Source: Chlorokybus atmophyticus (lineage: Eukaryota; Plantae; Mesostigma and Chlorokybus algae). Taken from it: a stretch of DNA of 64,000 bases. Below the pieces are notes generated by a model. That model saw only the letters and a program-made list of their open reading frames with translations, was not told the origin of the DNA and made no database searches. Shown in pieces: positions 1 to 64,000 of the stretch (the first letter of the stretch is position 1; each line of letters opens with the position of its first letter). The position numbers were made by a program, and so were the translations under genes. The stretch is taken from positions 186,001 through 250,000 of the forward strand of contig RHPI01001132.1 of assembly GCA_009103225.1 (NCBI GenBank), given 5' to 3'.

Positions 1-86
<86 letters not shown>
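1..86. other. Poly-C run (assembly/gap-fill artefact)
   Basis: Pure homopolymer at the window start, ending beside an N; similar runs flank other gaps in the window. Confidence 0.9.
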
Positions 87-917
87 NTCTTACCACTTGT
101 GGCCTATTGTATACCTAGATTGTAGATAATGACACAAGTTGATCAAAATTATTTATAATATGTTTAAGCCTATTTTAGGTGTCAACATTGAGTTTGTGTG
201 GCGTATGTTTAAAAAAAACCTCGTTTCTGTGGTTGGTGCAACACGCATATAATGCACCACTGTCGTATACAACCTAAATTTGGTTCATGTACAACAGTGC
301 CCAATGCGCTTCAATATGCAAATACCAATGAAAGGTTGCATACCGTATTTACCTCACAGTGCCCCTTCGATTATATTTACGCCCTTCAATTTCCCAAGGG
401 GGCACGCTGTTGGGCTGTACTATGCCCCCTGCTCGTATACCATGCATAAACCCCATAGCTATGAGTTTACCCATAAGTATCAGTACATTATAACTGAGTT
501 ACGGTTGTGTTACGTACTTAACCATGCTGGGTTACAAATAAACACAATCAAATACGGTGCGTCAACGTAATCTTGATCTGCAATGCCCCTTCCTTATAGA
601 GTGCCCGCCAAAATATAATTACCCCTTCATACATTTTGGGGGGGCACTATGTTAGAAGGGGGGCGCTATGAACGAATAAATATGGTAAGCTAACGGATTT
701 GTCTCTCGACCATTACTATCCACACTCAATCAACGAGGCATGATCTTCTGCTCAATAGCTGCTCGCTAATGATTACACACGTAAATATCGAGTTGGTATC
801 ACTTCATTGAATGCAATGCATTTTTCAACTTTGCAAATGGCATGTCATGTGTATGTACATATGTGGCTCTTGGGCAAACATGAACTCTACTTGTACACAA
901 GCATTGACGACGGAAAT

Positions 918-2602
918 CTAACACCCTTTGACACCCAACACGAACACACGCGACCGTCTTTGATACCCATCGCTCTCAGGCACACCACCACCTCCCTTCG
1001 CATCAAACTCAGCTGCACCCTCCTGATTAGCAACAAGGCCCATCACACCCGCAAACCTCTCGCTCTCGTGCAATACGCGCAGACCGGCGCTGTCAGCCAT
1101 GCGGCGCAAATCCTCATGAGTGATGCTGCGCAGAGACCAGCCTTCTCTCGCAGACCATTCGATCGTAGCTTCTTCCTGACTTGTTGCTTTGAGTTTGATG
1201 AGTCGGTACTCGTCGAGGATGATGATGTCTGCCGGCAGCATGCTGTCGGTAGCATGCTCGCGAACTCGCCTGACGTGCACGCGCTCGTACTCACCGGTCG
1301 TTAGCACCGCAGACGCCTCCTGCATGCACATGCAATCATGTGCACATTCGCACACTGCATCAACTTACCATCCAAGCCTTGCAATGGATGTGTTACTCAG
1401 CTGCAGCTTGCAATTTAACTTCCTTGTCCTTGAATCAAACCCGTGTGGCAACATGACACTGACAGTTGCACCTTGTTGAGCTCTTCATACGACGTGAACT
1501 CCTCTATGCCAAACAGGTTCAAAACGGCGCGCGAGTCCGGGTGCGGGAGCATATGCCAATGTAAATTATCCATCAGCTGCTGCTGCGATGCTCGCGCCAA
1601 CAAGTGATGGATGGACCCCGCGCACAGGAACGCCACATCAACCGCCTGCTTGATGCTCTCATCCCTCATCTGAGACATGTCCCCTTCGACCCATCTGATA
1701 GAGTAGGAGTCTTTCCGCTCATGCGCGATGATGGATTGATGAACTTGCTGGAGTTTGTGTCTGGCTTCTGCGATCATCAGCGGCGAGGAGTCGTTAGCGA
1801 TTATCCGCAGAGTGAATGGCTGCACCAGCTCGCGCGCGGCTTCGGAAAACCACCAATGCAACAGAGCCAGGATCACGCGGCCCGTACCCGACGCCAAGTC
1901 CAGCACCTGCAACACAATCAACATCGGATTCGTGCAGTCGCTTATATGTCATAATTGACTATTCGTGAAGCCTGCGCAGTGCTTGCTGCTTGTATTGTTG
2001 AAAGCAGTGTTTGGCCCAAGGTGTCAATCAAAGAGATGTGCATGCATGCGTGCACGTGTGCGCACGATGCATCGCACAAATGGATATGCTATAACTGCCT
2101 GTGCAAGCGGGGCCGGCAAGTACACGACTATGCAGGAGTGTCTGAAAGCAACGCACAGCGGTTGGATGAGGGGAGTGGATGCCGAACAAACGAACGATGG
2201 CCTTGTTAGCCGAGATGGGTGCAAGCACAACATACTGTGATGGGGACGAGCTCGCCGTTGGTGTGATGGTCGTCGATGCGTTGCCGCTTGGCCCGCACCG
2301 CTCGCTCCAGCAGCATGCAGCAGAGTGCGGAAGACTCGCTGACCTGTCCCATACACAGCAAGCACGCAAGCACGTCATCGCTAGGGTGACTGCTTTTACG
2401 CCGCCTGGCATTTGAAGCACAAATGCACACGTGCAAGCACGCGCACTTCGTATTCTGGCGGGAGGTTGTCAATAAACGTGTCGTAGAACTTTGCAAAGCC
2501 CGGGTGCGCGTATGAGTCCACCATCAATGAAGCACCACCACCATCACTGTCGTCATCCCCTTGTTGCTGTTGTTGTGCGGGACTCTCGGTAAAGGAAGCC
2601 AT
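918..2602 (-). CDS. Class I SAM-dependent methyltransferase (Methyltransf_25-like), 4 exons
   Basis: Exons about 2602-2447, 2343-2236, 1906-1472 and 1319-918 joined by GT-AG introns. Spliced read ...VPIT|VLDLASGTGRV (motif I), then IIANDSSPLM, WVEGDM and VDVAFLCAGSIHHL. An AG acceptor just before the ATG suggests an extra upstream exon. Confidence 0.8.
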
Positions 2603-3316
2603 GACAGCCTAGGCAAGATTATGTTTACAACAATAAGGGCTGATTAGAAAACCACAATCTCAATCTCAATCACATTCACATTGACAGTCGCACGACACGC
2701 TGACGACAGAGAAGAATGCATTGTTGTTGCTAGCCTGCATGTCATGCCCAAGCAGCAGCATGCGATAATTCGAGCGAGCGATACAGAGGACAGGTAATTC
2801 TATGCATGTAACCCACTCTACTTTTAACTACTGTACTGCTGGTTTTTCCGCAATGCCACAGCGCTGCTTACCGCAAGCAAACACAACGAATAGGGAGAGC
2901 CTGGTTGTTGACGACGCGGCTTTCCCCTTTCCTGCTTGCGTGCCTGCCTTCCCAGCCTCAGCCCTCACTTAAACCTCACATGGCACGGCAGCCACATGAG
3001 CCCCTGCGCACGAATGTCCTCCTCCTCCTCCTCCTCGTCGTCTTCCTCCTCCAGCACCTGCAGTGCGCATTAGCGGGTTTGTCGTGTGGTTGTCGGCATG
3101 CACTTGTGTGCGTGGGCGGCGAGGGCGACGGCGAGGGCGAGGGCGAGGGCGAGTGTGTAGTGGTGGATGAGCTGAAGAAGCAGCTAGAGCAGCAGACAGC
3201 CGGGCAAGCGCACGCTCGACAAGCGTCCGAGGAGTAGTGGTAGTGGTAGTAGTCGTAGTAGACATAGTTGTAGTAGGCGGAGGCGGAGGAGGAGGAGAGG
3301 ACTGAGGTCAGTGGGC

Positions 3317-5975
3317 ATGAGCGGTTCGCGGGGTGCTCAGGTGTGCAGGGACTTTCAAAGAGGAAGGTACGCTTGTGTATATGTGCGTGGTTGTTGCCTT
3401 TGGAGCTTTGCTTCATGCGCCGCATGTGTCTGCGTCGACCTGCTGAGGTCAATTGCACGAGCGTTTGCTTAATAACACAGCCTGCTCACGAACCACTTTG
3501 CTGGGTGCCTCAACCTTGCAAAGCTGGTAGCATTTACCAGCTTTGCAACGCAGCTTGGGTTACCAACCAATGGTCGCCGCAGCTGTGCACGCACGTAGAA
3601 TCCTGCTTTACCTTGGTACCATTAGTGTTGCAGTTGTGTAACGCTGCTTATATTCTTCTTGTCGCTTGTTGCAGAGACGCTGAGTGTAGATCACATAGCT
3701 GCTGCGCATGCAGCACCGGTTGCATGCGCAGCAGTCTGCTGTTCATCACTGCATGTAGCACAGTGTGTTATCTTTGTTGTTTAAGTCAATAATATATTCG
3801 TTCTGCAGCTGCTTCGGCAGTGCACAACCGTGCTCGCTTTAGGCAATCGTCATTACCGTGCCCATCCCTGTTGTGCCTTCACACTCAATGAGTGACAACA
3901 GTGGCCATTGCAATTGATGAGCTGTTGTTCTGCTTGTGTTGCTCCGCAGGTGCAGGTACGGTGTGAACTGTAAATTCTCGCACGCTATCCCACAAACGTC
4001 ATCATCGCAGCCTCAGGTAGAGCATTCCTCACGCAGCTCATGAAGCTGCTATCTCTCCCGCCGGTTGTGTGATATGCTTCAAGTCACTCACAAACATCCC
4101 ATCGCACTCGTTGATCTGTTCTCTCTCATATTCAGGGAGACCTGCGCTCGCGGCTGGGGCCGTCCTCCCAGCCCACAAGCAACAGCAACAACAGGCGGGG
4201 CTCAGTCACCCACTCTCTTGCATGTCGACCATCATCCCAACACCACACGTGAACCAACATGTGATTGGCAGGTTTGGTGCTCTTGCGGACGAGAGGCCCA
4301 GCAACAGCGGCCGTCACAGTCACGGCCGAGACCAGCAGCAGCAGCCCAGCAAGCCAGAGCACAGGTGCTGTATCACATGCTGGACAGATCACAACAGTTA
4401 TTGATTATGGTGTAAGTGGGGATCGGTGACACGTTCCGTCACAGGTGCGATGATGCGAGGGAGTGCAAGCAGGTAGTTGACTTGGACCTGAAGGACGAGA
4501 AGCCTGTATGGCGGTTGAGTGCGTACGGCCATTTGCGATGGTAAGCGCTGATGAGCACACATGCATGAGCGTGTCGCATGACCCACTTGTGAGCTGATTT
4601 GTCGTGGTGTTATTGACAGGGGCCAAAACCACATAAATGGCGACACGAGCCCGGAAGAGCTGCGTTACACCGCGTACGAAAGCGCTAAGTCTGGCAAACC
4701 TCTTGCACAAATTGTACGCTCTTGATGAGAGTGTCACAGCCATGTCAATGTGATCCTGTGACACAACACTACAACTACTCTCGCACAGGCGCAAGAGGAG
4801 AGGTCGCTGGTGTCGCAGAAGGACTCGCAGTTCGCCGCGTTGCTGAGAACGCCCGCGCGGGACATAGCGAGGGCGGTCATCCCGGCAACAGCGGGACAGG
4901 CTTTCGGCAGTAACAGTACTGGTAGAACTGTATTTGGTCAGACTAGCCAGAGTCCTGCTAGTGGCACCCTTTTTGGCAAAGCCTTTGGTCAGGCCGTGAT
5001 TTCTGCAACAACACCTGCACCGGTGTTCAGTCAGCAGACGACTTCTGCTCAGACAGGCATCGCCAGCTTTGGTCAAGCATCGTTCGGAGGCCAACAACAA
5101 CCACAACAAGGGAGTCTTTTTGGTCAAACGACATTCGGAGGCCAACAACCTCAACAACCACAACAAGGGACTCTTTTTGGCAGACCGATTGCCAGCCAAC
5201 AACAGCAAGCCCCGGTGTTTGGTCAGACTCCCCCAAGTCAACAGCAAGCGGTGCCGTTTGGTCAGTTGCAGACTGTGTTTGGTCAAGCAGCTCCTTCTCC
5301 TTCTCCTTCTCCTTTTGCTTCAACCCTAACACCCACTCCAGTGCCATCAACCCCAACACCGTTTGGTCAACCCGCTGCAGCGGTCAGCGCGCAACTAACA
5401 CCGCCTCCGCTGGTGTTTGGCTTGGCTTCTCTCCCACAAGCAACTCTACAGCAGCCGCAGCAAAGCCCCCAACCAGCGTTTGCTTCACCCCCATTCGCGC
5501 AGCAACCAAATGCAGCCTCTCCATTCACAGTTACTTCCAGCACGACTGAAAGTGCAACCGGCTTCATGCAACCACTCAACATAAATGCAGCTGCGAATGG
5601 TGCTCCAAGCGCTGGTATGTTCGGCTTGGTGCGTGGGGCTTGTGGTGGTGTTGCTTACAAGTTGTGCTGTTGTTGTTGCAGGTGTCATGAGTAGTAGTGC
5701 ACCTGTCAGCATTGAGGATGCGTGGAGGGCGACGGCATTTAAGCTGGGCCAGGTGGGTGTCATATGCACGCTGTCTTGCGTTGTCCCCAGCTGACTATCG
5801 AGTGAGCTTTTACAATGGTCGTACTACATTGGTGAACTGCAGTAGTTTGGTTCTGACAGATGCATTGCCACTAACGCATGCATTGCACATACCATGCATG
5901 CGTGGACATGCACACTCCAAATCTATCATCTGACAGATTCCAGAGGCGGAGCCACCAGGCCAGTACTGCAGATGA
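3317..5975 (+). CDS. NUP42: Nucleoporin NUP42/CG1/NUPL2-like (CCCH zinc finger plus FG repeats)
   Basis: Spliced CCCH finger MSGSRGAQVCRDFQRGR|CRYGVNCKFSH (exons 3317-3366 and from about 3950). Conserved DLKDEKPVWRLSAYG and GDTSPEELRYTAY blocks, many xFG repeats at 4930-5420, and C-terminus AFKLGQ|IPEAEPPGQYCR* typical of Nup42/CG1. Confidence 0.85.
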
Positions 5976-6410
5976 GTACTGCATGGTGAAGGTATGCACA
6001 ACAGTACCTCAAGAGAACACTGAAGTCAGCAGGTACTTGTGGTAAAAGCAGCACAGGTTGGTTTCCGTACACCACTACTGCTTCACATTGGGAATGAGCC
6101 AACAACCACATTAGTCATGGCACTGTGTCGATAGTGAATCGTGCATACGCATACACTCATTTGTCTTTCCTAGATACTGCCGCGGAGCTACCCTGAAGCC
6201 GTGCAGATGAATGCAACGTGAAGTTCTGCATTGCCACTACTGGAGGTCTGCTAGTAGCAGTTACGAAGGGGATCAAAAATATGGTTCTTTCTTGTTCTTC
6301 TATACAGTGCCAATGGAGCACAGTTTCGGGGTGCAATGCGCACCACTGTGTATTTGTGTGTAACTTGGTTTTGTCAACATCCTCAGGACTTTCAACAAAC
6401 CCACTTCATC

Positions 6411-8144
6411 TCAACCCTGAAGCTTCTGCAATGTGTCCAACACCTGCCAATCACCATCACCAGTGCTTTGGACTTAGAGTACAAACATGCGACGCAGTGA
6501 GCGTGACTTGAACCATACTGCAACCTTAATTTGTATTAGCCAAACACATTGGTGTCACCTGCTGTGAGTGCGATCCGGGTATGACGCGCAGCCACCGCTC
6601 TCTCAACACGCCCTTGGGGTCGATCAGATAGGTTTGGCGGGCGGAGATGGGGCCAGGCAGACCCGGGTAGTACTCCAACGCACCGTAAGCTCTGGCAAGA
6701 CAAGATGATAAGAGAATGATGCGACGCACAGTCAAGATCCATGCAACGACACTGGTAATTGCGCTGGCGCTTGTACTTGTGCGTGTGTCATTTGTGTGCG
6801 GACTGTATGTGAAGCGCATGCGGCACTGAATGCAGTGAGGAAAGATACCAAAGTCAATGCATATCTGACCATAGACAAGCTGATGACACTCGAGCTGACA
6901 TTACAGCCACATGCACAAATCACGTACTCGCTGACATTGCCCTTGACGTCAGCGAGCAATGGGAATGTGAGCTTCATCTTGTCGCAGAATTTGCGGTGCG
7001 AGTCCACGCTGTCCACCGACACGCCCAGCACTTGCGCGTTCAGACCAACGTACTTGTCTTGATCACGCTGTACGAAGAAATAACAAATACAAAGAAAATA
7101 ATCAGACAATGACGCAAGCACATACTGCAGGCATGCCCGTGCATGCCTGCACAGAATGCTCTCCCCCTGTGCTAGATGAAGCCTATGTTTTTGCAACATT
7201 GCTGAAGACTGCTGCGCATGAGAAGTAAATGAGGGGCTTAGGCGAAGCACATTGACCGCATTGCTTATCTACACGTGTCCATGCGCCGCCCACATGCATG
7301 CAGGCACACGCGCGCGTGCACCTGGAAGCGGTTGGCCTCCACGGTGCATCCGCCGGTGAAGTCGCGCGGGTAGAAGTAGAGCACAACCCATTTGCCACGC
7401 AGCCCGCGCAGGCTCACCTCGCCCTGGCCTGAACATATATAGCCATCAGCTCACGGCACTAAGCTCATTGCTTGATCGATCAACATGTTTTTGCGATTGC
7501 TTGGTGCGCATAATCACAAATGTCTCCCGTCCGCTTCAGTCGCAACACTTGCAAGAGGTAAACTCACGCACATACAAGTAGGTAAGGTGAAGGCGCGTGG
7601 CATTTGCAAGGATATGTTTGAATGGAAGATATAAACAAGCAACCAATGTGCATCAAGAGCCGCATGCAGCCCATTGTTTTAACAGTCACATAACTTACAA
7701 CACCGCTGATGTCGTTGTGAATGTTGAGTCAACACATATTGCAATCATCACGGCGACGACGGCATGTGGTCACCTGCATTGGTTGGCAGGGTGAAGTCAG
7801 GCGCAGGCTTGCCAACATCCGGCAGCAGGCTGGCGGCGCCCTCCTCGTCCTCGGCGAGCTCCCACTCGGCCAGTGCCTGCGCCCGCTGCGGCGTGCCCAC
7901 TGTCACCGCCACCGCCGCAGTGGCCGCCGCCGCCGCCCTGAGCAGCACCGCCCGCCGCCCAGAGACTGTCACATTGCTGCTGCTGCTGGTGGCATCCACC
8001 TGCTCCTCCTCACCCTTCTGTTGGCAGCGGACGGGGGAGGCGGCGGCTGCGGCCGGAGCTGGCCTTTGCTGACGCCGGAGGTGCCGGGATGGAGCTGGCC
8101 GCAGACATGCCACCGACGCCACCGACGCCGCCGCCGCCGCCATG
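6411..8144 (-). CDS. PRXQ: Peroxiredoxin Q / BCP with plastid-like transit peptide
   Basis: Spliced GKPAPDFTLPTNAG|QGEVSLRGLRGKWVVLYFYPRDFTGGCTVEANRFQ|RD...GVSVDSVDSHRKFCDKMKLTFPLLAD...RQTYLIDPKG...|VLDTLQKLQG*. Ala/Ser/Arg-rich N-terminus. Confidence 0.9.
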
Positions 8145-8729
8145 CTGGCAATGATTGTCAATGGCTTGCATGACAAAGATGTGGATGTGGTGCTGGCATT
8201 TGGTCGACGACGCAAAGCCACGTCAGCGTGCCCAGTGGACGGCACTGGCAAGTTTTCCATCAAGGTACTGCAGTCAGCTTGCTAGCACATGGGGTAAAAC
8301 AAAGGGGTCAACTTACAAGAACGTATAGGCCAAGCGTTGCTGCTGGATCAGTTGCAGTTTAATACTGTACAGGCCTGAAAGATGCAAGCATATAAAATGA
8401 GCGACCGTCGCGCATGCAGGTGTTCTCATTTAACTGATATATATAGCTCGAACAAGCACCATCTCCTCAACTCCCGAAAGAGCATGTCTCTGGTACACGA
8501 CGATGCGCGACAGTTGAAGGGCAATGAGGTTGATGAGAAGCGTGGAGAGCTCGTCGTATAGAGTGACACACCCTTGCACAAGAGAAAGTGCCTAGTCATG
8601 TTTCACATGAATCGCATTGATGCGCATGTCTTGAAAGCGCTGCAGGCAATCATAAATGCTTGTTTCCATTAAAACAGCCGCATGTTTGAAATGAGGAACT
8701 TCATGCACGTGTACTATCTGTGCAAAAAA

Positions 8730-10560
8730 AGCTTGCTGAGGTTATTTTCATGACGGACTTGCCACATTTATGACGGGAGAACCCTCTTGTTATTAACTTC
8801 TTTAAGAAGTTGCAACCATATTTTACTCTGCCAACACGCAAGAAATTAACATATCCGCTAACTCAAGCTAGCACGCATGTGCTTTGATGGTAAGATGCAA
8901 TGTTTGTGGGAACACATGTGTATCGCAGGCAGCTAACTAATTCCTTAAAACTGTGCACATTAAGATGTATAGAGACGTGAGCAAAGCAACCTGTCGAGCA
9001 TGTGACCAACACGACACATGGTTGGTTGCGCACGCAAGGTGTCATGCACAACACAAACTTTCAAGCATTTAATCACAAGTATTAATTTGTTGGCATGATG
9101 TTCCTACCAGTCACACCACTTTCGGTGCTGATGGTGTGACTGTTAAGAACACTTGCTATGTTGTTATGTGATGTGTAATGTGTGTTGCGTTAGAGCTCCA
9201 GCATCAACTACATGTTGTTTTCAAGCTGAATTGATAGCGAGCGGGACCTGGCAAATGGTGGAGAAGCACGCACTTCAAGACAAACATTGTGCGTTCGTGA
9301 CCAACACCCATCAATGATAAAGGCTGTATGGATCTTACAAGATGCTTAAGATGATGACATTTAGCTACCTCAGCCATGTCCTCAACTTGTTTTTTAATAA
9401 ACATTAATAAGCATCCCTCAATCAATCTTGTGCTGGACGAAGCATGTGCATGTGGTGAAATATGTCGTGAAGAGATATTTCACACCCCGGTGAGAACAAC
9501 AAGCCGCATGCACCGATGGAAGAGGCGCGCTCATTGCTCAGTTTTACAAGTGTGTTGCATTTGATGTTGTTACTCATCATGCATTTGTTTTATTGCTAGT
9601 TGAGCAATATTGTTGCTGACAGATGCAGCGAGAAATTGAAGATGCCTGTCAACATGCACTTCACCACCCATTATGTTGCAGAGCTTGTACACTGCAATGA
9701 AGCATTGCTGGAAGAAGTTGTGGCCCATCCTTTACTCCCTTGCAACGTAGAGCATGCATTAGCATGAAAGTAGCAGAGCGGCTATCAAGCAGAACATGTT
9801 GAAAAAAGCTTCCGTGGATGTTGGCCCAACATGCAGGAAGTCATACAATTTAATTTACCCTTCTGTGATGGGATCTCTATGCTAGAGGCTAATCATGCCG
9901 CCTTGGGGGACGTATATCACATGCTGGAGAACATGCAAGTTGCAGTGAATGATGTTGTAACATTGACTGCATCGAATGCAGCATCATATTGTTTTCATGC
10001 TTGGTGCACTACTCGACCCCAAGCATCATGCTACCATCTAATGGTAAGGTAATATCGCGCAACGAGAGCGCATAGCTGTTGAGAAAGTGCTTAAAGTATG
10101 AAACTACATGAGGCGTTTTAGATTTGCATGTTGTTGTCAAGGCGGTAGTTGACATGAAGATTTGCAGAATCTGGCGCACAACGTAAACAAGCGCAACAAA
10201 TCATGGTGGCATTGCGTTAGCTGACCATGTTTCGCAACGACCGCGAACAACTCGGAATCCATAAGCATGCACTTTTGGCAGGCTTTGCAACATCCTTGCC
10301 GCCTATAGGTTGGTGGCCATGGCGAGACTACGGTGGTACATGCTCAGCTCTGCAAAAGACGTATACAGCCATACGAGTATTATCCATTCCGCCCTTCGCA
10401 ATCGGCGGCAAGTGCCGCACGTTGAACTTTATCGTTTGTCGCCGATGTCAAACATTCGGAGCAAGCGTTGTGGTGCAATACTCGTCAGGCAGAGTGGCAA
10501 TGTGGGTGTACATCTACTTCAACCACGAATGCCATTTCTTAGTTTTGGGAAGACTTCTGA
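8730..10560 (+). pseudogene. Degenerate hAT-superfamily transposase relic
   Basis: Fragments ENPLVINFFKKLQPYFTLPTRKKL, LPFCDGISMLEANHAALGDVYHML, and dimerisation-domain-like PIGWWPWRDYGGTCSALQKTYTAIRVLSIP...VYIYFN. Many stops and frameshifts; TIRs not identified. Confidence 0.65.
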
Positions 10561-13112
10561 GTATCGTATTAACTTGCGTGCATTCTCATCAAACCAGCTT
10601 AAGGACTTGCTGGACCCCGAGATAGTCACAGCTCTGTTTGAGGAGATTGTGTACATATCATAGCAGTAGTGGTAGTGAATAGCTTGGATAGATTAACATT
10701 TTGCGCAATTGCGGTATTAATTAATACCGCAATGCTTATGTATATACGTGATTATTGTTTGATTGTATGTGAAGTTGACACATTGCCTATGTGTACTACG
10801 ATAGTACACACTTAACACTACAAGTGCATGTTATACTGCACAGCTGTAATATGCTTGCGATACTGTCACTTAGCCACTGTCACACGGGTTACGCTCCTTG
10901 CAAAATTACTTTTGTCACAGAGCGTCCTGCTAAAATACTAGGTATTGACCTATCGTAACTGTTAGGGTAATTTACCATACTAGGTAAAGACACACCCCTA
11001 GTCGTATCATACTGCTCAGGTGACTGAGAGGTAAAGAGTCATGTAACATGCATCATGACTCATGTATATTGTGTATTTAAACACATGCTGCCGCCCATGA
11101 CTTGCCAGTGTTTATATTGTTTCACACAAGCCTCAGATGCACATCTCTTCGCCTCTGCAATTATCTTGCAAGGGCAAAGGTGCAATGCACAATGCAAAAC
11201 GTGAACGTAAAATTGAAGTTTGAATCCAATATGTCGAATTGCTTCTAAAGGTGCCGATCGATTACATAATTGGTTTTATTGTTACTGAGTAAACTGCATA
11301 CACTCATTCAACCACTTTATGCATCGGTCATAAGAAGCAAGTATATACTTATCATATAATCCTTGTTACGCGTTTGTGGATATGAACGTATTGTTGATTT
11401 GTAAACACTGACGGTTACGTAGTCTGTCACGCCCGTGTAAGTTAATAACACTAACTCAATTGATTGTAGTCCATCTCAAATTGTTTCGTGCATGCTCAGC
11501 TTTTGCAGCAGTTTGGATGCATGGCTATATGCTTGCCATCCAAATCCTGTGATACATACAATGAGTTGATATGAGTGTGAGTATTTGCGTTGTATATGCT
11601 CTAATTGAAAATTGCGTGTTTCTGAATTCATTTCTCGAGGTTTTTACACAATCAGATAAATGATTGAACATGGCGTAATAACCTACCAAAGCTTTGTGTC
11701 GTCAATTTGCCATTTTACTTTCAATCATATCATGAAATATACTTAAGATAATAAACCCATTTACAAGATGTATGCCCACACCATACATGTACATATCATA
11801 TATTATAAGATTGCAAGTGTTATAGCATGTACTCAACTAGCCACTTGTCCTTTGCAAGTGCGGCTGGGCATGTGGTAACTTTCATACGCACACCAGCAAT
11901 GGGTTACAGGGTTGAAAACACCTACACTCCAAAGCTATTTGTTGAAACCAATCTTGATATTTATCTAACACACTAATGCGCACCCGCACCAACACCCACA
12001 TATGCACATGCAGCACCCAAAAATAAGTGTTACAAGAGAGTAATAACAGCAGCGTTGATGGCAGAACGTGTGTACAATCATGAATAATGTGCTTGTTGGT
12101 ATGGTTGTGCATGGGGAAACGGACACATGAGTACAAGTGCAAAGAGGAGCAAGCTCGTTGGTGTCAATTGTGTTCTCACGTTTTAATACGAAGAATTGTG
12201 TGAACATGGTAAGTGAATGGTAGCAAATCATAGTATGAGGATATTGCAAGAACAACTACCATGCGTGTGCATATTATTACCAAGCATATATGCTTGTCAT
12301 TGCTTGTGCACATTCATATGTGTACATAGTTAATATACAAGTTGGAGCACGGATAAGTATATATCATGTGAGTAATGTACAAAGAAGGAGCAAGTATGTT
12401 GCATATTATCAGAGCAATATACTAAAGGTGCAATGCTAGGTGGGTAGGTTAACTAGGAAGAGTATAGGATCAAGCAGGAGCAAGGAGGGATGAGCAGGTA
12501 ACAATAATACACAGTACATTAGTCACAACACCTGCCGACATTAGCAGGCAGATACTATCATTACCCTCACCATTAGTAGCATATCTTTGTACACACTACT
12601 AAATAATTGCACTACCAATGTACCGTTAAAATACAACCATCAAGCTGTTTGATTAACCAAAGCATTTCACCATCTATGGTGCACAGGCAGTGGACATGAT
12701 TGAAGGTGTACTACAGTGCATGTGATATGTCCTATCACTAACAGATAACCCAGCAGTTGTACTATTTGTAGAGTGGTGCAACATAACGTATGCAGGTTGC
12801 AGATTGAGCAACCTTCGCAAAAGGATGATGAGATTCATGAAAACTGTGCTGTACAAGGTGGCAAAAGCAAACTACTTACAAGCAGCAAAAGGTCTTGCCA
12901 ATATCTACCAAAACTGCACAACTTCGGATGTCATGTACAAAACACGTTTTTACACGTCCACTCCGCCCCAACTACGTGCTTATGCCTGAGCAGAGGTGTA
13001 CTGAGGCACCTGTAACAGGTAACATGTCAGTTGCATATTGTTACACATCACACTACAGACAAAGCAGAACGACATAAGCATACATAAGCACACACAGACA
13101 CACACATTAATA

Positions 13113-15858
13113 TCATACCTGCTCCTTGCGTTCAGGTGTGCGCCTAGCTCGGACCTCATCCAGGTCCACTTCCATCTTGGCGGCCAGTCTGCGTCCAAGG
13201 TCATCACTCGCATTTGCAAGGTTAATGAGCGCAAGTTCACGGATGCGGACGGGCACGGGGTCCGCCTTGAAACCGGGGGTGATACCCTCGAAGGTGGTCA
13301 TGATACGCTCGACCACGCGCTGCCGCTCGTCCTCGGTGAAGACCTGATCGTACAACACGCCGGCCTGCGCACAAAGACAGACAGTTGGAGTCGTGTGTAT
13401 GTGCATGGGTACGTGTGCGTAGACATGTACGAGGGTGTATCCTTGCCTGAGAGTAGTCATCAGCGTTCTTCTTATTGTTGTATCTGAGGCCAGGGCCGGT
13501 GACCTTGACTGGAGCCTGCAATCCAATGAGTTGGTGTAGTGGCTATATGTGTTAGAAACACACAACACGTAGACTGCATGTTGGCTAAAAAAACAGACAC
13601 CCACCTTCTCCTTGTAGGCCAAGTTCTCCCGCGGTCCACCGAAGCTGTTAGGCTCGTAGTCTGGGTTGTTGCCACCATTACCATCATTGCGCATGAACCC
13701 GTCTCTGTGGTATGTCTGCGTCAAGTTCTTCGGCCTGTTCACCTATAAACCCAACACCACAGGTAAGCAAGTGTGGGTACGCGCACATCACAATAGCTAG
13801 GTGTTACAACTCACGTTCAGGTAGTCGTAGTTGACACCCAGGCGATACACGTGCGCGTCCTTGTATGCAAATGTGCGAGCCTGCAGCATGGGATCCGGGG
13901 AGAAGCCAATGCCGGGAGGCACATTGGACGGGGCAAAAGCAGCCTGCTCCACCTCCTCAAAGTAGTTCAAAGGGTTGCGGTTCAACTCAACCTCACCAAC
14001 CTGTGTGAGACAAATCCAATCAGTGACTTGATATTGCACATCGGGTATACACACAACCAGAAGTTACCTCAATGAGTGGGAATTCTGCGTGGGGCCATGT
14101 CTTTGTGAGGTCAAAGACGTTGTACGACTGTGCATCCGCTTGCTCCTCCGTCATGATCTGGACGTAGAAGGTCCACTTGGGATAGTCACCATCCTCGATG
14201 GTCTTGTACAGGTCCATGTTGTAGTGGTCAGGGTTCTTGCCCGCAAGCTCGATAGCCTCAGGCTCATCCATGTTCTTTGTTCCCTGTTGATGACACACAC
14301 TCAGCACCATGTTGGCAAGTGACCCTACATAGATAACCCATTGCTTACTTGTTGGCTCTTCCAGTGGAACTTAACCCACACACGCTCATCATTCTCGTTG
14401 ATGAGGCTGAAAGCGTGGCTGCCGTACCCGTTCATGTAGCGGTAACTGTAGGGAATGCCTCTATCTCCAAAGAACCAGATCAACTGCAAACGCGTGGGTA
14501 TGTTGTGTCAACGAGGGTGCAACTCACATACAGCAAACAACTTGCTTGAGTCTGTTTCTTGCACACGTACTTGGTGTGTGGATTCGGGGGAGAGAGACCA
14601 AAAGTCCCAGCGGTTGGTCCAAGACTTGAAGCCCGTGCGAGGGTCACGCTTCTGTACACATAAACACAGCACGCGTGAGACAACATTTCTCGCCAACAGT
14701 GAGTCTGAGTGAGCAGCTGTCGTGAAGTCACACGTACTTGCGTGTGGATGAAGTCGGTGAACTTCATAGGATCGCGCACGAAGAAGATAGGAGTGTTGTT
14801 GCCAACCAGATCCCAGTTGCCTGTGGTGAGCAACACACATCAGAATCAGCCACCAAGCATGCACAAATAAACACACATACACACTACGCATGTAAGCCCA
14901 ACATGCTCACCCTCATCAGTGTAGATCTTCATGGCGAACCCTCGCAGGTCCCGCACAGTGTCAGCCGCTCCGTGCTCACCTGAGACAGGTGAGAAGCGCA
15001 CAATGATCTGCACACACGAACATGTTATCGTTAGATTGTGTGTGACATGAGAACAGGTTTCATGCCACGTGTGATGCTGAAGCTTCATCTTGCCTGTGAC
15101 TCAGCACCGGGCTGCAGCGCCTTTGCACGCGTGTACTTGCTGATATCTCCTGTGATAGTGAACTTGCCGTGGGCGGCCACACCCTTCTCGTGGACAACAC
15201 GAGGAGGGATCCTCTCACGGTTGAAGTGGACCTGTGTGTTTCAAACGAGTGAGTTGGTGAAAGATTCAAGCCTCTCACACATGGTGGATATGTTGTGTCC
15301 CTTACGTTCTTCTCATATAAGTGAAAGTCCTGTAGCAGAATCGGCCCGCCCGGACCAGCAGTGAGCGAGTTCTGGTTGTCTCCCACGGGCACGCCCGCAG
15401 CGGTTGTGAGGGTCTCATTGTCCTCAACGTACCACTCACCTGCTCACGCACAAGTCACGTCAACACCACTCCATGCAGCAAACACATACACGCGTGCATG
15501 CATGCGACCATTTGTGCATGCATGCGTGCAATAGTGCGCCCAAGAGTGTGTCTCTACAGGAATACGTACCTCCGCCAGCTTTGCCAACCTTCTGGGGAAG
15601 ATTCTCCCTGACCCTTTCCGTCACCTCCTTAACGCCCTCCTTGACGGCATCGATGGGGTTGGGCGCGTTGCTTGGAATCAAGTTGGACAGTGGGTTCTTC
15701 ATGTCGCCGTTGGACGCCGCAAACACCCTCAGCGGAGTCCGGTGCACCGCCCTTCGCCCAGCCGGCACGCTGCGAGCAGGGCGGACCAACGCCCTGGCGG
15801 CTGCTGCGGTGACGGACGCCACGGAGGCGGCGGCGGTGGCGGCGGCGGCGATCGGCAT
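13113..15858 (-). CDS. CAT: Monofunctional heme catalase (clade-3-like) with N-terminal transit-like extension
   Basis: Multi-exon. Motifs [15 protein letters not shown] (distal His), [32 protein letters not shown] (Asn), [26 protein letters not shown] (proximal Tyr). First exon is Ala/Arg/Ser-rich. Confidence 0.93.
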
Positions 15859-16323
15859 TGTGATAGACTAGTTCTACTTGCCCGCAGCAGCGACCTGCTC
15901 AAGTAGATCTCGCAGGACCTGCTAGGGGATATATAATCCTTGCATGGACTGAGCACTTCCATCTCTGTGAAGTTAACGACCTGCGTGGCTTGCCTCCAAC
16001 CGCCGCTGAGCGTGGCCTGGCCTGCCGCCGCCGCCTATGCCACCGCCGCTGCGTCAAAGGTACGTACCTTGCCACATGGACTCACCGCGGTTACCACACA
16101 CCGCCCGTCAATGTAAACTGGTCACCAAACGATAACCAAGTTGTGCAGATTCAGCGTGTCATGAACACTTGATGCAGGTGTCAAGAGGCAGGGGCACTGA
16201 ACTGAAGGGTTGTGGTTGGCTTCATGACAAGCCCGGGTTTGGCGGCGTGGTTAGATTTCAAGGGTAGTGGGTGACGCAATAGCCGCGCCGGTGTTGGCGC
16301 TAGCGGATTTTGATCGGGAGTGT

Positions 16324-16374
16324 CACGTGACGTGTTGGGGCTGATGGGGGGGGGACTGACTTCCGCTACACGTG
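16324..16374. promoter_or_regulatory. Two G-box (CACGTG) cores upstream of the catalase start
   Basis: CACGTG at 16324-16329 and 16369-16374, about 0.5 kb upstream of the minus-strand catalase ATG. Function is inferred. Confidence 0.3.
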
Positions 16375-17706
16375 CCCAGCTTCCATGAACACTTCCATAT
16401 CTAGCAGGTAATACTTAAAGCTTACCAGGTACCAGGTATGTGTGCACATGTGAGGAGCAATGTGCAAAAAACATTGAAGAAAGTCAATATCTATTGGTAG
16501 AACAACATCCCCATCCAATCATGGTCACAAAAATAAACCCAATTAACGTGCATCACTTTCACAGTTAAGAGGTATACGGTCAAAACATAATTCTTTTATT
16601 TATTTATATTTACTGAGCTTGAGCGCTAAATGTAGAATCATATATTAATATTATTATATGGCTTTACCTTCTTACATCATGAATTCGTGAATATTTCGTG
16701 GCATAATGCTTGGCAATATAATCGTACATTTGTTTTGGTTCTTGATATATATAGTACTGTTAACATTCACAAATAATAGTATCAATAGCATTGTAGCATG
16801 CATACAATCTGGTGTGTGTTCTAAAATGCAATAAAAGGATTTAATCAGCGTGTTTTCTTATACATATGGATGCAACGATAGTGGGTATCTCTCAATCGAC
16901 ATTATTGCAGCTGCACACATTTACATCAACGATTACGTTACACTACTATTGTTAACTTGCTTCATAATGGTTTATGTTGTAGCAATATATGTCTGGTAGT
17001 ACTGCATTTTGCTTCAGCAAGCTTGGTAGCCGCTTGTGACGCCCCATCTATAGCGAGCCGATTCATACTTCATTGCTGTCGGCATCACCGCGTACACGTG
17101 GAGGCTCTCTGCGCTGTTGACTCGCTTATCACAATTAGCGCCTGCAGTCAGACATTAGCAGCAGGCTGAGCTTAACGCGAAGATGAAAAGTTCCTGATGT
17201 GAGAGTTGTGTGAGAGAGGCGATGCCAACAATAATAGCAAAGAGGACAAGAATAATAGCAGCAACAAACTATATATGTCACCCTTAAGGACACGGTCTGC
17301 ACTATAGCTGATCAATTTGCATTCATCGAAGTCATGTGTGAACAGCAACAGCATGCTTGTGTGCACACAAGCAATTGGTCACGTGCACAGTTAGCACGCA
17401 CATGCTTGTTCCAATAATGACATTCGTTTCGTATACTCACACATGCAGCCACGCACGTGCGTGCGTGCATACTTACATCACAAGCATATAAGCACGCACG
17501 CACACATGGTCAATCATACAACTGCTCTACAAGCACTTAGAGAACTTCTGATAAAGCACATCTGATAAAGCACATCGCTTCCACAACGCATACGCACCAA
17601 ATGTCCTCAAAGGCCTTACTGTGCCAAGGGCAGGCAAGACTGTCTATGCGAATCAATGGTGTGCGAACAGATGGTTCCGACCCTGCATATATATACGATG
17701 AAGCTT

Positions 17707-17828
17707 GGGGGGGGGGGGGGGGGGGGNNNNNNNNNNNNNNNNNNNNNNNNNNNNNNNNNNNNNNNNNNNNNNNNNNNNNNNNNNNNNNNNNNNNNNNNNN
17801 NNNNNNNNNNNNNNNNNNNNNNNNNNNN
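17707..17828. other. Poly-G plus N gap (assembly gap)
   Basis: G run followed by Ns at 17727-17828. Confidence 0.95.
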
Positions 17829-20800
17829 CAGAGCCTTGAAATGTTATTTTAAACAAGCTAGCGTTTTTTGCGTCACCGCTGGTGATCGCATTTGCAATGG
17901 CCCGCACGGCATCCTTCACCTGTTGACGAGTGATCAAGCACTGCATGGCATGGAGTTCTATAACGTCTTCACATGCGCCGACAAGGCGTCCATTCTGAGC
18001 TGCGCGCATCGGGGCGGGGGCGGGGGGCGGGGGGGTAGGGGGACGCACTCTGTAGAGTAGGAAAGGATCGTCGTGGATATTGATATTATGAAACGCTTTT
18101 ATGCATCATATAATCTCGTTTGTGTAGCATGGCGAACGGCTTGTTGCACACTCTTGCCTTTGCCATCATTTTATAAAACGAATACAGAGAATTATCATAA
18201 GTTGGTACAAGTAATAGTATATTCTTGAATGAATATGTTACCAATTTTTGCTCATAGAGTGGCGTATGATTTAAGCTACATAAAATTATTAATAAAGTAT
18301 CATTGCACGTTAACTTTATGTGATCAGTTCGAAGAAAATTGCTTTGTTTCATGAATATATTGCATGTTATGTGTCATGTGTATTTGGTAGACACACATAT
18401 ATGTACATATGAACATTGCTACACTATTATATATCGGTATAATAAACCTTATCCGACTATAGTATATTGATGTTAAATATGTTAACATATTACTATACTG
18501 ATCAACCGCAAAGCAACGAAATGTAGATAATTGACTTTTGCATATACGACTCCTGTTGTTACCAATTCATGCTTACTAACTTCAACAGTTAATAAATTAT
18601 ACTTACACTTATCGAGTGATATTTTCACATAAGCACAAATCTACTCGTGCATTGTATGAATGAAAAAGCTCGATGATTATTGATCTCGTGACTTTTGCTC
18701 ACATAACGACCGCAACCGGCCTTACATGTTGCCATGAAATTGCATTATTAATCCCCCCCCCCCCCCCNTCCAAAACCACCTCTTGCAATGATCTCCCTTA
18801 AATAGTCATCCCTTGATCTTGTACAGCAAAAGGCCCTTGGCATCCAAAACGCCTGCAGCGCTTGTGCCACATGACAGATGGCGGCCGGGGAGGGGGGGCG
18901 CAAGTTGTTACGGGGTGAGGCGAAAATGGCCACCATATGGCCGTTGGCGATAGGAGTAGGGAGGTAGACAACTCGGGGTCCAAGAGTTATTGTCCTCCGT
19001 AATGTATTATATATGTCGTCGTTGAGCATGGCCACCTTTAAGGAAGAGGCGAATACTTAAATGCAGGTTTTGCAAATTTAATACATACCACTTGGATTGG
19101 GGAGCATACACGTTGGTACATGTACTACATGACACAATATGTATCCCTATAAGGAGCAATGAGGAATACATGTTGTGTCATATAAGGAACATAAAAGTAG
19201 CTAAAATAGCAATGTGATGTTAATCACATAGTTCGTTCCGAAGCAAATCAGGATTTCAATGTGGTCACCACGGTGTATGAGTACTGAAATGATCTAAGAG
19301 TAGTAAAATATTGCATTTATTATGTAATATGCAGTTACGTATATTATTATGTTGCCATGGATTAAGGGTAGATGGTACATGTCGCTTTAAACATTAATCG
19401 AAAGCAAAAGGCGTCAATGTACAAGAAAGCACGGCGGGTATCGGCTCGCCATGGCTACTGCATAGCAATCACTATCACAATAAATGATGTTCAAGCCACT
19501 TATTGCAATCTACTTTGTACAATGTTAAAACGGCACAAATACTAGTGAAGGTTTCCACATTGCGCATAATCATGCAGGTACAATGTGGTCTAATCCTAGC
19601 TAACGATCTGCTCTAGAGCCTTCAGAGTACCTCAAGGATTGCCTTATGCAGCTCATCTGAAATGCGGAACAGAGAGTCCTTGATACCTTTCCAAGTGGTC
19701 AACCTCGATTGACTCCGCTTTTTTCGTTCAACCCTAGACTTTTGCTCCAGCGTCACCTTGGGCACGCAGCGCAGCGGATACGCCAGTACTCTTGCCTTCT
19801 TCAGCTTCTAGGCTGTAGAAACCACAGCGAATGCGTTTTAGGCTCTTAAGTGGTGACATGCTGATGCTTAAATCTGCAGAAGTACACGCTTGTAACGAAT
19901 AAGTTGTCCGGCATCACCCTGTTGCCATAGCTGTCCGCACGGGTCGTCGACTCTCCACTTCCCTCTGCTGGATGTATGCATCGAAGCACCCTGTAAGGTG
20001 CTTCTTTGTTGTGATTTTCATCTTTGATGTCTGAAGACACGACAAATTAATCCCTTCTCTCAAGCTCCATGCCAGCGTCTCTTGATTGAGAATGAGCATC
20101 CGACGCAAATCGCGCAGGGACAAAAAATAGACGTGTGGTTACCTGGATAATCGGGCAGCAAGAGTACTAAGACAAGCAGGTTTGGTAGGCGTACATGCTA
20201 CAGCGGAAAAGTGAGTTAAATTATGCAGTTTCAAGATCCGGCAAACCATGAGCTTGCTCATTTTTTGCTCTGCCTCTTCCGCTTCATCATCTCCAGGAAG
20301 GAGCACTTTTTGTTTCCATCTACACACATACGCTTAGTTAACGCAACTGTGATATAGCTCAACACATGCTGCACATCAGCAAGAGAGAGCGCGGGACATG
20401 AAGCGGTCCGCTTCACCCGTCGCTCGCAATGCCTAAAACTTCATGGTGCCTGCTACTGTTTTTACATTGCAGCCTTCCGATTTGTGCAACTTGAATAATG
20501 TCAAAAAGATGACAGATGCGCTTCTGCATGAATGCCTCTCCTTCTCGAGACTTGTTGGTGGAGGAAGCTCCTCGGCCCAAGTGTTCATTGGCGTAATGTA
20601 CTATTGTCTCGGTATTATATAGTTGTTTCCCCTACAACGCTGCCCTGACATGAAGGTGCTTCAATGTCCCTCCCTAGCCGCCGTGTTCTCCTTGACCATG
20701 CTAGAGGGCAAGGAGGATAATGCCACTCCAGCTTATTGGACAGTGTGCCATTGGGTCGTCCTAGCAATTAACAGCCTTGCAGAGCTGGTGGGCACATGGT

Positions 20801-21059
20801 GTTCAGATTTAGCGATCTTTTCAAACTATTTGACGCACTGAAACGGTACGCTGCAGTTATCACTATAGCTGATGATCTTGTGTACATCGATGTCCATGCG
20901 CCGATACCCTCCCCCAAGAGTCTTCCAATGCAATGATGCACTATAAAGTTGTCTTTTATGTTGTCGTTTGTAATGAAGAAGTGAACCTGTAGGCAAGGCG
21001 GCTTGTTACAACTTCGGACCGCATCAGCGAGGCCTGTTAACCTACTACTAGTGTGGTAC

Positions 21060-21975
<916 letters not shown>

Positions 21976-22480
21976 ATCAAAATAATTGTGTCCGCGTTGA
22001 AACGTTTGCAAGCACTGTCGTTGCTGAGAAGCTTGCCAGGAACCCAATAACGCATACCAGCGAAACATTTCAAGCATTAATTAGTACTGCACACGAAACT
22101 CAGGGTAAGTGAAAGATTGCTTCTTGAATTTCAAGCAATGGTACATTGTGCGATCACCGTCGTTATTGCGACCATTTTGCTTTTCCCTCACGTAAAGAGA
22201 TGGACATAAGCGCATGGTGGTATCTTGCATATTGGACGGACAGTTTCGAAACAGCTTGTCCCAACCATAGCAACTGCAATCTCCGGTGATATAGCGCTTC
22301 TTGTAATACTCTTCATTGGGTTCTTCGGGACACGTGATCGATTTCACAGCGTCTGTAAGATGGCTTGGAAACCCTTTGCGGGTGAATAGGCAAAGTCTAT
22401 AGCTTAAAGGATTGCAAGTCTAGTCGCATCCGCAAGTTTTTTGCACCTACGATTCATAATCTTCAAGCAAGCATGCAATG

Positions 22481-22547
22481 AGGTAAAGTCCTGACGGGTA
22501 ATGGACCACAAATTACTTGTGGTCCATTACCCGTCAAGACTTTACCT
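22481..22547. repeat. Near-perfect inverted repeat (31-bp arms, 5-nt loop, 1 mismatch)
   Basis: AGGTAAAGTCCTGACGGGTAATGGACCACAA-ATTAC-TTGTGGTCCATTACCCGTCAAGACTTTACCT, read directly. Confidence 0.95.
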
Positions 22548-25158
22548 GACAATAAACGCAGGAACATCGATAGTGATCGTTTCCTCAAGCGCATGAAGTT
22601 CGTGAAAGCATCCCACATCTCCTTGTTTTAAGTATGTGTCAGCCACGACCAGAGGTTTTCTTGACGGCGCGCTTGTCTTCCTGCCATATCGAAAAAATTC
22701 GCAGGACATGTTTGTCTTGAACTTTGGTGCTGGTGCTTCTCGACTTATGCTCTAAAGCGAGGATACAGCGGCTACATGGTGTATCCCGACAGCAACTCTA
22801 TTACCGGGCTTGGTATCTTTATCCATAAAATGACCACTGCCTTTACAAAGCTGGTAGGTGTCTGTGCGCTGCAAGTTAATGGACATCATCTCATAACATG
22901 GTACGCTCACTTTCGTGCTGTCTTTCTATGCAGAAACAACACAACTATGGGTTCAATCGCGATGCAGTGTAGCATTAACTGGGCTACCTGCAGACCAGCC
23001 TCCTCCTCGTCTTCACCCACAGATTACGTCTTTTGCCACCATTGTCAAAGAGACTGTGCGCGAGGTGTTCTTTGGCTTCAACCATAAAAATGCGCGACAT
23101 ATGCCAATGCTCAACCATTGGCTCAGCAAGGACGTCTCTATACTTGAAGCCGGGGGTGCAGAGAGGATTACCAGAGTCAAGCAGTGGGTTGGCAATTTAA
23201 TTAAGAACATTGTAGCTTGTAGGTTTTGCTTGAGTGTAATGCATGCATGTAGTGATGTTTTTTGATAATGCAGCTACATAACCTGCATGTGCTTGCAGTG
23301 GACGGCTACGTAGCAACTTGAGCAGATTCGAATTATGATGCAAAATCGGCAAAAGCTGCACAATGAGCTACGGACGGCCCCTCCCCTTGCTGTTGCTGCA
23401 GCGATGGATGAAGCTCCGAAGGAGTCTGCTATTGAGCACAAAGATGAAGGAGAATGCAGCCAGTAGAGTATAGAGGAGGAATGACGAGGAGGCTGCGGCA
23501 GTTGCCCAAAAAGCTAAGGAGGAATTGCACGAGAGGTTCAACCAGCTCAAGGACATTGTTGCAAATTTTACACGAAGATTAAGTAAGGACTGAGGGACTG
23601 ACGGGTGCCTGCGCCTGCTTGAGCCTGCCTGCCACTGCCTGAAATGTTACTTTTGGACTGTTGGGTTTGCCGTTGGCTTATGTGGACTGACGAAAAAGGC
23701 CGCGGGCCGAAAGTGGTTGTTATTGGCACCGACCGGCCAAGACTTGTCAACCAGTTACCCTTTGGTCGATGCGCACAGACGGCCGTTAGCTGGTAGTCAC
23801 GGACAGCTAAGAGCAATAGCTGGCAGTTTCCTTGCCGTTACACTGCTGTTAATTTGTGACCCTTATCGTTTGACAAAAGTTGGCAATTCTTGCCGTACGC
23901 CAACACTAACATGCCATGCAGCTTGTACAAACCTTGGACTGACTGTTTGGTCTTGCAACTATAAGCCCACAATATATACAACGTACCGGCAGTGGTGAGA
24001 GTATGTCCACTTGTAATAAAGCAGCCGACTTACGCATGAAACTACATATAACATTGAGTCTAGTTGTCGCACTCATGCGCAGCTTGTCAACCCGTGGTGC
24101 CTGCCTCAAAACTCCTCCTCAACCCCCTCCTCCTGTTCCTCCTTCGATAAGTCTTCTGCTCCAACATCGGAGTCATCATCATCTGCTGCCTCGCTCGCTG
24201 ACAATACAGCGGCTACTTTGTCCCTTCAGCTTGAATGTCAGCATTTCGCCGTGCACGCGCATGCGCTTAATGGTCGCTTTGAGAGTGACCACCTGCATGT
24301 GGTAATGCTGTAAGAGTGGCGTGCTGCCAGAGGACTAGCCCATCAGCGTACACATGCTTACCTCGTCTTCCGCTTTGTTACACTCCGCCAGGCAGACAGT
24401 CAGCCTGCCGCGCTGCCCTTAGTTCACTCTAACAAACATGGCAATTGGCAAGCATACTGCTTAATTGCCGCTGGAAACATTAAAATAGGTCATGGATTAC
24501 CCGTTCGTGGTACTCCGCAGCTTCCCTTTTGCGACTTGTGAGCTCCCACAAGTAGAAATAGGCTGTGCATTTGCGAGATTGGTCATGCTATTCATGTGCA
24601 TGACACTGAAGGCTGTGCATGAGGGTGTGCATGTGGTATTGACAGTGTATGTCATGTGCAAGATAGTTGAGGCTGTGCATGTGCAAGATAAAAGAACCCT
24701 AGCATGTGGCATTGACAGTGCATTGTAACCCACCTTGGTTATGCCAGTCTCGTTTAGTCCATTCAATCATGTCGCCATGGTCGCAGCTACTGGTGGGTCG
24801 GATGTTCTTAGAGGCAATATTGTGGTGTGCCTTTACCCACTCGGAAGGGGAACCCTTGTAAGATATCACCGAAGTCACTGTCGTCATTGGCTGTGCCCTT
24901 GGTAGGCATGGTGGGGATTGACACCAAGGACACCCCACCGGCACCTTGCCAGCCCTGTGCGAGCATGGGCTTCATCCCGGACCTCGACCACAACGCCCCT
25001 AACATTGCCGCCAACGATCCACCAAACGCCACATACCCTCGGCGTCCCTGCCAAGTAAGGGCATAGCTTGGCGGAGCCATCAATGGTGTTTTCATGCGCA
25101 GGGTTTGCCATTGCCAGCACTTGTCCATGGTGCGAACTGCCATTGCCACTATACAAAG

Positions 25159-25285
25159 GTACCATGTCAATGGTACCTTTTGGCAAAGGCATCTTTGTAC
25201 CATTATGACGGTTCAATCAAGATATCAATACAAACTCACCCCACCCTGGACGTGCAATGGCTTAATCGTACCATAGTAATGGTAC
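25159..25285. promoter_or_regulatory. GTACCAT motif cluster 1 (5 copies, both orientations) upstream of the Plavaka-like transposase
   Basis: Copies at 25159, 25170, 25197, 25268 and 25279. Regulatory role is inferred. Confidence 0.5.
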
Positions 25286-25370
25286 GACGGGCCAATGAAT
25301 GGTGGCCAAGTTTTCCGCCTCTGGCATGCAAGGGTAGCGGCGGCGGTGGCGGCGGCGGTGGCGGCTGTGT

Positions 25371-28300
25371 GTGTTGCTGGATATGATGATGCAGGTTACA
25401 TGGGCGACACCTGTGTCGACGTCAGTAGCGAGCTATGGAGTCCTTTGTCCGTATTGCCACATGCGCTTCGCCACACGCAACTCGGTCTACATGCACATTG
25501 TTAGCAGCAGGGTGTTCAAGCAAATCAAGCTGTATGGCGGCCAGCGTCCATTACAGTACGATGCGGGTCATGTTGAACCGGGAAGTTCGATCCCAGATGC
25601 GCACATGCTTGATGCTGAACGACCCCTCCAGGAGACACACGCACAGCAGCAACATAAGGAGGAGGAAGTGAACGAGGCTTTCAATGTGTGCGTGCCTGAG
25701 AAATCTGTGGCATGCCAACATGGAAGTGGAGGCGTCCCTTCGCACGTATCGGAATCCAGGTGGTATGGCTCGGAGCATGCTCTTGCAGTGGCATTTGTGC
25801 AATGCAACAACGGCCAAGGCCTGTCGGCCTCCAACATGGGCGGAACATCAAGCGCATCCAAAATGCACACTTCCTGACGGAAGAGCTCCAGTGGGAGACC
25901 GGTGTGCATGTGTGGCCAGCTACCTCCGGACTACAATTGCTTTCTCTCAGTCTCAGGTGTGTTCACGGTGTGCGGTGCATGTGCTTCAACCATCAGAGCC
26001 ATGTCACATATGCACATGCGAGTGTGCTGTCGTATTGTAACTACGTGACGGCTGATCTGCGCAAGCCTAGAGACCCTGCGGATCAGGACATCAGCGTCAC
26101 ATATATGCAGGCCAAGGTTTGTAAAATCAGTATTTAATGCAGTATCTAGTCTGAGGCCAGCATGCCTGTTAATGGTCGCAGCAGGTATGGTTTGCGCGGA
26201 TGTATGGCAATCCACATGCTGCTGATGGCTTCAATCTCTAGTATAATGGTGACGAGCACAGCTTTAGCCATCCTTCCACGGGCGATTGGTGGAAGGATGT
26301 GGAGGTGGATTTGAGCAGAGAGGTGGGGGAAGCGTCCTACTTGGCGCCTGCCCTTATGTACAGTGACAAGACCACGCTAGGTAGCGCGGGCAAGCGCTTT
26401 AGCTACCCTCTGGTGGCATCGCTTGCCAACTACAGCGGGGACATGTATGCTAGCAACATGGGGGTTGTTATGATAGCGCTTCTGCCGGTGGTTCACGCCC
26501 CCGCCCGGGCATCCAACCTGGGCGCAGGGCAAGGAATCGTTCTTAATTCAAAAACGTGAGGTTTTCAATGACGCTTTTAATGTAGTGTTAGGGGATGTGA
26601 AGCGGGCGAGCTGGGAAGGTCTGCAGCTCATTGACCCGAATGGCTTCGAGCGTCGTGTGTTTCCGCGCTTGCCAACTACATCAGCGACTTGCAGGTAGTG
26701 GGCATGCATGGTTGTAACCGGATGCAGCCTGTTGGCAAACAATGCATGAAGGATGTTGTCCGTGGAGCATCTGAGTTTATCGCGTTGCAGGAGACTGCCA
26801 CACTCGCACGCACTGAGTTGGGCAACCAAACACGACATCCTTGCGATGTTCGTTTCATCACCAAATCAGATCTGTTGGAGATGGATGAAGACCGATAATT
26901 GAGAACCGAGGCTTTCTATACATCAGCAATACGTCAGCTGCGGGCGGACCTGCATAGCGGTGTTAGGAATGCACGCCACATAGCCAAGGCTTTTAAAGAG
27001 CAGCACTCCATGCATGTCGAGGAGGTAATGGTCAATTACTAGCATTCGTGAGGACGAATGGCTTTCTGTGTAACCAGGCAATGTGGTTTGGCAGCAGAAT
27101 GCACTGTGAGGTTGGCGAGCGTCGCAGGTGCCGGGAGCTGACTGCTACTCTCATCTTGCCCCTGACGCAATGCGTGTGCTCGGATGCATGATTAACCACC
27201 AGCTTGCTGCTGTGTACGACGCTGCGAAGGAACGCATGCGTCCATCCACGAAACAGATTCTGCAGGCCAGGCACGTCTTTGGTGTTACTTTTGTGTTGAA
27301 CACAAAAGCCAATGACACGTGCTCACAAGCAGATGTGCACAGGCTGAATGCATGCAAGGCGACTCTACGGATTTCGCACTTCATGGCACCCATATGCACA
27401 GTGGATTTCTTTCTGTCCGACCACTTCTTTTAGGTGGTGGAGACAATGGCGGTGCTGCAGCGGCTGCCGGTCCTTGCAGACGGTTTGCTGCTTGACAGTG
27501 AGGGCAACGACTTCTTCACCATTGCTGCCGCATCGCTTGCCCAGTGGAACAAGAGGTTCAAGGCGCGTGAACACACAAGAGAGACCCTGACCACAGCTGA
27601 CGACGAGCTGACTGCCTTCAGATCAGCAGTGTTGCATCCGCTGCTGTCGTCATAATCTGCACAAAAGTTAGGTTGGAAGATCGAGAAGATGCATCAGCTC
27701 ACTCATTTTGGGCCGGCACTTGTCGGCACTTGTGGACACCCGAATTGGTTCAGCGCCAACCGCATAGAGCGGACGCACGCTCAAAGTATTAAACAGTGGG
27801 CACATGGTGGCAACAACTGGGACTACCATGCGCGTATCCTGAAGGCATGGAGCTGTGCGGAATATGTGAGAGAGGATGGCACGGTCGTGGATCCCAAGAT
27901 GCGCTCGATCATAGCGCAGACGCGGCAGCAGTGCTGTAATGTAATGGAGAAGATGGACAAGTTGCTACAGATGGATGTGCTGATAAAGAGGGAGTTCAGC
28001 CCGTACCGGAGTGGTTTTACGCGTAGCCGCCCAATCGCTCGGAAGACTCCATTCGCCGACAAGCTGCCTGCCACTCTGAACAGCTGGTTGAGGAGGGAAC
28101 AACTAGAGTTGGCCGACGGGTGGCGTGCTGTTCGCGTGGTGAACGGAGGTGCAGCGGTGTCATGACATCCGGAGTCAGCATGGTGCACGCAACTGGGATG
28201 TTCCATGGGCGGCCTTGGTTCTCTACACTTTAGTTGGAAGGTGATGAGGACGGTATAAACGTGACTGTGGTGGGCTCGGGCACTCCTTTTTTAAGCGCGT

Positions 28301-28558
28301 GGTGGGGTGGGGTGGTAGCGGCGGGCGCGTGTGGCAGGAGGTCGTGTTTGTCCGCTGGTACACGATGCTAGATGTGACGAGCGACACAAAGTGCATGGCT
28401 CTGGAATGGAAAAAGTGTCGAGGGGGGGGTCCACATTCGGTGTCGTGACTCTGGAGCAAGTAAAAGGCATTGTCCAGCTGTTCCCCATGCTTGATAAGGA
28501 GAGCACCCGTGTACAAGAGGGCAAGTATTGGGTGTACGTTTACTGCACTACCACGTAA
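25371..28558 (+). mobile_element. Plavaka-type transposase gene (intron-containing, disrupted)
   Basis: N-terminal C2H2-like finger CPYCHMRFATRNSVYMH. Core blocks LAPALMYSDKTTLG...YPLVASLAN...IALLP, HLAPDAMRVLG and LGWKIEKMHQLTH...GHPNWFSANRIERTHAQSIKQW. C-terminal VVTLEQVKGIVQLFP...YWV. Order and content match Plavaka transposases as I recall them. At least one in-frame stop (about 27653). Confidence 0.7.
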
Positions 28559-28760
28559 CACATGTACTTGTCACCTACTCTGCATTTGGAGCATATCAAT
28601 TGGTTAGGCATTGCTAATCGTATGCTAAGACTTTTGCATGTGGACGTGCACAATACTGGGCAGCTGTTACTGCACAACTGTTACCACAATCAAATATTAA
28701 ATGCAACATTCAACAATTAGTCAGCTGTGTGCCATTAAGCATCAATACAATGCACCACAC

Positions 28761-30450
28761 TCAAGCCTCATAGTTCCATGACACAGGAGGGTAGTCACAG
28801 CGCAAATCCCTTGTTTCAATCATGAGACACCCTATGCACTCCGCCATTGCGGGAGGAACTGCATTCGCTATGGTAACGGTTGAGGTCATCCATGGCACTC
28901 TCAGCGCTGCTTGCCATGCAGCAATGCCGCCCTTAGTGCTTGGAAGGCCATAGAGGTACATTTGCTGTGGCGCGCTTGATGTCACAATTGTCTTCTTCGC
29001 GCTAGCGGACAGGTGCGTCGATAGCAGTCCAACCGCCTTGCCTGCGTGCGAGCAGCGTGCTGGTGGGGTAGCTACCGCTGGTGTGTCTCAAACAGACAGT
29101 GTTGGAAGGTTGATAGGCCAAACATCGTGCCACAAAGAGACAGATTGGGTCTGAATGAGGAAGCTGCTCCTGGCACATTCTCAATCACAACTTGACCCGG
29201 CTTGCAAGCAGCAGCTGTCGGACGAGCGGTATCATATCCTGGTGTCTCTAGGATGTGCCATGTGCCGCCCGTCAAGGTGCTGAGATAGCACCTGAATAGG
29301 CCTGGCATGGTGGACTGGCCCATATAAGCTCGTACTCGCTCGGCTCTTCTGCACTCAGGGTGCATACATCGCGGTGTACACATAAAGGGCAGCGGGTACT
29401 CAAAGGAGGGACTTATGCTATCCATTCCGGTCACGTCAAAGCCTGCGTGATATTGACCGACACTGGCACCGCCACCACCACCGCCGCAAAATAGGTTGAG
29501 TGCCCTTGATCTGCGTGTGCGTTCAAGCTTGTTGTCGAATGGCGTGTATGTGGTCAAGCCTGGCCGTGGTGCTGGCCAGGGACTAACAATGATGCCGTCC
29601 GGGCTTACTTTGCGATTGACATTCTCCCCTCCGGCGCGCAAAACATGGTGTGCCCCGTCAACTGATGTGTACGCGAATACGTTGTGCCCTTTGAAGTTGA
29701 TAGTTTGTGGTCGATCATCGTCATTGAATACTATACGGTGCTGCCCTGCAAAGCCATTTTTCATTGCACCATGCATATATGATGCGTCCTCAATCTCGCA
29801 CGCTAAGAAGCGATGCTGACCTGACGCTTGCTTGAATGATTCCACAACGCCCGCATACCATTCCCCATCCAGCGGCCAATGCAGTGCGCTGTATAACGGT
29901 CGATGGTCTGCCTCCTCTACAGCGGCCAGGGGGTGGAACTGCCCACGCCCAAACCGTGAAAGACTGCTCTGAATGCGACAACAGCTTCAACTTGCATAAA
30001 ATAAGCATACGCCAAACATAACATGCAGTGATACGTCGCTGTTCACTCTGTCGCATTACCTCCACACCATCCACCATATGTCCACTAACCACATGTCCCG
30101 ATGTTGTCCATGTGAAGAAGCGCATGGGTTCCCCTCGCCACTCGAAGCATGAGCGCGAGCACGCTTCGCACACGCACTGCACGCTTCGCACACGCACTGC
30201 ACGCAATGGAAAAACTCGGGTTCCTTGCACGCCACTTTGCCAAAGCGGCAGCCAAACACGTCGACATTGTGTGTGGTGTGATGCCAGCAAGCAGCAGTAA
30301 AACCGTGGCACACTGTCTGCACTCGCTGGCATTCGGTTAAGTGTGCTCGCATTTGCTACCTACAGCCATTGGCACATATGTACGCATTGCATTGTGGGCA
30401 CACCAAGCATGGTCTCGTAGGTGAGGGGGATTCAACTGCTGCCGCCGAGA
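28761..30450 (-). pseudogene. Zn-finger + Tudor + phage-type C5 DNA-cytosine methyltransferase fusion gene (disrupted)
   Basis: Tudor HWPLDGEWYAGVVESFKQASG|QHRIVFNDDD after splicing a 75-nt GT-AG intron (29820-29746). Motif I LNLFCGGGGGGASVGQYHAGFDVTGMD; motif IV IWASPPCQAYS (SPPCQ at 29316-29302, shifted frame); HQDMIPLVRQLLLAS; motif VI VIENVPGA; LCGTMFGL...QHCLFE; motif X-like PWMT...IANAVPPAMAECIG. Two frameshifts and stops in the MTase part. Confidence 0.85.
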
Positions 30451-30589
30451 TCATGCAAAATATGAATCGGCACGGTCGCCCACAAACTGAGTGAGACTTT
30501 AGGGTATGGGCATCAATTTAGGGTTGCCAGCTTACGAACCATATGAGTCACACTTCAAGAAGCACGACTGTACCACGGACGGTATTACA

Positions 30590-30643
30590 GTACCATGCAT
30601 GGTACTACATCAGCATAAATGGTACTCCATCCATTAATGGTAC
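30590..30643. promoter_or_regulatory. GTACCAT motif cluster 2 (4 copies) upstream of the Tudor-MTase gene
   Basis: Copies at 30590, 30599, 30619 and 30637, plus a variant GTACCAC at 30570. Confidence 0.5.
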
Positions 30644-30950
30644 TACAGTACAAGGATACTCGCATACTACCACGATCGTAGAGTAATACAGTGCTGTCAT
30701 TTCATGGAACCCAGAGCGCTGTCCGAGTTTGTTGCTGTCAACCACGCTCTGAACCTGCAAGGTATGCAAGCCATGCACTGACTCATGCGCCGGGCAGTCA
30801 GTATACACATGTACAGCCACTGCTTCTGACAACAGCAGATCTCGGGTGCACCATGCACCATGCTGCAACTATACATGTACCTACATGGTTCACAGGTGTT
30901 CAACACAAAACTACAATACATGCACAATTGTTATCAAGGCAGGGGCCAAA

Positions 30951-33900
30951 TCACCGCCGACACGTTGGCGTCTTGCAGCAGGCGTGGCGACCAAAATGGG
31001 TGAGGTTGCTTGCACATAGAACACGCTTGTAGCTCCATAGATTTATTTGCCACGTGCTTCTGCTGGTATTTGATGCAGACATGGCACATTCTTTTCTTGC
31101 AACAAGGCGTCTCCCCATCCGCTGAGGGGGGGTGGGGTCTTCAATGCGACAATTCAGCACGCATGGTGCACGCGGGTGTGCAAGCTGCCTCTGCCACCAA
31201 ACTCTGTTATCGCGTTGCAGGCGCAGCGACTCCCATCTGAATGGCGCAACATAGCGCTCCACTGCCTGCTCGATCACCCGACGCCCATCTGCCGCCATAC
31301 ACCACCTGCTGGTCTTAGTGGTCTCGTCCAGCATGCGTTCATTCAGGCCGTCGACATGGCTGTCGTCACTCGTGTAATCGCCCACATCGCCATCTTCTTC
31401 AAGCTTCCACAGAATCAGCTCGACATGCCGTATGACATATAGCCACTGCCAGCCAAAGCATGCCAAGTACAGCTCTTATGGTTTTACTTGCCACCGAGTA
31501 TGTTTGTTCAGGTAGTGGCACACATCTCGACCCGCATCAGTCGACATGTACATCTATTGCAGCAGTTCTGCTCCGCGGATAGCTCTTGCACATTGCCGGG
31601 TTGCTGCGGCAACAACACCACCATCATATCGAGGACGGCAAGGGGCAACAACGTATTATGGCAGGCAATGTCGTGTTTGGGTTTCAACCACGGCCAATCC
31701 CCAGAGGTCTGTTTAGACCGCACTCTTCGCGTTTGCTCCCACTTATTGCATACTTTCGTCGCTCACCTCGAGGCATGCCGCATGCGGTGATGCAGCGCGT
31801 CTTTGGCGTATTGTAGGGCGATCAAATCCTTTGCACAACGAGTCAGCCCCTCAAAGCGTCTGCGCGTCGGTGCTTTGATCTTATGCAGCTTGTGCCGCAC
31901 CGGCTGTCTCTCTGCACGATGCTGAGCAGCCACATGACACTGTAAACCAGCATGTGCATATTCAAGACACACAGTCAGCCCCAGTGAGGTTTCAAGGCGT
32001 TGTGCTTCTTCTAACTACATTGTAACGCTGCCTCACCTTTGCTTTTTGGTCCTGTCAGCATCCCTTGTGCTAACAACCTTTTTCTGTTTTTTTTGGTCAA
32101 CCTGCACATCCTTGCAGGCGCTCTCCGTGGCAATGTCACTTAGAGGAGGTAAGGCGTTATCTTCTTGCTCCACAGCTTTGCGCTTGTTGGTTGCCTCCCG
32201 TTCCTCCACGACCTCATGTTGCTTCGTGAGGTCGAGCATAAAGCCTTTGTCTTTTAGCGCAGCTTTCAAGACACCTCGATTAATCTCTTTACCAACAAGA
32301 CAGGCTGGGATCAATGTGGCAAGCTAAGAGGGAGAGGGCGAGCTATCGCTGCTTCGTGATGGAGATGCTCCCGGATGGTTAGAGTGCGGTGACAAGTGAG
32401 TCTCCGCAACAGGAATGGAGGGTGCTGACTTGTTATTGCGAGCATATGGCTATGGTTGAGGGAAGGCAGGATGTGCACAACAGTCGGCTACTTTTTGCCT
32501 AGCACACGAAGGCGAGGCCTGAGGCGTTGGCGCAGCACCAGGGTCGCAGCCAGTAGTAGCGAGGAATAGGCAACGCTGTTCCGCCACTCTCCGATCATGT
32601 CTGTTACCTCCGGTGGCACTTCTGGCATAGGCCACGACCATTGTTCGGTGCTTGCAGGCTTGAGGAGCAAAAAGTGTGCTTCTGGCTCATCGGAGCAGTG
32701 TTGCCCACCATCAGGACTAAGTTGAGGGCTTTCTTATTTCCAACCGAAACTGCGCTGACAGGCCGTGGCACCCACTCCCCATACTCGCGCTGAACGGTCA
32801 CGCAGCCAATTAACAACCCAGCCCAGCTTGTTGGCAAAAATGGTCATCTGCAGGTGCTCCACGTACACATCTTTTTTGCGCACGATCTGTCGCACCTTGG
32901 CCATGGCTATGTCAATGTTGCAATTGACATCAGCCAACATGCTCACAGGCAGTTTATCGTAATACTGCGCCATCTCTCCCGCGGCACCAGTGGCTCTGCA
33001 GAACTCTAAGATTCTGCTCACCACACCTGCATCGATAGCCTTGGCGGTGATTTTGCGGAGAGTGTCCCCCCTGCCGTCGTCATCCATGGTGTCCAGCATG
33101 GCCCAAAATCTGCTCGAGCTGGGGCACTTGTGATTATCTAGGACACTTTGCGCTATGGATGGCTTGGCGCGAAACACACAATAGTAGAAGCAATCACCAT
33201 CCGTTGGCGCATTGAAGTGGCCCCATGAGGCGAGCTGCCACCTAGCATGACTGATGGCCATATGCTGCGTTGCGGCCAGCTCCTCTGACGACTCACTGGC
33301 AGATGGTGACCCTTGCTGCATGCGCATACAGCACTCAATTGGTGTGTCCAACTGTCGACGGCAAGAGTCAAAGTGACTGATAAAGCACCTGAGCTTGGGG
33401 CAGACTGCCGGCTTCAACTTGCAACGGGTGGGGTAAGGTAGGTGCAGAAGCCACATCGGTTGTTGCATTGTGCTGTGGTCGCGCCGGTTGCGGCAAGAAG
33501 AATTGCTGCCCCGCAATCACCGGTGCTGCTCGTGGAGGAGACTGCAGTGCATGAAGGACTGGTGCCGCGCCAGGTGGATGCGCTCTGGCTGCTATGGGAG
33601 CAGGTGCGGCAAGTAAGACCACTTGTCCATGCAGCAAGGGGGCCTGTATATGGAACCCAGGATAAGATGGCTTATCATGTTGCAAAGGACGAATATAAGC
33701 TTATGCAGTGCCTGACGCATTGTTACCAAAGCACAAGCATAAAAGACAGCGACTTACTTCAATGGCCCGTGGGCTGCATGGAGCAGGGGAAGCCGTGGGG
33801 GCTGACAAGGTGGTATTGGGTGCACTCTCCCCGCCACTCTCAATCGCAGACTCGTCACGGAGCTCGTGAGCCATGGGCACAGGATGCGACACTGCCCCAT

Positions 33901-34959
33901 TGGACATTTCGGGATTCAACAAGCCAACATGCATGTAAACTGATGCCGCATTGCCGCTGCGCCCATCAACAAGTGGGATTGAAGGACCAGTTGATGGGAT
34001 TGAATCCAGGCTTGCTTAGGAGCTCCCACACGACCTAGTGCATTGTGGTGCTGTCAACCAATCACATGTGGGTTAGCTGCATGCTTGCGATACTGCAATT
34101 GCAATAGTCAGCTGCGTCACACCGACATCAGTTGGTTGCTTCGAATAGTCACCTGCAGCATTGCTGGTTGATGCGCAAATGATTGCATGCACTGCGTCAT
34201 TGCTGGTTGATGCAAAGCTGGTTGAATGCCGGACGAATGGCCACGCGCTCATGTGCGAAAACCCAGCCTACTTCATACGGCACGTGCGCGTGACTTCGTA
34301 CGCTCACGCACTACCTAGCATGCAAAGGTAGGCATGCATTGGAGGTGCATGCAGTCAACATGCACAGCGAGATTAGCAACAACACACCGCCGCCCAGCTC
34401 TGTCTGTCAAATCTGGCTTTTGCAATGTCGCCTTGACTGTGGGGTGGGTATGGGTAAATAGTGAAGGCTTGCAGCCACACTACATGTATTATATGGACGC
34501 GCAAGAAAAAACTTGCTCTTGCAAGGAAATGCATGTGACTGCTGAGCGTACCTCTGCAATTCTTTGTGCTTGTTCCCACAGTCGCAATTGGTCCCGCATG
34601 ATTCTGACAAGGGGCTCCAAGGATTGCAGCTCCTGATCCAATCGTCGTTGCAAAAAGCGAGCCACCCAGCAGCTCTCTGTGTAAAGATGGTTCTTAATGG
34701 CTTGCCTGCTGGTTTGTCCAATGTTGATGATGCATGTTGGACACCCCCATTGCTGACGCCTGCCATGATCCATGACGTGGCGCCCGGTAGTAGTTGGTTT
34801 TGCTTCTTGAACTTTTACGACCACAACTTCGCAAGATGTGCTACGTCGCCGCCGCCGCCGCCGCCTCCTACTCCTGGTCCTTCGCCTTTTAAACGAACCA
34901 AGGTCCACTATGCCTGACATTCGAGCCGTCATCGACTTGATGCCCTTGCGTGCCATCAT
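30951..34959 (-). pseudogene. Multi-exon cargo gene: C2HC zinc finger + OTU-like cysteine protease + unassigned C-terminal region (disrupted)
   Basis: WGCPTCIINIGQTSRQAIKNHLYTESC (ORF 34489-34959). OTU-like NAPTDGDCFYYCV...LRKITA...YVEHLQMTIFANKLGWVVNWL (ORF 32734-33516), with a candidate catalytic His in a shifted frame (LVLMVGN...KHTF). Whether all pieces form one gene is inferred. Confidence 0.55.
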
Positions 34960-35032
34960 CCAGCCATCAATGAAGCTTTTTGGGTGAGTGCACGCTAACT
35001 CCCACTAGGGCTGGTCGAGCAATGCCTCCGTC

Positions 35033-35180
35033 GTACCATGGTTGATACGACAGAGCCATAGTATGCCAATGGCTGGGTTGGACGAGAGATGCCTCTATCG
35101 TACCATTATTGTTACGCCCAAGCCATTGTTACCCTTGGTTGTACGAAGCAAGGATGGTACGAATGCATAAGTCGTACCAT
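35033..35180. promoter_or_regulatory. GTACCAT motif cluster 3 (4 copies) between two divergent cargo genes
   Basis: Copies at 35033, 35100, 35154 and 35174, between ATG 34959 (-) and ORF start 35361 (+). Confidence 0.5.
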
Positions 35181-36868
35181 CAACCATAGGAGAAGGACGC
35201 ACTACAAGTGCGACTCTATTGCGGGACACTAGACATTAAAACCGCCTCATTTTCGTTTTCGCGCCTCGTACATTTGGGCGGGCCACCTGGCGGCGGCAGC
35301 GTTGGATGCGACAGCGTCACCATCAGCTAAGCAATCGGCACCCGACTATTAGTTAGAGAGATGCCTCGTGTTCCATCTGCAGGTGCACCTTGTCGTGGTG
35401 GTCGGCGCCCAAAGTCCACATTGCCCCCAGTGTTCAACCAGGCAACCGTCGCCAACCAGCAACAGCCACTCTTCGCCAACCAATCGCAGCAAGACTTCGT
35501 GCTAACGTCGAGCCCATCACAACAACTCCACCTGACACCGCAGTCGCAAGGGCAAGCTAAATGCATGCGTTCTTGATGCACTATGCACATTGCTTCTTGC
35601 TCAACTTTTAACTTTAATGCTTGCTTCTTTCATGACTAGCACAGTGACTCACTGCATGTGTGTTGGATACACTGTGCACGTTATTCTTCTTGCTTAACTG
35701 TGAGGGTTGCATCTTTCATGGATGGCAGCACGAGTCACGTGGTTGTGCTTGCAGAAGGTCAATTGAAACCCCCAACCCAAACGCATTTGGCCGTGACGTA
35801 GCAACCTCAGGCCGTCATTAACCCTCCAGCAAGCAAGTGGAAGATTGGCAACGAGGTAAGCATTGTATGACATTGTGACACTGTGACACTGTGTGTAATG
35901 GACTGTTCTTCTGTGGACAGCATTTGCGAGATGCCGTCGTTGAAATCATAAACGGCCACTAGGTAGAGAGCTACATTTATCTCAAGGAGGACACTGTTCG
36001 TAACGTCATGTGCCAGGTGCTATGAATGCTTTAAGACCTCAAAGCACCGTGACCAACCTGCCCGTAACAGGTAGTTGGCTTTGACTATGACGACGAGGCT
36101 AATGCGGCCAAGTTCGATGAGGTGTACTAGACGTCCAAGGAGTGCCCCTTCCACAGGGGTGTCGCCTTGAAGAAAGCTGCGCAGGTCCGGTCTGAGAACG
36201 TCACCAAGATCAAGCATGTCCTTAAAAAGGAGTACAAGTGGACACTGTTTAACAGCAACAAGCGCAAGTGAGTTGGGTCCCTCACCACCATGTCTGGTCT
36301 GCAACACTGCCTTCTTACTCAGCCTCCATACACACGTACGCATCTCGCCTATTGCCACCAATTCGATCAAGCACATCAACGCCCTAATGGACCCCAAGAC
36401 CCCAAAAGCGCAGATGCGCAACGCGCTCCATAATAAGTCATCGGCAGTATTATAGCCTAATGCAGGCTCTACTTGAACTATCTATATCGTGACTAATGCC
36501 TAGTTAGTATGACTTTCGCAGACAAGTTATGGCGGAAATTTGAGGTGACCGACAATGCAGACCCGGAGCGGAGGAGATACATCCATGAATGGGGCAATCC
36601 CATAATCTGGCAAATGATCGTGCAATGCTGGTCTTACGCCGTCACTACACCTGGTCGCCGGCAGCTGACAGTCAACCACCTCGCATACCTGTTGCTTACG
36701 GTGAGCACTCTGAACTCAATCACGAGCAATTTAGGAATGCTGTAGCCCCAAACTACAGGCTTGCAGACGCGCTACAGTGAATAGTGGCTTTCAATGCCAC
36801 TAAGACATGCCTGTAAACTACGCAGGTGGAGCGCATCTTAAAGGGCAAGGATGCAGACCCTCTCCTAC

Positions 36869-37178
36869 TGTAAAAAGGGGGGTGCTTCCGCTCCCTTTAA
36901 TCCCCTACCCCAACACCACCACCACAGCCACATCGCCGCCGCTGCTGGCAGCGCCGCGAAAGATCCCCTGGCTATGGCGGTCGCCGCGTTAGCAGCGCCG
37001 CCATGCGGCCGATATGGACTTGAGATAAGAGTCTCAAGTCGATATCGGTGTCACATAACACCTTATGAGGGCCTAAAAAGGCCCTCATACAACTCTAATG
37101 GCTGTGTTTATGCCGTTGGGACCCTTATTTCTCATTAAATAAGGGCGGGGAACCGCATAGCGGCAGCACTCCCTTACA
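36869..37178 (-). repeat. 3' LTR of chromovirus
   Basis: Homologous to 43366-43666; TG...CA termini; adjacent to the PPT. Confidence 0.93.
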
Positions 37179-37249
37179 TTCCCCCCCACTTGGGTTTTAA
37201 TGTCCTTATTGAGGGGTTAGCAAGGCCCCACCGTGAGCATTGAAAACCT

Positions 37250-38500
37250 TGGTGAGTAAAGAACCAGGGCCAAAGCGGTAAAGATGTCTGCCAGCACCCA
37301 TTTACCGTCCGCGTGCGGACAAATCACGCCAGTACGCCCGAAGAATCTCCTAGCAGTTGATAAGATTCCTTTTGAATCCCCGCGTGCTGTGTTCAACACC
37401 ATACCCTTTTCGTTTCATCAAAGTAAGTCGGCGCGCGTCCGCGTCGGGGCTTACGGTGACTTATGATTGCTTCCACCTCGTACTCGAAAGTATCATCGCC
37501 ATCCACTGCGACAGGGGGTGGAGGAGGTTGAACACGACCGTCTGAATGGTATGGTTTTAATCACATGAAACACGTCATGTATATGTATGGATTGTGGTAA
37601 CTCCAAACGATACGCGTGCCGACCCGATTAACCACTTTGAAGGGGCCTATCCAGCGAGGGAAAATATTTCGGGTACCCACTCCCTTGATGATTATGTTTT
37701 TAGTGCTTAAGAGCACCGATTTACCCACATTATAATCGGCATGCCTACGATGCTTATCAGCTTGGGCTTTTTGTCTGTCTTGCGCTGCGCGCAGACAGCT
37801 CTTTGCCAACGCTAACCTGTCTTGCATGGCCGCAGCCATCTCGCGCGCTGCAGGCACGCGAGTCAAGTCGTTAGCCGGCAACTTAATACTTACTGCTCGC
37901 AGGACTTTGTGGATGCACTTCGTAATTTAAGAAAAACGGAGTTTCCTGCACACTCTCTTGCCATGCATTGTTGATCGCGAACTCAGCCATTAAAAGATAA
38001 TTATCCCAATGAGACTGGTTCGGACTCACATCCTGCCGAATGGTTTCCTCAATCACTTGGTTGGCGCGTGGAGTCTGACCATTAGTCTGAGGATGATAAG
38101 CGGTACTCATGTGCTGCTGTATCTGCAGGAAGTTGCATAGCGACTTCCAAAACTGGGCCACAAACCTCGGGTCACGGTCAGTCACAATGTTGCGAGGCAA
38201 GCCATGCAACTTGAACACTGACGCGACAAACACCATTGATAGATCACAGGAGCTTGTCTCCGTACGGCAAGAAATAATGTGAACCATTTTAAACAAACGA
38301 TCCACAAATATTGCAACCGCAGTGTGACCCAACGCTGTCTCAGGGAGCTCAGTGATAAGGTCCATACTCGCACTTTCTCGCTTACTGTTAGGAACTAGCA
38401 ACGGCCGCAGTAGCCCAGCGAGCTTTTTACGTAACGGTTTGTCACGTTGACATTTGTCACACGTGTTCACATACCGCTTCACATCAGCAGGCAACAATGG
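37250..38500 (-). pseudogene. Integrase plus chromodomain of chromovirus pol
   Basis: CDKCQRDK, SMDLITELP, IVTDRDPRF, STAYHPQTNGQ, RWIGPFKV. Chromodomain EYEVEAIISHR...KGYGVEHST...NLINC*EILRAYW with frameshifts. Confidence 0.9.
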
Positions 38501-38699
38501 CCATCAATACAACTGTTGCGCTGCCTTAGTGGTCTTGCGACTACCAAAGCGCCCAGCGTAAGGTGGATCGTGTACATACCGCTATGCATTTTACACGCAG
38601 TTCAGCATGGTCAGGTATCACCAAACTTTTGCTCATGTATCACAGATTGTCACGTTTGTCAAACTTTTGTAAGTTGTATGCAATAGAAAACCACGGGTC

Positions 38700-40700
38700 C
38701 AAAGTGTACCCCTGTACAACAATTTGCACAAACTCATCATCAAGAGACAATGTGTTGCGTGTCGCGAGTTATTGCGCGCGCATCACCGCCAGTAATGACG
38801 GACAGCGACTCAAAGGGTCAGCAACATTGTTTTTGCCCGGCCGATACACCCAATTAAAGGTGAACCTGGACAAAAACTCATTCCAGAGCGCTTGCCGTCT
38901 CGACAAGTTTTGCTGTGTTGAGAAATACACCAACGGGTTGTGATCAGTCACAACAGTGAACTAAACACCCTTTAAGTAACATCTCCATGTCTCAAGAGCA
39001 TGAACTATATCCAATAGTTCTTGCTCTGTCGTAGTGTAGTTCACCTCTGCAGAAATGAACTTCCTACTCTCATAAGCACAAGGTCTGCCAGCTTGCAACA
39101 GTACCGCACCACACCCAAGTGTTGATGCGTCACTGACCACTATGAAGTGTTTGTCCCAATTTGGCAGTGCTAACACCGGCGCCGATGTTAAAGCCAACTT
39201 CACCTTTTGCATAGCAGCTTCTTGTGCTGTTGTTCAAGTGAACGGGGCATCTTTACGCAACAGTTTGGTCAAAGGCATGACAACTGTCGAGTACCCCATC
39301 ATGAACTTGCGAAGTAGTTTGCCAACCTTGGAAATGACCTTAGTTGATGGACATTCTGAGGTTTGGGCCACTCTTTTACAACCTGTACTTTGCGAGGGTT
39401 AGGCTTGATACTCGCACCACTCACAATGTGACCAAGAAAGGGCAACTCCGTTTTACAAAAATTACGCTTGGTGAGATTTGCCAACAAACGATGCTTGCGC
39501 AATCTTGCAAACACCGCTTCCAAGTGTTGCCTATGTTCTTCCTGTGTTCTACTGAAGACAATGATGTCATCCAAGTAACTCATGACATGTTGACCAAGCA
39601 TATCGCCGAAAATTTTACTCACTTCCTTCTGAAACACAGCGAGTGCATTAGTCAATCCCAAAGGTAACATTTTGTATTGACAATGGCCCGTAGGTGTCCT
39701 GAACGCTGTCTTATAGACATCCGAAGGATGAATCCGGATATGATAATAGCCGCTTGTCAAGTCTAGCGTGCTTAAGTACGCATTCCCTGACAACTTGTCA
39801 AAAACATCATCAATCCTTGGGAACGGGTATCTGTTCTTTATCGTGATCGTGTTTAGAGCACAGTAATCCACACGCATGTGCAACTTCCCATTCTTTTTCC
39901 ATAACCAACAATATGGGTGCGCTAAAGGGTGAGGAACTTGGTTCAATCAATCCCTTTTTCAATTACTCTTTTATCTGTGTTTCCATTTCCCCCCTCTCAC
40001 GAGGGCTCAACTTATATATAGGCCAAAATGGAGGCTCACTATCAGGAATTAAAGGTATTGTGTGTCCGACACCTCGATCACTGATCCTGGCAGGGGGCAA
40101 GCCCGGCAACTCATATCAGAACACATTCTGAAATTTCTTAATAATGTCCGCCACACCTTCTGTATTGCCAGGCACCACATCATCACTCGACGTTAAGTGC
40201 ATTAGGAAAGCAGGGGTGTTTTTACGTAACGCACGCTTCACTTGAAGCGCCGTAAGTAACGCAGGGTCTGTTTGCTTGTATTTCAAGCTATGCAACCCCT
40301 GCACAGACAAAGTGATGCGCTTACGCCCCTTCTTTACTGTGCACAACCGTGCAGCAGTATCTAATGTCATAGACACTTGATCTTGCCATTCTTGGCCAAA
40401 TACCACATCAACACCAGCTATGTCAATGGGTACTACGATGAAAGTTAAATTGGCTTGATAACTACCAGTCTTAACTTTCAATTTGATTTCATCTTTTACT
40501 AATAACGCACATCCAGCACCAGCAGTTGAGAAGGCTGAGGGTTGACACGCTATATCTATTGCGCATAACCCATTTATCTTCGACGAAGTTATGCGTTGCC
40601 CCGGTGTCAACCAAGAACGAGCTAGTAATACCCTGTGCCGTGCCTGTGAAGGTCCACAATAAAGGTACTACTCGCCCTTGAAAGGTAGCCAAGATTCCAT
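38700..40700 (-). pseudogene. Protease / reverse transcriptase / RNase H of chromovirus pol
   Basis: LVDTGATHNFV (protease), RYPFPRIDD, LDLTSGYYHI, YLDDIIVFS (RT), SDASTLGCGAVLLQ, TDHNPL (RNase H). Multiple frameshifts. Confidence 0.92.
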
Positions 40701-41085
40701 GATTGATGCGTGGGTGAATAAATACTGCTGTCAACCGCACTGTTCCCGTCTCACGCTTTGTGAATTGTTTCAACACGGTTCTTTCCCGAGTATGCTTCAG
40801 CCATGGTCCATGGTTCTTCGGCACAATGACAGCCGCACTCAGTGTCGTGCGTTTATTTTGTATCTTACACAATGTGCGCAAAACTTCTGATAGCATGTTA
40901 AACTCTACATGCACTAGCACACAAGCATTGGCATCCACTTTTTCACTATCAAAAAGTCACAGCTTATCATGTGCTTGCCATGCATGTGTCATTACATGCA
41001 CACGAGACAATTCATCAAACCAGTTTGCTGTATGCAACACTAGCAACTGGCCACCAGATGAAGGTACATCAGTCACGACGTAATC

Positions 41086-42484
41086 CTATTCAACCTTCTT
41101 GGCCTTGCCCTTCCCCTTGGTTGGGCAGTTCTTCGCAATGTGACCTGGCTGATGGCACACGTAGCAGGCGCGTGCTGCAATAGGCGTAGCACCACTCGCA
41201 GGTGCATATGAGGTCTTGGCCTTTTTTGCCGCATGCACACTTGGTGGAGGGAACCGCTTCCCCCCTCCCCCAAGCGTGGGTTCCCGCGAACCTCGCAACC
41301 TCTGCAAGGTTGCGAGGTCCGCGGGAACCCACGCTTGCCCCGTCGACGTGTTGTACTGCAACTGGTTGCGCAAGCGCGCATCAAAGCCGCGCTTGTACAA
41401 GTCAAACTGCTCAGCCTTGTCCATGGGCATGAGCCAACTGTTGACACGGCCAACAAGTGCCTGAAACTCTTGCAAGTACACTGAAGCCGCCCGACCATTC
41501 TGTTGCAGCTTGGTAAGCTTGTTGCGAGCAGCAGTAGCCGAGTCCATGCCATCATAGCGCCACAAAAAACTGAAACAATGCCTCCATGGTCTTGGAAGCT
41601 CCATCCTCTATTTGACGTGCATACTTGGCCAAAGCGTCAAGTGGCATGAACAACTCAGCAACAGATGTATGCTCACTAATTGGTCGCTGAAGTGCAGGTA
41701 AGTAGCGCTTCACATTCACCACCCAATCATGAATGTTCACAGCCCCATTGGGCTTGAACTTCTCGGGCTTGTTCAGCGCTGTGACGGGTAGGCCAACTGA
41801 TGTCCCTGCTACAGTTGTGGTAGCCCCGGCCACCTGCTGACGTAATGCTACCAACTCGGACTGCATAGCATCGAGGCGTGCAGTCAAGCGCTCTTCTTGA
41901 GCTGACTTCTCCTCCAGCTCAGGCCCTAAGTACCAGAAGAGGTCCTTGCAACGCTTCTGAGTTTCCACCGTAAATAAGGTGAGAGCCTCGAACGCCATCC
42001 TCTGGCCTGGATACGGGCCTGGTTTGTCATAGGTGGCCATAAGAGCGGCCACTGCTGGATCTGTGCGCATGAGTTGCGGTACATTACGTGTCAACTCGTG
42101 CTCGATTATGCGAATCACCATCTCCTTGCTTGCGCGCGGGAGTGCCGCGAAGGCCGTATTATATGCATTACGGACTTGCTGCGCCCACTCATTCCACACG
42201 TCCTTGCGAAGCTGGGGGTGTGCGGCAAGAAGAGCTTCACGCTCTGATACGTACTTTGCTATGGCCGCCCCAATGATGCTCTGAGCGACCATATGTTGTT
42301 TGTCAAGAGAGGACTTCTTTGAGAAAGCTTCACCACTCTTGTACTTGGCTTCTTCCTCTTCACTGTTATTGTAACTACCACTCGTTTCCAAGTGCTTCAC
42401 TTCCTCATCACTTGATGGCTCATAGGATGAACCCTCAGAAACGATACATCCCGCCTTCCTCTCCTTGGCAAGACATCTGCCCAA
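41086..42484 (-). pseudogene. gag of chromovirus (with CCHC zinc knuckle) and upstream ORF segment
   Basis: KPEKFKP...WV, LTKLQQNGRAASVYLQEFQALV, CYVCHQPGHIAKNC. Split into two ORFs (41552-42484 and 41086-41604). Confidence 0.85.
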
Positions 42485-43365
42485 GGAGACAAGCCGTCAA
42501 TAAGTTTCAAGTGCACGAGCACACGAGTTGAGCACTCTGAAAGTGTTGAAATTTGTTGTTTCTTTCTCGTTGATTTCAAGGTGCTATACTTGGGCTAAAC
42601 AGCACGTAAAATGACTGCCCAACACCTCTCAACAGGACGCTCGCTTGTAAACCAGCCGTACGCGAATCCACGCGACGGTCATCAAGCTATTATAACTTAA
42701 AGTTTTTACTTCGTACAACCCTGCTCAACTCACAATTGCAAATGACACAAAAGGTGCCAAACTCTCGTTGAATTAGCCCTACAGGCTGATATCAACAAGT
42801 TGTGAGTCGAGGGTTTGATATCGACCGCCCAAATCGAATCTGGCGACCCTACCGCAGTGAATGGCGGCCAAAACAGCCCAAGTTGGCGTTAGACTGCTTT
42901 CTTGGGGTGGGAGATGTGTAAACAACTACACCCTCCCTTTACACCACCACGAATCCACGTGGTGGCAGCCCCAACCACGAGCACACTCACAAGTAATAAT
43001 GTGATAATTACAAGTGATGTGCTGGGATGCAATACTTGAGGTGAGGCTGCCTGAGTGGCCGCCTCCCCTTTACACTAATAAGCTAGGCTAGGCTAGGCAA
43101 GCTAGGCTAGGCTAAGCAAGCAAGGCAAGGCAAGGCTAGGCTACACCAACAGCAGCACTATACAATTGTACAACTATACAACAACAACAACTAGCTAACA
43201 ACTACCACTACCCAACCTAGTGGGTAGCGGCTGCTAGCTGCCGCCGCTGCCGCCGCTGTCAAGCCGCCGGCCTGACATCGGCACTGAGCAGCGTCGATTG
43301 CCGCCTCTGCGCCCCGTTGTTGCCGCCGCCCCCCCAGGCCCCCAATCCCTCGCTCCGATATTAAA

Positions 43366-43666
43366 TGTAAGATGGGGGGTGCTACTGCCCCCCTTAATCC
43401 CCTACCCCAACACCACCACCACAGCCACGTCGCCGCCGTCGCTGGCAGCCAGGGGATCGAAAGATCCCCTGGCTATGGCGGTCGCTGCGTTAGCAGCGCC
43501 GCCATGCGGCCGATATCGACTCAAGTCGATATCGGTGTCACATAACATAACTCCTTATGATGATCTAGGCCCTCATACGACTCTAATGGCTGTGTTTATC
43601 CCGTTGGGACCCCTATTTCTCATTAAATAAGGGCGGGGAACCGCATAGCGGTAGTGCTCCGTTACA
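43366..43666 (-). repeat. 5' LTR of chromovirus
   Basis: Homologous to 36869-37178 with substitutions and indels; followed by TSD CCTAC. Confidence 0.93.
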
Positions 43667-43768
43667 CCTACCCTCTGCTGCTAGCATCGACACACATGAA
43701 GAGTACCTCCGCGAAATCAACACCATGATCATGTCAATGCAGCGGGAGATAAGGCAACGGTACGCAGC

Positions 43769-44351
43769 TGTAACGGGAAGGTACATTATATTACCACAAA
43801 TCGACCATAAAAGCACCAAGTCTTTTGTGGTCGAGCGGGCTGTGACATTGGTCAGCGGAGCTTGAGACCCGGGGTCGATTCCTGCATTGCACACGAATTC
43901 CGCGGTCGTTGTTTCTCGATCCAATAACATCGTCAATGGTCACTTTATAAGTGCCATTATGGATGGGTCGCGACTTGCCTAATGGCAGTCGCGCCGAATT
44001 GACCAGTTCAGTCGGCGCGGCAGGCCGCGACCTGCCTGTCGCGGCGACGCGACCTGTGGGGCCGGCAGCGGCGCGATGTGCGCGCGTTGACCGGTATGGG
44101 CCTAAATTGGTCGGTCCTTGGGTGGTGGGGCCGGTGACTGACCCTAAATCAGACCCCTGGGATGATTCCCCAGCTGATGGGCGCCAGCCGAGGACGTTTG
44201 CGTTCTTAAGTGGGGGGAATGTAACGGAAAGGTGCATTAAATTACCACAAATCGACCATAAAAGCACCAAGTCTTTTGTGGTCTAGTGGTGGTAATTTAA
44301 TGTACCTTCCCGTTACATTCCAAGTCTTTTGTGGTCGGGTGGGCTGTGACA
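43769..44351 (+). mobile_element. TRIM-like non-autonomous LTR element
   Basis: LTR1 43769-43847 (TGTAAC...TGTGACA); LTR2 44220-44351. TSD GCAGC at 43764-43768 and 44352-44356. PBS-like TGGTCAGCGGAGC follows LTR1; PPT AAGTGGGGGGAA precedes LTR2. No coding capacity recognised. Confidence 0.9.
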
Positions 44352-45056
44352 GCAGCCCTCCAGCCATTCACCCTTGTGAAACGCCGCACTGCATCTTATG
44401 TCGATAACCTGAAAGATCCCAATCGGCGCCGGCCGCAAGAGACGTCTGCTAGTGACCCGCTCGCTGAGGCAGAAGCGGCATTTGAGTGGCTGGCGCAACC
44501 GTTCGAGGAGGAGGAAGAGCAAGCTCCAGCGTCTCCTCTACATGCCTTAGAACATGGTGCTTTGTTCCATAATGACGAGCAAGGCGATGATGGAGAGGAG
44601 CTACAGCGCAATTGGTAGTCCATTTAGCTGGTAGTGTACACAGCTGCAAGGCTCTTGTGACTTAAGAAGGTGCATCTTAAACCAGCTCAATCAATGGTCA
44701 TTATGCTAATGCATGTCAAAACTTGCATCCCTATGATATACTACAGAACTGCAGGCATTCGAGTCACATAATCGAATTACATGCCTTGGCAAGTGACTGA
44801 GAGACACTGTACACATTTCAGATACCTGTACACAGCACAGGCACATAACGATGTTGGCAGTCCATAACAGTCGCGTGTAGTCATGCTGTTCTAATACATA
44901 TATATATGTATATATGTGTATATATATATATGTATAACGACAGTTAGGCATCATTCACCTTTAGTTGCTTGAGAAATGCCTTATCTTGTCGACAACTTCT
45001 TAACTGGTGCTTGTGAATTAGGCTCAGTCGCCTGTGCTGGACTGTTGTGTAACCTG

Positions 45057-45310
45057 CAGGTGCCTGTTACATAGGCTAAGTCACTTATATAAGACTGATG
45101 TGTAATTTGCAGGTGTCTGTTAATTAATTATAGTCACTTGTTAAGGCCTGATAAGTAACTAACAGGTGCCTGTTGGTTAGGCATACTCACTTGTCAAGGC
45201 CTGATAAGTCACTAATAGGTGCCTGTTAATTACGCATAGTCAATTGCTAAGGCGCGATAAGTAACTAACAGGTGCCTGTTAATTGCGCATAGTCAACTGT
45301 TAAAGACTGA
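45057..45310. repeat. Degenerate tandem minisatellite, ~53-bp unit, about 5 copies
   Basis: Recurrent AGGTGCCTGTT....ATAGTCACTTGTyAAGGCCTGATAAGTAACTAAC. No unique spacers. Confidence 0.85.
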
Positions 45311-45464
45311 GTTGTAACGGAAAGGGCCTGATAGTAACGGAAATTGTACTCAGGTCCTTGTCTCGAGATAATTGGAGAACTGAGCCACGACAGTCTACAT
45401 TAATATTCAGGTGCAGGGCTGTTGCCAATAGTTAGTTGGCCGGCAGGAGAAACATTTTGCGATA

Positions 45465-46158
<694 letters not shown>

Positions 46159-48100
46159 ACCATTGTTGAAGAAGCCATGAAGACCCTTTGTGTATGATAG
46201 TTGAGTTCTACTATCTACCCTCCATGCATGCCTAGTGCTCCTATGTTGGAACCTCCTTTAATATGTTGATAGACTTGCATGTATTTGGTTGTTCAGTGGA
46301 CGTGTTTGTGTCCTGCAGGCTCTCTACTTGACCTGGTGTATATAGATCCTTACCATTGTTTGGCATTGCGTGTTATGCACGCGATAGACCAAGTATGTAC
46401 TGCGTGCTATCAACATGCATATATGTGACTCGAAACATACACCACTTTAACGGTCTAACATATTGTATCAGTGTCAATGATAACTGAGTGTGATGGCAAA
46501 TCACATCACAACTCCAAGTAGCTCGCGTCCATTGCAAGTTGATGAAGCATATCTTGCTAGTGGCAGATTGTGCTTGATTATATGAAAACCTCATGTAGCG
46601 CTGCATTAAAAGTGTCCCCTCGGATTGTGCTACACGCCGAATTGCGGCGCCGAAAGCATGTAATGTAGTAATGTGGCATGTTCGTGCATGAGCAATTGTC
46701 AACATTTGCATAGCACAGTACTGTGCTAACGTCCGCAAGCAACACCACAATCGGGTTTTATCAATAAAATCATTGCGTGTACCTTAACTACCGCCTTGCC
46801 CCTATGACAATACATAACCAATAGTAGAGTTGCGTTTATAGCAAACTTTAGCATTCCCTCTAAGCCGTGTGCATGAAGCAAGCAATGTGCAAACATCAGG
46901 CAAAGTGCAAGCAAACAGTAGCACACTCAATTTGCATGGGGATCAAGGCAGAGTTAACCTACATGTGACACACATGGTGCTCATGCGACGTTTAATTAAT
47001 TAAGCACATTGCTTGCTTGCATTGATACTGTCAAGTAATGTATGCAGACATCACACATCTTTACTTGCATCAAAAGCAGTCACTTGATATGAATCACTAT
47101 GCGTGTGTGTGGTTAAGCAAGGAGCTGATGCAGTGTAGCATCGTCATACACTTCTACATGTATATATTAGAAAGCACAAATATGTAGGTTGTCATCAAGT
47201 TTTGCAACAATCTTTGTGTAGGTTAGCACTTATATGTTCATAAAATAATGCGACTCACATTGAGTTACTTAATGCCGATGCTCTTTTTCAGCATACACTT
47301 GTTTGCCTATGCTACTATGATGTTATACACTGCATATCATGCGGTCGAATATGTCTTTTTGTAAGGTTTATTTGTGTCTCTATTCCTTGTTTGTGAATCA
47401 AGAATGACAAGCAGCATTATACGCATATATTATGAACAGTTTCACCCGCGCATAGCGGTTATTTCAACACATGCATGAAACAGAGTTGGCAATATATCAA
47501 GCCTAAACCACAATCGCAAATCGCACTGTTGGGCAGGGGACCCCGCTAGGTCCAAGCTTGTCTGTAAACATGAGTTGCTTTCAGCTGATATGTGTATATT
47601 AGGGGTATGGTACAGTGTGCGTGCCAACTCAGTGACATGGACGATCAAACCTAGTGTAATAGCATACAAAACACAAGAAGTTTGACGCGTTGATGTGCTA
47701 CGCGCGACTCTTTCACCACATAATCTGAGAGAGCTGTACCAGATGATGTGCTGTGCATGTCTCTTTTACCACAATCTGCGCGAGTGCCGTACTAAAACAT
47801 ACCCTCATATGAGGGACCATGAGAATGCACAAGTAAGGCTGCCTTGAAGCGGGTCCACAAGATGCCACTTGCAGAGATAGGTCATTAGTCTTCCACCCAT
47901 TCTTACTCTGGTATGCAATCAACTTGTAACAAATGCGCAGTCAGAATGTACACACATGCTATGAAGTACACAAAGCAACGCTTACGTCCAAGAACTCAAT
48001 GTACATAGCCATGCATAGCAGAAAACCAAGCGGCTGAACAAGAACTGCATGCCGCAATACAATACACTATACAATATGCCACTAAATGAAGTCGACAAAA

Positions 48101-50368
48101 CTAGAGGCCAACATCCACTCGACCCAATGCAGCAAGGCAGGCAGGGCTAGCAACGGGGGCAGTCCACGTGCGGCGCATCCAAACCTTGGCCTGGAGGTAC
48201 TGCAAGCCGTCGCCATCATTCACCTCCAGTCTCGGTGAAGCAATGCAGCTCTCGCGTTGGCTCGGCTGGCTTTTACAGCTGGAACACGCTGGCAGCATCC
48301 TGTCCCAGTCCAAGCCAGCAGACAGGTCTGCTACTTTACGCTAACTGCTTTATGCACGCGAAATGACCCCACAACTGGTGCCTCAGAAACCATTGTGGAC
48401 TGCAACTCTTCTGCCGCGGCCTGCCCAGGCACTGCAGAGTCATACTTGCCATCTGCAGATGGTGTGTCACCCTCGGCCGACTGCTGTGCATAGTCCTCGG
48501 TCGATTTCCTCTTTCGCCGCTTGGCTCTGCCTTCGTGTCTACACCGCTGAGCATCATCGCCAGTCTGCTCAGCGACTACTATTTTCTGAGCAGCCATCAG
48601 TCTCCTCTGCTGTTTTTTTGCTTCAAGAGCTTCGACACCCACCACTGCAATGTTGCGCTTCGACTTTGGGACACTGTGCTGCTTTAAAACACGCTGACGG
48701 CAATTGACAACGACATGGTGTAAGAAGCCGAGCATTGGATAATAGCTAGTAAACTGGATGGGCATGTTGGCAAACGGCAATCAGCAATTGTTGCACAAGC
48801 AAGGTGCATACCTGCAAATGTTTCTTGCCCATCATGTGCGCATTCCACTCTAACACTGTCTCACATCGCACGCCACAGCTTCCACATGTAGCTTCGAAAG
48901 GAGGGTTTTTCGCAGCATCTTCACACTCAATGTGGGTGTGTTGAGGAGGCTCTAGTTGCACCCTTATGTCGCCTGAAAGCGGCCAACAACCCAGCATGTC
49001 ACATTACGTTACCTATGCTTCCGCGCATGGATGACATGCCCGCTGTACATGCCAACAACATACCAACTCCAGATGCCTGCCAACTGGCTAGTTCTGGACC
49101 AAGGCGCTCAACAAAGGCAACAGACCTGTGATGGCCACTCTTGCAGCCGATGCCTATGCGCCTGGCATGTGACATACAAACGACTGATCACTAACACAGC
49201 GGGACGCATACTGCCATGGGACAGTCACCAACCGCGTCAGGCAGTGCGCACTTACATAGTTACAGGTACGATCAGCTTGTGTCTTGAAGTGCTGCTTGGT
49301 TCTGCCGCTTGTGCCTGATCAGGTTGTGGAGCCGACTGCAGTGCCAGCTCGACAACAGACATAGCATTGCATGTTGTCTGTAGGAAAGCACAAATCGTGC
49401 TCCTCAATCGTACAAACTCCTCCTGAGCAACCTCACCCGCAAAGATTGCCTCTGCAACAAACAAGCAACATCAGCAACTGCAGTCGCAATGATGTTACAA
49501 GCTGCACGAGTACGCCAAGATGACATGCAGCATGTCAACCTACACAGAATGCTTCAGTGACATCTCACGATGTGCAACAACAGCGTAATCAGCGAACGGT
49601 CAGCGACGCACGCACGCACAAGACAAGCAGTCTAATCTTACTCTGCAAATCTGCGTTGAGTCCGGTTAGGTGCCTCAAATGAGTGTGCTTCCTGCGACAA
49701 CGCAAGCCATATGCAGGATTCAATACGAGCAATTGAACGAATCAGCAAGGCACCGCAGTTTCAACGACCAAAACAGTATATGACGTGCAAAATGAGACGT
49801 TGACCAGCGCCAGCAAGTCACAAACCGGATCACACGAAAAAACTGCAGGAATACGAACTGCACTCAAACTAGTGCGTTGACAGCAGCCACACATTCCAGT
49901 TGACATTGAATGTCGTCAACAAGTTACGGTATGGTGACACGCAGTGACAAAGTAGCGAAGACAGAGAGAGCTATGCTACTCAGCGTACAACGTGCCGTCC
50001 AAAGCCACAAAGATCAAAGTTAGTGGTGCTAACCAAGCAAGAAGAGTAGCCAGTCCACCATCAACACATGAGCAAGAAGCGCATGAAGCTGCAACTCACC
50101 AAGGATTGGGCACTTTTCTGACGTCAAAATACAGATCCAGCCCAGGAGGCGCTCCATGCTTGAAGCCAAACGACACAAGCTGAACCTTGAGCACTACAGC
50201 CGACCGAGCGGCAGCGGCAGCGGCGGCAGCTGAAGGGTCCGTGTTGGGGTCAACAGCCCTGCCGGGTGCGGACCCGCCCGTAGCGTTCATCACAGAATTA
50301 ATTACCACAGACGACGCCTTGGCCGCAGCAGCTGCGGCCGCCTCCGCAACGCCCCCATCCGCAGCCAT
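48101..50368 (-). CDS. RapZ C-terminal-like domain protein with U1/matrin-type zinc finger
   Basis: Spliced QLVSFGFKHGAPPGLDLYFDVRKVPNP|WKHTHLRHLTGLNADLQ...IGCKSGHHRSVAFVERL (RapZ-C signature), then CGSCGVRCETVLEWNAHMMGKKH. 3' exon structure uncertain. Confidence 0.75.
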
Positions 50369-50417
50369 GACGCCGCCCGCATGCCACGTGTCGCTCACGG
50401 CGGCGGTAGTCAGGCTA

Positions 50418-50794
50418 AAACCCTAACAAGCAGCTACCCGCCCTTTTCGCTGCCCTCATGCAGAAACCGCCGTATAGCACAGGGCGCGACACTTCTCGCT
50501 TCTACCTTTTCTCCTGCGCATTTTGGATTACTTGCCAAAACGCAAACAAAGAAAGTCAGTGTAACTGCCAACAGTGATGCCCGCGTGCAGACTTCGCCTG
50601 CATTGTCGCAGCGCGCAAACGGCCTGCCGATATCATGATATTGGATACATGAGAATATTCGTCCGTGTCCCTGTCCGAGGGCGCGCTGAGCGTAACACAT
50701 CGCTCTAATGCGTATCCCATTGTGATGTATTCTGTACGGCGTATCCCGGTCCTTGTGGTATGCTTGTGCGCTCGCGCACAAAGGCAAAACCCTA
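50418..50794. promoter_or_regulatory. Bidirectional promoter region with two telo-boxes (AAACCCTA)
   Basis: AAACCCTA at 50418-50425 and 50787-50794, between divergent ATGs at 50368 (-) and 50924 (+). Confidence 0.5.
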
Positions 50795-50923
50795 GTCGCA
50801 CAAGCCTTTGTGGGTGCTGTGGGTGCTGGGGCTTGAGGCGGAGCGTGTTGGCGAGCTGGGCGACATCGGCGGCGGCAGCGGCGGCGGCGGCGGCGGCGGC
50901 GGCGGCCCGCGCAGCCCGTGGCG

Positions 50924-51533
50924 ATGGCAGACGAGGGGCTTAGGAAGCTGATTGAGCAGCAGAAGTCATTGCAGTCGCAGAAGGGGACTTTGGTTCACCT
51001 TAAAGCGTGAGTGGCGTTGGAAGTGCATTGCGTGTCAGGATGACTGGTCGGCTCCTCAACAATTGCATTGCTGCTGTGACATTCCGCACCAAACGTTGTC
51101 ACACGTATTACATGGGGTAGTCTCAAGTGCTCGCCGGAGAAGCTGGTGGATTGCCACTGATAACAACGCCGTGACTGCAGGAATAGCCGTGTTACCAGTG
51201 TCTTGATCCCTCTGGCCTTGGCGGGCGTGGGGACCTTCTTTGTGGTAAGCAGGCTGTGCACATAACGTCATGCTTTGAGCACTAATATGCAATCGTGCAA
51301 CTTTATCACAAGTGTCATAGGTTGCCTCATGCATGTAGACATGCAATTAGGCAGAGTCGGCTTCTGGCATAGTCTGCCAGGTGCAGGTGTCGACTATATT
51401 GCTACCACCCACAGTGGTAGCAATATGATCGTCCCTCACGCTGTCATGCTGCTACTGCTTCTCAGCCTGCCTGCGCTTTCAGGCGAAGGCCCTCACCCAA
51501 CTCGTCACCGGCTATGGAAAGGGCGACATCTGA
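50924..51533 (+). CDS. COX7a: Plant-type cytochrome c oxidase subunit VIIa-like small protein
   Basis: Exons 50924-51006, 51181-51244 and 51483-51533 give MADEGLRKLIEQQKSLQSQKGTLVHLKANSRVTSVLIPLALAGVGTFFVAKALTQLVTGYGKGDI*. This resembles the plant COX7a pattern (EKQKYFQ..HTYLKG..DKITSVAIPLALA...G.GKKE). Not captured by the ORF track. Confidence 0.8.
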
Positions 51534-52120
51534 GGCGTAAGTAACGGCCCAAGCCTGGCGCACAGTGTTTCAGCTTGCTTGTGCTAGGATATAAAGGCAT
51601 TTTGTAAACCCAGTAGCCTGCCAGTATGTGTACACGTACATCTCCGTGTGCTTCAGCATGGCACTGCATATAGCCTTTGTGTAATACAACTTTACAGCAC
51701 TTCCATCACTTTGGTTATGCGCCTATTGCGTTTAATGCGTATGGCAGATGTCTTGTAGCAAGCACATGACAGCTACACAAGCAGGCCAGGATGGTGCAAC
51801 AGTGCAGGAGAAGCACGGAATGCACATATACCACACAGTGACCTCATCCTGGTTTTGGCTTTCAGTTCGTTCACAGGGTACTGAGAGTTAGCAGCATCCA
51901 CAGAACAGTAGAGCATTCTCACTGCCATGAGCCGTGCGAGTTTCTGCACAGCTTCTGTGTTATTGTACACACAAGTGTACATGGTCTGGCAGCTGCTACC
52001 ATGCCTACCCACAAACGCTATCACTGATCTTGCGTCAACTCATACGATACAGCATTGCAAACAAATTCATACGCATATATGCAGTTGTACTCTCTCTCGC
52101 TCTCTCTGTCTTTCTTCCCC

Positions 52121-52301
52121 NNNNNNNNNNNNNNNNNNNNNNNNNNNNNNNNNNNNNNNNNNNNNNNNNNNNNNNNNNNNNNNNNNNNNNNNNNNNNNNN
52201 NNNNNNNNNNNNNNNNNNNNNNNNNNNNNNNNNNNNNNNNNNNNNNNNNNNNNNNNNNNNNNNNNNNNNNNNNNNNNNNNCCCCCCCCCCCCCCCCCCCC
52301 C
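52121..52301. other. N gap plus poly-C (assembly gap)
   Basis: Ns at 52121-52280 followed by a C run. Confidence 0.95.
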
Positions 52302-52646
52302 AAGTAACTATCACCACCAATAACGGCCACATCAGCAACCACGTTAGCCTGTTATGATGAACAAGCAGCAATTGCAACCCTTGCATATCTTCTTGTCCAA
52401 CCTGCTGCGTCAAGCGGCTTGACTCAAGCCATGGACTGCTTGAGAGCTGTAGCTGCAAGATTGTGATCAAGACGGACAGCTATAGCCTGCTCCTGGTGCA
52501 ACAAGGACAAAAAAACAGCATACACCAAGGTTTGCTGTTTCCTGCTGACAGTATGATGTGTCGGACAGCATTCCGTCAACAGATTGCGTACATACCTGTA
52601 GGCAAGAGTGATTATTCAAGTTGGTGGGCAGCTTGTCACTCCAGCC

Positions 52647-55148
52647 ATGGTCGACCAGGCCGAGACGAGGGCGGCTGAGGCGGAGCCGAGCGAGGCGACG
52701 GCGCACAAGTTCAAGAGTGTCCAGGGCTCACGGCTGCTTGCTCTCGGCGCCCTTGTTGTCGGCGTCCTTGCAGGTGTGTTGGCATGCCCTGGTTGTATGC
52801 AGCTGTTTCATTGAATAAATGAATCAAGTGCATGACGTGGGCCAGCAGTGGCGTGAGGTAAACTGCTGCTGCTTGACTAAAGGTTGCATGCATGCATTGC
52901 TGCCACTGCTAGCACTCGCTGCACTATGCCCTTAGCTAGCCCTCTGGGGTGTAATATCAGCGTGCTTGCGGCTTACTTGGCCTGGCTGGCGTGTGAACTT
53001 GCGTTAGCATTTGCTGCATATACACCACAGTGCATGAGTGGCACAGTCAACAGGTAAATGCAATGACATGTGTGCATACAGGTTTGCCAGTATGGTATTA
53101 TACAACCACTGTCCACCGCGCCCCGCTGCCCTTCGACGCCATCGCTGCTTTGCAATCCGCTGTGCTAGCTCCCTCCTCTCCAGCAGCAGCAGCTGTGCAG
53201 AGGCTGCCATGCAGCGTACACGTTGTTTCCGTCCTTGCAACCTCCAGCACAACCCAACCTGTTGATGAAAACAGTACACTGGGCTTGCTCAACACGCCCG
53301 GCGACAAAGCATGCCAAGTAACTACTTGATTGTAAGTGTTTGTTGCCTTTGAAGTATATGGCAAACGCTTCAAGTTGCAGGTGACAAGGAGTGTTGTGCA
53401 AGGCAGTGCATTGGCAGAGGTGTTTGTATTGCCAAGCATGGAAGAGACTGACGAAGCATTGGAGAGGCTGCGTGAAGGGCTGAAAGGGGGACAGTATGAG
53501 GTTTTTGTGACCAACTCTTGCACCGCCAACGCACAAAGGTGAGTGTGCTCATCGCTTTTGCAAAGCAGTGCCAGCATGCATGTCCAGGACTGGAACTGCT
53601 GTTTGCACATGACGCACCCTACGGTAGCGTTGCTCATTGGCCAGTTGGTTGCAGTCAACTGATTGTTGTTGAATGCCACTGGCAATTGTCTGATGGTTTG
53701 CTGTGGTTTACACAGGGGAGAGAGTGTGGTACTAGGCAAGCATCGCAGGGCATGGGTGTGCGTGTCCAACTTCGAACCTGAGACGTTAACGCGCGTTGTT
53801 CCGGTTATCGCACATCTGATGGAGAACAACTTTGCAGCGCGTGGGACTGATGTCGAGTTACCATTGTCGTCCAATGCAAGTGCGGTCCTCTCCTTTTCTC
53901 TGCTCAATGCGGGGCCATCAGACTGGCTCTATGGCTGGGACTTTGCTGCAATTGAAGCGACCTACTTGCAGCCCATGCTGGATGCGTTGAGGCCCGTGGC
54001 GACACTTGAAGTAGAAAGCCAAGTGCTGTTTCATACGCGGACAACGGTACCAATGCGTTGGGATGCTTCGCACGGGGTGTTTTTCGTTTCGCACGCAGAG
54101 CTGCCTTTCTTCATCAACCCAAATGACTGGCATATGGATACGTCGCTAGGCACGACCGGGCGCGGGCGACTGGTTCACTTTCTTGTGTACGTGCCAGCAG
54201 CTGATGAGTGCCCCCTCAAGCTTCAGCTGCCAGATGACAATCTCTCCTCCACCAATGGCTTCATTTCACCTGACTTTGGAGGAGTTGTAATCCACAACGC
54301 CCCAAACTGCAGCATATCAAGCCAAGCACAGAACTCTTCCTTTGCTCCTCGCTCATTGCAAATCCTGTCTGCAGAGTCCATGGCTGAGACGTTTGCAGTC
54401 ATTGCTGCTCAGATTCGCACATTGCTGCACCTTCCAGCTGCGCCGCTAAGCGCGGTTGGCGGTATCCGCGTTGCACACGTGCCAGCTGTCGACACAGCGA
54501 TAGCCGAGTGGGAGGTTGATGTACTCAGCAGGCAGCGAGTAGCTGCGGACTTGAACACCGCAGTGGAAACGCTGACTGCCTTTGTGAGCACAGTCAACGA
54601 TCTTCCGGATCTTGTCATACTTGACTCCATTGCTGTTCAGGTATATGATCAAGTTTACAAGCACATTTCAACATGAAACCTCATGTCTATCAGCTAGTTG
54701 TAGGGCATCTGCACAGCTTTTGCAACATATGCACATTGTTGTCAATTTGCTGTGGCACTTGTGCAGGTTACTGCAGCTTTGGCTGCTGCCCACAAGGCTA
54801 TCAGTGCAGCTTCGCGTGGATGCTATGATGATGCAGCTTCGCATGCGCGCGAAGCACGCTTTCTGTCTGAAGAAGCTTTCTTTCACCCAAGTGTTATGGC
54901 CATGCTCTACTTTCCTTCTGAGCATAAGTTGGCCATATACACGGTACGCACAGCGGTTCGCTTTGCAAATTGTCAAATGTTTGTGCGTCAATTTGTTATT
55001 TGCTCACTGCTGTGCGGTTTGCTGGCAGCCCTTCTTTGTGCCCGCTGCGGTTCCAATCTTAGCAGGCATTGTACGCGAGTTGAAACGAAGGCGTGCGAAA
55101 AGAAAAGCCGTATCAGGGCCTCCGCCAAACAAGCTGAAGCCATCATAA
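52647..55148 (+). CDS. PIGS: GPI transamidase subunit PIG-S
   Basis: GLPVWYYTTTVHRAPLPF after an N-terminal TM segment; SFSLLNAGPSDWLYGWDF; VESQVLFH; LPFFINPNDW; FLVYVP; GFISPDFGGVVIHN; EWEVD; AFFHPSVMAMLYFPSEHKLAIY|..PFFVPAAVPIL. Confidence 0.9.
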
Positions 55149-55188
55149 GCTGTCAATCAGTTGATGCTATAGAGGCCCCAACAAATCA

Positions 55189-57091
55189 CTACGCCCCAAG
55201 CTCCTGTCTGAGGCCCATGAGGAAGTAAGTGCCTGAATGCATAGGCTTTCCAAGCATGCATTATACAAGTGAAGCTTGTTGCAATCATGCATATGTGTAA
55301 CCGTGTGCCATATAACAGTGTTGGTCAAAATGTACCTGTCCCAGACACACTGGCAACCAACAGGCAGTGCAATGTGGGCACGGTTCTCCTCAGCATGACG
55401 AGTGTGCTGCCAAAGTGTTTCACTGTTGGCAGCCAGTCTCGCTTGGCAGTAGTCAACCGCAGCCATACTCTATTGGGACACATGTCAAGCACTGTTGCTA
55501 AGATTAGCGGCTGAGACTGTTCTCGTTGTGAACTGTAGCACGAGTCTGCCATACATAACTGAGGTATTACACACCCATCATTAAGGGACAGGTTTGCTGC
55601 ATTTGCATGTGCACCCATAGGAGTTTTGCGCGTGCTTGATGTGTGCTGCACAAATCAGCACAGGCCATCATACCTGAGTACATAATGCTATCTTGCATGT
55701 ACAATGTGACTGTCCTGTGCAGCTGTGTGTTGCTCAACTTGACAACCGCGCAGAGCCTGAAACTCCATCATGTTGTGCGTGCGTGTGCAAGTGCAAATGT
55801 TGGCATATGTGCGTGGTTGTCTTATGGGCTGAGCATATACTTTACTGTACCTTATGTTACAAGTAAAATGTATAGTTGTGTAAGCACACAACCAACAACT
55901 CTGCGAATACCGTAGAGACATGTACACTACAACTTAAAAATAATTATTACATGCCTTATTTTGTAATTTTGATAAGGTATTGTAGGCCTTGTTCACTGTA
56001 ATCTCATTGCATTGAGTTTTGTGGTCATCATCGCGAAAGGTTTCAATGAAAATAAGTCGCAAAAGTGAGTGTGGGTTGTGATGTACGTGTCTCTCGGCAT
56101 TCAGCAATTGCCTTTGGTCAAGTCAATTGCTGACTATCCCTGCCCTCCCAGGCTCTGTTGCTCGGCTTCTCCGTTGATTCACTTTGCAACCACACTATTG
56201 AACTCTTTCACCGTCCCGTGGTAATGCATTATGAGAGATCATTCATGCCACTGCGTGAAATAAAGCAGTTGGCAACATCATCATTGCAACATCATTGCAA
56301 GTACGCGTTCGTGTCACAAATTACAAGCCGTACCGCCTGGGACACGAGCCGTACTTTTAGAAGAGCGTGTGAATCTTCCACGTGGCACTGTACACTTTTT
56401 GGGTACGCAACTGGACTTTTCCTCCCGGTGCGCCTGGCACGCCAATTGCCGGTCACACCAGCTGCTAACCGGACACAGGCTCCAACAGTACCAGTCTTAC
56501 TACAGGTATGCACAGTACATAATGTACTTCTTGTATATAACCGGCAACCTGACCGTTTAGCGCGAGCGGTGTTTCCAACGACTGCTGTGCTCGATGACAC
56601 TCAGCCATGATGAGCGACGTCCCTACCTAAGTTCCGCGCTCTCTGCAATCGTTTCAGGAAAAGTGGGCGACATTGGAGGCAACGTTGGCGGCGGCGGCGG
56701 CGGCGTCGTAGCTGAGCCAGGCTTGCAACCCGGGCTTGCATACCTGCATGTGGGCTTTGTTGTCGCTCGCATCGCACGAGGCGGCTGCTGATTGCAGGGC
56801 CGGCATGTGTTGGCTGTGCTTGCGAGGCTACGCCGGCATGAGGGAGGAGGTGAGGGTTGTGGGCGGCGGCGTGGTGGTTGTCGGTGTCTGTGTAGGTGTT
56901 GCTGCGCGGCGGGTGTCCAGTGTCTGACCCCTTGACCTGAACGCCTCAATGCGGTACGTTGCCGCTGCGGCCAGGCGCAGTCGCGAGCGCTGTCGCGCGC
57001 GGGATGTCAAGCTGGGGGCGGCGGCAGTGGCAATCTTCCTGCTTTTTGCGACTGGCATACCTCTCACTGCCCTTGGAGTAAGCTTGGACAT
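55189..57091 (-). CDS. Probable multi-exon gene of unknown product
   Basis: GC-rich N-terminal ORFs (MPVAKSRKIATAAAPS...), plausible GT-AG junctions and a putative C-terminus ...VASVSGT|GTYFLMGLRQELGA*. No family recognised; exon structure uncertain. Confidence 0.4.
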
Positions 57092-57480
57092 ACAGGTTTT
57101 GTACGTACAGAGTATGGGTTGACATCATGTCGCAATATGTTTGTTTTTACGTTACGTTAAGTCACAGTTATCAGCTATCAATTGCCAAATTTGACGTGTT
57201 GGTTTGCTCCTTGTTGGCCTCTTCAGCAGTGACATTGGTTTATTTGAGCCATGTAGCATGCGTGTATGCAACCTTTGTGTGTCTGTGTGTGTTGAGCTGC
57301 AAGAAAGTGCTTGCGCATCGAAGGGTTGAAATGCAACATGCATGCATGCATGCAATTTCTATGCATGCACGAAGGCCATCTCAGCCATTGGCAAGTGCAT
57401 GCGTTGCAACATCCGTTAAATGCCTGTATACAGAGCGTGGCCACACTTACAACATGTTTTCTTACTTTTCTTGTGCACAG

Positions 57481-58668
57481 GTTTTTGAACTGTACATCCG
57501 ATGTGCTTTGAGCCACGAGCAATGCCCGCGCGCGAGCCTGGATTGGCAGGTAAGACAGCCCGAGGCGAGCCAGACTGATCGCATACCCCACATTATCCAT
57601 CAACAATGGAAGGTGAGCACTTGGTGTCATTACACGCGTGCATGTGGAAGCTGGCTTATGACAACACGTTGTTCAGGATGAGAATAACATACCCGAACAC
57701 TGGCAAGCGCCATCGCAGTCATGGAAGGACTTGCACCCCAATTTTACGTATATAATGTGGAATGACACCATGTGCAGAGACTTTATAGCCAAGGTGTGGT
57801 ATGCACTATGCTGGAGATTGTTTTCTTTTGCTTGTGGTCAGAGAGTCGGCGTTGTGTGGCACAGATGCAAGTATATGTGTAGATTGACGCGTGTTGACAT
57901 GCGTGCAGGAGCATGCATGGTTTCTCCCAACGTACGACAGCTACCCTCACAACATTCAACGGTTTGATTCCGTGCGCTACTTCATATTGTACACTCATGG
58001 AGGTATCTATTCCGACATGGACATTGGCGCGGAGAGGCACGTTGGCGATTTGCTCAAGTATGATGCGGTTATACCCGTAACCAAACCTGTTGGCCTCACC
58101 AACAGCCTGATGCTGTCAATACCCAAACATCCCTTTTTTGAAAAGGTAAGCAGCTTTGCACGCTCAACAAGCATCGCATTTGCCCTGTGCATGGGCGTGT
58201 GGGCGCTTGTAGGCGTGTGCTCACCATAAGTTTGCGTGCATGTGCGTGTGCATGCATGCATAAGTTCGCGCGTATGTGCAGATCGTCAAGCACCTTCCAG
58301 ACTACAACAGGAATTTTATCCTTCCCTACTCGACGGTGATGTTCTCAACTGGGCCCATGTACCTGACGGCTCAGTACTCGGTGTACAGGAACAACGACGT
58401 GGTGGTGCTGCCGCGTCGCCAGTTCGACGGTCAGGACGCGTTCTTCTTCACCGTGGCCGGCTCCAGCTGGCACAAGTGGGACGCAGTGTTCTTCCTCTTC
58501 AGTTGGAAGCACCCCGGGCTCGTGCTCTTCATGCTCTTACTCGTCGCCTTTGCTGCCACGCTTTACCACTCGCTGCCACTTGTGTTTTGGGGACGTGGGC
58601 ACAATCATCATCATCTGCATCACCAGCAGCGCAAGCGAGCATCAGCTGACCGGGAGTTTGAGGTGTAG
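57481..58668 (+). CDS. Glycosyltransferase family 32 (SUR1/CSH1 mannosyl-phosphorylinositol-ceramide synthase-like); 5' end not resolved
   Basis: IPHIIHQQWK|DENNIPEHWQ...WKDLHPNFTYIMWND...|WFLPTYDSYPHNIQRFDSVRYFILYTHGGIYSDMD (DxD); PVGLTNSLMLSIPKHPFF; PYSTVMFSTGPMYLT; GSSWH; C-terminal TM segment. Confidence 0.88.
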
Positions 58669-59641
58669 TGGGATTTTATGACTGCTTCTGAACGCAGGTG
58701 TTCAGTGTGCTAGTTATTATTCCTTGGTGTAGGCGCCCTTGTGTTTGTTTGACTGCGTGCGACGTTTAACATACCAACATGTGGCGCGTGATCTGCCAAT
58801 CGTGCACCACAGACAGCTTATTGTCTGGTATACTACTGAATACCCAAGATGCCCTAGTAGAATGAATGCAACCAAACCAAACATCGCGAGTTCATTACCA
58901 CCAGTTGGTGACACCATGGTGATTCATTGAAAGCACAACAAGTGGTTGACGAACCATAATGATATGGTGTAAGGACATTGTAGCACGCGCTTCAAGTTTC
59001 CACACAACTTTCAGTGTAGCATCACGAGTCGTGATATGATACCGCTAGACTAAATACAATAGAATTGGCGGTTACAACCTCATTAATAGTATAAACGAGC
59101 GTGCGGACGTGCGCCAGACAGTGACGTTGGACAATGTGACTTGTAGCCTGATCTAGCTAATGCGTAGCCGCGTGTATACGCTGCTGGGTTTCAGAAAACG
59201 TCTGCATGTGTCATGCTCACTACATGCATCTTGATATGGCAGTATAGTGCACATGACCAAGTGTTCAGTACATGGCTTCACTTCGATGGCCGCAGTCACA
59301 CATTCAGCAGCAACAGGAGACCATCATTGTGGTCAAAGCACCATGATGACATAGTCACCTGAGCTCCTGCCATGCATTGGGGAACTGACTAATGCCATGC
59401 AGCTTGACATGTAATACATCGTTCATGCATTGTGTCATGCAATGCACGAATGCTGCAATCTCCACGCTGCCGAGCCGTGTCATATTTGGCCAGGTTATAA
59501 TTGCAATGCACTGTCATTCCAATGCGTGCAGTGTACAGTGGCGCAAAAGCGCCCGCAACTTGTGCATCAGCCAGCTTATGCACACACACGTACCCATTCA
59601 GTGACAAAATCAGTGCATAAGTGCTTAAGCTGCAATCATGG

Positions 59642-62600
59642 CTATAGCGTCCTATTGATGAGGCGTTTGCTCTTGTGCTTCATCCTTCGCCTGCCATAAG
59701 CCACCAACAAATAAGAACACGAAACTCATGCACCATGTACGTCTATGACAACCCCACTATACACCCACCCACCTGCGTCTCCTCATGGCAACAAACAGCA
59801 CCGCAGCGCTCAGTAGCGCGAGCGCACCCCACACGAGCACCAAATAGTGCTGGAACTGCTTCGCGGACGCCATCGCGATGTTGTTGTTGATGGTGTCGCG
59901 GACATCATTGCCACCTCCCGTCGCCGTGACCGCCTGCACGAGACACATATTGGCAACAACAGGACGTGGTAGAGGTGGTGTTGGATGATATGTACCGTAC
60001 CTCTTCCTTTTGCTGCTTCTTTTCTCTCTCATCCTCCTCCTTCTCTGCTGTTAGCACTGCGTTGACGGCCTCGTCTGTCACAGCAACCACTTGAGCCTTC
60101 TCCGCCACGCTGTGGTCCTTGACAACCTACACACCACAACCAATTGATGTCATGTCCTCGCACGCACACGCCCACACCCACATATCCACAATCAGCCACA
60201 CAAGCACGCACAGGCAACCGCATGGTGTGTGTGCAACGAGCCACACACATATGTACACACACACGCGCTCGCACGCACGCACGCTACCTTTGCGGGTGCG
60301 TGTTGCTTTGCCTGCTTGCTACTATCCACCACGGGCGCGCGAACTCGTCTCGCCTGCGCATCCCGCCCTTGCTGTTGTTGTTGTTGCTCCCCCACCTTCT
60401 TCACACCCACATCTCCCACACTCTGTTTACTTTTATCACTACCACCCTCCAGCAGCTTGGACACCTGCTCTGCCTTGGCCTTCTTTATCTCATCCAACAC
60501 AGCCTTGTCCACGTTGCCAACATTGAGAGGCTTCTTGTCCTCGCCATACACAGCCTTCGGGTCCGACGTTGGCTTGTTGGTCACATCCACACTATCACCG
60601 TCACTGTTACCACCATCATCATCATCAGGTGACTTCGCGCATGCTTTGCAGCTGAGTCGACACGTGGCCAGCATGTACGTTGGGTTGCTGTCGCACTCCC
60701 CGCGGGAGGCCCACCCGGGACACTGCTCGTGATCGTCCTTACATGGGAGTGCCATGTTGGACACCTCATCCTTCTTGTTGTTGTTGTTGTCGACCACGCC
60801 GCGTAGTTTGAGTGCGTCGGCCTGGTTGTCAGTGAGTCTGCCTCCGATGCGACGCATGTTGCGACCGCCCACAGCGCGAGAGTAGTCCAGACTCGCAAAC
60901 TGATTGTTGTTGCAAACCTGACCAGAGATGCAACAACAACACACAGGCATGTGAGTGATACCTTTTAGAAATATCAACAGTCCAGTGAAAAGACATGCAC
61001 ACACACGCTCGCGAACGCACTAAGTTCATCATACATATACATCACGTGTGTTATACTACTCTTGTTGTGTCTGCGCGCACATACCCACACGTACACCTTG
61101 TACAGAGTCGGACTACACGTCCACATGTTTGGGTACACATACACTCACCTTTTGATGGTGTTGTGAGAGGGCTGCGTTGATGGTTTCAATGCACTCCACC
61201 GACAGGTACTGTCCGCGCCGCAGGCCCTCGTCTTGCTCGGTGATCTCGTCGTCGCGCGGAGGCATTGGCAGGAAGATCTATGTTGAAACAACATTGTGAG
61301 TCTAAACGTGCACGTGAGTGTGCGCTCAAACACGCAGAGATGGGCCTGCAGTTGTAAGCGCGTGCGCGTGCGCGTGCTGATGTGTGCGTGTGCATGCGCT
61401 TGAGCTACGTCGCTTGATGTTCTCTTTTTGCCACACTAACACATCTTGCCTTTCCCGGGCAGGCCAGCATGTCCTCGTGCGTGTGATCGTGCTTGTCAAA
61501 CCGCCACTTGTTCACGATAAACTCCAGCCCGTAATGTACTATCGCCGGCTCCTGTCCAGGCCGCGGCGCATAACCTAAGCGAAATGTGGCACGAACATAA
61601 GCCTCTTAATCCCCAACCCACGTCATGATACAATAACCACCGTTACCTGGGTATATCATGAGCTCGTCGTTGGTGACGTGTTTGACGTGCGCCGTGGCCG
61701 TGCCAAACACGTAGCCGTACATCTCGCTGATCCACGGCTTCGGGTGCGCGGCAGACACGTACACATCGCCTGCGGACAAGCACATGTTGGCTTGATGTGG
61801 CTTAGGCTTAGGCCTCGAGCAATGCATAACCTGAAGAATGCGCCATGAACAATCATGCACGTGCTTTTGTACACGTAAGGCCGTACACCTATACCACACA
61901 CATACACACTATCACCACAGTAACAGCCAGTCACTATACACGCTCAGCCGCATCTAGACACGCATATGCACACATGCACGCGCACGCACGCAAGCGCACA
62001 CGTGCGCGCACGCGTGAACACACACGCACGCACATACCCACCTATACATTTCTACACCCACCCGCACGCTCCCCCTCTCTCACCCGTCATGTTCCAGTAG
62101 GGCGCGCTCTCCGGCGCCCTCACTTTCTCCGTGAACTCAAGCCACAGCGGCGCCGCCTTCCTTATATCTTCTATGTGGAAGATCATGAAGCCGCCCACCT
62201 GGGCCGTGATGGGGATGAGGTCTTCCGGCAAGAAGTGCTTGATCATGTCGTTCTTCACGCCGTCGAGGTAGCCGTAGCGGGCGGAGACGGCAGTACCACG
62301 CTTGGCACCCAAGTCCTGGAGAGTGAGAGTGTGTGTGTGCGTGTGCGTGCGCGTGCGTGCGTGCGTGCGTGCGTGCATGGGTGTGCGTGCGTGCGTGCAT
62401 GGATGTATTTGTGCGCTTGCCTACTTGTTGCTACCTTCCAAGTGCATCCTCTTTCGTATACAAGAGACCCAATTGCATAGAGTGTACTTTAGCATAATGC
62501 ATAGTACGTAGTTATCTGCACACGCACGCACGCACGCACGCATGTACCATCACACTCACACTCACACTCACAGTCTCACTCACGCTCTCACCTCCGGTAT

Positions 62601-63338
62601 TATCGGCGCCCTTATCAGCATATCCGCGTCCAATATGATGACGTACTCCGTGTCGGGGTGTATATCTTCTCCACCATGTTCGAGCCAGTGCGTGACGGAC
62701 CACGGCTTGTTGTAGGGCGGGTACCAGTCGCCCGTCACGGGGTGGAGGGTGTACGACGGGTGCACGTGGGTACGCATCACGGAAGCGTACTTGTAGGAGG
62801 AGAGGGAGGAGGAGGAGCAAGCCAGGAGACGGGTCATCGGACCGTACTTGGACATACCGCTCTGGGGGGAGAAGTGTGTGTGTGGGGGGGTGGGTGGGTG
62901 GGTGAGTGTCAGCATGTGGGTATGTATGTGCGTGCGTGCGTGCGTGCGTGCGTGTGCCTGTGTGTGCGCACATGCGTGAGCACGTATGTCTGTGCCTGTG
63001 TCGAATGCATGCGTGTGTGCGCATGCCTGTAACAATCCCATCGTGTTGAAGAACAAGAGCAGGTAATGTTGCAATCAATACAAAAAGTTACAATGAGCAT
63101 GTCAATGTCAACAAACGCATGTCTTGAATGAGATGTCCTTCGCCTTTCTCACCTTTTCGAAGCTGTGCACGAGGCCGATGGATTGCCAATCAAAGTAGGT
63201 GTTGCATTCGGCGGAGAAGACCGTGTGCACGCGGGCGTGGGCGGCAGCTGCACGGGACGGCTTCACCTCCATCACCAACCATACACACAACCACAACCAT
63301 ACCCACACCAACCATGTTGTCGATGACACTCGCGCCAT
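59642..63338 (-). CDS. Peptidyl-serine alpha-galactosyltransferase / HPAT-family glycosyltransferase with C-terminal ShK domain and TM anchor
   Basis: Signal peptide; HTVFSAECNTYFDWQSIGLVHSF; TRLLAC; DWYPPYNKP; ILDADM; PLWLEFTEKVR; WISEMYGY. ShK-like CKDDHEQCPGWASRGECDSNPTYMLATCRLSCKAC; TM YLVLVWGALALLSAAVLFV; basic tail. Introns rich in (GTGC)n/(CA)n. Confidence 0.88.
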
Positions 63339-64000
63339 GGTGCTGGTATAATCTCAGCTCAGGTCATGTCGTTCCGCACAACACATTGCTTTGTACTCCA
63401 ATCAATTTCACCTGCAATGATGGTGTGTGAGCAATGCAAGAGTGAGTGGTATGTAACGCTAAGTAGCTGTACAGCGCACAGTAACACATAGTCTCGCATC
63501 AACGCATGATTCCATAACAGCTTGAGCACGGTGAAGAATGCAGCTGATCCTTGCGTACAACAACAACAGTAAGACATAACGTATAGTCTATTCAACCTGG
63601 TTTTCACAGCCCTGATTGTAGTTAACTTGATGATCATATTGGCTCAACAAAGCAACCGCCCAAGGCTGGGAGCAATGGCTGCCATCAACACCATGTACAT
63701 GCAGCTGAACATGACAACATCTGAAAGCAGCACTCCGGTAAAACAATATTCCTGTTGTGGCACTGTCGCAGCGGCGCCAACACAAGAACGCGTGTACATA
63801 TATCAAGACGCACAACGCACACCAACGACCACACACATGGTGTTGACTAGGCGATATAGGTGTACTGTTTCTGTCAGCCACACAATGTCCCACCTCCATA
63901 CTCTCACAGCCATGTCATGTCCACATCCCGACACTGACGCCACACAAAAAAGGGCAAGCCCTCCTACTCAAACGTATATAGTAGCAACAAAACAACTCTT

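Follow-up and report, generated by a model that had tools for sequence, protein, structure and literature searches.

Transposon-borne DNA methyltransferases are already known. Giant Plavaka elements of red algae carry PAG2, a DNA methylase-SET gene (10.1101/2025.02.11.637652), and Plavaka elements are present across algae (PMC13519894). In fungi, Plavaka and other DNA transposons carry TET/JBP enzymes (PMC12730594). The algal mobile elements SymbioDIRS-Dnmt3, SymbioLINE-Dnmt and KnitGypsy-Dnmt3 have their own C5 enzymes; for such retrotransposon DNMTs self-methylation has been proposed, and de novo CG activity has been shown for one family (PMC5890265). Mariner-1_OLpv, of the Organic Lake phycodnavirus, is a DNA transposon with a C5 methylase (PMC3627910), and giant-virus DNMTs, whose target is unknown, enter host genomes (PMC11244446). 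Fusions of chromatin readers with transposon domains are common, mostly with PHD and chromo domains (10.1101/2021.11.30.470311). The known transposon enzymes are without a targeting domain with which ideas about their purpose could be tested, and a reader-writer fusion makes that question testable.

Here we examine a stretch of 64,000 nucleotides from Chlorokybus atmophyticus (contig RHPI01001132.1, positions 186,001 to 250,000), called the window below, in which a Tudor reader is fused to a C5 writer beside a Plavaka transposase. The window looks alga-like by features of its own, namely genes rich in introns, starts that resemble transit peptides and the type of Tudor domain. We consider it likely, with a probability of roughly 0.6, that this gene is the cargo of a Plavaka element, and that the protein of intact copies would dock on histone H3 in a methylated form (likely H3K4me1) and deposit 5-methylcytosine nearby.

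The comparison with the systems above is instructive on both sides. Like PAG2, the locus combines a large Plavaka element, accessory genes and a methylase fused to a chromatin domain; PAG2, however, joins a putative N6-adenine methylase (PF01555) to a SET writer, whereas the window joins a C5-cytosine enzyme to a Tudor reader. The fungal TET/JBP enzymes belong to the same transposon group and also act on cytosine methylation, but they remove or oxidise 5mC, which the window enzyme is predicted to write. The retrotransposon DNMTs are mostly DNMT3-derived and intronless, with no histone reader described in the accessible part of the report (PMC5890265), whereas the window holds a DNA transposon. 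Mariner-1_OLpv shares the DNA transposon, the C5 methylase and the tie to an algal virus, but it lies within the virus and forms a pair with an endonuclease in the manner of a restriction system, and neither a reader nor introns are reported for it (PMC3627910). With the Plavaka methylase-SET gene (10.1101/2025.02.11.637652) and the viral Mariner C5 enzyme (PMC3627910) already known, the original prediction, made from the letters of the window, overrated its novelty. What sets the window apart from these systems is the Tudor reader fused to a C5 writer beside a Plavaka transposase.

No second fusion of this kind came out of the searches. It was absent from all 4622 candidate proteins of 533-2000 aa (a weak search), and none of the 17 proteins found with the Tudor profile among 1.84 billion representatives contains a methyltransferase. 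The fusion pattern matched 137 metagenome and 2 viral stretches, none of them confirmed, and a six-frame search of 240 loci gave no Tudor or MBD at E<0.005. A literature search, with subscription surveys (e.g. Iyer and Aravind) outside its scope, found no DNA transposon that carries a C5 enzyme fused to a Tudor domain.

The fusion gene and its copies in other organisms

The gene lies on the minus strand, from the start ATG at 30454 to the TGA at 28763-28761, and codes for a Cys/His-rich region, followed by a Tudor domain and then a compact C5-cytosine methyltransferase. Its parts are the following.

30060..30454, minus strand: predicted first exon, Cys/His-rich (VCPQC...RAHLTEC...C..HC), likely zinc-binding, from reading of the sequence
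30059-29969, minus strand: predicted intron of 91 nt (GAG/GTAATG...TTCAG), phase 0 at both ends, connecting the Cys-rich and Tudor exons in frame
29821..29968, minus strand: exon with a linker and the first half of the Tudor domain (HWPLDGEWYAGVVESFKQAS), from reading and a PDB profile match
29746..29820, minus strand: predicted 75-nt GT-AG intron within the Tudor domain (GT...TTTGCAG), in frame and stopless
29516..29745, minus strand: remaining half of the Tudor domain (QHRIVFNDDD), with a linker, in the frame of motif I, from reading and a PDB profile match
28761..29515, minus strand: compact C5-cytosine methyltransferase with motifs I, IV, VI, VIII and X and a C-terminal DYPP, from motifs and homologue matches

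The Cys-rich region has no assignment in Pfam, PDB or Atlas; it may resemble TRAF-type fingers. The original prediction had read it as a zinc finger WCPQC...RAHLTEC, and the motif is present, but the first Cys pair reads VCPQC. The same prediction placed the 75-nt GT-AG segment correctly at 29820-29746 and overlooked the probable second intron, within which the relatives described below have a small indel or a loose end (30048-30052). In intact copies both predicted introns would be spliced; the stopless 75-nt one could also be read through.

As predicted, the gene is split over three frames. The methyltransferase motifs are I (LNLFCGGGGGG), IV (WASPPCQ), VI (IENV), LCGTMFGL and an X-like WMT...NAVPPAMAECIG, found in three minus-strand frames. 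The window copy is dead. The first exon has a premature TAG at 30358-30356 and an exact 20-bp duplication (period 20, 2.3 copies, 100%) at 30159-30204, and the methyltransferase part is broken by frameshifts at 29379, 29188 and 29081 and by stops at 29274 and 29250; motif VIII is decayed. The original prediction had called this copy inactive and put the duplication at 30161-30200, but had missed the three stops and the three frameshifts.

It is worth stressing that the Tudor domain and motif I stand in one stop-free frame (29986-29381), so that the link between them is independent of any repair.

We now consider the copies elsewhere. Runs X1 and X3, from two organisms and two studies, contain the stretch, with 83 substitutions on 1741 bases (about 5%) at the gene; runs X5 and X6 gave no contigs matching it. 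The four frame-breaking indels (29081, 29188, 29379 and 30159) are absent from X1 and X3. Where the window copy has the stops 30358 and 29274 they read Gln, and both arginines of motif VIII are present in them. At 7 of the 12 enzyme positions listed, from 40 of the 84 substitution rows, X1 and X3 have the residue that is most frequent among the 10 closest proteins; the window has it at none of the 12. The X1 and X3 copies, which keep the order of Tudor and methyltransferase without the frameshifts, are probably, but not certainly, intact copies of the kind that the original prediction had proposed to look for.

These observations bear on the alternative that a fragment of a Tudor gene and a fragment of a methyltransferase gene lie next to each other by chance. 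It would account for the lack of a fused protein in every library searched, but it has to explain both the single stop-free frame from Tudor to motif I and the same order kept without frameshifts in two studies. The original prediction had named this rival itself, and we now regard it as extremely improbable. That the fusion is a real gene we hold with high confidence.

In the window copy, C-to-T and G-to-A changes relative to X1 are strongly overrepresented (418 vs 138), and this copy decayed mainly through C-to-T changes. The bias of the C-to-T changes to CG is only mild (14 of the 42 listed, with 20% expected, p 0.027). This pattern, seen over 23600-36868, may point to methylation or deamination irrespective of sequence context.

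The methyltransferase and its kinship

The raw 304-aa ORF matched 224 of 2622 candidate proteins at E<=0.01 (best 1e-11). Of the 120 matches listed, most are 200-250 aa long, and nearly all that bear a label are given as PF00145 or 'DNA (cytosine-5)-methyltransferase'. Against phage records, 178 of 50,697 matched, and the 25 listed are all annotated as DNA methyltransferases or methylases, with 36-39% identity. These matches support the prediction of a compact phage-type C5 methyltransferase. Pfam did not detect the methyltransferase in the raw ORF, the best PF00145 match being a 32-aa piece at E 0.11.

Of 52 columns with at least 90% conservation among 105 relatives, 43 are retained in the window enzyme, read with an X in place of every break. 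The catalytic Cys (SPPCQ) and ENV are retained, and FCGGG and NAVPP, of the SAM-binding motifs I and X, are present. Motifs IV (PC) and VI (ENV) of the window and the motif VIII Arg pair of X1/X3 follow each other in the order of C5 methyltransferases. The family core is about 220 residues long (YPF, SPPCQ, ENV.GA, LCGTMFGL, RHRLFE, A[IV]PPA), and the target-recognition region of the window enzyme measures only about 45 residues. Five proteins of the family (P0124, P0125, P0130, P0134 and P0147) consist of two tandem or permuted compact units each.

Membership in the eukaryotic DNMT1/MET1, DNMT2 or DNMT3/DRM families was considered and rejected. No sequence match to any of these came up in the PDB. 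The predicted structure of the close relative P0122 (pLDDT 91), modelled in place of the window protein, matched C5 enzymes only among the hits listed, at E 2e-8 to 2e-6, and MET1, M.HaeIII, DNMT1, DNMT3 and M.HhaI came out about equal, with 10-18% identity; the eukaryotic enzymes are thus structurally no closer than M.HaeIII and M.HhaI. The window enzyme is a C5 fold of a separate compact family and not a eukaryotic DNMT, and the claim that it is no MET1 or DRM is supported. The trees discussed next were built without eukaryotic DNMTs.

In a careful tree of 38 rows, the window, a group of MBD-containing proteins and a giant-virus group form one branch with support 85/93; the support of the clade is moderate, and the branch of the window is long (1.33). 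A quick tree of 94 rows gives the same grouping with support 89; five tandem double-domain proteins and five cluster duplicates were removed, and of the remaining 226 proteins 90 went into it. The three groups share an insertion after motif IV. In addition, the window has I.P..R..H...W..H..[LM]IP in common with the giant-virus and MBD offshoots, and a C-terminal YPP with the MBD group. One member of the giant-virus group is a gene on L081, a contig of a giant-virus MAG.

Two placements among actinophage enzymes were tried and rejected: with the three named actinophage enzymes and P0193 (AU p 0.0003), and with an 8-row actinophage clade (AU p 0.010). A tree that excludes the window from the giant-virus/MBD branch has p 0.088 and is not rejected. 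The original prediction of a phage/actinobacterial type therefore holds for the wider family, with its 36-39% identity to phage enzymes, but not for the actinophage clade; its idea of a prokaryote- or virus-derived enzyme is in keeping with the giant-virus link, but not with an actinobacterial phage as the nearest kin. With the giant-virus and MBD-containing clade as kin, a virus of eukaryotes becomes the likelier intermediate. The trees are unrooted; the presumed direction leads from phage-type ancestors to the window by way of a eukaryotic virus.

The core motifs of the window enzyme are also those of the compact orphan C5 enzymes of phages, such as Kimona gp80, and of the offshoots of these. 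Compared with the compact phage, giant-virus and MBD enzymes, the window enzyme is without an MBD insert but has the N-terminal Tudor and introns. In the Logan proteins P0012, P0025, P0121, P0122 and P0123 an MBD is inserted in the target-recognition region of a compact C5 methyltransferase (PF01429 E 2e-6 and 3e-8 in two proteins, with PDB MBD matches; degenerate in P0123), and a longer insert occupies this position in six sister proteins, one of which comes from L081. From their sequences, such proteins could possibly be 5mC readers and writers in one chain. No description of MBD-containing C5 methyltransferases was found in the literature search, and searches for their loci returned compact phage-like genes instead.

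Does the protein of intact copies still methylate DNA? The window enzyme has Asn in motif I where 105 of 105 relatives have Asp, and Met in motif X where 103 of 105 have Tyr, and the main X3 copy retains two extra glycines in motif I. These departures from invariant positions, together with the long branch, fit a fusion that is genuine cargo and has ceased to be a writer, in which the methyltransferase fold would bind DNA and the Tudor domain would anchor the element (or its transposase) in gene-rich chromatin or protect it from host silencing. VANDAL proteins are known to shield their elements from host silencing. The catalytic Cys and ENV kept even in the dead window copy, and both motif VIII arginines in X1/X3, speak against such a loss, and we consider this alternative unlikely. 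We judge it reasonably likely that intact copies encode an active enzyme.

The Tudor domain

Pfam did not detect a Tudor domain in the raw ORF, and an Atlas search with it returned nothing. The unspliced profile has 7DE9 as its best PDB match, at E 0.047; with the columns of the 75-nt intron removed, 7DE9 is the sole PDB match, at E 8.6e-5. This structure is the Tudor domain of RDM15 bound to H3K4me1, in which W616, Y623 and Y641 form the cage, D643 and D645 bind the monomethyl-lysine, and E647 and Q654 bind H3R2 (PMC8184781). In the window Tudor after splicing, W616, Y623, D643 and D645 are matched with exact spacing, and Y641 is replaced by Phe. Out of 46 in-frame GT-AG choices, a single one restores the RDM15 register W-x6-Y-x17-aromatic-x-D-x-D, and this is 29820-29746. 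The spliced form also scores higher than the unspliced one (56 vs 37+11 bits), on a set of 23 Tudor domains that were retrieved by the window's own profile and so favour the spliced form.

Of the 17 library proteins found with the profile, 10 have Tudor-family Pfam matches and one has Tudor-like repeats, while the other six are unrelated repeat proteins, that is, noise. Together with the RDM15 match and the cage in register, these results support a Tudor of the RDM15/PDS5/MSH6 type, in agreement with the plant PDS5/MSH6-type domain originally proposed.

The two Tudor domains are not equivalent, however. RDM15/PDS5C is without an enzyme domain and acts through Pol V (PMC8184781), whereas the window Tudor is fused to a methyltransferase. 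While the cage and both acidic methyl-lysine contacts are in register, the H3R2 pocket is not conserved, with Pro for E647 and Gly for Q654 in a gap-free register. Because of the proline at E647, the mark bound may differ from H3K4me1, and we give H3K4me1 itself an even chance of being the mark that is read.

The probable Plavaka element and its proposed function

The surroundings of the gene contain the following features.

25338..28165, plus strand: decayed Plavaka transposase gene (C2H2 finger, YSDKT, ISDLQ, KMHQLTHF, IERTH), PF18759 at E 1.2e-10 and E 0.018
30570..30643, no strand: GTACCAT cluster just upstream of the fusion gene, from the site count in the window
32737..33516, minus strand: second probable cargo ORF, with a PTDGDCF motif; weak PDB match (E 0.27) of a DGDCFF stretch, to two chains of viral polymerases
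23600..36868, no strand: presumed left part of the element, one block common to X1 and X3; left end approximate, resuming after 43666
36869..43666, minus strand: Ty3/gypsy LTR retrotransposon inserted in the element and not part of its cargo; 84% identity between its LTRs, with a CCTAC duplication flanking it

The transposase gene is convergent with the methyltransferase gene, and its D, D, E and H-x3-H can be read by eye in the decayed copy, in which the C(2)C of Plavaka transposases is hard to make out. One X1 contig covers 27593-29883 and 29875-30049, and thereby links the 3' part of the transposase physically to the enzyme and the Tudor domain. The ORF at 32737-33516 has no Pfam match; its PTDGDCF motif may be OTU-protease-like.

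The cover by X1 and X3 runs from about 23.5 kb to 36867, with none at 22000-23001. Its break at 36867 results from the Ty3 insertion in the window copy; a loose end of X3 at this point resembles the sequence from 43667 onward. The Ty3/gypsy element is old and lies within a gene of the Plavaka block, and it contains a 31-bp hairpin at 41271-41337. X3 has 113 contigs of mixed identity over the 1741 bases of the gene, a contig depth that is not a copy number; their mixed identity suggests a repeat family.

Some further repeats were seen around the block. A small MITE-like element at 43769-44321 has inverted ends of 45-49 bp and a nested near-palindrome (44216-44321). An array at 45057-45310 repeats a 53-bp unit 4.8 times and may represent the subterminal repeats of this transposon or of one next to it; a Cys-rich ORF follows at 45432-45797. 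On the other side, 21900-23590 is AT-richer, with Cys-rich ORF fragments and a hairpin with perfect arms of 31 bp (22481-22547), and is not covered by X1/X3; it is probably another mobile element interrupted by the Plavaka block. A poly-T of about 550 nt (21277-21828) and a poly-C of 139 nt (45832-45970) are probably assembly artefacts.

Neither the terminal inverted repeats of Plavaka elements (TGT..ACA or CATCA..TGATG) nor a target duplication of 2-3 bp were found between 23.2-24.3 kb and 43.7-48.3 kb, the copy being old and nested and its right end not located. The lack of termini in the regions searched, and a giant-virus protein among the closest enzymes, would be consistent with a block that is not one transposon but derives from an endogenous giant virus, or else comprises a host gene beside a transposase, and is common to the relatives by descent. 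Introns and a plant-type Tudor speak against this, no viral core gene appears among the block ORFs scanned, and the X1/X3 cover ends near 23.5 kb, with many variant contigs in X3. This explanation is quite improbable in our view. The placement of the gene inside a DNA transposon, as first predicted, has the linked transposase on its side but not the termini, and we infer with good confidence that the fusion gene is cargo of a Plavaka-type transposon.

As to sequence motifs, the window contains 19 GTACCAT sites, and 13 of them fall into three clusters (25159-25285, 30570-30643 and 35033-35180), each about 150 bp or less, directly upstream of an element gene and with several inverted pairs; the cluster at 25159-25285 precedes the transposase. 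By their positions they could possibly be a shared promoter or binding motif. Binding by an element-encoded protein at these three places would also suit the non-catalytic role discussed above. Word depletion within the element revealed no distinct motif that would name the methylation target.

For the favoured reading, the following sequence of events can be proposed. An enzyme of phage-type ancestry would have arrived via a virus of eukaryotes and acquired a host Tudor exon. The transcript of an intact element would be spliced to give a zinc-finger-Tudor-methyltransferase protein, whose Tudor domain would dock on an H3 methyl-lysine and tether the enzyme to transcribed, H3K4me1-marked chromatin, where it would methylate cytosines in a short motif nearby. 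In this way active or newly inserted copies of the element would be marked, and would either resemble host chromatin or be damped, with host gene bodies methylated as bystanders. Self-marking, as proposed for the retrotransposon DNMTs (PMC5890265), is the likeliest job of the protein in our view, although we put it at somewhat short of an even chance.

Another option is that the enzyme is active but directed against the host, methylating H3K4me1-marked gene bodies or silencing genes and so weakening host defence, and not the element itself. A histone reader indeed confers no specificity for the element's own DNA, and H3K4me1 marks gene bodies in land plants; according to the same report, however, gene-body H3K4me1 is absent in Chlamydomonas (10.1101/2024.10.15.618488). 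Wide methylation of host genes should moreover be costly. We regard this host-directed role as improbable.

The widest form of the proposal is that a transposon has built histone-guided DNA methylation from a minimal virus-derived C5 enzyme and a captured H3K4me1 reader, converging on DNMT3-PWWP, in an undescribed branch of compact enzymes that took up readers repeatedly (Tudor, MBD), and that active copies could write host gene-body methylation. Taken as a whole this is doubtful. If true, it would represent a route by which new reader-writer DNA methylases arise from viral enzymes, and it might account for gene-body methylation in some algae. With a core of only about 250 residues, the branch could also yield compact tools for chromatin-guided methylation.
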